Assembly (NCBI GenBank): GCA_947627845.1
Contig: CANQXQ010000002.1
Coordinates: 1 to 43,022 of the forward strand
Source: an uncultured Bacilli bacterium
Lineage (GTDB): Bacteria > Bacillota_I > Bacilli_A > RF39 > UBA660
DNA length: 43,022 bases
Direction of reading: 5' to 3'
Positions 1 to 43,022 of the stretch are shown here, one piece after another. The translations under genes and the position numbers were made by a program. The notes below the pieces were generated by a model. It was not told where the DNA came from, searched no databases, and saw only the letters and a program-made list of their open reading frames with translations. How positions within the stretch are numbered: position 1 is the first letter of the stretch; each line of letters starts with the position of its first letter.

Positions 1-1644
1 TCAGACTGTTGACAAAGAAAAAATTTGTTAATAGTCTTTTTATTTTGGCAAAAATGTATTATAATTAAATTGCGAGTTCACTTATTCTCGACAAATAAGT
101 TATCATAACTCGCTTTTATTATGGAAAGATGTTATAATAAAAGTGTCGAGAATAGGAAGTGACAAAATGATAACGATAAGAAAAGAAATACAAAGTGAAA
201 TCATAATGACTACAATGGAAGACTTAGTCCCAGAGGATAGTTTATTCCGAAAGATAGATAAATATATAGATTTCACTTTTATTTATGAAGAAGTAAAAGA
301 CTTATATTGTGAAGATAATGGAAGACCAAGTATCGATCCAGTTATATTATTTAAATTAGTATTTATACAAGCAATAGAAGGAATAAAATCAATGAGACAA
401 ACCTGCAAGAAAATAAAAGTAGATGCAGAATATAGATGGTTTCTAGGAATACCATTTGGTCAAGATACACCCCATTTTTCAACATTTAGTAAAAATTATG
501 AAAGAAGATTTAAAGGAACAGAAATATTTGAAAACATATTTATAAATATAGTAAAACAAGCCCAGAAATATGGGATGTTAAATGATGAATTCTTTATGGA
601 TTCAACGCATAGGAAAGCAAATGCAAATAAAAATAAATATGAAGATAAAATAGTAAAAGAAATAAAAAAACGAAGACTTGATTTAGAAGAAGAAATAAAT
701 GAAGAAAGAAAAAGAATAGGCAAAAAAGAATTTGAATATAAGAATGAATCCGAAGAAAAACATATAAAAGTAAGTAAGACAGATAAAGAAAGTGGATACT
801 ATCATAGAGATAATAAAGAAAAAGGCTTTATGTATTTAGAACATAGAACAGTAAATGGAAAATGTAATATTATAACAGACTCACACGTAACAAAAGGAAA
901 TATACATGATTCAGTAGTATGTACCGATAGATTAGAATATCAAAAAAATAAATTAAACTTAGAAATAAATAAAGTAGGATTAGATTCAGGATATGATAAC
1001 TATGATATAAAAAAATATTTTGAAGAGAATCAAATATTTGGAGTAATACAATATAGAAGATATGGTCAAGGAGACACAGAAATAAGGAAATGGGAATTTC
1101 AATATTTAAAAGAAGAAGATGTATATATATGCCCAAGAACTGGAGTAGTATTGCCATATAAAAATATAGATAAGAATGGTTATAAACAATATTATGATGG
1201 AAAACAATGTGAAAGATGTCCGTTTAAAAAAGAATGTTGTGGAAAAAATAAATATAGAATAATAAGAAGATTTATAAATGAAGAAGTAAATGAAAAAGCA
1301 AGAGAAAGAAGATTAAGTAAAGAAGGAAAAGAATTATTTAAAAAAAGAAAGACAACAGTAGAAAGAAGTTTTGGAGATTCAAAACAAAATCATGGATATA
1401 GATATACATTGTATAAAGGTGTTGAAAAGAATCAAGCATATACACACCTGATTTGTGCTGCCCAAAATATGAAAAATATAGCAATAAAACAAGAAAAAGT
1501 TAATGGAAAACCATTAACAAGGCTATATTTTATTAAAAATATTACTAATATTATAAAAAAAGCAAAAAATTTTTCAAAAACATTAAATTTGATTCAAAAG
1601 AAAACCCACACATTTTTAAAAGTATGGGTTTGTCTACACTCTGA
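1..1644 (+). mobile_element. IS1182-family insertion sequence; its left end coincides with the window start
   Basis: Imperfect 16-bp terminal inverted repeats: 1-16 TCAGACTGTTGACAAA versus the reverse complement of 1629-1644, TCAGAGTGTAGACAAA (14/16 by hand). They enclose a single transposase ORF. The ORF stop (1666) lies 22 nt beyond the right repeat, so the true right end may be slightly further out. Confidence 0.7.
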
Positions 1645-1666
1645 GGACTTTATAAGTCCTATTTAA
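167..1666 (+). CDS. IS1182-family (IS5-like, DDE) transposase
   Basis: N-terminal LVPEDSLFRKID...RPSIDPVILFKL...EYRWFLGI is the InsH/DUF772-type domain. The C-terminus has CERCPFKKECCG and ERSFGDSKQNHGYRYT motifs typical of IS1182 transposases. ATG 167 follows SD AGGAAG. An extended -10 (TGtTATAAT, 130-138) places the track's GTG 143 upstream of the likely TSS. Confidence 0.85.
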   Translation: MITIRKEIQSEIIMTTMEDLVPEDSLFRKIDKYIDFTFIYEEVKDLYCEDNGRPSIDPVILFKLVFIQAIEGIKSMRQTCKKIKVDAEYRWFLGIPFGQDTPHFSTFSKNYERRFKGTEIFENIFINIVKQAQKYGMLNDEFFMDSTHRKANANKNKYEDKIVKEIKKRRLDLEEEINEERKRIGKKEFEYKNESEEKHIKVSKTDKESGYYHRDNKEKGFMYLEHRTVNGKCNIITDSHVTKGNIHDSVVCTDRLEYQKNKLNLEINKVGLDSGYDNYDIKKYFEENQIFGVIQYRRYGQGDTEIRKWEFQYLKEEDVYICPRTGVVLPYKNIDKNGYKQYYDGKQCERCPFKKECCGKNKYRIIRRFINEEVNEKARERRLSKEGKELFKKRKTTVERSFGDSKQNHGYRYTLYKGVEKNQAYTHLICAAQNMKNIAIKQEKVNGKPLTRLYFIKNITNIIKKAKNFSKTLNLIQKKTHTFLKVWVCLHSEDFISPI

Positions 1667-1698
1667 TTTTGAAAAAAAATTAAGAATTAAACTTTTAA

Positions 1699-1731
1699 TT
1701 GACAAAAAATTTAACTTTCATCATTTATAAT
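1699..1731 (+). promoter_or_regulatory. Candidate spoIIG-type promoter: TTGACA, 21-nt spacer, TATAAT
   Basis: Perfect hexamers at 1699-1704 and 1726-1731, separated by 21 nt rather than 17. It lies immediately upstream of spoIIGA. The very short distance to the start codon is a caveat. Confidence 0.3.
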
Positions 1732-1738
1732 TTAAATA

Positions 1739-2533
1739 GTGATGAAAATGATTATATATATTGATTTATTATTAATTATTAATTTTATCTTTGATCTTTT
1801 ACTTCTATTAACCGTTAATATAACTTTAAAACGCCATACTAAAGTCTATCGTTTGTTATTCAGTAGTGGTTTTGGAAGCCTTACTTTAATTAGTTTATTT
1901 ATACCTCTAAATGCTATTTTAATGATGTTTTTCAAAGCTTTATTAGCTTTAATTATGCTTATCATAGCTTTTGGTTATAAAAATTTAAAATATACTTTCT
2001 ATAATTTATTATATTTTTATATGTGTAGTGTCATTTTAGGAGGCTTTTTATATTTTTTAAAAATAGAATTTCATCTTGATAATAATCTTTATTATCATGG
2101 TATTTCCATTAGTTATATAATTATTTTAATTATTGCTCCGATTATTTTATATGCTTTTATTAAAAGCTTAAAAGTTTTTAAAGAAATCAAGAACTACTAT
2201 TATAAAGTTAATATTATTTTTGCTAATAATTATAGTTTAAAATTAACTGGTTTTTTAGATACCGGTAATAAACTTATCGAACCTTTAACTAATAAACCTA
2301 TCATATTAATTAATAAAAAACTAATTGCAAGTAAAATAAATATACGGAGTCCTATGTATGTTCCGGTAAATACGATAAATTCTCATAGTTTATTAGAGTG
2401 TATTAAACCAAAGCAACTTTTTATTAATAATCAAAAGTTAGATAACTATTTAATTGGTTTATGTGATTATTCTTTTAAATTAAATGGAATTGATTGTTTA
2501 CTTAATTATCAAATATTGGAGGACTTATGTTAA
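1739..2533 (+). CDS. spoIIGA: Sporulation sigma-E processing aspartic protease SpoIIGA
   Basis: Multi-pass hydrophobic N-terminal half plus the GFLDTGN aspartic protease motif. It overlaps the downstream pro-sigma-E gene by 7 nt, as in spoIIG operons. The true start may be ATG 1742 or 1748. Confidence 0.85.
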   Translation: MMKMIIYIDLLLIINFIFDLLLLLTVNITLKRHTKVYRLLFSSGFGSLTLISLFIPLNAILMMFFKALLALIMLIIAFGYKNLKYTFYNLLYFYMCSVILGGFLYFLKIEFHLDNNLYYHGISISYIIILIIAPIILYAFIKSLKVFKEIKNYYYKVNIIFANNYSLKLTGFLDTGNKLIEPLTNKPIILINKKLIASKINIRSPMYVPVNTINSHSLLECIKPKQLFINNQKLDNYLIGLCDYSFKLNGIDCLLNYQILEDLC

Positions 2534-3210
2534 ATAAAATTATTGCTTGGTTAAAAGCCAAATATAACGAATGTTTCTTTGTGGGTGCGACTGATAAATT
2601 ACCACCTCCCTTAAGTGAAGATGAAGAACGAGATGCGGTTATTAAAGCTGGAAAGGGTGATGAAGAAGCCAAAAATAAATTAATTGAACATAACTTACGT
2701 TTAGTAGTTTTTTTAGCTAAAAAATATGAAAATACGGGTTATGATGTAGAAGATTTAGTTAGTATTGGTTCTATTGGTTTAATTAAAGGAATTAATACTT
2801 ATAAGCTAGATAAAAATATTAAATTAGCTACTTATGCATCTCGCTGTATATCTAATGAAATATTAATGTTTTTACGTAAAAATAAAAAAAGAAGAGGGGA
2901 AATAAGTTTTGAAGATGCCCTTAATTATGATGCGGAGGGGAATGAATTACATTTAGAAGATATTTTAGGAACCGAAATAGATTATGTTCCTAATGAATAT
3001 GAACGTATATCAAATAAAGAAATATTAGAAAAAGAGATTGATAGTTTAAATGCTCGCGAAAAAGAAATAATGACTTTACGCTATGGATTAAATAATACTG
3101 AAGAATTTACTCAAAAGGAGGTGGCCGAAAAATTAGGTATATCGCAAAGTTATATTTCTCGTATTGAAAAAAAAGTAATTAAAAGATTAAAACAAATGAT
3201 GAAATTATAA
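2527..3210 (+). CDS. sigE: RNA polymerase sporulation sigma factor E (pro-sigma-E)
   Basis: Pro-sequence followed by the FVGATDKLPPPLSEDEE motif. Sigma-70 regions 2 to 4 are present (IEHNLRLVVFLAKKY, SYISRIEKK). GGAGG SD. Confidence 0.9.
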   Translation: MLNKIIAWLKAKYNECFFVGATDKLPPPLSEDEERDAVIKAGKGDEEAKNKLIEHNLRLVVFLAKKYENTGYDVEDLVSIGSIGLIKGINTYKLDKNIKLATYASRCISNEILMFLRKNKKRRGEISFEDALNYDAEGNELHLEDILGTEIDYVPNEYERISNKEILEKEIDSLNAREKEIMTLRYGLNNTEEFTQKEVAEKLGISQSYISRIEKKVIKRLKQMMKL

Positions 3211-3247
3211 AAAGACTTGAAAGTATTTGCTTCAAGTCTTTTTCTTT
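3211..3247. terminator. Bidirectional intrinsic terminator between sigE and ponA
   Basis: 11-bp stem AAAGACTTGAA / TTCAAGTCTTT with a 9-nt loop, flanked by an A-run and a T-run. Confidence 0.8.
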
Positions 3248-5791
3248 TTATTCTAACATATCATAAATATTTGTATCATAGGAAGAAGAAGCTTTAATCT
3301 CTAATCCCGTACTTTTATTATCTTTAAATAAACTATAACATGTTTTAACTACAAAAGTATAATTTTCATAATAAGAATAAGGTATATAAGAGAATGTTGT
3401 ATCGTAAGTCGAACCTATAAAGGTTAATTCATCATTTTCATCTTTTAAATAAATTTGATAACCTATATCTCCCATATATTTATTATTATAATCTATTCGG
3501 GCATTATAATATTCTTCTCGGTAATCTTCATAAAATTGCCAATATTTATCATTAAACATCTCTTCAATATAACTTTGATTAATAGCATCCGGTGTTTCAA
3601 TTGGATCCCATGAAAGAGTGATTTGATAGCCATCATAAGAATATTTTCCATTAGTTGGATTAGCTAAAGTATCAAATCTCGTCGATACCTCGGCTGGTTC
3701 ATACCCATTTTTATAGTAATCTGTAAGTTTTAAACTAGCAGGAGTATAAGCACTGGCTAATTGTACCGGGTATGTTTCTTTTTCAACAGTCACTGATTTA
3801 ATTCCAGATGGTTTAGTAAATTTTGAATTTGTTTTAAATACTTTAGTTGCAACTGCTTTCATAATAGCTTTACGCGCTGATATACCAGGTGTACTTGTTA
3901 AATAATGTTCTTTGCTTAATTTATCATAACCATACCAAAGAGCAATAGTTGAGTCTGGTGACATCGTTATATTCCAATGGTCTGGGGTTGCATGGGTATC
4001 AACACCTAAAGCTTTAGCTTGAGTACTATCAATAGTTGTTGTTCCACCTTTAGCTCCAAATTCGGTACCACTAATTGTGAAATTACCACCAACATTACTT
4101 TGACCACCACTAATTAACATACTAGTAATTAAATAAGCTGTTTGTTCACTCATAACTCTCGTTTTATTGACTTTATGAACATGAGTTTCATCGGTCTCAA
4201 CATATACTACTTTTGTAAATGAATAAGGTTTAATATAATAACCACCTCGTCCAAAAGCTGCATACGCCGCGGACATACCTAAAGGATTACCACAATCGGC
4301 GGCACCTAAAGCAAAGGCTTCAACTAAATTATCACCATAATCAATACCTAAACTATGAACAAAATCAGCAATTTTATCTAAACCAACTTCGGCGGCCACT
4401 TGTTGAAAAGCTTGAACTGCCGGAATATTTCGTGATTGTACTAAAGCATTACGCATTGTAATAAATCCGACATTATCACGACCAGAGTTATATATCTTTA
4501 CACCATTAGAATATTGCCATGGTCGGTCTAAAAATAGGGTACTAGGGGAACTATTTAAATATTCAATATGGGGACCATAATCAAAAATTATTTTTGCTGT
4601 TGAACCAATTTGTCTTTTAACGCCGGAAACAACTCCATAAGGATTTAAGAAGTCCGGACCTACAGCGCGGTTAAGCCCCGTAGGTACATAATTTCTTCCT
4701 CCCGATAAAGCAGTGATTGAACCATCTTTAGTGCTAGTAATTGCCATTCCAAATTGGACAGTATCATTTGCAAATTTATATAATTTACCGTCTTCTAAAT
4801 CTTCTAATACATCTTGGACCTTTGTATCTAAAGTTGTATAAATAGTCATTGGTACTAAAGAGGGATCATCTCCGGTTTCTTCTTTAACTTGCCATAAAAC
4901 ATAATCAATAAAAGCTTGATATTTATTTGTTTCTTCTTGAGAATGATCAACTAAAAGACTAGATACGGAAACACTTTCGGCAAAATCTCTTTCTTCTTCT
5001 GAAATATAACCATGCCGTACCATTAAATTTAAAACTGTTGATCTTCTTTGCGTTGCTCCCTCGGGATTACGATAAGGATTTAATGTCGAGGGATTATTAA
5101 ACATTCCGACAATTAAAGATGCTTCTGGTAAAGTTAAATCGGAAACAGATTTTCCAAAGAAATATTGACAAGCTTGTTCTACTCCGGTTGTGTCCCCACT
5201 ATAATAACTAGTCCCAGTTCCTAACCACTGACTATTTAAATAAAATTCAATAATCTCTTCTTTGGTATAAACCGCTTCCAGTTTAAATACGGCCATATAA
5301 ATATCTTTGAATTTCCGAATAATACCTTTAATACCCTCGGTTTCATCACCATTAAACTTATTTTTCATAACTTGCATTGATAAAGTTGAAGCTCCACCAG
5401 CATTTTGACCAGCTAATTGACCTAAAGAAGCTTTAAAGAACCGAGCAGCATCAAATCCATTATGTTGGAAGAAACGCGAATCTTCCGTGGCCACTAAAGC
5501 ATCAATTAAAACTTCCGGTAAATCTTCATACTCTATTAATTCAGTATTTTCTTTATTAGCCCCAATTCCAATTCTTGCTATTTCGGTCGTACCATCCGCG
5601 GCTAATAAAACTGTCGCATTTTTATTATATAATTGATTTGGCACAAAATCAGGCGAGGTAACTACAATATATAAAGCAAAAGCTAAAACCACTGAAGCCA
5701 CTACTATACCTCCACTAATAAGTAAAAATAAAATAGCATTCTTTATACTAAATTTTCTTGTTTTTTTAGTTTTTTCTTTCTTAACTTTCAT
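3248..5791 (-). CDS. ponA: Class A penicillin-binding protein (PBP1A-type transglycosylase/transpeptidase) with a C-terminal extension
   Basis: Glycosyltransferase motifs (EDSRFFQHNGFD, RKFKDIYMA). Transpeptidase motifs STAK, SRN and KGGTT. N-terminal TM anchor. ATG at 5791; the track's TTG at 5800 is also possible. It overlaps the 3' end of recU, the classic recU-ponA operon arrangement. Confidence 0.9.
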   Translation of the reverse strand: MKVKKEKTKKTRKFSIKNAILFLLISGGIVVASVVLAFALYIVVTSPDFVPNQLYNKNATVLLAADGTTEIARIGIGANKENTELIEYEDLPEVLIDALVATEDSRFFQHNGFDAARFFKASLGQLAGQNAGGASTLSMQVMKNKFNGDETEGIKGIIRKFKDIYMAVFKLEAVYTKEEIIEFYLNSQWLGTGTSYYSGDTTGVEQACQYFFGKSVSDLTLPEASLIVGMFNNPSTLNPYRNPEGATQRRSTVLNLMVRHGYISEEERDFAESVSVSSLLVDHSQEETNKYQAFIDYVLWQVKEETGDDPSLVPMTIYTTLDTKVQDVLEDLEDGKLYKFANDTVQFGMAITSTKDGSITALSGGRNYVPTGLNRAVGPDFLNPYGVVSGVKRQIGSTAKIIFDYGPHIEYLNSSPSTLFLDRPWQYSNGVKIYNSGRDNVGFITMRNALVQSRNIPAVQAFQQVAAEVGLDKIADFVHSLGIDYGDNLVEAFALGAADCGNPLGMSAAYAAFGRGGYYIKPYSFTKVVYVETDETHVHKVNKTRVMSEQTAYLITSMLISGGQSNVGGNFTISGTEFGAKGGTTTIDSTQAKALGVDTHATPDHWNITMSPDSTIALWYGYDKLSKEHYLTSTPGISARKAIMKAVATKVFKTNSKFTKPSGIKSVTVEKETYPVQLASAYTPASLKLTDYYKNGYEPAEVSTRFDTLANPTNGKYSYDGYQITLSWDPIETPDAINQSYIEEMFNDKYWQFYEDYREEYYNARIDYNNKYMGDIGYQIYLKDENDELTFIGSTYDTTFSYIPYSYYENYTFVVKTCYSLFKDNKSTGLEIKASSSYDTNIYDMLE

Positions 5792-6371
5792 TTTCTTCAA
5801 AATTAATCAACTCCTTATATGCTTTATTAATTCCTGAAATATAATCTATTCCAGAAACATAATTATAATCTAATTTATAACCTTTAGTATCAATAACTTC
5901 AAAAGGAATACTTTTTCTTGTTGTATCTTTAATAAATTCTAATAAGTCTTCTCCTTTAAATAAATAATAATTATCATTCATACTTATCACTAAAAAACAA
6001 ATACCTCCATGTTTAATAATTCGGGCTAAATGTTTTAATTGATGATCATGAATATTTTTAAGGGGAAATGAGGTTTTGCTATGACATTCCTTGGCATCAA
6101 ATTCCACATATTTCCCTAAATATATACCGTTATAATCTAATGTCGATGGTTCTTTAAAATAAGCTTTTTTAATCTGTGCATTATTTGCATAATCAACTTC
6201 GACAATTCCAATCGGAGTAGGTTTTTTATATATAATAGCTATATCTTTTTCTAAATAATAGCTACAAGCATCATTAATCATTGCTTCTAAATCCATCCCA
6301 CGATTTTTATAATTTATAACCGTTTTTTTATATGTCTTATTGACGGAGCCAGGGTACTTCATGTGCTTCAC
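5781..6371 (-). CDS. recU: Holliday junction resolvase RecU
   Basis: Size and sequence resemble RecU (NRGMDLE...IYKKPTPI...DYNGIY.GKYVEFDAKE). Conserved position upstream of ponA. Confidence 0.85.
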   Translation of the reverse strand: MKHMKYPGSVNKTYKKTVINYKNRGMDLEAMINDACSYYLEKDIAIIYKKPTPIGIVEVDYANNAQIKKAYFKEPSTLDYNGIYLGKYVEFDAKECHSKTSFPLKNIHDHQLKHLARIIKHGGICFLVISMNDNYYLFKGEDLLEFIKDTTRKSIPFEVIDTKGYKLDYNYVSGIDYISGINKAYKELINFEENES

Positions 6372-6686
6372 CTTTTATAATTATACTATAAAAGCTCAAT
6401 AATATCTATATATAAGGATGATTTTACTTAAGTTTGACGAAGAATTTAGGATGTTTTGTCATATTAAAAGAGCTTTAATGTTTTTTAAAAAAAGATATGT
6501 TAAGATAATTATGGTGATAATTTGAAAAACGAAATATTAATAAATGATATGATTAAAAATATCAATAAAATAATTTTAGATTTAGCAGTGAATGCTACTT
6601 TTAATAATTTAAAAAATGCCAGTCCTAAAGATTGACATTTTCTTTTTACCAAAATATGCTCTTTTAAAACATTCTAGTTATACCAA

Positions 6687-6716
6687 TTGACAAAATACCC
6701 CAAAAAATTATATAAT
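6687..6716 (+). promoter_or_regulatory. Consensus sigma-A promoter of gpsB
   Basis: TTGACA 6687-6692, 18-nt spacer, TATAAT 6711-6716. The track's TTG start at 6687 is the -35 box itself. Confidence 0.7.
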
Positions 6717-6737
6717 AGTAAACATAAAGGAAGTGAT

Positions 6738-7067
6738 ATGATGTATAGCGATAAGATTTACTTAACACCTCAAGAGATATTAGATAAGGAGTTTAAGATT
6801 GATGCTAGGGGTTATCGTCCACAAGAAGTAGATAAATACCTAGATATGGTTATACGTGATTATACCGAATTTATAAGCATCATAAAAAGAAATGAAAAGG
6901 AAATAAAAGACTTAACTGATGATAATGCTAAACTTAAAGCGGAAATTCGCTCTTTAAGAGAACAACTTGTAGCTAGTGAATCATCAGGAGGAAGTGGTAC
7001 TTCAAATGTTGATTTATTAAAAAGAATAAGTCAATTAGAAAAAGTTGTATTTGGAAAATATGAATAA
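6738..7067 (+). CDS. gpsB: Cell-cycle protein GpsB (DivIVA-domain)
   Basis: ILDKEFKIDARGYRPQEVDKYLD is the DivIVA/GpsB N-terminal motif, followed by a coiled coil. SD AAGGAAGTG precedes ATG 6738. rnpB lies immediately downstream, as I recall for Bacillus. Confidence 0.85.
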   Translation: MMYSDKIYLTPQEILDKEFKIDARGYRPQEVDKYLDMVIRDYTEFISIIKRNEKEIKDLTDDNAKLKAEIRSLREQLVASESSGGSGTSNVDLLKRISQLEKVVFGKYE

Positions 7068-7417
7068 TATCACGACAAATGCTGCATAAATATTATGTAG
7101 AGGAAAGTCCATGCTCACAAAGTCTGCGATTGACTTTAGTGTTCGTGCTTAAGGAAAAAATAACTTAAGGTAGCTTTTAGCTAACGGCAATGAAATATTC
7201 TAAAAGGAAACTCAAGAATAGAGTAGTTATAAAGTGCCATAGTAACGTACAAACTGGAAACGGTGGAAATGGAACGCGGTAAACCCCACGAGTGAGAAAT
7301 CCAAATTTTGGTCGGAGAACTCTTACAAAAGAATTAAATGGCGTAAGGGCCTAGTTTACTAGGAGATAAATATTTGTCGCCCGATAAGGGTTACAGAACA
7401 TGGCTTATGCGATATTA
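7066..7417 (+). ncRNA. rnpB: RNase P RNA, Bacillus-like type B
   Basis: Universal GAGGAAAGTCCATGCTC near the 5' end, and ACAGAACATGGCTTA near the 3' end. P1 pairing of AATATC(AC) at 7066 with GCGATATT at 7409-7416. The stretch is locally GC-enriched and non-coding. Confidence 0.85.
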
Positions 7418-7457
7418 TTTATTTAAAATATTAAAAAATCCAAAGGAGTGAAATATT

Positions 7458-7934
7458 TTGGACAGTATTGGTAGCCTCCTTAAAGAGACGCGAGAATCTT
7501 CAGGAGTTAAGCTAGAAGAAGCAAGTAACGATTTAGATATTAAATCGGAATTTCTTTTAAATATTGAAAATGGCAATATTGGATGTTTTAAAGATATATA
7601 TGAACTTAAGGGTTATCTTTTAAATTATGCTAAATATTTAGGTCTTGATGGTGATAAAATTATTGATGAATTTAATGAATATATGTTTGAATATACTTCT
7701 AAAATTCCCATTAAAGCTATTGAAAAGCAAGCCCAAATTGATGCGAAAGAAGAAACCGGCCGTATAGTAAGTCCTTATACGAAAAAACCTCGGAAATATA
7801 GTAAAAAATATTATATAGGTGTCTATTTAATAATTTTTCTTTTAGTAATATTAGCTATTTTCTGGAGTATTAGACAAATTACTATAGGTAATACCAAAAC
7901 TAATGTCATTAGTTATGTTGAATTTAATAGATAG
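7458..7934 (+). CDS. RodZ-like membrane-anchored HTH protein
   Basis: N-terminal XRE-type HTH, basic linker and one TM segment. It lies upstream of pgsA, like ymfM/rodZ in Bacillus. TTG start follows SD AAAGGAGTG. Confidence 0.6.
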   Translation: MDSIGSLLKETRESSGVKLEEASNDLDIKSEFLLNIENGNIGCFKDIYELKGYLLNYAKYLGLDGDKIIDEFNEYMFEYTSKIPIKAIEKQAQIDAKEETGRIVSPYTKKPRKYSKKYYIGVYLIIFLLVILAIFWSIRQITIGNTKTNVISYVEFNR

Positions 7935-7945
7935 GAAGTAGAATT

Positions 7946-8539
7946 ATGAATTTACCCAATAAACTAACCATAGGAAGAATTATTACGGCGATTATAATAT
8001 TAGTAATGTTAATGGTTCCTTGGTATAATTTAGGAATAGAATTTCCTAGTTTTGTTATTGCTGGCAAAATTGTTGTCGATTTAAAATATATCATTGCCGG
8101 AGTATTATTTATTGCCGCGGCTTTAACTGACTTTTTAGATGGTCATATTGCTCGCAGTCGTAATTTAGTCACGGATTTTGGTAAAGTTATGGATGCTATT
8201 GCCGATAAAGTTTTAGTTAATGGCCTCCTTATTATGTTAGCTTATGACGGCTTTATTAATATTTGTATTCCTGTAATTATTATAACGCGTGATGTTTTTG
8301 TCGATGCTTTTAAAATGGCTAGTGGTAATAAAGGCAAAGTTGTTGCTGCTTCTTTTACCGGCAAAGCTAAAACAATGTGTATGATGATTGGTATGGCTCT
8401 TACAATGTTTTATAATCTTCCTTTTGAACTAATCGGAATAAATGTCGGTTATGCTCTAATTATTATTGCTACTATTCTTTCGGTGGTAAGTGGGGTAGAA
8501 TATTACTTTAATACTAAAGATTCATTTACTCAAAAATAA
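7946..8539 (+). CDS. pgsA: CDP-diacylglycerol--glycerol-3-phosphate 3-phosphatidyltransferase
   Basis: CDP-alcohol phosphatidyltransferase motif DFLDGHIAR...G..MDAIADK. Multi-pass membrane protein. Confidence 0.9.
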   Translation: MNLPNKLTIGRIITAIIILVMLMVPWYNLGIEFPSFVIAGKIVVDLKYIIAGVLFIAAALTDFLDGHIARSRNLVTDFGKVMDAIADKVLVNGLLIMLAYDGFINICIPVIIITRDVFVDAFKMASGNKGKVVAASFTGKAKTMCMMIGMALTMFYNLPFELIGINVGYALIIIATILSVVSGVEYYFNTKDSFTQK

Positions 8540-8541
8540 GC

Positions 8542-8569
8542 AATGAAGTTATCTTCATTTCTTTTTTTT
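8542..8569 (+). terminator. Intrinsic terminator after pgsA
   Basis: Stem AATGAAG / CTTCATT with loop TTAT, followed by TCTTTTTTTT. Confidence 0.75.
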
Positions 8570-8598
8570 ATATGTCATAAAATTAGGTAGGTGATTTT

Positions 8599-8841
8599 AT
8601 GCGTATTGTCAAAAATCTCTCTAATTTTTTAAAAGATCAAGAGTATTATATAGATATCTTTAATAATTATTTACATGTCTATTCCTATTTAGATTTAATC
8701 TCTTTAAGTTCTAAATTAATTGAGCTTAAAATGCCAGATTTTAACTTAATAATTGAGGGGGAAAATTTAATTATTACGGAAATGGACAAACAAGAATTAT
8801 TAATTAAAGGTCTAATAACTAATGTGGGGTTTAAAAGATGA
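8599..8841 (+). CDS. yqfC: Sporulation protein YqfC
   Basis: About 80 aa. The pattern P.F.L.IEGENL.I and its position directly upstream of yqfD (ATGA overlap) both fit. Confidence 0.7.
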   Translation: MRIVKNLSNFLKDQEYYIDIFNNYLHVYSYLDLISLSSKLIELKMPDFNLIIEGENLIITEMDKQELLIKGLITNVGFKR

Positions 8842-10022
8842 AACATTATATTAAAATAAAAATAGCTACTACTAATGCTTCTTTGCTAATCTTAAAACTC
8901 AATAAAATAAATGTTGATATTAAAAATATAGTCTATAATAAAGATAGTCTTATATTAGATATATTAGCAAGTGATTTAAAAAGAGTTAAAAAGTATTTAG
9001 TCAGTTCTAAAATTACCATTATTGAAGAAACAGGTATTTATAAACTCCAAAATATTTTCAAGCAAAATTTATTATTTATCACTAGTATTATTTTTGCTTT
9101 GCTTGTTTTTGTAATTTTAAATCATGTTATTATTAAAGTTAATATTGTTCATGAAAATTTCGAATTAAGAAATATTATTAAAGAAGATTTAACTAAATAT
9201 GGAGTCACAGCTTTAAGTTTTAAAAAAAGTTATCAAGAATATGAAAAGATAATTAAACAAATAAAAGATAATCATAAAGATAAAATAGAATGGTTAGAAA
9301 TTGATGTTAAAGGTATGGTTATAAATATTCGAGTTGAAGAAAGAATTATTAATAATTTTGAAGAACAAACCGGTTATTGTCATGTTATTGCTAACAAAAG
9401 TGGAATTGTCAAAAACATTTTAACTAAAAAAGGAGTTAGTTTAGTTACCATTAATGATTTTGTAAATAAGGGCGATATTTTAATTAGTGGGGAAATTAAA
9501 TTAAATGAAGAAGTAAAAAATGATGTTTGTGCTTCTGGAGAAGTATATGCCGAAGTTTGGTATCAGGCCTCAGCCAGTATTCCACTTAATTATGAACTAA
9601 AAGAAGATACTGGTAAAATGCGTTATAATTTTATGGTCAAAAAAGATATGACAGAAACGGTTTTATTAAAATCTCGTCTTTCTAATAAAAGAGTGGAAAA
9701 TAAATTATTATTTAAATTATTTGGTTTTGAATTTTATTTCCAAAAAGAATATGAAGAAAAAATTACTAAAAAAACTTATACCCAAGAAGAGGGTCTAAAA
9801 TATGCGCAAGAATTAATTCATGAAAAATTAAAAATTCAAGGTTCACAAATTGATAAGATAATTAATGAAAAAGTCTTGCAAAAAAATGTAAATAATGATA
9901 ATTTAAATATAGATATGTTTATTGCAACTTTAGAAGAAATAGGAACTACTAAAAGCTATACAAAAGAAACGAGTGATACTAGTGATATCGAGAATAATAA
10001 AGATCATAACGGAATCAGTTGA
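8838..10022 (+). CDS. yqfD: Sporulation protein YqfD (stage IV)
   Basis: 394 aa with a single central TM segment. Conserved yqfC-yqfD-...-ybeY-dgkA-era context. Confidence 0.7.
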   Translation: MKHYIKIKIATTNASLLILKLNKINVDIKNIVYNKDSLILDILASDLKRVKKYLVSSKITIIEETGIYKLQNIFKQNLLFITSIIFALLVFVILNHVIIKVNIVHENFELRNIIKEDLTKYGVTALSFKKSYQEYEKIIKQIKDNHKDKIEWLEIDVKGMVINIRVEERIINNFEEQTGYCHVIANKSGIVKNILTKKGVSLVTINDFVNKGDILISGEIKLNEEVKNDVCASGEVYAEVWYQASASIPLNYELKEDTGKMRYNFMVKKDMTETVLLKSRLSNKRVENKLLFKLFGFEFYFQKEYEEKITKKTYTQEEGLKYAQELIHEKLKIQGSQIDKIINEKVLQKNVNNDNLNIDMFIATLEEIGTTKSYTKETSDTSDIENNKDHNGIS

Positions 10023-10026
10023 TAAT

Positions 10027-10608
10027 ATGTGGCCCATGCTTACTATATTTTTAGTAATTATTGCCACAGTTCGCATTGCGGCGATTAAATCCAATAATGA
10101 AAAATTAGTTTTTTATAAAGAATTTGGTAGCCTCCTATTTATCGTTTATATCTTTTTATTATATGAACTCTTAACGAGAACGGAACTTAACTCTATAAGT
10201 GGGTATAATTTAGTTCCTTTTACGGAAATATTTCGTTACCCCATCGGTAGTGACTCTTTCTATTTTAATGTAGTAGGTAATATTGCCATATTTATTCCTT
10301 TTGGTTATTTTATCTCTACTTATATTAAACCCCATAAAATATTACCAATTTTAATTGTAAGTGTAATTTCTAGTACTACCGTCGAATTTGTGCAACTATG
10401 TATTGGTCGGAGCTTTGATGTTGATGATATTTTATTAAATGCGATCGGTTCTATTATTGGTTTTTTACTCTATGTTGCTTTAAACGCTATCAAAAAATAC
10501 TTACCAAGTATTTTTGGTAAAGATATCATTTATAATATTATTTGTTTTATTATTTTAATATTTATTGTGTTATTTTTACTTAATCGAATGGGGGTAAATA
10601 TTGCATGA
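10027..10608 (+). CDS. VanZ-like membrane protein
   Basis: Multi-pass membrane protein with the VanZ-type motif EFVQL..GRSFDVDDILLNAIGSIIGF. ATG 10027, just after the yqfD stop, is preferred over the track's overlapping start. Confidence 0.65.
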   Translation: MWPMLTIFLVIIATVRIAAIKSNNEKLVFYKEFGSLLFIVYIFLLYELLTRTELNSISGYNLVPFTEIFRYPIGSDSFYFNVVGNIAIFIPFGYFISTYIKPHKILPILIVSVISSTTVEFVQLCIGRSFDVDDILLNAIGSIIGFLLYVALNAIKKYLPSIFGKDIIYNIICFIILIFIVLFLLNRMGVNIA

Positions 10609-11048
10609 ATAAGTATGTTATAAATGATTTAGTAAATGTCGATTTTGATTATAAATATCTAAAAAAAGTTATCAAAAGAACCTTAAAAAAAGAACATGTT
10701 AAGAATGCTTATTTTTCTATTATTTTTGTCGATAAAAAGACTATTCAAGAACTTAATAAAAATTATCGTCATTTAGATAAAGTTACTGATGTTATATCAT
10801 TTGCCTTTGAAGATAACAAAAGTATTTGCTATAATAATATCAGAGTTTTAGGTGATATATATATATGTATTCCCCGTATGTTAGAACAAGCTTTAGAGTA
10901 TGGTCATTCCCCTAAAAGAGAACTTGCTTTTCTAACGGTGCATGGTTTATTACATTTATTAGGTTATGATCATCAAACAAAAGAAGAAGAAGAGGTTATG
11001 TTTGGATTACAGGAGTTGATTTTAAATGAGGAAAATATTAGAAGGTAA
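10605..11048 (+). CDS. ybeY: rRNA maturation endoribonuclease YbeY
   Basis: HGLLHLLGYDH zinc-binding motif; 147 aa. Confidence 0.9.
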   Translation: MNKYVINDLVNVDFDYKYLKKVIKRTLKKEHVKNAYFSIIFVDKKTIQELNKNYRHLDKVTDVISFAFEDNKSICYNNIRVLGDIYICIPRMLEQALEYGHSPKRELAFLTVHGLLHLLGYDHQTKEEEEVMFGLQELILNEENIRR

Positions 11049-11472
11049 AGAATTAAAAGTCCAAGATGTTAAAAAATTTAATCGCGAAAATGTTAAAGTA
11101 TATGGCTATAAAAGATTTTTAAAAAGTCTTAAATATTCTTTAGATGGTTTAAGATATGCTTATCGTTATGAACAAAGTTTATGGCTTCATGCTTTTGCGA
11201 CGGTATTTGCTATTATTTTAGGTTTAACCTTTCAAATAAAACTTTCCGAATGGGCCATTATTTTTATTGCTTTAGGAAGTATTTTAGCTTTAGAGTTAAT
11301 TAATACAGCCATTGAAGCCGCGGTTGATTTAACGACAACCGAAATTCATCCTTTAGCTAAAATAGCCAAAGATTGTGGTTCCGCGGCTTCTTTTATGATG
11401 TCTATTGTTTCCATTGTTATCAGTTTATTTGTTTTTGGTCCTTATTTAAAAGAATTATTTAGTTTTTTATAA
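11026..11472 (+). CDS. dgkA: Diacylglycerol/undecaprenol kinase family protein
   Basis: Three TM segments and the NTAIEAAVD motif. Located between ybeY and era. Confidence 0.85.
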   Translation: MRKILEGKELKVQDVKKFNRENVKVYGYKRFLKSLKYSLDGLRYAYRYEQSLWLHAFATVFAIILGLTFQIKLSEWAIIFIALGSILALELINTAIEAAVDLTTTEIHPLAKIAKDCGSAASFMMSIVSIVISLFVFGPYLKELFSFL

Positions 11473-11494
11473 TATAGAAAGAAAGGGAGTCTTT

Positions 11495-12379
11495 ATGAAA
11501 AGTGGTTTTGTAAGTATAATTGGTCGTCCTAATGTTGGCAAATCAACACTTCTAAATACTTTAATAAATGAAAAAGTAGCTATCACATCTAAAGTTGCTG
11601 GGACTACTAGAAATATTATTCAAGGTATTTATAATGAAAAAGATTATCAAATTGTTTTTATGGACACCCCCGGAATTATTAAACCTTTAAATAAATTAGG
11701 TCGAATTACTAATAAACAAGCTTTATCTTTAACTAAAGATATTGATTGCTTATTATTTGTCGTCGATGCTTCCGCCGGTTTAGGCATAGGTGATAAACAT
11801 ATTATCGAAATTCTCAAAAGAACAGAATCTCCAGTTATTTTAGTTTTAAATAAAATTGATAAACTTAATAATGTGGAAATAATGTATAGTATTAATGAAT
11901 ATAAAGATTTATACCCCTTTAGTGAAATAGTCCCAGTATCAGCTAAAGATAAAGATAATACTGATCATTTAATTGAAGTTATCAAAAAATATTTAAAAGA
12001 TGGCATTAAATATTTTGATGAAGATATTAAAACTAGTAATAGTCCTTATTTTATGGTTAGTGAAATTGTAAGAGAAAAATTATTTAATATTTTATTAGAG
12101 GAAATCCCTCATAGTCTTACTTGTCATACCACTTTTTATGAAGAAAAAAAAGATATTATTAATGTTGGGGTAGATATTATTGTTGATCGTGATTCGATTA
12201 AAAAAATTATCATTGGTAAAAAAGGGGAAAGATTAAAAGAAATAGGTACTTTAGCCCGCAAGGAATTAGAAGAATATTTTGGCAAAAAAGTTTATTTAGA
12301 AATTTATGTTAAAACCATTAAAAATTGGAAAGATAAAGATAAATATATCAAAGAGTTAGGTTTTTTAGATTCTATCTAA
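11495..12379 (+). CDS. era: GTPase Era
   Basis: G1 GRPNVGKST, G3 DTPG, G4 NKID, and a C-terminal KH domain (IIGKKGERLKEIG). Confidence 0.95.
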   Translation: MKSGFVSIIGRPNVGKSTLLNTLINEKVAITSKVAGTTRNIIQGIYNEKDYQIVFMDTPGIIKPLNKLGRITNKQALSLTKDIDCLLFVVDASAGLGIGDKHIIEILKRTESPVILVLNKIDKLNNVEIMYSINEYKDLYPFSEIVPVSAKDKDNTDHLIEVIKKYLKDGIKYFDEDIKTSNSPYFMVSEIVREKLFNILLEEIPHSLTCHTTFYEEKKDIINVGVDIIVDRDSIKKIIIGKKGERLKEIGTLARKELEEYFGKKVYLEIYVKTIKNWKDKDKYIKELGFLDSI

Positions 12380-12396
12380 AAAAATAGGAGTTAAAA

Positions 12397-13809
12397 ATGA
12401 AGTATGATATTGTAGTCGTGGGCGCTGGACCCAGTAGTGTTTTTCTAGCTTATGAGGCCATTAAGCTAAAACCTGATTTAAAAATTTTATTAGTTGAACA
12501 AGGAAAACCCGTCGAAGAAAGAAATTGCCCAATAAATAAAGTTGGTAAATGTGTAAAATGTCCTATGTGTAATATTACCTGTGGTTTTAGTGGAGCCGGA
12601 GCTTTTTCGGATGGTAAACTATCTTTATATGATAATAATGATAATGATATCTATGTTGGTGGTGATCTTCATCATTATATTGGGGTCGAAGAAACCAAAA
12701 AATTAATTGATTATACTGATAACATTTATTTAGAATTTGGCGCCGATCATCATCTTGAGGGTATAGAATATAAAGAAGAAATTAAAAAAATTAAAGCTAA
12801 AGCGCAAAAAGAAAACATCGATTTAATAAATATTCCTATTAGACATTTAGGTACTGAAAAAAGTCATGAATTATATTATAAATTAGAAAAATATTTACTT
12901 GATCAGGGGATTAAAATACTATTTAATACCGAGGTTAAAGATTTAATCATTGAAAATAATACGGCTAAAGGAATAATCATCAAATCTTTAAATAAAAATG
13001 AAACTGAAAAAATTGAAGCCCAAAAAGTGGTATTAGCTGTAGGTAGAAAAGGGGCTAATTGGTTATCTTCTATGTGTAGTACCCATGATATTAAAAGAGA
13101 ATCCGGCATAGTTGATATTGGTATTCGCTACGAATTACCTGATAAAATAATGCAAGAAGTAAATAAATATATGTATGAAGCTAAATTTATTCAAAGACCG
13201 GCTCCTTTTAAAGATAAAGTCCGTACTTTCTGTCAAAATCCTAGTGGCTTTGTAGCTTCCGAAGTTTATGATGATGCGCTAACTTTAGTAAATGGTCATT
13301 CTTATAAAGAAAAGAAAAGCACTAATACTAATTTAGCTATTTTAGTTTCCCATCACTTTAATCATCCTTTTGATAAACCCATCGAATATGGCCGTAATGT
13401 AGCTAAAAACTTAAATTCTTTAGGTGATGGTAATATTGTTGTTCAAAGATTAGGTGATATTTATCGTGGGAAAAGAACCTGGCCCGAGGAATTAGCTCAT
13501 AATTCGGTAGTTCCCACTTTAAAAGCCGCGGTCGCCGGTGATATTACTTATGCTTTAGGTTATCGTACCATGACTGATATTTTAGAATTTATTCGTAGTT
13601 TAGATAAAGTAATCGAAGGCTTTGCTCATCCTGATAATTTACTTTATGGTCCCGAAATTAAATTTTATAGTAATAAAGTTTTAATTGATGAAAATCTAGA
13701 AACTAGCGTGCACAATCTCTATTCCATTGGTGATGGTGGAGGTTTAACACGAGGACTTATGATGGCTTCCGCCTCCGGTGTTGCTTTAGCAAGAAAAATA
13801 GTTAAATAA
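12397..13809 (+). CDS. FAD-dependent oxidoreductase family protein (uncharacterised, COG2509-like)
   Basis: N-terminal dinucleotide-binding motif VVVGAGPSS, a Cys cluster CPINKVGKCVKCPMCNITCG, and a C-terminal GDGGG motif. Confidence 0.6.
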   Translation: MKYDIVVVGAGPSSVFLAYEAIKLKPDLKILLVEQGKPVEERNCPINKVGKCVKCPMCNITCGFSGAGAFSDGKLSLYDNNDNDIYVGGDLHHYIGVEETKKLIDYTDNIYLEFGADHHLEGIEYKEEIKKIKAKAQKENIDLINIPIRHLGTEKSHELYYKLEKYLLDQGIKILFNTEVKDLIIENNTAKGIIIKSLNKNETEKIEAQKVVLAVGRKGANWLSSMCSTHDIKRESGIVDIGIRYELPDKIMQEVNKYMYEAKFIQRPAPFKDKVRTFCQNPSGFVASEVYDDALTLVNGHSYKEKKSTNTNLAILVSHHFNHPFDKPIEYGRNVAKNLNSLGDGNIVVQRLGDIYRGKRTWPEELAHNSVVPTLKAAVAGDITYALGYRTMTDILEFIRSLDKVIEGFAHPDNLLYGPEIKFYSNKVLIDENLETSVHNLYSIGDGGGLTRGLMMASASGVALARKIVK

Positions 13810-13812
13810 GGC

Positions 13813-14172
13813 TTAGTCCTTATTTTTTAAATCATTTAATTCTTTTTCAATCTTTTTAATTGCTTCTAATAAAAATTCTACTTCGGGTCTTTGATTTTGA
13901 TTACTTTTACTGTTATTTGTAAAGACACTTCCACCCATTTTAGCTTCGCGACTATTAATATTAATATTGGAATGTTCTATTCTTCCCTCAATTAATTGTT
14001 GCTGAGCAGCACTAGTTAAAATAAATTGCCCAATTAAAATAAGCCAGTTACCTAAACTGTTTTGTTCCGCGGCACTATAATCACCCACACAAGCCGAACC
14101 AATTAAAACCGCAATAAAAGAAAAGACTTGGGGATTAATATTTGGTGGAAAATCATTTGAATTTAAAGCCAT
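13813..14172 (-). CDS. Small conserved hypothetical protein
   Basis: Good SD (AAGGGGGA). The core EQNSLGNWLILIGQFILTSAAQQQ resembles a small Firmicute family of unknown function, followed by a charged coiled tail. Confidence 0.5.
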   Translation of the reverse strand: MALNSNDFPPNINPQVFSFIAVLIGSACVGDYSAAEQNSLGNWLILIGQFILTSAAQQQLIEGRIEHSNININSREAKMGGSVFTNNSKSNQNQRPEVEFLLEAIKKIEKELNDLKNKD

Positions 14173-14259
14173 AAATAATCCCCCTTATCTATTTAATTTT
14201 ATTCGGGGTAATTGCAAAAACAACTAAAATATAATATAATGAAATTGGTGATGCATTCT

Positions 14260-14841
14260 ATGCAAATAAATAGTGTTGATTTAACAGCGATGGCAGTTAG
14301 AACAAGTCAGTACCCTAATGATAAACTACCAGAGTTTTTATTAGTTGGAAGAAGTAATGTGGGCAAATCAAGTTTTATAAATACCTTAATTAATCGTAAA
14401 AACTTTGCTTATACTTCCTCAAAACCTGGAAAAACTCAAACTTTAAATTTCTATTTAGTTAATAAAGCTTTTTATTTTGTTGATGTTCCTGGATATGGGT
14501 ATGCATCCGGCCCTCAAGAAAGACAAAAGAAATTTGGTGTTATGATTGAAGATTATATCAAAAGTAGAGAAAACTTAAAATGTGTCTTCATGCTTATTGA
14601 TTATCGTCATAAACCTACTGAAGATGATGTTTTAATGTATGAATTTTTAAAATTTTATAATTTAAATATTAAAATAATTGCGACTAAATTTGATAAAGTT
14701 AAAAAAAGTAGTCGTGATAAACAAAATAAACTAATTAAAGATACTTTAAAATTAAAAGAGGAGGAGGAATTCATTACTTTTTCGACTGTTTCTAAAAAAG
14801 GCAAAGATGAAGTTTATGAATTAATAAATAATTTATTATGA
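14260..14841 (+). CDS. engB: Ribosome biogenesis GTPase EngB/YsxC
   Basis: GRSNVGKSSFIN, SSKPGKTQ, DVPGYGY and TKFDK motifs. A TATAAT at about 14230-14240 argues against the track start at 14212. ATG 14251 or 14260 are both possible. Confidence 0.85.
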   Translation: MQINSVDLTAMAVRTSQYPNDKLPEFLLVGRSNVGKSSFINTLINRKNFAYTSSKPGKTQTLNFYLVNKAFYFVDVPGYGYASGPQERQKKFGVMIEDYIKSRENLKCVFMLIDYRHKPTEDDVLMYEFLKFYNLNIKIIATKFDKVKKSSRDKQNKLIKDTLKLKEEEEFITFSTVSKKGKDEVYELINNLL

Positions 14842-15380
14842 TTAAAAGTAAAAGAGAAAAAAATTTAGTTGATGATTATGTTGTCTTTGATTTAGAAACT
14901 ACTGGTTTTGATCCTATTTTAAATGAAATAATTGAAATCGGGGCTTTAAAATATAAAAATAATGAATTAGTCGCCGAATTTAATGTTTTAGTAAAGCCTC
15001 AAGAGTCTATTCCTAGTGTAATTACCAATATTACGGGAATTGATGATTTAATGGTTAAAGATGCTTCTAATATAGAAGAAGTATTACCTAAATTTTTAGA
15101 ATTTATTGATAATCTTCCTTTAATTGCTCATAATTCCCGTTTTGATATATCATTCATAGAGGAAAATATCAAAAAATTAAATTTACCCGAGCTTAATAAT
15201 ACTAATATTGATACGGTATGGTTAGCTCGTAAATATATTCCCGAGACTAAAGATGCAAAACTTGAAACTTTAAAAAGTCATTTTAATTTAGCTTATGGTT
15301 CCCATCGTAGTTTAGAAGATTGTTACACCACTAATTATGTTTATCAATATTGCAAAAATCAAGCTTTAGTTAAAAATTAA
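14838..15380 (+). CDS. DnaQ-like DEDDh 3'-5' exonuclease
   Basis: Exo motifs VVFDLETTG, HNSRFDISF and HRSLEDC. Confidence 0.8.
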   Translation: MIKSKREKNLVDDYVVFDLETTGFDPILNEIIEIGALKYKNNELVAEFNVLVKPQESIPSVITNITGIDDLMVKDASNIEEVLPKFLEFIDNLPLIAHNSRFDISFIEENIKKLNLPELNNTNIDTVWLARKYIPETKDAKLETLKSHFNLAYGSHRSLEDCYTTNYVYQYCKNQALVKN

Positions 15381-15388
15381 AGCTTTTT
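15363..15388 (+). terminator. Intrinsic terminator overlapping the exonuclease stop codon
   Basis: Stem GCTTTA / TAAAGC, 9-nt loop, then TTTTT. Confidence 0.6.
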
Positions 15389-15390
15389 AC

Positions 15391-15419
15391 TTGCTAAAAT
15401 ATTAATCTTTTCTTATAAT
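15391..15419 (+). promoter_or_regulatory. Sigma-A promoter of the HExxH gene
   Basis: TTGCTA, 17-nt spacer, TATAAT. The start codons lie only 9-18 nt downstream, giving a near-leaderless transcript. Confidence 0.5.
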
Positions 15420-15427
15420 AAAAACTT

Positions 15428-16435
15428 GTGATGTTTATGGCTAAATTTAGTAATATTTCTTCTTTAAATCAAAAATATGTTAATATAATTGCTGATTTTT
15501 TAAATAAAGCTAAACCATCTTTAATCGCGGCTTTTGTAAATTTTTATGGAACTAACCATCAAAAATACATTGAATATATAATAGATAATATCAAGTATAT
15601 ATATGTTATAAGTGAAGAGTCTTTAACCTTTTATAAAGATTACGCTTTTAAAGAACGAGCAATTTTCACTTACTATTTAGCATATCTAAACTATATCAAA
15701 CATCAAGTTAAATTACTTCCTCTAAAAGAAAGAGAAAATTATTTATATAATGCTTATGTCGTGGGAGCTTCTTTTCCCCTTGAAGATGTCCCATATTATT
15801 TAATTGTTGATGATCTTCCGACTTTAGGACCCGCTTTTTTTAATGCTTATAATTTTGATCAAATTGATAAAATTATTTGCTTACCGATAATTTCTATTAA
15901 TCTCTATTTAATAATTCATGAAATAAATCATGCCCTAACTACGGAAGCTTTAGCTTTTTTACCGGATGAAGAAATTAGCAATAATCCTTTTCGAGATACT
16001 ATCGTTGATGAATTAATCAATGAACTAATGACTTATGATATTTATCAAGAATATCAAAAATTGGGTGGAAAAGATATTTTTGGTTTACCTATGTTTAATT
16101 ATTGTAATGCTTACACTAATGGTTTATCTTTAGTTAAATCTTTTTATGATACTTTTAAATCACTAATAAAAGAAAGTCTTATCACTCGTAATGATGCTTT
16201 AATTAGAAAACAGCTGGGCCCAGAAGTTTTAAGTGAATATTGTAAGTTAGTTGAAAAGTTATTTTTTGAAAATATTAGTGATCCTTCTGCCAAACTAGAG
16301 GAAGAACACCATTTAGATGAATTAATTGAAACCATGACTAATAATTATCTTTCCTCTTTCGAACCTGATTATGAAGCTTGGTTTACCGAAATGCTTCAAA
16401 ATGGTACTAGGGTAAGAAGATTAAGCAAAAATTGA
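15428..16435 (+). CDS. Hypothetical protein with an HExxH metallopeptidase-like motif
   Basis: IIHEINHAL followed about 25-30 aa later by DELINELM, a possible third ligand. I recognise no other family. Start ambiguous (GTG 15428, ATG 15431 or 15437). Confidence 0.5.
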   Translation: MMFMAKFSNISSLNQKYVNIIADFLNKAKPSLIAAFVNFYGTNHQKYIEYIIDNIKYIYVISEESLTFYKDYAFKERAIFTYYLAYLNYIKHQVKLLPLKERENYLYNAYVVGASFPLEDVPYYLIVDDLPTLGPAFFNAYNFDQIDKIICLPIISINLYLIIHEINHALTTEALAFLPDEEISNNPFRDTIVDELINELMTYDIYQEYQKLGGKDIFGLPMFNYCNAYTNGLSLVKSFYDTFKSLIKESLITRNDALIRKQLGPEVLSEYCKLVEKLFFENISDPSAKLEEEHHLDELIETMTNNYLSSFEPDYEAWFTEMLQNGTRVRRLSKN

Positions 16436-16591
16436 CAGCCATATTAAATTATGATATCATAAACAACTACATATGGCGAAATTTTAATTAGAAACAAATT
16501 ATATCAATTTTTAACGACACCAATATATTAAAAAACAATCATTAAGAAATGACAATGAAGTTATTTATTATCATAAGGAAAGGTGAATATC

Positions 16592-17950
16592 ATGGCAAAA
16601 GAAAATAATTTAGATTTAGATGATTATAAAATAAAAAAGCCAAAAAAATTAAAAGTCAAAAAGAAAGATAAAGAAGAAGCTAAAAAGAAAGAATTATTAG
16701 AATTAGAAAGCAACTTAAAAGTTGATGTCTTAAAATTACGAGCTGAATTCGAAAGCAACGAAGATTGTTCTTTTGAATCGATTACTAATATAATTAATAA
16801 GGTACATTATTTAAAAAATAATCTTAATAGTCTAAGTCTAACCGATGAAGAAATTAAAGGATTTAAAAAATCTTTAGAAGATATTATAGACATGTATGAT
16901 ACTGAATTATCAGCTACACTTGTTGCTACAACACTAATTAGTGCGGGTTTTGGAACTATTGGAGCTCTAATGTCATTAATTATTTTGCCATGGTGGGGAG
17001 CGGTTTTATTTTTTTTAATAATTACATTATATTTAACTTTTAGCCTTTATCACGATGCTAAAATTGATATGAATGGTGAAGCTTTTAAAGAATTAGATGA
17101 GCATATAGAAGATATAAAAGAATTAGATAAAGAGTTAGCTAGAAGATTAGAAGAACAAAAGCCTAATCAAGTAGAAGAGGCTAAAGAAATACATGAGCAA
17201 AAGGCTAACCAATTCGAAGAAACTAAAGACATAAAAGAAGAATACACTTTAGCTAGCTTAATTAATGATACTAAAAGAAATATAATGATGCTAAATAATG
17301 CGGATGAACCAAAGTTTAAAGAAAGACTCTCTATAGCATTAACCGAATTTAAAAATAGTTTAACAACTGCCAATAGTATGCCTAGTAATATGAAAAAAGA
17401 TATGGAATATTTTGCAAGTACTAAATTAACAAGTGAATTGAAAAGTATTAATGAAGATGTTTTAAAATTATATCAAGAAACTAAACAAAGAATGAAAGAT
17501 GAAAACTTAAATAAATTAATTAATGATTACATGAGTAATATTGATGATAGTAAAGATAAAACTCAAGATTTTATTAAATTAAAAGATAATTTAAAAACAT
17601 TTATAGATGATGAAGATATTTTAAGTAAAATGCAAATAGAAGAACGATTAGCTCAATGTTTTTACTATACAATTAAAGATTTTAGCATAGAAGAAGTAAA
17701 AATGATGTTAAATCATATCGAAGAAGATTTTTATGAAGCAATATCTTTAGTAGGAGAAGAAATTTTAAATGAAAGAGAAGATAACATAGAAATAACTTCT
17801 TACTACAATAGAATAAAAGAATTAAAACCACAATTAAATAGATATGATTATTTAGTATATATTTGCGCTATTTTACTAAATAGCAAAATTTTAAAACTAA
17901 AATATTCAGAAACAAAAAATAATTCCTTGTCTAGAAATAATAAAAATTAA
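16592..17950 (+). CDS. Hypothetical coiled-coil membrane protein
   Basis: Lys/Glu-rich helical regions flank two adjacent TM segments (LVATTLISAGFGTIGALMSLIILPWWGAVLFFLIITLYLTFSLY). Short tandem repeat NQVEEAKEI / NQFEETKDI. SD AAGGAAAGGTG precedes ATG 16592. Confidence 0.55.
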   Translation: MAKENNLDLDDYKIKKPKKLKVKKKDKEEAKKKELLELESNLKVDVLKLRAEFESNEDCSFESITNIINKVHYLKNNLNSLSLTDEEIKGFKKSLEDIIDMYDTELSATLVATTLISAGFGTIGALMSLIILPWWGAVLFFLIITLYLTFSLYHDAKIDMNGEAFKELDEHIEDIKELDKELARRLEEQKPNQVEEAKEIHEQKANQFEETKDIKEEYTLASLINDTKRNIMMLNNADEPKFKERLSIALTEFKNSLTTANSMPSNMKKDMEYFASTKLTSELKSINEDVLKLYQETKQRMKDENLNKLINDYMSNIDDSKDKTQDFIKLKDNLKTFIDDEDILSKMQIEERLAQCFYYTIKDFSIEEVKMMLNHIEEDFYEAISLVGEEILNEREDNIEITSYYNRIKELKPQLNRYDYLVYICAILLNSKILKLKYSETKNNSLSRNNKN

Positions 17951-17959
17951 ATAAATCCT

Positions 17960-17987
17960 TTGACAAACAAGTGATTTGTGCTATAAT
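17960..17987 (+). promoter_or_regulatory. Sigma-A promoter of the rimP-nusA-infB operon
   Basis: TTGACA 17960-17965, 16-nt spacer ending in TGc (extended -10), TATAAT 17982-17987. Confidence 0.7.
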
Positions 17988-18003
17988 TAGATTGACAGAT
18001 TTT

Positions 18004-18035
18004 AAGTGGGCAGAATATTCCCACTTTTATTTATT
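18004..18035 (+). terminator. Leader hairpin/attenuator upstream of rimP-nusA
   Basis: Stem AAGTGGG / CCCACTT, 9-nt loop, then an interrupted T-tract TTATTTATT. It lies between the promoter and the rimP SD. Confidence 0.55.
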
Positions 18036-18049
18036 ATAAAGGAGGCAAA

Positions 18050-18316
18050 ATGAAAAAAACATTAACAGAATTAGAAGCAAAAATTAAGGAAGTATTGCAA
18101 AAAGAAGAAATAATTGTGGACAGTATAACATATGAAAAAAATAGTGGCAATTATAATGTTTTAACGGTGGTGTTAGATAAAGTGGGCGGCATTGATTTAG
18201 ACACAATAGTCTCTGCCACCAACATAATTAATCCCCTTGTTGATGCTTATGATTTTACTGATGATTCCTACATATTAGATGTAGTATCTAAAGAAAGAGG
18301 TGAATTTAATGAATAA
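18050..18316 (+). CDS. rimP: Ribosome maturation factor RimP, N-terminal domain only (88 aa)
   Basis: Aligns by eye to the first roughly 95 aa of Bacillus YlxS/RimP and ends where the SSPG motif region would be. It sits in the conserved slot before nusA and overlaps the nusA start (ATGAATAA). Confidence 0.65.
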   Translation: MKKTLTELEAKIKEVLQKEEIIVDSITYEKNSGNYNVLTVVLDKVGGIDLDTIVSATNIINPLVDAYDFTDDSYILDVVSKERGEFNE

Positions 18317-19421
18317 TGAAGAATTTATTATTGCATTAAAAAATATTGTTAAAGAAAAAGGTATAAGTGAAGATGTTGTCTTTGAGGGAATGGAACAAGC
18401 TTTGCTTACTGCTTATAAGAAAAATTTTGATAGTAAGACTAACGCTAGAGTAGAAATTAATAAAGAAACTGGCGAAATAAAAGTTTATTCTTATTTAGTC
18501 GTTGTAGATGATGTTGATTATGGTCATGAAGAAGTTGATGAGGAGGGTAATGTTGTAAAAATACCACCAGAAATTAATCCTGATGCCCAAATCATTTTAG
18601 AACAAGCCGAAGAAATGGTCCCAGGAATTAAAGTAGGAGAAACTATTGAATATGAAATAACTCCTAAAGATTTTGGTCGGGTTGCTGCCTCCACTGCTAA
18701 ACAAGTTTTAACGCAAAAAATTAGAGAAGCCGAAAAAAATAGTATTATTGCCGAATTTCAAGATAAGCAAGATGAAATGCTTTTAGGTTTAGTCGCGATG
18801 GAAGATGTCCGCAACTATTATATTGATTTTGGTCGAACTAGAGGAATTCTTCCTAAAAGTGAAATTATTCCTGGTGAAACAATAAAAATGGGTTCTAATA
18901 TTCGGGTTTATGTAACTAAAATCGAAAATAATCCCAAAGGACCTCTAATATTATTATCAAGAAAACATTATGGCTTTGTTAAAAGATTATTTGAACTAGA
19001 AATTCCGGAACTTCAAGATGGTACTTTAATTATGCATGCCTGTGTTCGGGAGGCGGGAATTCGTTCTAAAATCGCCGTATCAAGTACTAATGAAAGAATT
19101 GATGCGATTGGTACATGTATTGGGGAAAGAGGTTCTCGGATTGCTAGTATTTTAAAAGAACTTAATGGAGAAAAAATCGATGTTGTTTTATATAGCGATG
19201 TTCCCGAAGACTATATTAAAAATGCTTTGAGTCCTGCCAAAAATGCGATAGTTAGTATAACTGATCCGGTAAAAAAAGAGGCTTTAGCGGTTGTCGATGA
19301 AAAAGAACTTCCTTTAGCTATAGGTAAAGGTGGTAATAATATTCGTCTCGCCAGTAAACTTACTAAATATAAAATTAGTATTAAAACTATGCAAGAAATA
19401 AACCAAGAGGGTAATAAGTAA
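18309..19421 (+). CDS. nusA: Transcription termination/antitermination factor NusA
   Basis: N-terminal domain, S1 and two KH domains (GERGSRI, IGKGGNNIRLA). SD AAAGAGGTGA precedes ATG 18309. Confidence 0.95.
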   Translation: MNNEEFIIALKNIVKEKGISEDVVFEGMEQALLTAYKKNFDSKTNARVEINKETGEIKVYSYLVVVDDVDYGHEEVDEEGNVVKIPPEINPDAQIILEQAEEMVPGIKVGETIEYEITPKDFGRVAASTAKQVLTQKIREAEKNSIIAEFQDKQDEMLLGLVAMEDVRNYYIDFGRTRGILPKSEIIPGETIKMGSNIRVYVTKIENNPKGPLILLSRKHYGFVKRLFELEIPELQDGTLIMHACVREAGIRSKIAVSSTNERIDAIGTCIGERGSRIASILKELNGEKIDVVLYSDVPEDYIKNALSPAKNAIVSITDPVKKEALAVVDEKELPLAIGKGGNNIRLASKLTKYKISIKTMQEINQEGNK

Positions 19422-19433
19422 AAGAGGCCAAAT

Positions 19434-19694
19434 ATGCAAAAGAAAAAAATTCCCATGCGTACTTGCGTAATTACAAAAGAAAAATGTGAAAAAAAAGATT
19501 TGCTTCGTCTAGTTAGAACACCTGAGGGTAATGTTATTGTTGATCCCACCGGCAAAAAAAATGGTCGGGGTGCTTATTTAAAAAAAGATAAGGAAATAAT
19601 AACTAAAGCCGAAAATTCTAAAATCCTAGACCACATTTTACAAGTCGAAATACCTAGGGAAATATATGAAGAAGCTAAAAACTTATGTAAATAA
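19434..19694 (+). CDS. ylxR: YlxR family RNA-binding protein
   Basis: RTCV..K....KKDLLRLV and GRGAYL motifs. Located between nusA and infB. Confidence 0.85.
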   Translation: MQKKKIPMRTCVITKEKCEKKDLLRLVRTPEGNVIVDPTGKKNGRGAYLKKDKEIITKAENSKILDHILQVEIPREIYEEAKNLCK

Positions 19695-19715
19695 AAAATG
19701 AAAGGAGATTAACTT

Positions 19716-21824
19716 ATGACTGTTAAAGAATATGCGCTAGATATAAATTTAAGTATTGCCGAAGTAATAAAAAAATGTAATGATTTAGGAATTGAAGTTA
19801 AAAGTGCCGATGATTATTTAACGGATGATGATGTTATTATTCTAGATAATGCCATTAATTTAATTGTGGAAGATGACGATTATGAAGTAGAAGACACAAT
19901 TGATGAAGTCGTAGATGAAATCGTCGAAAGTTCCAATATTACTAAAAATATTAATACTACCGATAAAAAACAAAAATTAAAGAAAAAAAATAATAATGCC
20001 GAAGTTAATGATTATTCTAAATTACGTAAAGAAATGTATAAGAATAAAGATAAATTAATGAAAAACACTAAAGATGAAAATGTTATTTTATTTAAAGATG
20101 GAATGACAGTTTTAGATTTAGCCACTGAACTTAATATTAATGGTACTGATATTATTAAAAAATTAATGTCTTTAGGTTTAATGTTATCTTTGAATAATCC
20201 TATTGATTTTGAAAATGCTGAAATTATTGCTTTAGAATATGATAAAACTTTAAAAAGAGAAGAAACGCAAGATGTTTCTAATTTTGAAGAATATGAAATT
20301 ATTGATAATGAAAGTGATTTAGTCGAAAGACCGCCAATTGTAACTATTATGGGTCATGTTGATCATGGTAAAACAACTTTACTTGATTACATTCGTAATT
20401 CTCATATTGTTGATACTGAATCAGGAGGTATTACCCAAGCTATAGGGGCTTATCAAATTGAGACCAATGGTAAAAAAATAACTTTTATCGATACTCCCGG
20501 TCATGCAGCTTTTACCGAAATGCGTGCTAGAGGTGCTAGTGTTACTGATATTGTTATTATTATTGTGGCTGCTGATGATGGAGTTATGCCTCAAACTAAA
20601 GAAGCCGTGGAACATGCTTTAAGTGCTAAAGTACCTATTATTGTTGCGGTCAATAAAATAGATAAACCTAATGCTAATCCGGAAAAAATTCGTACTGAAA
20701 TGGCGGAAATTAATATCACTCCTGAAGAATGGGGTGGCGATGTTCCATTTATTAATATTTCTGCCCATACTGGCGAGGGTATAGATAAATTATTAGAAAC
20801 CATTTTAGCTATAAGTGAAGTAAATGGCTTAAAAGCTAATCCTCAAAGATATGCGGTGGGCTCTGTAATCGAATCTCGTCAAGATAAAAATGTTGGTGGT
20901 ATTGCTAGTTTATTAATCTTAAATGGAACTTTACGTTTAGGTGATCCTATTGTTGTTGGTACTACTTATGGTAAAGTAAGAACTATGAAAAATGATTTAG
21001 GTGAAGCTATAACTATGGCTCATCCTGGTACTCCCGTCGAAATTACTGGTTTAAATGAAAATCCTAGTGCTGGTGATAAATTTATGGCTTTTGAAACTGA
21101 AAAAGAAGCCAAAGAAATTGCTGAAAAAAGAGCTATTCATCAAAAAGAAAATAAATATAAGAAAGATATTATCTCACTAGATGATTTATTTAGTAAAATA
21201 AATGAGGGTCAAAAAGAGATTAATGTTGTTTTAAAAACAGATGTTCGCGGTTCTGAAGAAGCGGTTAAAAATAGTTTATTAAAAATTGATGTTGCCGGGG
21301 TAAAAGTAAATGTTATTCGTTCAGGAATTGGCACTATTACTGAAAGTGATGTCGTTTTAGCTAATGCATCTAATGCCATTATTATTGGTTTTAATGTCAG
21401 TCCATCCAATGCTACTAAAGAGATGGCTAAAGAATATAATGTTGAAATTCGGACATACACTATTATTTATAAATGTATTGAAGAAATAGAATTAGCTATG
21501 AAAGGTATGCTTGATCCCGAATTTGAAGAACATATTTTAGGAACTGCTGAAATTCGGAAAATCTTTAAATTTTCTAAAGTTGGTAATATTGCCGGTTCTT
21601 ATGTAACTGATGGTTTAATTAGAAATAATGCTTCAGTTCGAATTATTCGTGATGGTGTAATTATCTATGATGGTAAAATAGCTTCTATTCAAAGAGAAAA
21701 AGATAGTGTTAAAGAAGTTAAAAAGGGTTATGAATGTGGTATAACCTTTGAAAACTTTAGCGATATTAAAGAAAAAGATATTATTGAATGCTTTGAAATG
21801 GTCGAGGTGAAACCAAATGCCTAG
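19716..21824 (+). CDS. infB: Translation initiation factor IF-2
   Basis: GTPase motifs GHVDHGKTTLLD, DTPGH and NKID, plus IF2 N- and C-terminal domains. Confidence 0.95.
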   Translation: MTVKEYALDINLSIAEVIKKCNDLGIEVKSADDYLTDDDVIILDNAINLIVEDDDYEVEDTIDEVVDEIVESSNITKNINTTDKKQKLKKKNNNAEVNDYSKLRKEMYKNKDKLMKNTKDENVILFKDGMTVLDLATELNINGTDIIKKLMSLGLMLSLNNPIDFENAEIIALEYDKTLKREETQDVSNFEEYEIIDNESDLVERPPIVTIMGHVDHGKTTLLDYIRNSHIVDTESGGITQAIGAYQIETNGKKITFIDTPGHAAFTEMRARGASVTDIVIIIVAADDGVMPQTKEAVEHALSAKVPIIVAVNKIDKPNANPEKIRTEMAEINITPEEWGGDVPFINISAHTGEGIDKLLETILAISEVNGLKANPQRYAVGSVIESRQDKNVGGIASLLILNGTLRLGDPIVVGTTYGKVRTMKNDLGEAITMAHPGTPVEITGLNENPSAGDKFMAFETEKEAKEIAEKRAIHQKENKYKKDIISLDDLFSKINEGQKEINVVLKTDVRGSEEAVKNSLLKIDVAGVKVNVIRSGIGTITESDVVLANASNAIIIGFNVSPSNATKEMAKEYNVEIRTYTIIYKCIEEIELAMKGMLDPEFEEHILGTAEIRKIFKFSKVGNIAGSYVTDGLIRNNASVRIIRDGVIIYDGKIASIQREKDSVKEVKKGYECGITFENFSDIKEKDIIECFEMVEVKPNA

Positions 21825-22161
21825 TCATAAATTAGCTAAAATATCTTCGGAACTAGTTAGAGTTATTAGTGAAATAATATTTGATACTGCTCGGGATGAA
21901 ATTTTAAAGACAGTTACTATTACAGGAGCTAAAGTATCAAAAGATTTAGGCTATGCTAAAGTTTATTTTACTTCATTAAGCGATTTAGATAAAAAAACTT
22001 TAGTAAAAGAAGTAAATGAAGCAAGTTCATTTATTAGAACTGAAGTCGCCGCGCGTATGGATTTAAGACATACTCCGGAATTAGAATTTGTTTATGATGA
22101 CTCAATTGAATATGCCAATAGAATAGAAAATATTATTAAAGAAATTCATGAAGACGAATAA
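21817..22161 (+). CDS. rbfA: Ribosome-binding factor A
   Basis: Size, position after infB, and the LRHTPELEF motif. Confidence 0.9.
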   Translation: MPSHKLAKISSELVRVISEIIFDTARDEILKTVTITGAKVSKDLGYAKVYFTSLSDLDKKTLVKEVNEASSFIRTEVAARMDLRHTPELEFVYDDSIEYANRIENIIKEIHEDE

Positions 22162-22993
22162 TGGTATTATTGTAGTAAATAAAGAGTCCGGTTATACTTC
22201 TAGAGATGTTGTCAATATTATCAGTAAAAAATTAGGCACTAAAAAAGTGGGCCATACTGGTACTTTAGATCCTTTAGCCAAAGGCGTATTAGTTGTACTT
22301 TTCGGTAAATATACAAAACTCGTAAATATCTTAACTAGTTTAACTAAAATATATGAAGCTGAAATAAAACTTGGCATTGAAACAGATACTTTAGATATTA
22401 CGGGCAATATAATCAAAACTGAGCCCTTTAATTTAAAAAAAGAAGATATAATCTCAGTTTTAAATTCTTTTAAAGGCCTTTATCACATGGAAGTTCCTGC
22501 TTATTCAGCCATTAAAGTAAATGGTAAAAAATTATATGATTATGCCCGAAATAATCTTTCGGTTACTCTTCCTTTTAAAGATGTAGAAATTTATGATATT
22601 GAATTTTTAGACTTTCAAAATGATATTATAAAATTTCGGGTAAAAGTCGCAAAGGGAACTTATATACGGAGTTTAATTCGTGATATTTGTCATAAATTAA
22701 ATACTATTGGCACTATGAGTAATTTAATTAGAATTTCTCAAGGTGATTTTAATTTAAAAGATGCCTATACTTTAAAAGAAATCCAAAATGATAATTATAA
22801 AGTTTTAAATATTCGGGATGTTTTACCATTAAAAGAATTAGAACTTCCTGAAGATTTAGCAACTAAAGTTAAAAATGGTAATATCATAAATTTATCTGAA
22901 GAAGCTGAATATATTTTATTTATTTCTAACGATGAAGATATTGCTTTATATAAAAAGAATAAAAATAATTATGAATGTTTAATATTATTCTAA
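22148..22993 (+). CDS. truB: tRNA pseudouridine-55 synthase TruB
   Basis: GHTGTLDPLAKGVL catalytic motif. Confidence 0.9.
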   Translation: MKTNNGIIVVNKESGYTSRDVVNIISKKLGTKKVGHTGTLDPLAKGVLVVLFGKYTKLVNILTSLTKIYEAEIKLGIETDTLDITGNIIKTEPFNLKKEDIISVLNSFKGLYHMEVPAYSAIKVNGKKLYDYARNNLSVTLPFKDVEIYDIEFLDFQNDIIKFRVKVAKGTYIRSLIRDICHKLNTIGTMSNLIRISQGDFNLKDAYTLKEIQNDNYKVLNIRDVLPLKELELPEDLATKVKNGNIINLSEEAEYILFISNDEDIALYKKNKNNYECLILF

Positions 22994-23014
22994 AAAGCTA
23001 CTATAATAAAAAAC

Positions 23015-23065
23015 AAAGAAAAGCTCTCAAGAATTTTGATTAACTTGTCAAAAATTCTTGGGAGT
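23015..23065. terminator. Bidirectional terminator between truB and the HD-domain gene
   Basis: Long imperfect hairpin CTCTCAAGAATTTT / AAAATTCTTGGGAG, flanked by an A-rich run and a T-rich run. Confidence 0.7.
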
Positions 23066-23076
23066 TATTATTTTAA

Positions 23077-23718
23077 TTATCTATTTTTTTTACTTATTTC
23101 ATTATTAATCGCGTAATTTGAAACTGCTCTAAAATTTTGATCATAAGGGTAAACTTGTTGTCCAAATTTAAGCCACATAGTTGACCATGAACTACTTGTT
23201 TTAAGTAATTCCTGAACTCTAGCATTGTTCATTGTGGCATTATTTTCTTGCTTATTTAAATCAACGCATCCTTCTTCATCATACAATTTACTTTGTAAAT
23301 CACATTCTAATTTATCACATTGATAAGCAAACATTGCTTCTTTTGTATTATGGGCATCAAATTCTAAAAACAATTTTTCAATTTGATTGCCATCTATTAA
23401 ACCACTTAATATTTTATGGACTGTTTCATGTTCTAGGATTTCTTTTTCCTCTTTTGATATTTGAAATTGAGTTAAATCCCCAATTACAGTTTCGCCAAGT
23501 TCGTGAATAGCAAGCATATATATAACTTTCATAATATTTACATCGTATTGATATTCGGATTTCATCGCAATTGCTAACATTTGGACACTAAAAATATGTT
23601 CAGCAACACTCTCAATTCTTTCTCTTTGAACATTCCAATCTTTCCAACCTGTTCTAATAACATTCTTTAATCTATTACATATTACATAATAATCAATAAC
23701 GTTTTGTTCTTTTGACAT
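23077..23718 (-). CDS. HD-domain 5'-deoxynucleotidase-like hydrolase (YfbR/HDDC2 family)
   Basis: ESVAEH....HELGE..IGD motif pattern of YfbR-type HD phosphohydrolases. Confidence 0.7.
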   Translation of the reverse strand: MSKEQNVIDYYVICNRLKNVIRTGWKDWNVQRERIESVAEHIFSVQMLAIAMKSEYQYDVNIMKVIYMLAIHELGETVIGDLTQFQISKEEKEILEHETVHKILSGLIDGNQIEKLFLEFDAHNTKEAMFAYQCDKLECDLQSKLYDEEGCVDLNKQENNATMNNARVQELLKTSSSWSTMWLKFGQQVYPYDQNFRAVSNYAINNEISKKNR

Positions 23719-23863
23719 ATAATTTCTTCTTTCTTAAAAGGTTAGTATAACATTTTAGTTAATTTAAATCAAACTATTCTTATATAAAGCTATATCTTCC
23801 AATAATAGATAGATATACTTGTTTATCTTTTAATTAAATAAAAATCAAAACAATTTATAGTAA

Positions 23864-24085
23864 TTATTTTACTTTTGGTGGGACTAAATCAATACCTCCA
23901 CTTTTACTTAAAGGATTACACTTTAAAATTCTTTTCAATATTAAGTACAATCCTTTTATGGTTCCATGCACTTCTAAAGCTTCAATTGCATAGTTACTAC
24001 AAGTGGGGTAAAATCTACAAGCATTATGAAAATTCCCTGGTATAGATTGATATAGTTTTATTAATTTAATTAATCCTTTTTTCAT
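23864..24085 (-). CDS. yidD: Membrane protein insertion efficiency factor YidD
   Basis: [17 protein letters not shown] motif; 73 aa. Confidence 0.9.
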
Positions 24086-24277
24086 AATTAATATTTTATC
24101 TTAAGTCTTAAAATTTAGCAATATTTACTTGTAATTTTATATAATATATAGTAAAATAATCTCGGCAAATAAATTGCAAATACACATTAATAGGGAGTAT
24201 TAAGCCTAGTGCTAATTAATTTAGTGGTGTAATACATTGAACTATTAAGAGGTAAAAACGAAAGGATGGGATGATTT

Positions 24278-25258
24278 ATGGCCGTTGTTTCTATGAGTTA
24301 TTTATTAGAAGCAGGAGTTCATTTTGGACATCAAACAAAAAGATGGAATCCTAAAATGAAAGAGTATATTTTTGGAGCAAGAGAAGATATTTATATTATC
24401 GATCTTGAAAAAACAACTAAAAAAATGGAGGAAGCCTACGAAGCAATTAAAATGATCGCTGATAATGGTGGAACATTCTTATTTGTAGGTACTAAAAAGC
24501 AAGCCCAAGATGCTGCGAAAGAAGAAGCTTTAAGAAGTAATTCTTATTATGTAACTGAAAGATGGTTAGGAGGAACCTTAACTAATTTTAGAACTATTAG
24601 AAGAAGAGTTAAACGCCTTGAAGAAATTGAAAATATGGAAAAAGATGGTAGATTTGAAGTTTTACCTAAAAAAGAAGTTATTGGTCTTCGTAAAGAATAT
24701 GATAAGTTAAATAAAATTTTAGCTGGTATTCGGGAAATGAGTAAACTACCAAATGCTTTAATTATCGTTGATCCTAAAAAAGAAATTAATGCTATAAGAG
24801 AAGCTCGTAAATTACGTATTCCGGTTTTTGGTTTAGTTGATACTAACTGTGATCCTGATGATGTAGATTATGTTATTCCTGGCAATGATGATGCTGTAAG
24901 AAGTGTTAAAGTTGTTTTAGGAGTTTTAACTAATGCTATTTGTGAATCACGTGGTTTAGAAATGGTTGATTATGTTACTGAAGAAGATAAAAAATCTAAA
25001 AGTGAACCAAAAACTATGGATGAGTTAATTAAGGAAGAACCAAAAGAATTAAAAAAATCTGATTTTGAGGATGAAGAACCAAGAAAAGAAGAAAAACCTC
25101 ATAAAGAAAAAAAAGTTGTTGAACCCAAAAAAGAAAAAAAAGTAGAAGTTAATTATGATGATATGACTTTAGCTGAACTTAAAAATGTGGCTAAAGAAAA
25201 AGGCATCAAAGGTTATTCTACAATGAAAAAAGAAGATTTAATTAAAAATTTAAAATAA
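24278..25258 (+). CDS. rpsB: 30S ribosomal protein S2 with a roughly 90-aa C-terminal extension
   Basis: Canonical S2 core ([19 protein letters not shown]) through about aa 235. A Lys/Glu-rich linker and a terminal HeH-like module follow. Confidence 0.95.
25163..25258 (+). repeat. Copy 1 of a 96-nt module encoding [31 protein letters not shown] (Rho_N/HeH-like)
   Basis: By hand alignment, about 85 of 96 nt are identical to 34535-34630, including the stop codon. Confidence 0.85.
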
Positions 25259-25273
25259 ATGGAGGAAAGAAAT

Positions 25274-26152
25274 ATGTTAGTTACAGCAAGTATGGTAAAA
25301 GACCTACGTGAAGCAACTGGGGCTGGAATGATGGATTGCAAAAACGCCTTAAATGCAACTGATGGTAATATGGATGCTGCAATCGATTGGTTAAGAGAAA
25401 AAGGTATTGCTAAAAGTGCTAAAAAAGAATCAAGAATTGCCGCGGAAGGTTTAGCTAATATTTTTATTAAAGATAATCGCGCAGTTATTTTAGAAGTTAA
25501 TAGTGAAACTGATTTTGTAAGTAAAAATGCCGAATTTACCAGTATGATAGACACAATTGGTAATACTATTTTAAATAGTAATGTCTCTACTTTAGAAGAT
25601 GCCTTAAAACTTCCAACTGAAAATGGTACTATTAATGATTTAATTATAGCTAAAACCGCTAAAATTGGTGAAAAACTATCTTTAAGAAGAATTGAAGTAG
25701 TTGAAAAAAATGCGACTGAAAACTTTGGAGCTTATCTTCACATGGGTGGCAAAATTGCGGTTTTAAGTGTAGTTGAGGGAGCAAATAGTGATGTTGCAAA
25801 AGATGTATCTATGCAAGCTGCCGCTATGCGTCCGGAATATGTCTTTATTGAAGATGTTCCTGAAGAAATTGTCGAAAAAGAAAAAGCAGTTCAAAAAGAA
25901 TTAGCTATGTCCGAGGGTAAACCGGCTGATATTGCTGAAAAAATGGTTGAAGGTCGAATTAAAAAATATTTTAAGGAAATCTGTTTAGCTGAACAAGAAT
26001 TTATTAAAGATGGTGATATTTCGGTTGCCACTTATGTTAAAAATAATCATGGAACTATCAAGAAAGTTATTCGTTATGAAGTAGGCGAAGGAATGGAAAA
26101 AAGAAATGAAAACTTTGCTGAAGAAGTAATGAATCAAATTAAAGAAAGCTAG
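25274..26152 (+). CDS. tsf: Elongation factor Ts
   Basis: MLVTASMVKDLREATGAGMMDCKNAL UBA-like N-terminus. ATG 25274 follows GGAGG; the track's start at 25259 contains the SD. Confidence 0.95.
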   Translation: MLVTASMVKDLREATGAGMMDCKNALNATDGNMDAAIDWLREKGIAKSAKKESRIAAEGLANIFIKDNRAVILEVNSETDFVSKNAEFTSMIDTIGNTILNSNVSTLEDALKLPTENGTINDLIIAKTAKIGEKLSLRRIEVVEKNATENFGAYLHMGGKIAVLSVVEGANSDVAKDVSMQAAAMRPEYVFIEDVPEEIVEKEKAVQKELAMSEGKPADIAEKMVEGRIKKYFKEICLAEQEFIKDGDISVATYVKNNHGTIKKVIRYEVGEGMEKRNENFAEEVMNQIKES

Positions 26153-26170
26153 CCTTTAGGTTAGTTTTTT
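26149..26170 (+). terminator. Intrinsic terminator after tsf
   Basis: Stem CTAGCC / GGTTAG (one G-U pair), loop TTTA, then TTTTTT. Confidence 0.55.
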
Positions 26171-26254
26171 ATTGGACATTTATTTAACATTTTTTCATGG
26201 TTTTATTTAAGTTAAATTCTAATAAATGTTATAATATAAATAAGTGGTGGTAGT

Positions 26255-26845
26255 ATGAATAAAACAATAAAAAAGGTTATTGAAGGCTTATTATTTGTTG
26301 CCATAATTGTAGCTTTTATAATTATTGGTAAAACTGATTTTAGTCCTAAAAAACCTATCGATAACGAAAAATTTGATCATGATTATACTAATGTTAGTGC
26401 TGATAATGTTTATAAATATGTTAATTCTAATGAAGTTTATTCTTTTCTCCGGAGTGGTACAGGTGTATTATTTTTAGGTTATCCAACCAATAAATGGACT
26501 GGTTATTATGCTAGTATTTTAAATGATGCGGCTCAAGAATTAGGCTTAAAAGAAATTTTATATTATGATTTTTATGAAGATAAAGCGGTTAAAAATGCTA
26601 CATATCAAAGTTTAGTTTTAAAACTCAATAATTTTCTTCCTACTTTAGATGATGGCACTCAAAACTTACAAGCACCTAGTATGATAATTGTAAAAGAGGG
26701 CACAATTATTTATTATGATGATGAAACCTCCATTAATCGCGGAACTATAACTCCTACCGAATATTGGAATGAATTTAAAATAAAATCCAAACAAGAAAGT
26801 TTAAAAGAAATATTAGCTAATAATTTAAATACTTTAGCCAATTAA
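26255..26845 (+). CDS. Membrane-anchored hypothetical protein, possibly thioredoxin-fold without CxxC
   Basis: N-terminal TM anchor. The pattern VLFLGYPTNKWTGYYASILNDAA sits where thioredoxin-like proteins carry WCxxC, and no cysteines are present. Confidence 0.4.
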   Translation: MNKTIKKVIEGLLFVAIIVAFIIIGKTDFSPKKPIDNEKFDHDYTNVSADNVYKYVNSNEVYSFLRSGTGVLFLGYPTNKWTGYYASILNDAAQELGLKEILYYDFYEDKAVKNATYQSLVLKLNNFLPTLDDGTQNLQAPSMIIVKEGTIIYYDDETSINRGTITPTEYWNEFKIKSKQESLKEILANNLNTLAN

Positions 26846-26877
26846 ACCATATAATTAAAAGAAAAATGCATAAAAAC

Positions 26878-26906
26878 TTGTTAAAAGTGATAAATAAAGA
26901 TATAAT
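26878..26906 (+). promoter_or_regulatory. Sigma-A promoter of frr
   Basis: TTGTTA, 17-nt spacer, TATAAT. Confidence 0.6.
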
Positions 26907-26938
26907 GATATTATAAAATTAATTTAGGAGGAATAATA

Positions 26939-27466
26939 ATGGACACAGAATTAAAATTTATGAAAGCAATCGAGAATTTAGAATCCCGTTTAACGAATAT
27001 TCGCGCAGGCCGAGCTAATCCGGCCATGTTAAATGGTATTATGGCTAGTTATTATGGCACTTTAACTCCAGTACAAAGTTTAGCTAACATAACTGTTCCT
27101 GAAGCTCGCAGTTTAATGATTAAACCTTTTGATAAAAGTGCTTTAAAAGATATTGAAAGAGCTCTAAATGAAGCTAATTTAGGTATTACCCCAGTCAATA
27201 ATGGGGAAGTAATCATTTTAACTGTACCGGAACTTACGGAAGAAAAAAGAAGAGACTATGTTAAACAAGCTAAAATGATATGTGAAGAAGCACGAGTTGC
27301 TTTACGTAATATTCGCCAAGATGCTAATAATGAAATTAAAGCATCCGAAATGCCTGAAGATGCTGAAAAAGCGGCTTTAGATGAAATTCAAGATTTAATT
27401 AATAAATATAATAAACAAATTGATGACATATTTAAAGAAAAAGAAGCCGAGTTAATGAGGGTTTAA
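26939..27466 (+). CDS. frr: Ribosome recycling factor
   Basis: IRAGRANPAMLNGI and the LTEEKRRDYVKQAK motif. Confidence 0.95.
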   Translation: MDTELKFMKAIENLESRLTNIRAGRANPAMLNGIMASYYGTLTPVQSLANITVPEARSLMIKPFDKSALKDIERALNEANLGITPVNNGEVIILTVPELTEEKRRDYVKQAKMICEEARVALRNIRQDANNEIKASEMPEDAEKAALDEIQDLINKYNKQIDDIFKEKEAELMRV

Positions 27467-27467
27467 A

Positions 27468-28628
27468 ATGAAAAAGGAATTAAAAGAAATAAATAATAAA
27501 GAAGTTAATGAAGTTGTATCTTTAACGAAAAAAATCTTAAAATTATTTTATATAGTAATGATTGTAGCCATTGTCCTTTGTGGTACTATCATTCTTGATA
27601 AACTAAATATTTGGCATTTTGCCTTTACATTTCTAAAGGTATTAGCTCCCTTATTTATTGGTTTTGTCATTGCTTGGTTACTTAATCCTCTTGTTACCAA
27701 AATGGCCAAAAAAAAGATTCCCCGCATCTTAGGAAGTTTAATAGTTTATACCATCTTTTTAGCTATTATTTTTGTCTTTTTGCGGTTATTTATACCTACT
27801 TTATATAGTCAAATTAATGATTTAATTGCTAGCTTACCATCGATTGTTGATCATTTTAGTACCTTTGCTGATAATTTTATCAATGAACTATCTATAAGTG
27901 GTATTGATTTAACAGTATTTAAAGATAATTTATTTAGTAGTATTGGTAATTATCTTCTTAATTTAGCCAGTTCTCTACCTAATTCAATTATTAGTATATT
28001 AGGTAGTTTAGTTTCCGGACTTGGAACGGTCTTAATTAGTTTAGTCGTAGGTCTTTATATGTTATTTGACTTTGATGCTATAACGAAACATTTCCTCAAA
28101 CTTGTCCCTAATAAAAATAAGTTTGAAATAGAAGTTTTATTAACTGATATAGGGGTAGAAGTCCGTAAAACTATTTCTGGAACTTTATTAGTCGCACTTA
28201 TGGTCTTTATTTGTGATAGTCTAGGTTTTGCTTTAGTTGGTCTTAATGCCCCTTTATTATTTGGTATGTTCTGTGGTTTAACAGACTTAATTCCTTATAT
28301 TGGGCCTTATATTGGGGGTGCGGCCGCGGTTATAGTTGGCTTTAGTGGAGGCACTATTACTGGTATAGCTGTTTTAATCGTTTGTGTTGTAGTTCAATTA
28401 GTCGAAAATTATATTTTACAACCAGTTGTTATGAGTAAAACTACTAAATTACATCCGGTGACTATTATGATTGGTTTATTAGTATTTGGTCATTATTTTG
28501 GTATTATCGGTATGATTATTGCTACTCCATGTATAGCTCTTTTAAAAGTTATCTTTAAGTTTATTGTTAAAAAGTATAACTTATTTAAAGATGATGAAGT
28601 CTTATTAAAAGAAGTGTTAAAAGATTAA
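27468..28628 (+). CDS. AI-2E family transporter (PerM/YdiK-like permease)
   Basis: About 8 TM segments. The conserved LIPYIGPYIGG and ENYILQP motifs are typical of this family. Confidence 0.8.
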   Translation: MKKELKEINNKEVNEVVSLTKKILKLFYIVMIVAIVLCGTIILDKLNIWHFAFTFLKVLAPLFIGFVIAWLLNPLVTKMAKKKIPRILGSLIVYTIFLAIIFVFLRLFIPTLYSQINDLIASLPSIVDHFSTFADNFINELSISGIDLTVFKDNLFSSIGNYLLNLASSLPNSIISILGSLVSGLGTVLISLVVGLYMLFDFDAITKHFLKLVPNKNKFEIEVLLTDIGVEVRKTISGTLLVALMVFICDSLGFALVGLNAPLLFGMFCGLTDLIPYIGPYIGGAAAVIVGFSGGTITGIAVLIVCVVVQLVENYILQPVVMSKTTKLHPVTIMIGLLVFGHYFGIIGMIIATPCIALLKVIFKFIVKKYNLFKDDEVLLKEVLKD

Positions 28629-28641
28629 AACACTTCTTTTT
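28611..28641 (+). terminator. Hairpin terminator spanning the convergent, overlapping stop codons of the permease and XRE genes
   Basis: Stem GAAGTGTT / AACACTTC, 10-nt loop, then TTTTT. Confidence 0.55.
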
Positions 28642-29077
28642 CTTTGGTTTTATCACATATATAATCAATGGAAATATGAAACTCTTTAGCAAAGCGTTGT
28701 AAATAATAAATACTTATTAATCGTGGTTTAGTTTCATATCTAGAAATAGAATTAGGTGCTACATTGAATTTTTCACCTAAAGTTTTTTGGGTATAACCAA
28801 ATTTTTTTCTTAAATATCTTAAATAAAATACGAGCATTTTATAATTAATTCTTTTATTTACATTAACACATTTTAAATTTTTAGTTATTCCTAGTAATGC
28901 ATTTAAAGATACATCATAAAAATTACTTAAAATATTTAATTCTGCTAAAGTCATAACTCTTAAGCCTGTTTCATAAAGCTTATAAGTATTTACACTTACT
29001 TTTAAAATGTCACTAACATCTTTTTGGGTTAGATTATTTTTAATTCGTAAAGTGCCCATTAACAAATAATTTTGCAT
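28625..29077 (-). CDS. Tandem double-HTH XRE-family transcriptional regulator
   Basis: Two HTH_3-like units (NLTQKDVSDILKVSVNTYKLYETG and GYTQKTLGEKFNVAPNSISRYETK). Divergent from the ABC exporter operon. SD AAAGGAGG. Confidence 0.8.
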   Translation of the reverse strand: MQNYLLMGTLRIKNNLTQKDVSDILKVSVNTYKLYETGLRVMTLAELNILSNFYDVSLNALLGITKNLKCVNVNKRINYKMLVFYLRYLRKKFGYTQKTLGEKFNVAPNSISRYETKPRLISIYYLQRFAKEFHISIDYICDKTKEKEVF

Positions 29078-29127
29078 AAAGCCTCCTTTCTTAAGTTTGC
29101 TATTATAACCATTTATTTTTAAAAATT

Positions 29128-29146
29128 TGTCGAACGGTGTCGCGAA
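29128..29146. promoter_or_regulatory. GC-rich direct repeat TGTCGAA-cgg-TGTCGcgAA in the divergent control region
   Basis: TGTCG at 29128 and 29138, 10 bp apart. This is the only GC-rich patch in the 155-bp intergenic region. The first copy equals the Spo0A-box 7-mer TGTCGAA. Confidence 0.35.
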
Positions 29147-29232
29147 TATGCAAAATGCGATACTAAATTAAGAATTTAAAAGGAAAAACATCATTAAAAG
29201 GTAATAAATAATGGTGAAGGGAGGTAAAAGAA

Positions 29233-31281
29233 ATGCCTAAAATTGAAGTAGTAAAACAACATGATTTAAAAGATTGTGGACCATGTAGTTTATCATGTAT
29301 TATTAAATATTATGGTGGCTATGTTCCCATCGAAAAGATAAGAGAAGATACAAATACTACTGCAAATGGAACCAGTGCTTACCATTTAATTAAAGCTGCT
29401 AAAAATTATGGTTTTGAAGCTTTAGGAGTTAAAGCCTCAAATATAGATGATGATAGAATATACTTACCCTGTATAGCTCATTTAAATTTAGCTAATGGTC
29501 TTAAACATTTTGTAGTTATATATAAAATAAGTAAAGACTTTGTTTATGTAATGGATCCCGCCTCTGGTAAAAAGAAAATAAAGAAAAACGAATTTTTAAA
29601 AATTTGGACTAATGTTTTAATTTTGCTTACACCAGTAAGTGATATATTACATTTTAAAAATAGCATAACAATTGGAAAATTATTTATAAAACTTTTAACC
29701 AAAAATAGAAATCTTTTTTCAAGCATAATCATTTTGAACTTTTTTCTAATGTTTTTTGCTATTTTAAGTAATTTTTATTTTCAAGTAGCCATTTCCAGTA
29801 TTAATAAAGAAACAGATCAAATATTTCTTAAATTAGTTATAATTGTTTTCTTCTTTGTCTTTCTTTTTAAAGTTTTATTTAATTATCTAAAAAATTATTA
29901 TTTAAATTACTTTAATAAAAACATCGATACAGAATTATTTACAAGCTTTTTAGGTCATATATTTCATCTTCCTTTATCGTTTATGCAAAATCGAAGTGTG
30001 GGCGAAATAACTTCTCGCGTTCAAGAATTAAGTGAAATTAAAAGTTTACTTTCAGAAGTATTTACAACCATAATTTTAAATTCGGTTTTGATAATCGGTA
30101 CGATAGTTGCTTTATATTTGATAAATGCTAAACTTTTCTTCTTTCTTTTATTAGTTGTGAGCATTTATCTTATTATTGGTTTAATTTTTAGTAAAGTAAT
30201 TTATGCCCGAGTCAAAGAAAATATTGAAATAAGTACTGAATTTAATACTAATTTAATTGAAAATATTGAAATGAATACTAGTATTAAAAATTTAAACTTA
30301 ATTGATACTTTCTTAAAAAAATTAGAAGCTAAACTAATAGATCTTCTAAAAAATAATTTTTTCTTACAAAAACTCTTTAATAATATTTTATTATCTAAAG
30401 AATTTATTTACGAAATAGGTCTTTATTTAGTCTTAACCTATGGTATTTATCTAATATCAATTGATAAAATGGAGATACTATCTTTAATAACCTTTAATAG
30501 TTTAATTGTCTATTTATTTGAGCCTTTAAAAGAAATACTTGATATTATTCCCAAATATAATTATTTAAAAGCCTCATTTAATAAAATAAGTGAATTTTTA
30601 AATATAAAAGAGGAAGAGTATAATATTGGAATTAATAGTGCCATTAAAACTATCGCCTTTAATAATGTAAACTACTCTTATAATCAAATCCAAAATATTT
30701 TAAATAATATTTCATTAAATATTAATAAAGGAGATAAGGTTCTTTTAACGGGACCCAGTGGAAGTGGTAAAAGTACTATTTGTAAATTAATCTTTAGTTC
30801 ACTTAAAAAATCTTATGATGGAAAAATAACATACAACTTGACGAGTGAAAAAGATTTTAGTTTAAATAGTATTCGCTCTAATATTTTATATATTGGTCAA
30901 GAAGAAAATCTTTTTACCGGAACAATTAAAGACAATATAATCTGTGATCGTAAAGTAAATTCTAAAGATTTATTAAAAATATTAAATATTTGTCACATTG
31001 AAGAAATTATTGAAAAAAGACCCAATCGTCTCGAAACCGTTATTAATGCTAGCTTAAATAATTTAAGTGGTGGGGAAAAGCAACGAATTATTTTAGCTCG
31101 AGGTCTCTTAAAAAAGTGTAATATTATTATTTTAGATGAAGCTCTAAGTGAAGTAGATATCAAATTAGAAAAAGCAATTATAGATAATATTATAACTAAT
31201 TTTAAGGATCAAACTTTAATTTATGTTTCTCATAAAGACGTTAGTGATAAATTTCCTAAAATAATTAAAGTAGGTGAATAA
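29233..31281 (+). CDS. Bacteriocin-type ABC exporter with an N-terminal C39 double-glycine peptidase domain
   Basis: C39 motifs QHDLKDCGPCSL (catalytic Cys), HFVVIY (His) and MDPASG (Asp). Six TM segments. Walker A GPSGSGKST, signature LSGGEKQR, Walker B IIILDEA. Confidence 0.9.
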   Translation: MPKIEVVKQHDLKDCGPCSLSCIIKYYGGYVPIEKIREDTNTTANGTSAYHLIKAAKNYGFEALGVKASNIDDDRIYLPCIAHLNLANGLKHFVVIYKISKDFVYVMDPASGKKKIKKNEFLKIWTNVLILLTPVSDILHFKNSITIGKLFIKLLTKNRNLFSSIIILNFFLMFFAILSNFYFQVAISSINKETDQIFLKLVIIVFFFVFLFKVLFNYLKNYYLNYFNKNIDTELFTSFLGHIFHLPLSFMQNRSVGEITSRVQELSEIKSLLSEVFTTIILNSVLIIGTIVALYLINAKLFFFLLLVVSIYLIIGLIFSKVIYARVKENIEISTEFNTNLIENIEMNTSIKNLNLIDTFLKKLEAKLIDLLKNNFFLQKLFNNILLSKEFIYEIGLYLVLTYGIYLISIDKMEILSLITFNSLIVYLFEPLKEILDIIPKYNYLKASFNKISEFLNIKEEEYNIGINSAIKTIAFNNVNYSYNQIQNILNNISLNINKGDKVLLTGPSGSGKSTICKLIFSSLKKSYDGKITYNLTSEKDFSLNSIRSNILYIGQEENLFTGTIKDNIICDRKVNSKDLLKILNICHIEEIIEKRPNRLETVINASLNNLSGGEKQRIILARGLLKKCNIIILDEALSEVDIKLEKAIIDNIITNFKDQTLIYVSHKDVSDKFPKIIKVGE

Positions 31282-31698
31282 ATGGAAGATATATATAATA
31301 ATAAAACCTCTTTTATTACTCTAAAACCCCTTAAGAAAAAACTTTTAGTATTTATAATTATTATTATTTTATTCTTCTTATTTGGTCTATATTTAATTAT
31401 TACTACTAAAATTTATGACAACTATCAAGCAAAAGGTTATATAACATGTGAAGATACTTGTTATCTTATTACTTATATTCCTAGTGATATTCCCGATAAT
31501 AATATTTATTTTAATAATAAAAGTTATGATTATCAAATTATTAGTAAAGAAATATATTTTGATGAACAAGCGATGAATAGCCTTATAAAACTTACCCTAA
31601 AAGTTTCTCATGATTTTTTAAATAAGGAAATTATTAATCTAAATTTTTATTATAATAAGGAAAGAATTATTACAAAAATAAAAGAAAGAATGTTTTAG
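31282..31698 (+). CDS. Small single-TM accessory protein (miniature HlyD-like adaptor, or immunity protein)
   Basis: Its start abuts the ABC stop (TAAATG). One N-terminal TM segment followed by a roughly 95-aa beta-rich domain. It occupies the position of the accessory protein in class II bacteriocin loci. Confidence 0.5.
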   Translation: MEDIYNNKTSFITLKPLKKKLLVFIIIIILFFLFGLYLIITTKIYDNYQAKGYITCEDTCYLITYIPSDIPDNNIYFNNKSYDYQIISKEIYFDEQAMNSLIKLTLKVSHDFLNKEIINLNFYYNKERIITKIKERMF

Positions 31699-31714
31699 AA
31701 AGGAAGTATATTTT

Positions 31715-31846
31715 ATGGAAAAATTAAGTAGAGACAATCTAATTTCTTGTGCTGGTGGTTGTCTTGCGCTAACTTGTATGATACACAAAATAATTACCAG
31801 TTTAGAAAAACTAGTAATGATTGCTAGAAAGGGGAGAGTTGCTTAA
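31715..31846 (+). CDS. Double-glycine-leader peptide 1 (43 aa): MEKLSRDNLISCAGG / CLALTCMIHKIITSLEKLVMIARKGRVA
   Basis: Not in the ORF track. SD AAAGGAAG lies 8 nt upstream. The leader fits LS..(E/N)L..(I/C).GG. The mature peptide is a cationic amphipathic 28-mer with an N-terminal C-x4-C. Confidence 0.75.
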   Translation: MEKLSRDNLISCAGGCLALTCMIHKIITSLEKLVMIARKGRVA

Positions 31847-31992
31847 TGAATAATCTTACTAAAGAAGATTTAATGACAGTTAATGGTGGTAGTACAGCTT
31901 TATATATTATAGGTTTAGGATTAGCCGCTGTAGGTACATTTGTTGCCTCAGTTATTTATGGCTATATTTATCCTAATAAGTGTAACAACTAA
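31846..31992 (+). CDS. Double-glycine-leader peptide 2 (48 aa): MNNLTKEDLMTVNGG / STALYIIGLGLAAVGTFVASVIYGYIYPNKCNN
   Basis: Its ATG overlaps the peptide 1 stop (TAATG). SD AAAGGGGAG lies 9 nt upstream. The leader fits L...DL..V.GG. The mature 33-mer is hydrophobic, rich in small residues (G/A), and has one Cys. Confidence 0.8.
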   Translation: MNNLTKEDLMTVNGGSTALYIIGLGLAAVGTFVASVIYGYIYPNKCNN

Positions 31993-32147
31993 TGAAAATA
32001 AACGATCAAGAATTAGTCATGATAGTTGGTGGGGGAATTAGTGCAGCCCTAATTACTGCCGTGACTAAAGTATTTACTACCATTATTGAAATAGGCAAAA
32101 TGATTGGTTCTTCTCTCCGTCGAGGCCAAACTAAAAATTATTGCTAG
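31992..32147 (+). CDS. Double-glycine-leader peptide 3 (51 aa): MKINDQELVMIVGG / GISAALITAVTKVFTTIIEIGKMIGSSLRRGQTKNYC
   Basis: Its ATG overlaps the peptide 2 stop (TAATG). The leader fits EL..I.GG. The mature 37-mer is cationic with a C-terminal Cys. A terminator follows directly. Confidence 0.75.
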   Translation: MKINDQELVMIVGGGISAALITAVTKVFTTIIEIGKMIGSSLRRGQTKNYC

Positions 32148-32150
32148 TTG

Positions 32151-32180
32151 AAAAGGGTTTAATAGCCCTTTTTTATTTTC
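32151..32180 (+). terminator. Intrinsic terminator ending the exporter-peptide operon
   Basis: Stem AAAAGGG / CCCTTTT, 8-nt loop, then a T-rich tail TTATTTT. Confidence 0.8.
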
Positions 32181-32219
32181 AAAAAATAAATAATATGCTA
32201 TAATTAAACTGGTGAGATA

Positions 32220-32420
32220 ATGAAAAAAGGTTTTGCTTCCATGTATTTAGTTTATTCGTTTTTTCTTATATTTATTGTCATGATGTTATCTGTTTTAATG
32301 ATTAATAATTACAAAAAAAATTTTTTAAATACTCTTAAAACTGATATCAAAAAAGAATTAACTGGCTATCACTTAGAACTACCTAAGCCAATTGTAAATG
32401 AAGAAAAACCCGAAGAATAA
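32220..32420 (+). CDS. Small single-TM protein (66 aa); candidate immunity protein or orphan ComGG-like protein
   Basis: SD GGTGAG. Own extended -10 (TGcTATAAT, 32196-32204). MKKGFASMYLVYSFFLIFIV... is followed by a charged tail. Confidence 0.5.
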   Translation: MKKGFASMYLVYSFFLIFIVMMLSVLMINNYKKNFLNTLKTDIKKELTGYHLELPKPIVNEEKPEE

Positions 32421-32431
32421 ATGAAATTTAC

Positions 32432-32460
32432 TTGAATAAAGAAAAAAGTGGTGCTATACT
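32432..32460 (+). promoter_or_regulatory. Sigma-A promoter of rpsU-yqeY
   Basis: TTGAAT, 17-nt spacer ending in TGc, TATACT. Confidence 0.65.
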
Positions 32461-32493
32461 ATACATTGATAAATGAAGGGAGGGATTTTATTA

Positions 32494-32682
32494 ATGACAA
32501 AAGTAATAGTTCAAAATGGAAACGTTGATGGTGCGTTAAAGAAATTTAAAGCTAAAGTTGCTCGAAGCGGTGTCCCTTCAGAATTGAAAAAAAGAAAACA
32601 TTATGAAAAACCTGGCGTTCGTCGCAGAAACGAAAAGAAAGAACAAATGCGAAACGCTAAAAAACATCATAATAATTATTAA
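32494..32682 (+). CDS. rpsU: 30S ribosomal protein S21
   Basis: MTKVIVQNGNVDGALKKFK... is typical of S21. ATG 32494 follows SD GAAGGGAGGG; the track's ATG 32473 lies inside the SD. Confidence 0.9.
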   Translation: MTKVIVQNGNVDGALKKFKAKVARSGVPSELKKRKHYEKPGVRRRNEKKEQMRNAKKHHNNY

Positions 32683-32697
32683 AAAGAGGAATAAAAC

Positions 32698-33132
32698 ATG
32701 AATTTAAAAATAGCGGAAGATTTAAAAAATGCCATGAAAAATGGCGATAAATTTAAACTATCAGTAATTAGAATGTTAAAAAGTGCCTTACAACTAGAAC
32801 AAATAAATAAAAAACACGAGCTTACTGATGATGAAGTAATCGCAGTTATAAAAAAACAAGTTAAAATCAGAAAAGATAGTATTGCCGAATATGAAAAATA
32901 TGGTAAAACTGATGCGGTTAAAGATTTAGAACAAGAAATAGCTATTTTAGACCTTTATCTACCTGCCGAGATGAGTGAAGAAGAAGTAAAACAAGCAATT
33001 GATGCCGTCTTTAATGAATTAAAACCAACTAGTATGAAAGATATGGGTGGTATCATGAAAGAATTAAATAATCGGATTACAAATGCAGATATGTCTTTAG
33101 TAAGTCAAATGGTTAAAGAAAGATTAAGCTAG
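32698..33132 (+). CDS. yqeY: GatB/YqeY domain protein
   Basis: LK.AMK..D...L.V.R.L.SA pattern. Conserved rpsU-yqeY pairing. Confidence 0.85.
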   Translation: MNLKIAEDLKNAMKNGDKFKLSVIRMLKSALQLEQINKKHELTDDEVIAVIKKQVKIRKDSIAEYEKYGKTDAVKDLEQEIAILDLYLPAEMSEEEVKQAIDAVFNELKPTSMKDMGGIMKELNNRITNADMSLVSQMVKERLS

Positions 33133-33146
33133 AAATAGCTTTTTTA
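33126..33146 (+). terminator. Intrinsic terminator after yqeY
   Basis: Stem AAGCTA / TAGCTT, loop GAAA, then TTTTT. The stop codon lies inside the stem. Confidence 0.6.
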
Positions 33147-33161
33147 TTTGTACATTTTTTC

Positions 33162-33190
33162 TTGACAAAACCCATATAATATCATATAAT
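33162..33190 (+). promoter_or_regulatory. Sigma-A promoter of infC-rpmI-rplT
   Basis: TTGACA 33162-33167, 17-nt spacer, TATAAT 33185-33190. Confidence 0.7.
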
Positions 33191-33196
33191 TAAAAA

Positions 33197-33336
33197 GAAA
33201 TTTAAAAAGGAAAGCGAAATTTTTTCCACCTGATGAACAAAGTTCATAGGTAAAAAGCCTGTTATAATAATTAAATAAGGTTTTTAGGTGGAATAAATCA
33301 TATTCTACCTTTTTAATTGTATGGAGGTGCTTCAAT
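33197..33336 (+). promoter_or_regulatory. L20-leader-type attenuator upstream of infC
   Basis: About 140-nt untranslated leader. It contains terminator hairpin 33286-33314 and a competing long-range helix (33225-33233 with 33284-33292). Confidence 0.6.
33286..33314 (+). terminator. Leader terminator of the infC operon
   Basis: 9-bp stem AGGTGGAAT / ATTCTACCT (one G-U pair), 7-nt loop, then TTTT. Confidence 0.6.
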
Positions 33337-33867
33337 ATAGCAAGTGCAAATAAAGAATTGTTAATTAATGAACAAATTAAAGTTAGTGAAATGATGGTTA
33401 TTGGACCCAATGGTGAACAAATGGGTCAAAAAGGGTTAAATGATGCTTTAACTTTAGCAAGATATGCCGGATTAGATCTAGTTTTAATGAATGATTCTGG
33501 AAATATGGCTGTTGCCAAAATTATGGATTATAACAAATATCGTTATGAAAGACAAAAGAAATTAAAAGAAGCTCAAAAAAAACAAAGAGAAACTAATAAA
33601 GAATTAAAAGAATATCGTTTGTCTGTAACTATTGATGTTCATGATTTTGAAACTCGGGTTCGTAATGCTAAAGAATACTTAATTAAAGGTCACAAAATTA
33701 AAGCTTTTATTAGATTTAAAGGCCGTCAAATGGCTCGACCAGAATTAGGAAAAGATGTTTTAGAACGTTTTGCTGAGGCCCTAAAAGAAGAAGCCACAAT
33801 TGAATCTTCCCCAAAAATGGATGGAAGACAAATGTATATGCTATTAGCACCAATTAATAATAAGTAG
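33337..33867 (+). CDS. infC: Translation initiation factor IF-3, probable non-canonical ATA start
   Basis: IF3 N- and C-domains (LINEQIKVSEMMVIGPNGEQ, YRLSVTIDVHDFETR). The only strong SD (GGAGGTG, 33323-33329) lies 7 nt before in-frame ATA 33337. The track's TTG 33358 has no SD. Confidence 0.8.
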   Translation: MASANKELLINEQIKVSEMMVIGPNGEQMGQKGLNDALTLARYAGLDLVLMNDSGNMAVAKIMDYNKYRYERQKKLKEAQKKQRETNKELKEYRLSVTIDVHDFETRVRNAKEYLIKGHKIKAFIRFKGRQMARPELGKDVLERFAEALKEEATIESSPKMDGRQMYMLLAPINNK

Positions 33868-33880
33868 GAGGAAAAATAAT

Positions 33881-34075
33881 ATGGCAAAGACTAAACAAAA
33901 AACTCATAAAGCAAGTAGTAAAGTTTTAACAAAAAAGAAAAATGGTACCTTAACTTATAAAAAAGGTAATGGTAACCATAAAACCAATAAAGATTCTTCT
34001 AAGCAAGTTCGTCAAAGAAGAAATAAAGGAATTTTAGGCAAAGGAGAAGCTAGCAGATTAAAATCTGTTATCTAG
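33881..34075 (+). CDS. rpmI: 50S ribosomal protein L35
   Basis: Basic 64-aa protein between infC and rplT. AGGAGG SD. Confidence 0.9.
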   Translation: MAKTKQKTHKASSKVLTKKKNGTLTYKKGNGNHKTNKDSSKQVRQRRNKGILGKGEASRLKSVI

Positions 34076-34084
34076 GAGGGTAAA

Positions 34085-34630
34085 ATGACAAGAGTTAAAG
34101 GTGGAACTGTTTCCAAAACAAGAAGAAGAAAAGTATTAAAAGAAGCTAAAGGTTACTTTGGTAGTAAACATAGATTATATAAAACAGCTCAAGAACAAGT
34201 ATTCCATAGTGGAGCTTATGCCTACCGTGATCGTAAAGCTAATAAAAGAAATTTCCGTAAATTATGGATTACCAGAATTAATGCCGCTTGCCGAGCTAAT
34301 GATATTAGCTATTCTAAATTTATGAATGGTTTATCAAAAGCTGGTGTGGAAATTAATCGTAAAGTATTAAGTGAAATGGCTATTAATGATGCTCAAGGAT
34401 TTGCTAATCTAGTTAAAATTAGTAAAGATGCCTTAAATGGTAAAGCTACTAAACCTGCTAAAGATACTGCCAAAAAAGAAGAACAAGTAGCCCCTAAAGC
34501 TGTTAAAGAAACTAAAAAAGTTGATTATAGCACAATGACTTTAACTGAACTTAAAAATGTTGCTAAAGAACAAGGCATTAAAGGCTATTCAACTATGAAA
34601 AAAGAAGAATTATTAAATAATTTAAAATAA
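34085..34630 (+). CDS. rplT: 50S ribosomal protein L20 with a roughly 60-aa C-terminal extension
   Basis: Canonical L20 core ([26 protein letters not shown]) to about aa 118. A Lys/Ala-rich linker and the same HeH-like module found on S2 follow. Confidence 0.95.
34535..34630 (+). repeat. Copy 2 of the 96-nt module, encoding [31 protein letters not shown]
   Basis: About 85 of 96 nt are identical to 25163-25258 by hand alignment. Confidence 0.85.
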
Positions 34631-34652
34631 GACTAAAATTAGTCTTTTTTTC
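34629..34652 (+). terminator. Intrinsic terminator after rplT
   Basis: Stem AAGACTA / TAGTCTT, loop AAAT, then TTTTTT. Confidence 0.75.
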
Positions 34653-34699
34653 TTCTTTTTTTAAGTAATTAATGTTATAATTTGAGATAGGTGATTTAG

Positions 34700-35227
34700 A
34701 TGAAAATATATTTAGTCGCCGGCAAATCCGGAAGTGGCAAAAATGAAGTTGCCCAAATTATCAAAAAATATTACACCTCTTTTGGTAAAAGAGTTTTAAT
34801 AACCGAATTTAGTAAATATTTAAAATTATATGCTAAAGAAGTTTTAAATTGGCAAGAAAATGAACCAAAACCACGGCGTTTTTTACAAGATATAGGTGTA
34901 ACTATTAGAGAAAATATGGAAATGCCCTTAATGTTAATTAATAGAATGATGGAAGATTTAAAAATTTATGAATTATATTTTGATGTGGTAATTATAAGTG
35001 ATGTTCGTCTTCCTGAAGAAATAGAAGAATTTAAGAAAAAATATAGCGATTGCACATCTATTTATGTCATCAATCAATTTGCCGCTAGTAAATTAACTTT
35101 AAAAGAACAAATGCATATTACTGAAACAGCTTTAGAAGACTATAATAACTTTGATTTAACGATTACTAATGATAGTTTAGAAACCCTAGAACCTAAAGTT
35201 ATTAACTATTTAGAAGGAGTAAATTAA
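34700..35227 (+). CDS. Deoxynucleotide monophosphate kinase family protein (phage T4 gp1-like)
   Basis: P-loop GKSGSGKN, with a non-S/T residue after the Lys as in T4 gp1 (GKD). RRFLQDIG, ISDVRLPEE and the C-terminal HITETAL...DLTITNDSLETL closely parallel my memory of T4 gp1 HITEAGL...DLVITNDGSLEEL. Confidence 0.6.
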   Translation: MKIYLVAGKSGSGKNEVAQIIKKYYTSFGKRVLITEFSKYLKLYAKEVLNWQENEPKPRRFLQDIGVTIRENMEMPLMLINRMMEDLKIYELYFDVVIISDVRLPEEIEEFKKKYSDCTSIYVINQFAASKLTLKEQMHITETALEDYNNFDLTITNDSLETLEPKVINYLEGVN

Positions 35228-35228
35228 A

Positions 35229-36980
35229 ATGAATTTAAAAGACGAATTTATTAATTATTTTGTAAGCCTAGGCCATGTTCAAATTCCTAGTGCTCCCTTA
35301 ATTCCTGAAAATGATCCCTCTGTTTTATTTAATACAGCAGGTATGCAACCTTTAATCCCTTACTTAATGGGAAAACCTCATCCTGAGGGCAAAAGATTAT
35401 GTGATTATCAAAAATGTGTTCGTTTAACGGATTTAGATAGTATTGGCGATAAAACTCATCATACTTTTTTTGAAATGCTTGGAAATTGGAGTTTAGGCGA
35501 TTATTTTAAACAAGAAAGTATAACTTATAGTTTTAATTTTTTAACTAAAGTTTTAAATATTCCTCTAACTAAATTAGCCGTTACGGTTTTTGCTGGTAAT
35601 AGTTCAATTCCTCGCGACAATTTATCTGCAAGTATTTGGGAAAGTTTAGGTCTTAGTAAAGATCGCATTGCTTATTTAGGAGAAGAAGATAATTTTTGGA
35701 TTGCTGGTGAAACTGGTCCTTGTGGTGGCGATACCGAAATATTTTATTTTCGTAGTAATGACCCAGTTCCTAAAGTATTTGATCCTAAAGATGAACGTTG
35801 GGTAGAAATTTGGAATAATGTTTTCATGGAATTTAATAAAGATGAAAATGGCACAATTACCGAATTACCTCAAAAAAACGTTGATACCGGTATGGGTTTA
35901 GAACGGGTTGTGGCTGTTCTTGAAGGAGTCGATGATAATTATAAAACTTCTATTTGGCACGAAATAATTTCTAAAATTGAAGAAATAAGTCATAAACCTT
36001 ATGAAAATAATGAACCAAGTATGCGAATTATTGCCGATCATATTCGAACTGCCGTTTTTATTAGTGCTGATTATGCTGGTATTAAACCTAGCAATACTGA
36101 TCAAGGCTATATTTTAAGAAGATTAATTAGAAGAGCCATTCGTCATGCGAAAAAATTAGAAATAGATATGAATTCCGATTGGATTTTAGAGGTTGCTAAA
36201 GTAGTTATTACTAAATATGAGGATTATTATAAAGAAATTAAACAGAATAAAGAAGTTGTCTTAGAGGTTTTAAAAAATGAAACAATTAAATTTAATCGTA
36301 CTTTAGAAAAAGGTTTAAAAGAATTTAGTAAATTAATTAGTCATTTAGACTCTAAAACAATTGATAAAGATAATGCTTTTAAACTATATGACACCTATGG
36401 TTTCCCAATTGAACTTACTGTGGAAATGGCCAAAGAACAAGGCTTATGGGTTGATACTGAGGGCTTTAAAGAAAAATTTAAGGAACATCAAGAATTATCA
36501 AGAACCGCATCGGCTGGTAAATTTAAAGGTGGTTTAAGTTCTCAAGGCGAAATAGAAACTAAATATCATACCGCAACTCATCTTTTAAATGCCGCTTTAA
36601 AAGTAGTCGTTGGCCCGGATGTTCATCAAAAAGGGAGCAATATTACTTCTGAAAGAATGCGTTTTGATTTTTCATGTGACCATAAATTAAGTGAAGAAGA
36701 AAAACGGGAAACAGAAAGTTTAGTAAATAAATGGATTATGGATGATCTTCCGGTAAATATGAGTACAATGCCCAAAGAAGAAGCTATTAAAAATGGGGCC
36801 GAAGCTATGTTTATTGAAAAATACGCTGATATAGTTAATGTTTATACTATTGGAGATGTTTCCAAAGAAATATGTGGAGGACCTCACGTAAAACATACGG
36901 GCGAATTAGGCAAGTTTAAAATAATTAAAGAAGAAGCTAGTAGTGCTGGTGTAAGAAGAATAAAAGCCATTTTAGAATAG
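35229..36980 (+). CDS. alaS: Alanine--tRNA ligase, short form (583 aa)
   Basis: Class II AlaRS catalytic core (FNTAGMQP, HHTFFEMLGNWSLGDYF, GPCGGDTEIFY, VDTGMGLER, YILRRLIRRA). Editing-site motifs HTATHLL and CGGPHV. It ends at GVRRIKAILE with no C-Ala domain. Confidence 0.9.
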   Translation: MNLKDEFINYFVSLGHVQIPSAPLIPENDPSVLFNTAGMQPLIPYLMGKPHPEGKRLCDYQKCVRLTDLDSIGDKTHHTFFEMLGNWSLGDYFKQESITYSFNFLTKVLNIPLTKLAVTVFAGNSSIPRDNLSASIWESLGLSKDRIAYLGEEDNFWIAGETGPCGGDTEIFYFRSNDPVPKVFDPKDERWVEIWNNVFMEFNKDENGTITELPQKNVDTGMGLERVVAVLEGVDDNYKTSIWHEIISKIEEISHKPYENNEPSMRIIADHIRTAVFISADYAGIKPSNTDQGYILRRLIRRAIRHAKKLEIDMNSDWILEVAKVVITKYEDYYKEIKQNKEVVLEVLKNETIKFNRTLEKGLKEFSKLISHLDSKTIDKDNAFKLYDTYGFPIELTVEMAKEQGLWVDTEGFKEKFKEHQELSRTASAGKFKGGLSSQGEIETKYHTATHLLNAALKVVVGPDVHQKGSNITSERMRFDFSCDHKLSEEEKRETESLVNKWIMDDLPVNMSTMPKEEAIKNGAEAMFIEKYADIVNVYTIGDVSKEICGGPHVKHTGELGKFKIIKEEASSAGVRRIKAILE

Positions 36981-36995
36981 AAGTTTTATTATAAT

Positions 36996-37018
36996 AAAGA
37001 GTTTAACTCTTTATTTTT
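36996..37018 (+). terminator. Intrinsic terminator after alaS
   Basis: Stem AAAGAGT / ACTCTTT, loop TTA, then ATTTTT. Confidence 0.65.
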
Positions 37019-37067
37019 AAACGGAATTATGATATTATAAAAATAGTAGAATAGAAGAGGTGGGTAT

Positions 37068-38189
37068 ATGACTATTTTAAGTATCGGTCAATGTAGTTAT
37101 GATATAACATGTCCAATCGCTGAATACCCAGTCGAGGGCACAAAATATTTTTTAGGCGAAAAAATAGAATCTGGGGGAGGAACCGCGGCTAATATTGCTT
37201 ATCTTTTAGGAAAATGGGGCGAAACATCTTATTTTGCTGGCGTAACTGGTTCCGATGATTATGCTTCTAAAATTCGTAAAGAATTTGATCAAGCTCTAGT
37301 TAAAACCGAATATATTGAAACCAGCTATGATGTTGGCACACCTTTATCAGTTATTTTAGTTAATAAAAAAAATGGTTCCCGTACTCGTTTTGATGTAGTC
37401 GGCGCTACCCAACCTCGTTTAAAAAAATATGAATACAATATTTCACCAGATGTCATAGTCTCTGATGGTAAAGAATATAGTGCAACAATCAATGCTTTAA
37501 ATAAATACCCTAATGCTATTAGTATAGTTGATGCTGGTCGTGTTGATCGTGATCTTTTAGAATTATGTAAATATGCTAAATATATTGTTTGTTCTAAAGG
37601 CTTTGCCGAAACAGTAAGTGGTTTAAAAATTGATTATAATAATTCTATTAGTTTAGTAAATATCTATAAAAAATTAAAAGACCGTTACCCCAATAATGAA
37701 ATAGTTGTTACTCTAGAAAATATGGGTGCTATGTACACTTATAATGGTGAAATTCGGATTATGCCTGGTTTAAAAGTAACTCAAGTTGATCCAAGTTGTT
37801 CCGGGGACATTTTCCATGGTGCTTTCGCTTATTGTATAGCTAATCACTTTGATATCGAAAAAGCTGTCACTTATTCCAATATAGCCGCCGGCCTATCTGT
37901 GACTAAAATGGGTGGACGTCCATCCATACCTACTTTAAAAGAAGTAATTAACTATTATAATCAAAAATTTAATGTAAAAGCTCCTGTTGAGGAAAAAACT
38001 GTGGAAACTCCAAAAGATGTAAATGCCTTACCTGATATTCCTGATGCTAGTACCTTTGTTATTCCGTCTCAATCCACACCCACAAATGTTGAAGAGATAG
38101 GGAATTCCTTTTTTGGGGCTCAACCAACTACAAAGGCTCAAGCTTCAAATATACCTGTAGTTGAGGCCTCTAACGATGTACACCAGTAA
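37068..38189 (+). CDS. PfkB-family (ribokinase-like) carbohydrate kinase with a roughly 70-aa low-complexity C-terminal tail
   Basis: GGGTAANIA near the N-terminus and the DPSCSGDIFHGAF / GG anion-hole region typical of PfkB kinases. The tail is Pro/Thr/Ser/Val-rich. Confidence 0.75.
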   Translation: MTILSIGQCSYDITCPIAEYPVEGTKYFLGEKIESGGGTAANIAYLLGKWGETSYFAGVTGSDDYASKIRKEFDQALVKTEYIETSYDVGTPLSVILVNKKNGSRTRFDVVGATQPRLKKYEYNISPDVIVSDGKEYSATINALNKYPNAISIVDAGRVDRDLLELCKYAKYIVCSKGFAETVSGLKIDYNNSISLVNIYKKLKDRYPNNEIVVTLENMGAMYTYNGEIRIMPGLKVTQVDPSCSGDIFHGAFAYCIANHFDIEKAVTYSNIAAGLSVTKMGGRPSIPTLKEVINYYNQKFNVKAPVEEKTVETPKDVNALPDIPDASTFVIPSQSTPTNVEEIGNSFFGAQPTTKAQASNIPVVEASNDVHQ

Positions 38190-38427
38190 ATCTCCAACTC
38201 TAAATGTTCATGGAGAAACTCGTGACACGGTGGTCTTTATCTTAAATGATTTCATAAATGACAATGTTAAATTAAGAAATGAGTATATTGGTGTCATCCA
38301 TGGTTATAGTAGTACTATTTTAAAAAATAAAGTACATGAAGTGTTAAAACACCATAAAAATGTTGATAGTTTTAAAGTAGATCCCTTTAATCCTGGACTT
38401 ACAATTATTAAATTAAAACTAAAATAA
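38176..38427 (+). CDS. Smr-domain protein
   Basis: LNVHGETRD....VIHGYSSTILKNKV pattern of Smr (small MutS-related) domains. ATG 38176 overlaps the pfkB 3' end by 14 nt. Confidence 0.65.
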   Translation: MYTSKSPTLNVHGETRDTVVFILNDFINDNVKLRNEYIGVIHGYSSTILKNKVHEVLKHHKNVDSFKVDPFNPGLTIIKLKLK

Positions 38428-38447
38428 ACACTAAAATCGGGCCATTT

Positions 38448-38476
38448 TTGACAAAAAGAGCCTTTTATGATATAAT
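38448..38476 (+). promoter_or_regulatory. Consensus sigma-A promoter P1 (extended -10)
   Basis: TTGACA, 17-nt spacer ending in TGa, TATAAT. Confidence 0.7.
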
Positions 38477-38520
38477 TAAAGTATCAGAGGTAAAATAATA
38501 GATAGAAAAATCTATTAAAA

Positions 38521-38569
38521 ACGAACAGAATTTGACAAATTAAGGGAGATATGCTATAATTTTGTTCGT
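38521..38569. promoter_or_regulatory. Inverted repeat ACGAACA ... TGTTCGT bracketing promoter P2 (candidate operator pair)
   Basis: Perfect 7-bp arms at 38521-38527 and 38563-38569, extendable to about 11 of 13 bp. Centres are 42 bp apart. Confidence 0.45.
38532..38560 (+). promoter_or_regulatory. Consensus sigma-A promoter P2 (extended -10)
   Basis: TTGACA, 17-nt spacer ending in TGc, TATAAT. It puts the TSS near 38567, downstream of the track's TTG start at 38562. Confidence 0.7.
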
Positions 38570-38591
38570 ATTAAATAAGGGGGTTATATTT

Positions 38592-39011
38592 ATGAAAGGA
38601 TATGTACTCGATTACATTAATGAAAATGAGTTTAAAAAACTAGAAAGAGCATTAAAGAAATATAATATGCTAGCTTTCAAAAAATTAAATTTTGAATACT
38701 ATCCCGCACTTCGAAATGGAAATTTTGTTGGAGAATTAGTAAGTACTAATAAAAAAGAACATACTGAAAGATATGAATTAAAATTACCGAGTGACAAAAT
38801 GTTTGCCGCGGTTCATGGTGAAGTAAAACTTTATTATACTGTATATTTAAAAGAAGAAACTATTATGTTAGATACTATTACTCCAACTGAAATATTATTA
38901 GAAGGTCACATGAGCGAACTTACAACATATAAAGGTATAATGATTTCCAAAGCGAATGCCTCAAAAGATAAATTTAAAATTGATTTATTAAATATGTTAC
39001 AAGATAAGTAA
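38592..39011 (+). CDS. Hypothetical protein (139 aa)
   Basis: SD AAGGGGG precedes ATG 38592. I recognise no family motif. Confidence 0.6.
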   Translation: MKGYVLDYINENEFKKLERALKKYNMLAFKKLNFEYYPALRNGNFVGELVSTNKKEHTERYELKLPSDKMFAAVHGEVKLYYTVYLKEETIMLDTITPTEILLEGHMSELTTYKGIMISKANASKDKFKIDLLNMLQDK

Positions 39012-39040
39012 CATATTTTTCATAAGTAGGGGGAATAACC

Positions 39041-39841
39041 ATGTATTTAAGTCATACATTTTCAAGTAATCTATCACGTTTTACTGTAATAGGTCAAAAA
39101 AATGCTCTAGAAAGTATAGATAATTATATGCAAATGATTATTTATAACACTATTAATTATTTAACTAAAAAGAATACTTTTGGTATTTTACAAGTGGCTT
39201 CTAATCCCCGGAAATACATAATAAGTATTAAAAATGAAATGCCTATTTTTGTTATTATATATAGTGATTATTTTACTATTGAGCATAATAAAATTTTATA
39301 TGAATTTACGCACTCTTATACGGCCAAAGGAGGAGTTATAAATTTAAGAAAGGTTCATTATCAAAAGTTAAATTATGACATAACAGAAGAGTATGCTCCT
39401 CATTTAGTTACTTTAGTAATTAAAAAGAATAATAGCCAATTTGACTTTAGAATTCCTTATGATACTAACGAAAGAGTAGAAATGCCTTTTTTAAGTAAAC
39501 TTAATAGTGAAGCTAATTTAAATTTACTTAAAAATATCTATATGGTCTTTTTTGCTCCTAATCAAGATAGATATAACTTTAGAAGTGAAGTTACTACTTT
39601 AAGTATCAAAGATTTAAACCAAGAAAAGAATTTGCGAGTTAAGGCTGGTGAAAATATCTCTTATGAGCATATCATAGATCTTGATAATATTAAAATAAAA
39701 GTAAATAAAGAAAAAGACTCCAATTCTACTTTAAACATTGCTGGTTTAGGGGAAGAGTTTCCGCCTATTTTAAATAATTATATTACGATGATGCTCGCTG
39801 AAGCCGAAAAAATATTTACAGGAAAAAAATTAAGTCGTTAG
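39041..39841 (+). CDS. Hypothetical protein (266 aa)
   Basis: SD GTAGGGGGA. Soluble and beta-rich by composition. I recognise no family motif. Confidence 0.6.
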   Translation: MYLSHTFSSNLSRFTVIGQKNALESIDNYMQMIIYNTINYLTKKNTFGILQVASNPRKYIISIKNEMPIFVIIYSDYFTIEHNKILYEFTHSYTAKGGVINLRKVHYQKLNYDITEEYAPHLVTLVIKKNNSQFDFRIPYDTNERVEMPFLSKLNSEANLNLLKNIYMVFFAPNQDRYNFRSEVTTLSIKDLNQEKNLRVKAGENISYEHIIDLDNIKIKVNKEKDSNSTLNIAGLGEEFPPILNNYITMMLAEAEKIFTGKKLSR

Positions 39842-39900
39842 AAAAAGGGAGAACTTTTCTTTTTTCCTATATTGTGTTAAAATATTCTTGGTGATTTATT

Positions 39901-40650
39901 ATGCTTGAAATTAAACAATTAAATGTCAAAGCCGAATCCAAAATTATTTTAAATAATTTTAATTTAACAATAAATGATGGCGAAGTTCATGTATTAATGG
40001 GCCCCAATGGCACAGGTAAAAGTACTATTTGTAAAGCCATATTTAATCATCCCGATTATGAAATTACTGGTAAGATAGAATATGATGGTCATGATTTAAC
40101 TAAAATGACTCCCACGGCTATAAGTCGTTTAGGTTTATTTTTATTAAATCAAAACCCGGTCGAAATTGAGGGTATTACTAATGCCGAATTAATAAGAAGT
40201 GCTTTAAGTGAGAAAAATAATACGCATATCGATATCTTTAAATTTAATAAACGTTTAAATGAAATCTGCGAAATCATTAATTTACCTAAATCTTTTGTTC
40301 ATCGCGATATTAATTTTAATATGAGTGGGGGAGAAAAGAAAAAAAACGAATTATTAAGTTTGTTTATGCTCGAACCGAAATTTATAATTTTAGATGAAAT
40401 TGACTCGGGGCTTGATGTCGATGCCTTAAAAGTTGTTGGAGCCTCCTTAAAAAAATATTATGAGACCTATCATCCCGCCATCTTAATTGTTACTCATCAT
40501 CAAGATATTTTAAAATATTTTCCTAAATATCAAGTATCAATCTTAAAAGACGGTTCTATTATAAAAACTGGTAATGAAGCTTTAGCTCAAGAAATTGAAA
40601 CTACTGGTTTTGAGGCAAATGTTATTAGTGGGTCTAAAGAAAATGAATAA
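39901..40650 (+). CDS. sufC: Fe-S cluster assembly ATPase SufC
   Basis: GPNGTGKST, MSGGEKKKNE, ILDEIDSGLD and THH motifs. Confidence 0.9.
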   Translation: MLEIKQLNVKAESKIILNNFNLTINDGEVHVLMGPNGTGKSTICKAIFNHPDYEITGKIEYDGHDLTKMTPTAISRLGLFLLNQNPVEIEGITNAELIRSALSEKNNTHIDIFKFNKRLNEICEIINLPKSFVHRDINFNMSGGEKKKNELLSLFMLEPKFIILDEIDSGLDVDALKVVGASLKKYYETYHPAILIVTHHQDILKYFPKYQVSILKDGSIIKTGNEALAQEIETTGFEANVISGSKENE

Positions 40651-41317
40651 ACTATTATTGGTAGGGGTAAAAAATACTTTAGCTCCTGGGAATTATTTAA
40701 TTTCCTATAAAAATAAAACAACGATTGATATTGATGGTGAAGTTAATTTAGCTCATTATGAAACTACCGGTTATGATTTAAATCTTAATTTACTTGATAA
40801 TGCAATCTTAAACTTAAATTATTTATATATCGTATCTCATGATTTGAAACTTACGATCAATCTAAATAATAATACAACTTTAGATGCTCATATTACTCTT
40901 GTAAATGAGGGAAGTCATAAAATAGAGATTAATCTAAACATGTTAGGTAATAATAATAAAGCTAAAATTACCTTGCGGGTAATAAATAAAAATAATCATG
41001 ATAATATTACGGTTGCCGTTACGGGAAACATTGCTAAAAATACTTGTGATAATGAATTATTAGAAGACTTAAAAGGCCTTATCTTAAAAGAAGATACTAT
41101 AAAAATATGTCCTAATATTGAAGTAGATACCAATGAAGTTATAGCTAATCATTTAGTTACAATTGGTTCTTTTAATAAAGAAGATTTATTTTATTTAAAA
41201 ACTAAAGGTTTAAGTGAATTAACTGCTAAAAAATTACTATTAAAAAGATTTTTAATAAATAATCTACCTGAAGATTTACAAAAACATTTAAAATTGGAGG
41301 TGATAAAGTTTGAATAG
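40643..41317 (+). CDS. sufD: Short SufB/SufD-family protein (about 224 aa)
   Basis: Beta-helix-like repeats and the C-terminal ANHLVTIGSFNKEDLFYLKTKGLSELTAKKLL, matching the SufB/D C-terminal motif. ATG 40643 overlaps the sufC stop (ATGAATAA). Confidence 0.7.
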   Translation: MNKLLLVGVKNTLAPGNYLISYKNKTTIDIDGEVNLAHYETTGYDLNLNLLDNAILNLNYLYIVSHDLKLTINLNNNTTLDAHITLVNEGSHKIEINLNMLGNNNKAKITLRVINKNNHDNITVAVTGNIAKNTCDNELLEDLKGLILKEDTIKICPNIEVDTNEVIANHLVTIGSFNKEDLFYLKTKGLSELTAKKLLLKRFLINNLPEDLQKHLKLEVIKFE

Positions 41318-42506
41318 AGAAGATTTTCCCCTTTTAAAGCAAGATATAATATATTTAGATAATAGTGCCACTACCTTAAAACCTAAATGTGTCATCGATA
41401 AAATGAATGATTATTATACTAATTATTCCGCTAATGCTCATCGTGGTGATTATGATTTATCATTTAAAGTTGATAAAGAATATGAAGAAGCCCGGGAAAC
41501 AGTTAAAGAATTTATTAATGCTTCTTCTTTAGAGGAAATAGTTTTTACTAATGGTACAACTGAATCCTTAAATATGATTGTTCGCGGCTTTTTTGAAAAC
41601 TTACTTGAAGCCGGTGATGAAGTTTTAATTACAACCAGTGAACATGCTTCCAATGTTCTTCCGTGGTTTAGATTAGTAAATAAACTTGGAATAGTAGTAA
41701 ATTATATTCCGCTTGATGATCATTACTATGTTACTTTAGATAATGTTAAGAAAGCTATAAGTGATAAAACTAAAGTCATCAGTCTTGCCGGTATCACTAA
41801 TGTTATAGGTGATAAACGTCCAATTAAAGAAATAACTGAATACGCTCATAAACATAACATTTTTGTGGTATTAGATGGCGCTCAAATGGTTCCTCATACT
41901 GAAGTAGATGTTCAAGATTTAGATATTGATTTTCTTGCTTTTTCGGGTCATAAAATATGTGGTCCTACGGGAATAGGTGTTTTATATGGTAAAAGAGAAT
42001 TATTAGAACATTTAGAACCCATAAATTTAGGCGGGGGAATGAATGAATCTTTTGATAATCCAAATGAAGTTTATTTAAAACCGCTTCCGACTAGACTTGA
42101 AGCTGGTACCCAAAATATTGCTGGTGTTATAGGTCTAGGCGCGGCTATTAAATATTTACAAAGTATTGGTTATGATAAGATAAATGAACACGTCCATAAT
42201 TTACGTAAATATTTGATTGATAAACTATTGCCACTTAAGTATATAGATATAATTAATTTAGAATCTGATAGTGGTATAGTCGCGTTTAATGTCAATAATA
42301 TTTTTAGCCAAGATGTTGCTTATTATTTAAATAAATATAATATTTGTGTTCGCGCAGGCAATCATTGTGCTAAAATTTTAAAAAATAGTGTTGGGGTAAC
42401 TAATACTGTTAGAGTAAGTTTATATTTTTATAATACTTATGAAGAAATCGATAATTTAGTTGAATTATTAAGTAATTATGATAAAATAGTAAAAGAGATG
42501 ATCTAA
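41310..42506 (+). CDS. sufS: Cysteine desulfurase SufS
   Basis: PLP-lysine motif SGHKICGPTGIG and catalytic RAGNHCA. TTG start follows GGAGGTGA. Confidence 0.9.
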   Translation: MNREDFPLLKQDIIYLDNSATTLKPKCVIDKMNDYYTNYSANAHRGDYDLSFKVDKEYEEARETVKEFINASSLEEIVFTNGTTESLNMIVRGFFENLLEAGDEVLITTSEHASNVLPWFRLVNKLGIVVNYIPLDDHYYVTLDNVKKAISDKTKVISLAGITNVIGDKRPIKEITEYAHKHNIFVVLDGAQMVPHTEVDVQDLDIDFLAFSGHKICGPTGIGVLYGKRELLEHLEPINLGGGMNESFDNPNEVYLKPLPTRLEAGTQNIAGVIGLGAAIKYLQSIGYDKINEHVHNLRKYLIDKLLPLKYIDIINLESDSGIVAFNVNNIFSQDVAYYLNKYNICVRAGNHCAKILKNSVGVTNTVRVSLYFYNTYEEIDNLVELLSNYDKIVKEMI

Positions 42507-42931
42507 TGGACAGTGAAACTAAAAGAGAAATAATTATGGAAAATTATACGCATCCTCTAAATCGCAAACGAATTGATGATCCAAGTTATCTTAAAGTAAA
42601 TACTCGTAATGCCAGCTGTATTGATAATATTGATATCTATTTAAAATTTGCTAATGATAAAATAATTGATATAGCCTTTGAAGGTGAAGCTTGTGCTATA
42701 TCGATTTCGGCAACATCAGTCATGATTAATAATTTAATCGGTAAAACCAAAGAAGAAGCTCTAAACTATATTCATAATTTTTATGCTATGACGGAGGGTA
42801 AAACCTATGATGCCTTACTATTACAAGATGGAAATGCTTATAGTGATATTTATAAACAAGGTAATCGTAAAACTTGCGCAACTCTACCATTTAGAGGGTT
42901 AGAAAAAGCTATTTTAGAAAGTGACAAATAG
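42506..42931 (+). CDS. sufU: SufU-type Fe-S/sulfur-transfer scaffold
   Basis: Conserved NASCID, GEACAIS and RKTCATLPF cysteine motifs. Confidence 0.9.
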   Translation: MDSETKREIIMENYTHPLNRKRIDDPSYLKVNTRNASCIDNIDIYLKFANDKIIDIAFEGEACAISISATSVMINNLIGKTKEEALNYIHNFYAMTEGKTYDALLLQDGNAYSDIYKQGNRKTCATLPFRGLEKAILESDK

Positions 42932-42938
42932 CTTTTTT
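42905..42938 (+). terminator. Intrinsic terminator ending the suf operon
   Basis: 10-bp stem AAAGCTATTT / AAATAGCTTT, 11-nt loop, then a T-run. It overlaps the last sufU codons. Confidence 0.75.
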
Positions 42939-43022
42939 CTATTGTTTATGTTATAACCCAAGTTTCACACTTGTTGAAGCAAAAAATCACCATTTAGCCC
43001 AGTATTCATAAGGCTTTATAGT

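What the first reader, a model, noticed from the sequence alone, without database searches (positions are those of the whole stretch)
24980..25258. Ribosomal protein S2 carries a charged linker and a C-terminal Rho_N/HeH-like module
S2 is 326 aa here, whereas typical S2 proteins are about 235-260 aa from memory. After the conserved core comes a roughly 60-aa Lys/Glu/Pro-rich linker. It ends in [31 protein letters not shown], which fits the helix-extension-helix pattern of the Rho N-terminal/SAP-like motif (L.ELK..AKE.GI.GYS...K.ELI). That motif binds nucleic acid in other contexts. A tethered HeH motif on the solvent side of the 30S subunit could contact mRNA, DNA or a partner protein.
Basis: partly seen in the sequence, partly recalled or inferred. 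Interest (0 to 1): 0.6.

Follow-up and report, generated by a model that had tools for sequence, protein, structure and literature searches.

The report
S2 with tethered Rho-N/HeH tail
Ribosomal protein S2 of this small-genome gut bacterium really ends in a floppy charged leash carrying a small two-helix module of a nucleic-acid-binding type, and the same module also ends ribosomal protein L20 and the membrane protease FtsH; databases already record the design, but nobody has tested what it does.

Summary
rpsB (24278-25258, +) encodes 326 aa: an S2 core, a 66-aa K/E-rich linker predicted to be disordered, and a 32-aa C-terminal module. The module passes Pfam Rho_N (37.3 bits, cut-off 24.9) and folds as helix-extension-helix.

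It is not an assembly error. Contigs from three studies reproduce it, and all 120 best homologs carry both domains.

In this genome the only other Rho_N matches are the C-termini of L20 (window 34085-34630) and FtsH. No Rho RNA-binding domain was found.

The S2 tail occurs in at least 39 of 150 sampled genomes of the class, in 8 of 27 families. One carrier is the cultured Paracholeplasma vituli. The FtsH tail is mainly a trait of this family.

The likeliest role is a tethered, low-specificity nucleic-acid anchor; whether it binds RNA or DNA is open. Substitution for ribosomal protein S1 is not supported.

This scan has found the S2/L20 tails before on other DNA. The L20 form is curated as NCBIfam NF011109. 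The FtsH carrier, the Rho and S1 tests and the tree are what this report adds. It is a real, catalogued feature of unstudied function.

The parts
24278..25258 (+). rpsB coding sequence: 326 aa plus a TAA stop
   Evidence: ORF. TIGR01011 scores 334.5 bits. PF00318 scores 322.4 bits.
24278..24961 (+). S2 core, residues 1-228
   Evidence: Pfam Ribosomal_S2 covers residues 9-223. pLDDT is mostly 80-97. The core is conserved across 22 S2 proteins.
24962..25159 (+). Charged linker, residues 229-294. It begins with a short conserved stretch (about residues 231-255), followed by a part that varies in length.
   Evidence: K+E+P+D make up 67% of residues, net charge -4. pLDDT is below 50 at 239-245 and 252-289. 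The length and sequence of this part vary widely among 22 aligned S2 proteins.
25160..25255 (+). C-terminal Rho_N-type helix-extension-helix module, residues 295-326
   Evidence: Rho_N scores 37.3 bits in the whole protein and 41.5 bits alone, against a cut-off of 24.9. The genome search places the match at 25160-25249. Predicted helices are at 298-307 and 318-325. L301, A305, K306 and K318 are invariant in the tail alignments.
34085..34630 (+). rplT coding sequence: L20, 181 aa, carrying the same module on its own linker
   Evidence: Ribosomal_L20 covers residues 3-109 and Rho_N covers 149-178 at 37.2 bits. NF011109 scores 167.1 bits, below its cut-off of 187.
34518..34630 (+). DNA of the L20 tail, a direct repeat of the S2 tail DNA at 25146-25258
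   Evidence: 113 nt at 84% identity, 9372 nt apart.

Best explanation
The S2 tail is a small, basic Rho-N/SAP-type helix-extension-helix (HeH) domain. It hangs from the solvent side of the 30S subunit on a disordered polyampholyte leash of about 40-65 residues.

The same module hangs from L20 on the 50S subunit and, in this family, from the cytoplasmic end of the membrane protease FtsH.

I read it as a low-specificity nucleic-acid anchor that binds the sugar-phosphate backbone through the invariant lysines flanking the extended segment. It would keep ribosomal subunits, and here also FtsH, close to a shared polymer: either mRNA/rRNA or the AT-rich nucleoid.

Shown here: the domain's identity, its fold class, the disordered tether, its conservation, its three carriers, and the lack of Rho in this genome. 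Inferred: that it binds nucleic acid, and which one. My split within this reading is roughly even between RNA and DNA.
For: Domain identity rests on three results:
- Pfam Rho_N passes its cut-off on S2, L20 and FtsH.
- A profile of 60 tails hits the N-termini of solved Rho proteins (E 1.3e-7 to 1.8e-4) and the Ku70 SAP DNA-binding domain (E 7e-4).
- The best structural matches are the Rho RNA-binding domain 1a62 (Z 5.0, rmsd 1.7 A over 38 residues), then SAP and LEM domains. Foldseek's top hit is 1a8v (probability 0.90).

The only tested stand-alone C-terminal Rho-N motif known to me is the last 40 aa of Arabidopsis RHON1. It also follows a charged stretch, and it binds RNA, including 16S and 23S fragments, in gel shifts (PMC3458557, passages read).

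Partner domains among the 141 strongest-scoring module-bearing proteins scanned include HNH (2 proteins), HMG box (1), T5orf172 (2) and a DNA-ligase N-domain (1).

The tail is basic (+3), and two lysines are invariant across 60 tails.

The linker varies in length and sequence while the tail is conserved, as expected for a tether.

Conservation:
- S2 tail in 23 of 25 genomes of the genus; L20 tail in 22 of 25.
- An FtsH-sized frame with Rho_N in 21 of 25.
- S2 tail in at least 39 of 150 genomes of the class.
Against: No binding was tested.

From memory, RNA in solved Rho complexes contacts the OB-fold part, not the N-terminal helices.

HeH/SAP-fold domains also bind proteins. LEM-BAF (7ndy), the SAP-like C-terminal domains of MANF and CDNF bound to BiP (6h9u, 9i5y) and SLX4 SAP-MUS81 (7bu5) all appear among the fold matches.

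All fold scores are below the level at which such short helical matches can be trusted, and Foldseek gave no hit with E <= 0.001.

The module matches only Pfam positions 4-31 of 43, so the third helix of the Rho bundle is missing.

FtsH is not a nucleic-acid machine.

The carriers are not strictly linked. Some genomes have the S2 tail but a plain L20 (G041, G054, G119, G141). Others have the L20 tail but a plain S2 (G027, G034, G037).
Confidence: 0.55

Rival explanations
1. Protein-docking or self-association tag. The module on S2, L20 and FtsH binds one shared protein partner or binds itself. This would cluster ribosomes, or bring them to FtsH hexamers at the membrane for co-translational quality control.
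For: Solved HeH-fold relatives that bind proteins are among the fold matches: LEM-BAF, the SAP-like C-terminal domains of MANF and CDNF with BiP, and SLX4-MUS81. Full-length RHON1 dimerises in BiFC, though this was not mapped to the motif (PMC3458557). The presence of the same tag on three abundant machines, one of them a membrane protease, suits a shared address label.
Against: No partner was identified. In the tree the FtsH tails form their own old clade (11 of 12 together, support 95/94) apart from the intermixed S2/L20 tails, so the three are not kept identical. The census of carriers is rich in DNA enzymes. Self-association could not be tested because the complex prediction never ran.
Confidence: 0.17
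2. Ribosome-internal structural element. The tail folds back and binds the ribosome's own rRNA, as many ribosomal protein extensions do, compensating for losses in a reduced genome.
For: The RHON1 Rho-N motif binds rRNA fragments in vitro. The genomes are small: 0.98 Mb here. Long S2 C-terminal extensions are common in the class.
Against: The linker is predicted to be disordered and varies widely in length and sequence between relatives, which does not suit a fixed docking site. The same module on FtsH cannot serve this purpose. An analogous tethered C-terminal domain on Cutibacterium acnes uL4 is disordered in cryo-EM (PMC12353581, passages read).
Confidence: 0.1
3. Stand-in for ribosomal protein S1. 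Tethered to S2, which docks S1 in E. coli (recalled), the module captures mRNA leaders in lineages that lack S1.
For: No multi-domain S1 protein was found in this genome or in any of the 14 sampled genomes of its family. Only single S1-domain hits appear, with E 1e-12 to 1e-20.
Against: Of the 8 families with the S2 tail, 5 (f13, f16, f19, f20, f26) have a multi-domain S1 homolog (E 1e-50 to 1e-79). Several families without S1 (f5, f8, f12, f22, f23, f25, f27) have no S2 HeH tail. L20 and FtsH carry the same module.
Confidence: 0.05
4. Neutral or nearly neutral appendage: a mobile mini-domain copied onto the ends of genes, with no dedicated role.
For: The module is very promiscuous: 13346 cluster representatives match at E <= 0.001, often with tandem copies. 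Carriers differ between lineages.
Against: The tail stays conserved while the adjacent linker diverges freely. It is kept in 23 of 25 genomes of the genus and in 8 families of the class, all in strongly reduced genomes.
Confidence: 0.08

Closest known systems
N-terminal helix bundle of transcription termination factor Rho (Pfam Rho_N, PF07498; PDB 1a62, 1a8v, 7oqh)
   Same: It is the best sequence and fold match. It shares the same consensus (hydrophobic-x-x-L-K/R ... A-K ... G-Y-S-x-x-K-K-x-E-L-I) and the helix-extension-helix shape.
   Different: Only the first two helices are present (Pfam positions 4-31 of 43). The module is C-terminal and sits on a disordered leash. No OB-fold RNA-binding domain follows it, and none was found in the genome.
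NCBIfam NF011109 / PRK14537, '50S ribosomal protein L20/unknown domain fusion protein'
   Same: The design is the same: a ribosomal protein, a charged spacer and the same terminal module. The S2 tail alone aligns to positions 174-224 of 232 of that model (E 1.5e-4).
   Different: That model is built on L20, not S2. The L20 in this window scores 167.1 bits, just under the cut-off of 187. No curated S2 counterpart matched.
RHON1 of Arabidopsis chloroplasts (C-terminal Rho-N motif)
   Same: A 40-aa Rho-N HeH motif sits at the very C-terminus after a highly charged stretch. It binds RNA, including rRNA fragments, in vitro (PMC3458557, passages read).
   Different: It is a eukaryotic organellar protein that partners RNase E, not a ribosomal protein. 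No direct sequence comparison with it was made here.
'Sunset' (ADA_N-like) domain variants of ribosomal proteins (NCBIfam NF051451 for S2, NF051450 for L20; uL4 of Cutibacterium acnes)
   Same: The concept is the same: a small domain with a DNA-binding-type fold tethered to the C-terminus of ribosomal proteins, including the same two, S2 and L20. It is disordered on the solved ribosome and its function is unknown (PMC12353581, passages read).
   Different: The fold and family differ. S2 here scores 281.8 bits against a cut-off of 710, and L20 scores 141.8 against 375. None of 119 genomes of the phylum sample reached the L20 cut-off.
SAP / HeH / LEM domains of eukaryotic chromatin and nuclear-envelope proteins (Ku70, PIAS, Tho1, emerin, LAP2)
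   Same: The fold class is the same and the sequence similarity is weak (Ku70 SAP, E 7e-4). These are tethering domains that hold large assemblies or membrane proteins on DNA (recalled).
   Different: The Pfam SAP and HeH models score below their cut-offs (10.9-15.3 against 23.9; 13.8-16.6 against 28.9). The carriers here are bacterial.

Membership tests
Ribosomal protein uS2 (PF00318 / TIGR01011) | Score above the curated cut-off over the full core | tested here: met
   PF00318 scores 322.4 bits (cut-off 26.1) over profile positions 1-215 of 216. TIGR01011 scores 334.5 bits (cut-off 76.3).
Ribosomal protein uS2 (PF00318 / TIGR01011) | Canonical rpsB-tsf gene order | tested here: met
   An EF_TS gene starts 15 nt after the S2 stop codon.
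Rho_N domain (PF07498) | Score above Pfam's gathering cut-off | tested here: met
   37.3 bits in the whole protein and 41.5 bits for the isolated tail, against a cut-off of 24.9. The genome search gives 40 bits.
Rho_N domain (PF07498) | Full three-helix bundle (43 profile positions) | tested here: not met
   Only positions 4-31 (up to 33) are matched, and the protein ends there. Two helices are predicted.
Rho_N domain (PF07498) | Helix-extension-helix fold like the Rho N-terminus | tested here: inconclusive
   The model has helix, extended segment, helix at pLDDT 85.8. The top matches are Rho 1a62 (Z 5.0) and 1a8v (probability 0.90), but Z is below 8 and Foldseek E is 0.65 for a 40-aa model.
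Transcription termination factor Rho | OB-fold RNA-binding domain (PF07497) after Rho_N | tested here: not met
   No PF07497 match in this genome or in the 24 genus relatives. Only 2 of 41 genomes have one, and those are true Rho proteins in frames of 416 and 432 aa.
SAP domain (PF02037) | Score above the cut-off | tested here: not met
   10.9 to 15.3 bits against a cut-off of 23.9.
HeH/LEM domain (PF12949) | Score above the cut-off | tested here: not met
   13.8 to 16.6 bits against a cut-off of 28.9.
NF051451, S2 sunset domain variant | Score above the cut-off, including the terminal sunset domain | tested here: not met
   281.8 bits against a cut-off of 710. Only profile positions 1-260 of 382 are matched.
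NF011109, L20/unknown domain fusion protein (applies to the L20 in the window) | Score above the cut-off | tested here: not met
   167.1 bits against a cut-off of 187. The architecture is the same, and Pfam finds L20 plus Rho_N.
Nucleic-acid-binding HeH module (functional class) | Binds DNA or RNA | not testable with these tools
   This rests only on analogy with RHON1 and with SAP domains (recalled).

The most novel reading that the evidence does not exclude
The HeH module is a shared address tag. In this family of Rho-less Bacilli with genomes near 1 Mb, it ties both ribosomal subunits and the membrane protease FtsH to one polymer, either the nucleoid or polysomal mRNA. That would physically couple chromosome, translation and membrane quality control. 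It would be a bacterial counterpart of eukaryotic HeH/LEM tethers, and it would have arisen convergently with the 'sunset' tails on S2 and L20 in other phyla.
Probability: 0.2. Interest if true: 0.7.

Novelty: new member of a known kind. Interest (0 to 1): 0.4.

Why it matters
If the tails anchor ribosomes and FtsH to nucleic acid, they would be a simple, genetically encoded way to organise the cytoplasm of very small cells.

They would also add to a recurring theme that has not been studied. Different phyla attach different small domains of DNA/RNA-binding folds to the same ribosomal proteins, S2 and L20.

A cultured carrier, Paracholeplasma vituli, makes the question testable. As it stands, this is a conserved ribosome decoration that databases already record and whose function is unknown.

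Tried and rejected
1. S1 substitute. The idea is attractive because this family shows no multi-domain S1, but 5 of the 8 families with the S2 tail have S1. Rejected as a general explanation.

2. Link to loss of Rho. G027 has both a true Rho and an L20 tail, so there is no strict link.

3. Sunset-domain membership. Not met.

4. Recent gene conversion between the S2 and L20 tails in this genome. The longest identical DNA word is 16 nt, equal to the between-genome median. Own-pair identity is 0.83, which is not the highest. Not shown for this genome. Only G001 and G004 look recent.

5. FtsH tails outside the family, judged by how far the alignment reached. Fetching the sequences and scanning them showed that 0 of 5 had Rho_N, so that criterion was dropped.

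6. Foldseek against the PDB gave no match with E <= 0.001.

7. Self-association of the tail. There is no result.

8. Expression. RNA runs held only 6% of the sampled words, and the one that was laid (X17) covered only the conserved 5' part of rpsB. This gives no evidence for or against transcription of the tail.

9. Slippage at the A7/A8 runs in the linker. Contigs show no indels, but contigs cannot show rare variants.

10. Literature. Eight full-text searches found no paper on S2, L20 or FtsH with Rho_N/HeH tails. The searches covered Rho_N with ribosomal protein; helix-extension-helix; Rho N-terminal domain with Mollicutes, L20 and uS2; SAP domain with L20; phytoplasma L20 fusion; sunset domain; ADA_N-like; and Rho N-terminal domain-containing protein.

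Full report
**What is there**

The window holds an rpsB gene at 24278-25258 on the + strand.

Pfam finds Ribosomal_S2 at residues 9-223 (322.4 bits). It finds Rho_N at residues 295-322 with 37.3 bits, above the curated cut-off of 24.9. The last 32 residues alone score 41.5 bits. The related SAP, HeH/LEM and Ish1 models give weaker hits below their cut-offs. NCBIfam names the protein S2 (TIGR01011, 334.5 bits).

Between core and tail lie 66 residues that are 26% Lys, 24% Glu, 9% Asp and 8% Pro.

An AlphaFold2 model built on 22 relatives has three parts:
- a confident S2 core;
- pLDDT below 50 for residues 239-245 and 252-289;
- a confident end (pLDDT 82-87) with helices at 298-307 and 318-325 joined by an extended segment.

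The tail folded alone from a 60-sequence alignment gives the same helix-extension-helix at pLDDT 85.8.

**It is not an artefact**

The TAA stop is followed 15 nt later by the likely tsf start, behind a GGAGG ribosome-binding site.

DNA contigs of three public runs from three studies cover linker, tail and stop without any insertion or deletion. One of these runs may be the source sample.

All 120 best database homologs, of 7999 scored, are 310-524 aa long (median 324) and carry both Pfam domains.

**What the module is related to**

A profile of 60 tails finds the first helices of solved Rho proteins: 7oqh at E 1.3e-7, 8hsj at 7e-5 and 3l0o at 1.8e-4. Next comes the SAP domain of Ku70 at 7e-4.

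Structure searches put the Rho RNA-binding domain first. VIA-align gives 1a62 with Z 5.0 and rmsd 1.7 A over 38 residues. Foldseek gives 1a8v with probability 0.90 but E 0.65. SAP and LEM domains follow. For a 40-residue model none of these scores is decisive alone.

The module covers only positions 4-31 of the 43-position Pfam model. It is therefore the two-helix HeH core without the third helix of the Rho bundle.

**The same module elsewhere in the genome**

A search of the whole 0.98-Mb assembly (88 contigs, 92% complete) finds Rho_N three times only:
- the S2 tail;
- the end of L20 in the same window (34085-34630; 181 aa; L20 domain at 3-109, Rho_N at 149-178, 37.2 bits);
- the C-terminus of FtsH on another contig (27.3 bits).

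No Rho RNA-binding domain was found in this genome or in 24 relatives of the genus. Two more distant genomes of the 41 searched have a true Rho. The module therefore exists here without Rho.

**Distribution**

Within the genus:
- the S2 tail is present in 23 of 25 genomes;
- the L20 tail is present in 22 of 25;
- a Rho_N match in an FtsH-sized frame is present in 21 of 25, of which 19 are over the cut-off.

In an even sample of 150 scored genomes from 27 families of the class:
- The S2 match runs to the end of the tail in 36.
- Three more tails were seen by reading the sequences (G131, G121, G040).
- The total is at least 39, in 8 families.

Other families of the class often have long charged S2 extensions without the module, giving proteins of 317-444 aa.

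The FtsH tail is narrower:
- Rho_N appears in 10 of 11 further genera of this family (8 above the cut-off).
- It appears in 0 of 5 genomes of other families that I fetched.
- adds one genome each of two other families.

The carriers are not strictly linked. Some genomes have a tailed S2 and a plain L20, and others the reverse.

Named carriers include uncultured Bacilli/Tenericutes gut MAGs, Clostridium sp. CAG:1193, Acholeplasma sp. CAG:878, an Acholeplasmataceae MAG and the cultured Paracholeplasma vituli (S2 323 aa, Rho_N 27.3 bits).

**How the tails evolve**

The S2 and L20 tail DNAs in this window are 84% identical over 113 nt.

Within the genus, same-genome S2/L20 pairs are only slightly more alike (0.788) than pairs from different genomes (0.761). 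S2 tails are no closer to each other (0.763) than to L20 tails. The longest identical word in this genome, 16 nt, equals the between-genome median. So there is no sign of recent copying here. Only G001 and G004 look recent.

Across families the picture is clearer:
- Same-genome pairs share 0.73 of a 29-residue core. S2 tails from different families share 0.63.
- In a tree of 69 tails the S2 and L20 tails are interleaved. Well-supported branches force at least 5 switches, and the G030 pair groups together at 100/82.
- In the same tree 11 of 12 FtsH tails form one clade at 95/94.

The tree has only 33 columns, so it is rough. I read it as an old, separate FtsH fusion plus occasional exchange between the S2 and L20 tails.

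**What it most likely does**

The module family is very large and promiscuous. 13346 cluster representatives match at E <= 0.001, and many carry tandem copies.

Of the 150 best, the 141 that I scanned all carry Rho_N, and many also match SAP or HeH. Their other domains include HNH nucleases, an HMG box, T5orf172, a DNA-ligase N-domain, kinases and phage proteins.

The one tested case that I could read of a stand-alone C-terminal Rho-N motif is the last 40 aa of chloroplast RHON1. It binds RNA, including rRNA fragments (PMC3458557, passages).

The tail here is basic, and two lysines are invariant in 60 sequences. I therefore favour a tethered nucleic-acid anchor with low specificity, at confidence 0.55. 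I cannot choose between RNA and DNA.

Protein binding is a serious rival, because several HeH-fold relatives bind proteins.

A role as substitute for ribosomal protein S1 fails on distribution. This family has no multi-domain S1, but five of the eight families with the tail do.

**Comparison with what is known**

The L20 version is curated by NCBI as NF011109, 'L20/unknown domain fusion protein'.

NCBIfam also has 'sunset domain' variants of the same two proteins, S2 and L20. The proteins here do not meet those models.

That other domain, seen on uL4 of Cutibacterium acnes, is disordered in cryo-EM and of unknown function (PMC12353581, passages).

Eight literature searches found no study of these tails.

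Earlier reports of this scan described the S2 and L20 tails on other genomes. None of the summaries I saw mentions FtsH.

**Verdict**

This is a real, conserved fusion of S2 with a Rho_N-type HeH module that databases already record. It is a new member of a known kind. Its function is open, and a cultured relative exists in which to test it.

Noticed in passing
G000 contig C16:16849-16947 (locus L003, 1480-1599): FtsH (AAA + Peptidase_M41) ends in the same Rho_N-type module (27.3 bits). The trait holds in 10 of 11 other genera of the family that I checked, and in 0 of 5 genomes of other families.
   Followed up: yes
L041:1047-1919 (-), genome G008: A 291-aa protein has no clear family (weak Peptidase_S26 and FtsH_ext hits) but ends in the same tail (Rho_N 35.2 bits). 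It is a fourth carrier in one relative.
   Followed up: partly
window 25256-25276: The ORF finder starts tsf at the ATG at 25259, directly after the S2 stop. A GGAGG at 25261-25265 and an ATG at 25274 fit the usual EF-Ts N-terminus better.
   Followed up: partly
window 26255-26845 (+): A 196-aa ORF with a hydrophobic N-terminus and no Pfam family lies between tsf and frr, where pyrH often sits. An earlier report of this scan described a similar layout in another genome.
   Followed up: partly
window 25051, 25107, 25134: The linker's coding DNA contains runs of A7, A8 and A8. Slippage there would yield tail-less S2. Contigs of three runs show no indels, but contigs cannot show rare variants.
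   Followed up: partly
loci L065, L068, L071-L076 (S2 of other families of the class): S2 proteins of 317-444 aa have long K/E/R/P-rich C-terminal extensions, some of them repetitive, with no HeH module. The C-terminus of S2 is a hot spot for extension across the class.
   Followed up: partly
proteins P0121, P0122: Proteins of 569 and 792 aa have hydrophobic segments, long acidic tracts and 6-8 tandem copies of the module. They look like membrane-anchored multi-HeH tethers.
   Followed up: no
window 7067-7412 (+): RNase P RNA, bacterial class B (263.8 bits).
   Followed up: no
window 34700-35227 (+): A 175-aa P-loop protein directly after rplT matches a deoxynucleotide monophosphate kinase family (DNMK, 36.3 bits).
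   Followed up: no

Follow-up and report, generated by a model that had tools for sequence, protein, structure and literature searches.

A Rho_N/HeH-type module at the C-termini of ribosomal proteins S2 and L20 and of FtsH in a family of genome-reduced gut Bacilli

[quoted passage not shown] The two ribosomal protein genes are located in the window, which is the whole stretch of 43,022 nucleotides analysed on contig CANQXQ010000002.1 (positions 1 to 43,022, forward strand). Taking the different lines of evidence together, it is probable that the domain has been inherited vertically on its three hosts, that the high nucleotide identity of its S2 and L20 copies reflects a steady state and that the tails act as RNA-binding arms. 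The tails themselves are a real and conserved decoration of the ribosome, which occurs lineage-wide and has already been catalogued by the databases.

The 96-nt repeat encodes a HeH/SAP-like domain, which in this family is permanently attached to S2, L20 and the membrane protease FtsH, in each case at the C-terminus and by way of a disordered, charged linker. In the favoured explanation the DNA identity of the copies is a steady state, maintained by strong selection against changes of the peptide in combination with a narrow choice of codons.

Genomic context of the S2 and L20 genes

The host genome comprises 983 kb on 88 contigs with a GC content of 27.1% and a completeness of 92%. Within the window rpsB (24278..25258, forward strand) encodes a ribosomal protein S2 of 326 aa that is extended at its C-terminus, as recognised from the open reading frame and the Pfam matches Ribosomal_S2 and Rho_N. 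The Ribosomal_S2 domain (PF00318) spans residues 9-223 and profile positions 1-215 of 216 (E 1.3e-96). It is followed by a linker of residues 227-295 (24956..25162, forward strand), the composition of which (17 Glu, 17 Lys, 7 Asp) results in a net charge of -6, and by the S2 copy of the Rho_N/HeH module, which consists of 31 residues plus the stop codon (25163..25258, forward strand) and was identified by alignment, Pfam and genome scan. The ribosome-binding site of tsf (GGAGG) lies directly 3' of the module, and the translations identify rpsB-tsf as the S2 operon context.

The second gene, rplT (34085..34630, forward strand), encodes a C-terminally extended ribosomal protein L20 and was likewise recognised from its open reading frame and from Ribosomal_L20 and Rho_N matches. 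Here the Ribosomal_L20 domain (PF00453) covers residues 3-109 and the entire profile (positions 1-107 of 107, E 3.3e-46). The initial annotation had pointed out that this protein is longer than the typical 118 aa or so; the open reading frame indeed comprises 181 aa, compared with frames of 117-130 aa for the ordinary L20 that many other families of the class have kept. The L20 linker (residues 119-150; 34439..34534, forward strand) is rich in Lys, Ala and Thr, has a net charge of +4 and is predicted to be disordered. It leads into the L20 copy of the module (34535..34630, forward strand), again 31 residues plus the stop codon, for which an AlphaFold2 (AF2) model was available in addition to alignment, Pfam and genome scan.

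The rplT gene is the last one of infC-rpmI-rplT, and the two genes at its 5' side, infC (IF3, 169 aa) and rpmI (L35, 64 aa), occupy positions 33358..34075 on the forward strand and were named from their translations. A terminator-like hairpin (AGACTAAAATTAGTCT) followed by a T-run was read by eye directly 3' of rplT (34631..34665, forward strand); it was not called by the terminator consensus scan because it contains too few G-C pairs. No L20 leader was found by Rfam in the window. Both the S2 and the L20 core are therefore present as full-length domain matches in their expected operon contexts.

The two copies of the module in the window

The ungapped comparison of positions 34535-34630 (L20) with 25163-25258 (S2) revealed 85 identical bases out of 96 (88.5%), stop codon included. 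An earlier codon-by-codon estimate of about 85 was thus exact, and machine alignment did not lower it; MAFFT recovered the same pair. In the coding part 82 of 93 bases and 26 of 31 residues are identical, the codon differences being divided into five synonymous and five non-synonymous ones, and the longest exact run between both modules measures 16 nt. The repeat finder reported the tails as repeat family D1 (25146-25258 and 34518-34630, 113 nt, 84%), the longest direct repeat in the window. A blastn search with the module, which had been proposed as a check, returned the L20/S2 pair at E = 5e-24 against the 983-kb genome.

The similarity is confined to the module. In the three successive 60-nt blocks upstream of it 29, 20 and 20 of 60 bases are identical between S2 and L20, and in the block downstream 13 of 60. 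The local alignment of both linkers scored 16.0, well within a null distribution of 506 cross-genome linker pairs (mean 14.5, maximum 27), 31% of which score as high. The description of the preceding linkers as unrelated is hereby confirmed.

A third look-alike at the DNA level (repeat family D5, 18332-18364) was detected in the N-terminus of NusA (ALKNIVKEKGIS). It was rejected as a further module since the genome scan gave no Rho_N match for it, and it is attributed to chance or composition.

Assignment of the module to the Rho_N/HeH class

Both tails match the Pfam profile Rho_N (PF07498) above its cut-off of 24.9 bits, in L20 with residues 149-178 (37.2 bits, E 2.8e-9) and in S2 with residues 295-322 (37.3 bits, E 2.6e-9). 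Hence two non-homologous ribosomal proteins, one of each subunit, do carry one and the same module, and the tail is a real profile match and not the generic low-complexity segment that had been considered as a counter-argument. The SAP profile gave sub-threshold scores for the two proteins (13.7 and 10.9 bits, cut-off 23.9), and Ish1 was found as a further weak secondary match.

The AF2 model of full-length L20, built on an alignment of 43 L20 sequences, shows the normal helical core up to residue 117, a segment of pLDDT below 50 (residues 125-145) and a tail consisting of a helix (153-163), an extended loop and a second helix (173-180). The module modelled alone (36 residues) reached a pLDDT of 90.5 with helices at positions 8-18 and 28-35. 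According to Foldseek the best neighbours of this model in the PDB are the N-termini of Rho (1a8v, 9ff7, 6wa8, 5jji), with SAP domains (Tho1, Hcc-1) also among the best matches; these top matches superpose at about 1 Å rmsd with TMq values of 0.72-0.83, their E-values of 2-8 not being significant at a length of 36 residues. A sequence search of the PDB likewise identified the Rho N-termini as natural relatives of the module, with the best-scoring chain, an entry named only 'E8', ranking slightly above them. A solved ribosome with such a tail was not found in the PDB.

A comparison of 27 diverse tails showed no variation at L11, A15, K16, G22, K27 and K28 and hardly any at K12, S24, M26 and L31. 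These positions make up a hydrophobic core and a conserved lysine surface, and the net charge of the module amounts to only +2 to +4. By profile, fold and basic patch the module is a bona fide member of the Rho_N/HeH class.

This class is very widely reused. In a profile search with the module against 1.84 billion representative proteins 7933 representatives matched at E <= 1e-3. The top matches were tandem Rho_N/SAP/HeH arrays and short fragments, which say little about bacterial hosts, and a scan of the best 103 module-bearing representatives showed additional SAP matches in 67 and additional HeH matches in 22 of them.

Further copies in the genome and distribution among relatives

The six-frame scan of the G000 genome detected three Rho_N copies above the threshold, which are located on S2 (40 bits), on L20 (39.4 bits) and at the C-terminus of FtsH on contig C16 (32.7 bits). 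A fourth, weak match (E 0.03) within a helicase-like protein of 1022 aa on contig C25 fell below the cut-off and was left uncounted.

None of the three hosts possesses the OB domain or the RecA-type ATPase of Rho, and the Rho RNA-binding domain (PF07497) was not found at E <= 0.1 in this 92% complete draft of 88 contigs. As no resident Rho gene was found, the module is not regarded as a remnant of one. A strict rule by which the tails replace Rho was discarded, since the relative G027 has both a tailed L20 and a Rho-like protein (416 aa with Rho_N at its N-terminus; the name was assigned by size and sequence). A search of the same draft for proteins containing more than one S1 domain gave none, and the genome seems to lack ribosomal protein S1.

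Within the genus the module was present in 23 of 24 genomes. The Rho_N frames have lengths of about 320, 180 and 665 aa, and the translation of 80 loci identified these as S2, L20 and FtsH. Sampling of the family covered 59 high-quality genomes from 47 genera, which are strongly reduced (0.7-1.6 Mb); each of them gave Rho_N matches, in most cases in at least two of the three frames with the size of S2, L20 and FtsH. The loop of the L20 module is degraded in some genera of the family (GIAVTGLKK, INVTGMKK). In other families of the class the module occurs on L20 alone or on both L20 and S2. In a table of 5.8 billion proteins the best 120 relatives of L20 and the best 120 relatives of S2 all carried PF07498 beside the ribosomal domain. 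The three fusions are accordingly old, predate the family and have been inherited vertically across the whole of it.

The gene order differs between genera. Both genes were readable in 18 genomes of the family outside the genus of G000; there rplT is directly followed by rpsB with 23-90 nt between the frames, which places the modules about 1 kb apart. In the genus of G000 S2 is located 9.4-11 kb upstream of L20.

Gene conversion and movement of the module in relatives

Conversion between the S2 and L20 tails is real in the relatives G001, G004, G013, G030 and G336, where the identity of the copies enters the variable linker. The alignment of the two G001 tails extends over 164 nt, 60 nt of which are linker, with an identity of about 91%, and the module contains no synonymous difference. 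The linker scores of G001 (33.5), G030 (30) and G013 (28) exceed all 506 null pairs, and those of G009 (24) and G004 (23.5) exceed 99% of them. In G336, which has the two genes adjacent to each other, the modules share 103 of 108 positions and the linker score is 32, compared with the null maximum of 27. The genome G030 is a member of another family.

The module tree is in line with these cases, as the S2/L20 pairs of G001 and of G004 each appear as sisters. The host label changes seven times on this tree, whereas strict orthology would give one change and shuffled labels gave 14.4. The process behind it is an occasional non-crossover gene conversion, in which one tail, linker included, is overwritten by the other. 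Concerted evolution throughout the genus was considered and rejected: the four-point statistic, calculated for sister pairs from the identity matrix, was positive in six, negative in three and zero in one, which is too weak, and conversion is secure solely in the individual cases with shared linkers.

In G008 an L20-type tail (DYSKMT...) was detected on the cytoplasmic end of a membrane protein with two transmembrane segments, for which a match to the S26 signal peptidase remained sub-threshold (E 0.005, 17.2 bits, cut-off 22.9). The module has thus been moved or copied in relatives (G008 as well as the five conversion cases), and the notion of a mobile cassette holds at the scale of the family. 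The part of this notion that did not stand is its use as an explanation of the 88% identity in G000.

Proposed function of the tails

The module is under strong purifying selection, and the sequence of its tether is free to vary; in S2, L20 and FtsH the tethers are disordered, charged and 30-70 residues long. On this basis each module may represent a flexible, weakly basic nucleic-acid-binding arm with single-stranded RNA, either mRNA or rRNA, as its likeliest ligand. We infer binding of a polyanion, most likely of single-stranded RNA, because of the conserved lysines, the role of the N-terminal helix bundle in Rho and the precedent of the plant protein RHON1. The helix bundle of Rho is basic and has been proposed to bind the RNA backbone non-specifically (PMC11347177). 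Its R(M/L)RK block, described in the same study, aligns with the MKK of the module. Deletion of the bundle in Rho serves as a further precedent for nucleic-acid binding. In the case of RHON1 of Arabidopsis, an isolated C-terminal Rho-N motif of 40 aa bound ssRNA and shifted 16S and 23S rRNA fragments in EMSA (PMC3458557). Binding of this kind would increase the affinity with which both ribosomal subunits, and FtsH at the membrane, locally engage a shared polyanionic ligand. The acidic linker of S2 and the low charge of the module are features that point against an RNA-binding arm.

For the S2 arm a more specific role seems plausible, namely that of an aid in mRNA capture in a genome with no detectable S1. 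S2 is the docking site of S1 and lies near the mRNA path. A replacement of S1 by the S2 tail is compatible with the missing multi-S1-domain protein but leaves the tails of L20 and FtsH unexplained.

A different function, which we regard as rather unlikely, is that of a protein-protein docking or self-association domain, by which the tails would bring ribosomes to a common partner or to membrane quality control and co-evolution with this partner would preserve the similarity of the copies. The HeH clan does include protein-binding members (LEM). The presence of the tail on FtsH in every genome of the genus with a complete set and on the cytoplasmic end of the G008 membrane protein would suit a docking role. 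The same is true for the copies within one genome, which are more alike than orthologues across distant families, as seen in motifs such as TVKELK.LAK, shared by the trio of G030, and GYSALKKAEL..LIE.N, shared by the pair of G036. However, where identity reaches into the unconstrained linkers it is conversion, beyond selection alone, that homogenises the copies. Furthermore, the conserved surface residues are lysines, as would suit a polyanion, the sole free-standing Rho-N motif examined experimentally binds RNA (PMC3458557), and no candidate gene for a partner was identified.

Similarly improbable appears an integrated system in which the arms of S2, L20 and FtsH would all bind one scaffold, either mRNA or AT-rich nucleoid DNA, and would in this way physically couple transcription, translation and the quality control of membrane proteins in tiny cells that seem to lack Rho as well as ribosomal protein S1. 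Recurrent conversion would then keep the copies interchangeable, as would fit a single ligand.

Origin of the sequence identity in G000

The preferred reading, a vertically inherited nucleic-acid-binding arm, includes a steady-state origin of the 88% identity. The initial annotation had instead taken this identity to imply a recent duplication or gene conversion in G000, in which one tail was copied to the other gene and the 11 differences arose since. This is very unlikely and was largely refuted by the module tree and the cross-genome identity matrix. In the maximum likelihood tree (42 module sequences, 108 nt) the S2 module of G000 forms a clade with those of G002 and G016 (support 99/92), and its L20 module is paired on the tree with the G016 orthologue (92/86), in agreement with the species tree derived from the FtsH, L20 and S2 cores. 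A phylogeny of the module against its hosts, which had been suggested as a check on recent copying, thus does not show the two tails of G000 as sisters; each groups by host gene with sister species.

The identity matrix leads to the same result. The S2 and L20 modules of G000 share 90 of 108 positions. The L20 module of G023 is equally close to the S2 module of G000 (90/108), and the S2 module of G006 is even closer to the L20 module of G000 (94/108) than the latter is to its own S2 counterpart. The mean S2-L20 identity is somewhat higher within genomes (83.9 of 108) than across genomes (80.3), a difference that would arise either from conversion or from co-evolution with a shared partner. For the sister species G000 and G002, adding up the identities gives a within-genome total that exceeds the cross-genome total by 8, which would favour copying.

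At synonymous sites 5 of 26 codons for identical residues differ between the S2 and L20 modules of G000 (0.19), compared with 0.26 +/- 0.10 in cross-genome S2-L20 pairs. When the S2 and L20 cores are compared with their orthologues, the same measure amounts to 0.22-0.27 for the sister species G002 and G016 and to 0.30-0.35 for more distant species such as G006, G007 and G019. The synonymous sites are near the plateau set by codon bias, and as the differences in G000 reach the level seen between species, they give no clear signal of recency.

Codon usage in G000 is extremely narrow, with AAA for 89% of Lys, GAA for 87% of Glu, AAT for 92% of Asn and TAT for 91% of Tyr. Random codons drawn at genome-wide usage predict 75.7 +/- 2.9 identical bases of 93 (81%) for the two peptides; the observed 82 represent a mild excess (P ~0.016), as do the 21 identical codons of 26 compared with 16.9 expected (P ~0.04). 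This excess would favour copying, but it has its counterpart in codons that are conserved throughout the family. Among them is CTT, a rare Leu codon, which occurs within GAA-CTT-AAA in the majority of the S2 and L20 modules of the genus and is hence not specific to G000. The identity of 88% is therefore explained by a conserved peptide together with the extremely narrow choice of codons at 27% GC. The alternative of strong purifying selection, raised in the initial annotation for the DNA, holds in a modified form, in which the selection acts on the peptide and an extreme codon bias adds to it (81% predicted, 88% observed).

Further points in favour of recent copying are the rank of the pair as longest direct repeat in the window, the motif ELKNVAKE, which is common to both G000 copies and absent from the sister species, and the conversion demonstrable in relatives. 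Against it stand the linkers, which are without similarity in G000, and the longest exact run of 16 nt, which is short for a RecA-type exchange. An interpretation of the 88% identity as the mark of a recent duplication or conversion in G000 is consequently not supported. The two copies have been separate at least since the split from the nearest sampled sister species, and an old or short conversion tract in the lineage of G000 is possible.

Lineage-specific extensions of ribosomal proteins are common, and the degraded L20 loop in some genera would suit neutral, tolerated decorations that are kept since their removal brings no advantage, but this is hardly credible given that 59 of 59 strongly reduced genomes (0.7-1.6 Mb) keep Rho_N matches, that 26 of 31 residues are identical between the paralogs while the adjoining linkers evolve freely and that the surface lysines are invariant.

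Significance and comparison with known systems

A whole family of genome-reduced gut Bacilli thus carries a domain of nucleic-acid-binding type on FtsH and on one protein of either ribosomal subunit. Should mRNA or rRNA prove to be the ligand of the arms, these would provide a simple example of ribosomes acquiring new RNA-handling parts, with the S2 tail anchored where S1 normally docks in a genome in which no S1 was found. The family also offers a natural series for conversion between short coding repeats, which lie 1 kb apart where the genes are adjacent and about 10 kb apart in the genus of G000. Moreover, conserved paralogous domains in a genome of 27% GC are expected to be nearly as similar as the two copies described here, and an identity of 88% over 96 nt is therefore in itself no evidence of recency.

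The literature search, which also covered extensions of bL20 and uS2, brought up no publication on Rho_N or SAP tails of bacterial ribosomal proteins, which agrees with the statement of the initial annotation that no such case was known to it. The combination of Rho_N with a ribosomal protein has nonetheless been annotated automatically and is precomputed in public protein tables.

The closest structural relative is the N-terminal helix bundle of Rho (PF07498, HeH clan CL0306; 1a8v, 5jji, 6wa8, 8hsj, 7oqh), to which the module is linked by a profile score above the cut-off, by the two-helix HeH fold with a superposition of about 1 Å rmsd and by the basic block at the start of helix 2. In contrast to Rho, the module is C-terminal and free-standing on a disordered linker, its hosts are S2, L20 and FtsH, and neither an OB-fold RNA-binding domain nor an ATPase follows it. 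SAP, HeH and LEM domains (Tho1, Hcc-1/SARNP; PF02037, PF12949) have the same fold (TMq 0.72-0.81) but belong to eukaryotic nuclear proteins, and thus to different hosts in a different domain of life.

RHON1 may be regarded as the best functional precedent for the tails, as a Rho-N motif has been recruited there to the C-terminus of an unrelated protein (PMC3458557). Unlike the hosts described here it is a partner of RNase E in plant chloroplasts and not a ribosomal protein. Among ribosomal proteins the C-terminal helix of bS6 in Bacteroidetes (PMC7797042) is comparable as a clade-wide C-terminal addition to a universal ribosomal protein. Extensions of the bS6 type are short segments that pack on rRNA, whereas the tails of S2 and L20 consist of a folded, known domain on a disordered tether of 30-70 residues, and one and the same domain occurs on both subunits as well as on a protease and is occasionally homogenised by conversion.

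Arrangement of rplT and rpsB

In most genera of the family the two Rho_N (PF07498) modules lie about 1 kb apart, because rpsB directly follows rplT (loci L165-L184 from other genera of the family). Within the genus of the genome studied here the spacing of the two genes amounts to 9.4-11 kb and rpsB, encoding S2, comes first; rplT and rpsB have therefore been separated by a rearrangement.

The S2 and L20 modules (window positions 25163-25258 and 34535-34630) and most of their orthologs in the genus retain the rare leucine codon CTT (13% of the leucine codons genome-wide) in the context GAA-CTT-AAA. This retention could reflect selection at synonymous sites or could be a remnant of past conversions.

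Further hosts and look-alikes of the module

A third Rho_N module is located outside the window at the C-terminus of FtsH (contig C16 of the same genome, 14977-16950). The same tail was detected on FtsH throughout the genus, and family-wide in frames of FtsH size. One relative (genome G008, locus L079) has an additional module host, a 286-aa protein with two transmembrane segments and a C-terminal Rho_N tail of the L20 type (DYSKMTMAELKVLAKKQGVKGYSTMRKDELIKKLK), which has a weak, sub-threshold match to signal peptidase S26 (E 0.005).

The DNA encoding the NusA N-terminus (ALKNIVKEKGIS; window 18332-18364, forward strand) resembles the module DNA with 79% identity over 33 nt. Since this segment gave no match to the Rho_N profile, the likeness is probably an effect of composition. 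A weak, sub-threshold Rho_N-like segment was also found on the minus strand of contig C25 of the same genome (8767-8865), in the middle of a helicase-like protein (1022-aa frame) in which a W-EEMY-YAK-YFEHHGNL-FKT-DG motif recurs about seven times.

The whole draft genome (92% complete) yielded no Rho RNA-binding domain and no multi-S1-domain protein; its S1-domain matches are single and occur in frames of 701-725 aa, in a 118-aa frame and in NusA.

RNA elements and other features of the window

Class B bacterial RNase P RNA (7067-7412, forward strand; RF00011, 263.8 bits) was the sole Rfam family above threshold within the window. An ORF at 35229-36980 (forward strand, 583 aa), named alanyl-tRNA synthetase-like from its translation only, is short and stops past the apparent editing domain; the usual C-terminal domain appears to be missing.

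Upstream of infC, a perfect sigma-70 consensus promoter (TTGACA-17-TATAAT; 33162-33190, forward strand) is followed by a terminator-like hairpin on the same strand (33286-33310) immediately before the gene. Promoter and hairpin (33162-33310) are laid out much as in the leader attenuators that L20 controls in Bacilli, although the Rfam L20_leader family gave no match.
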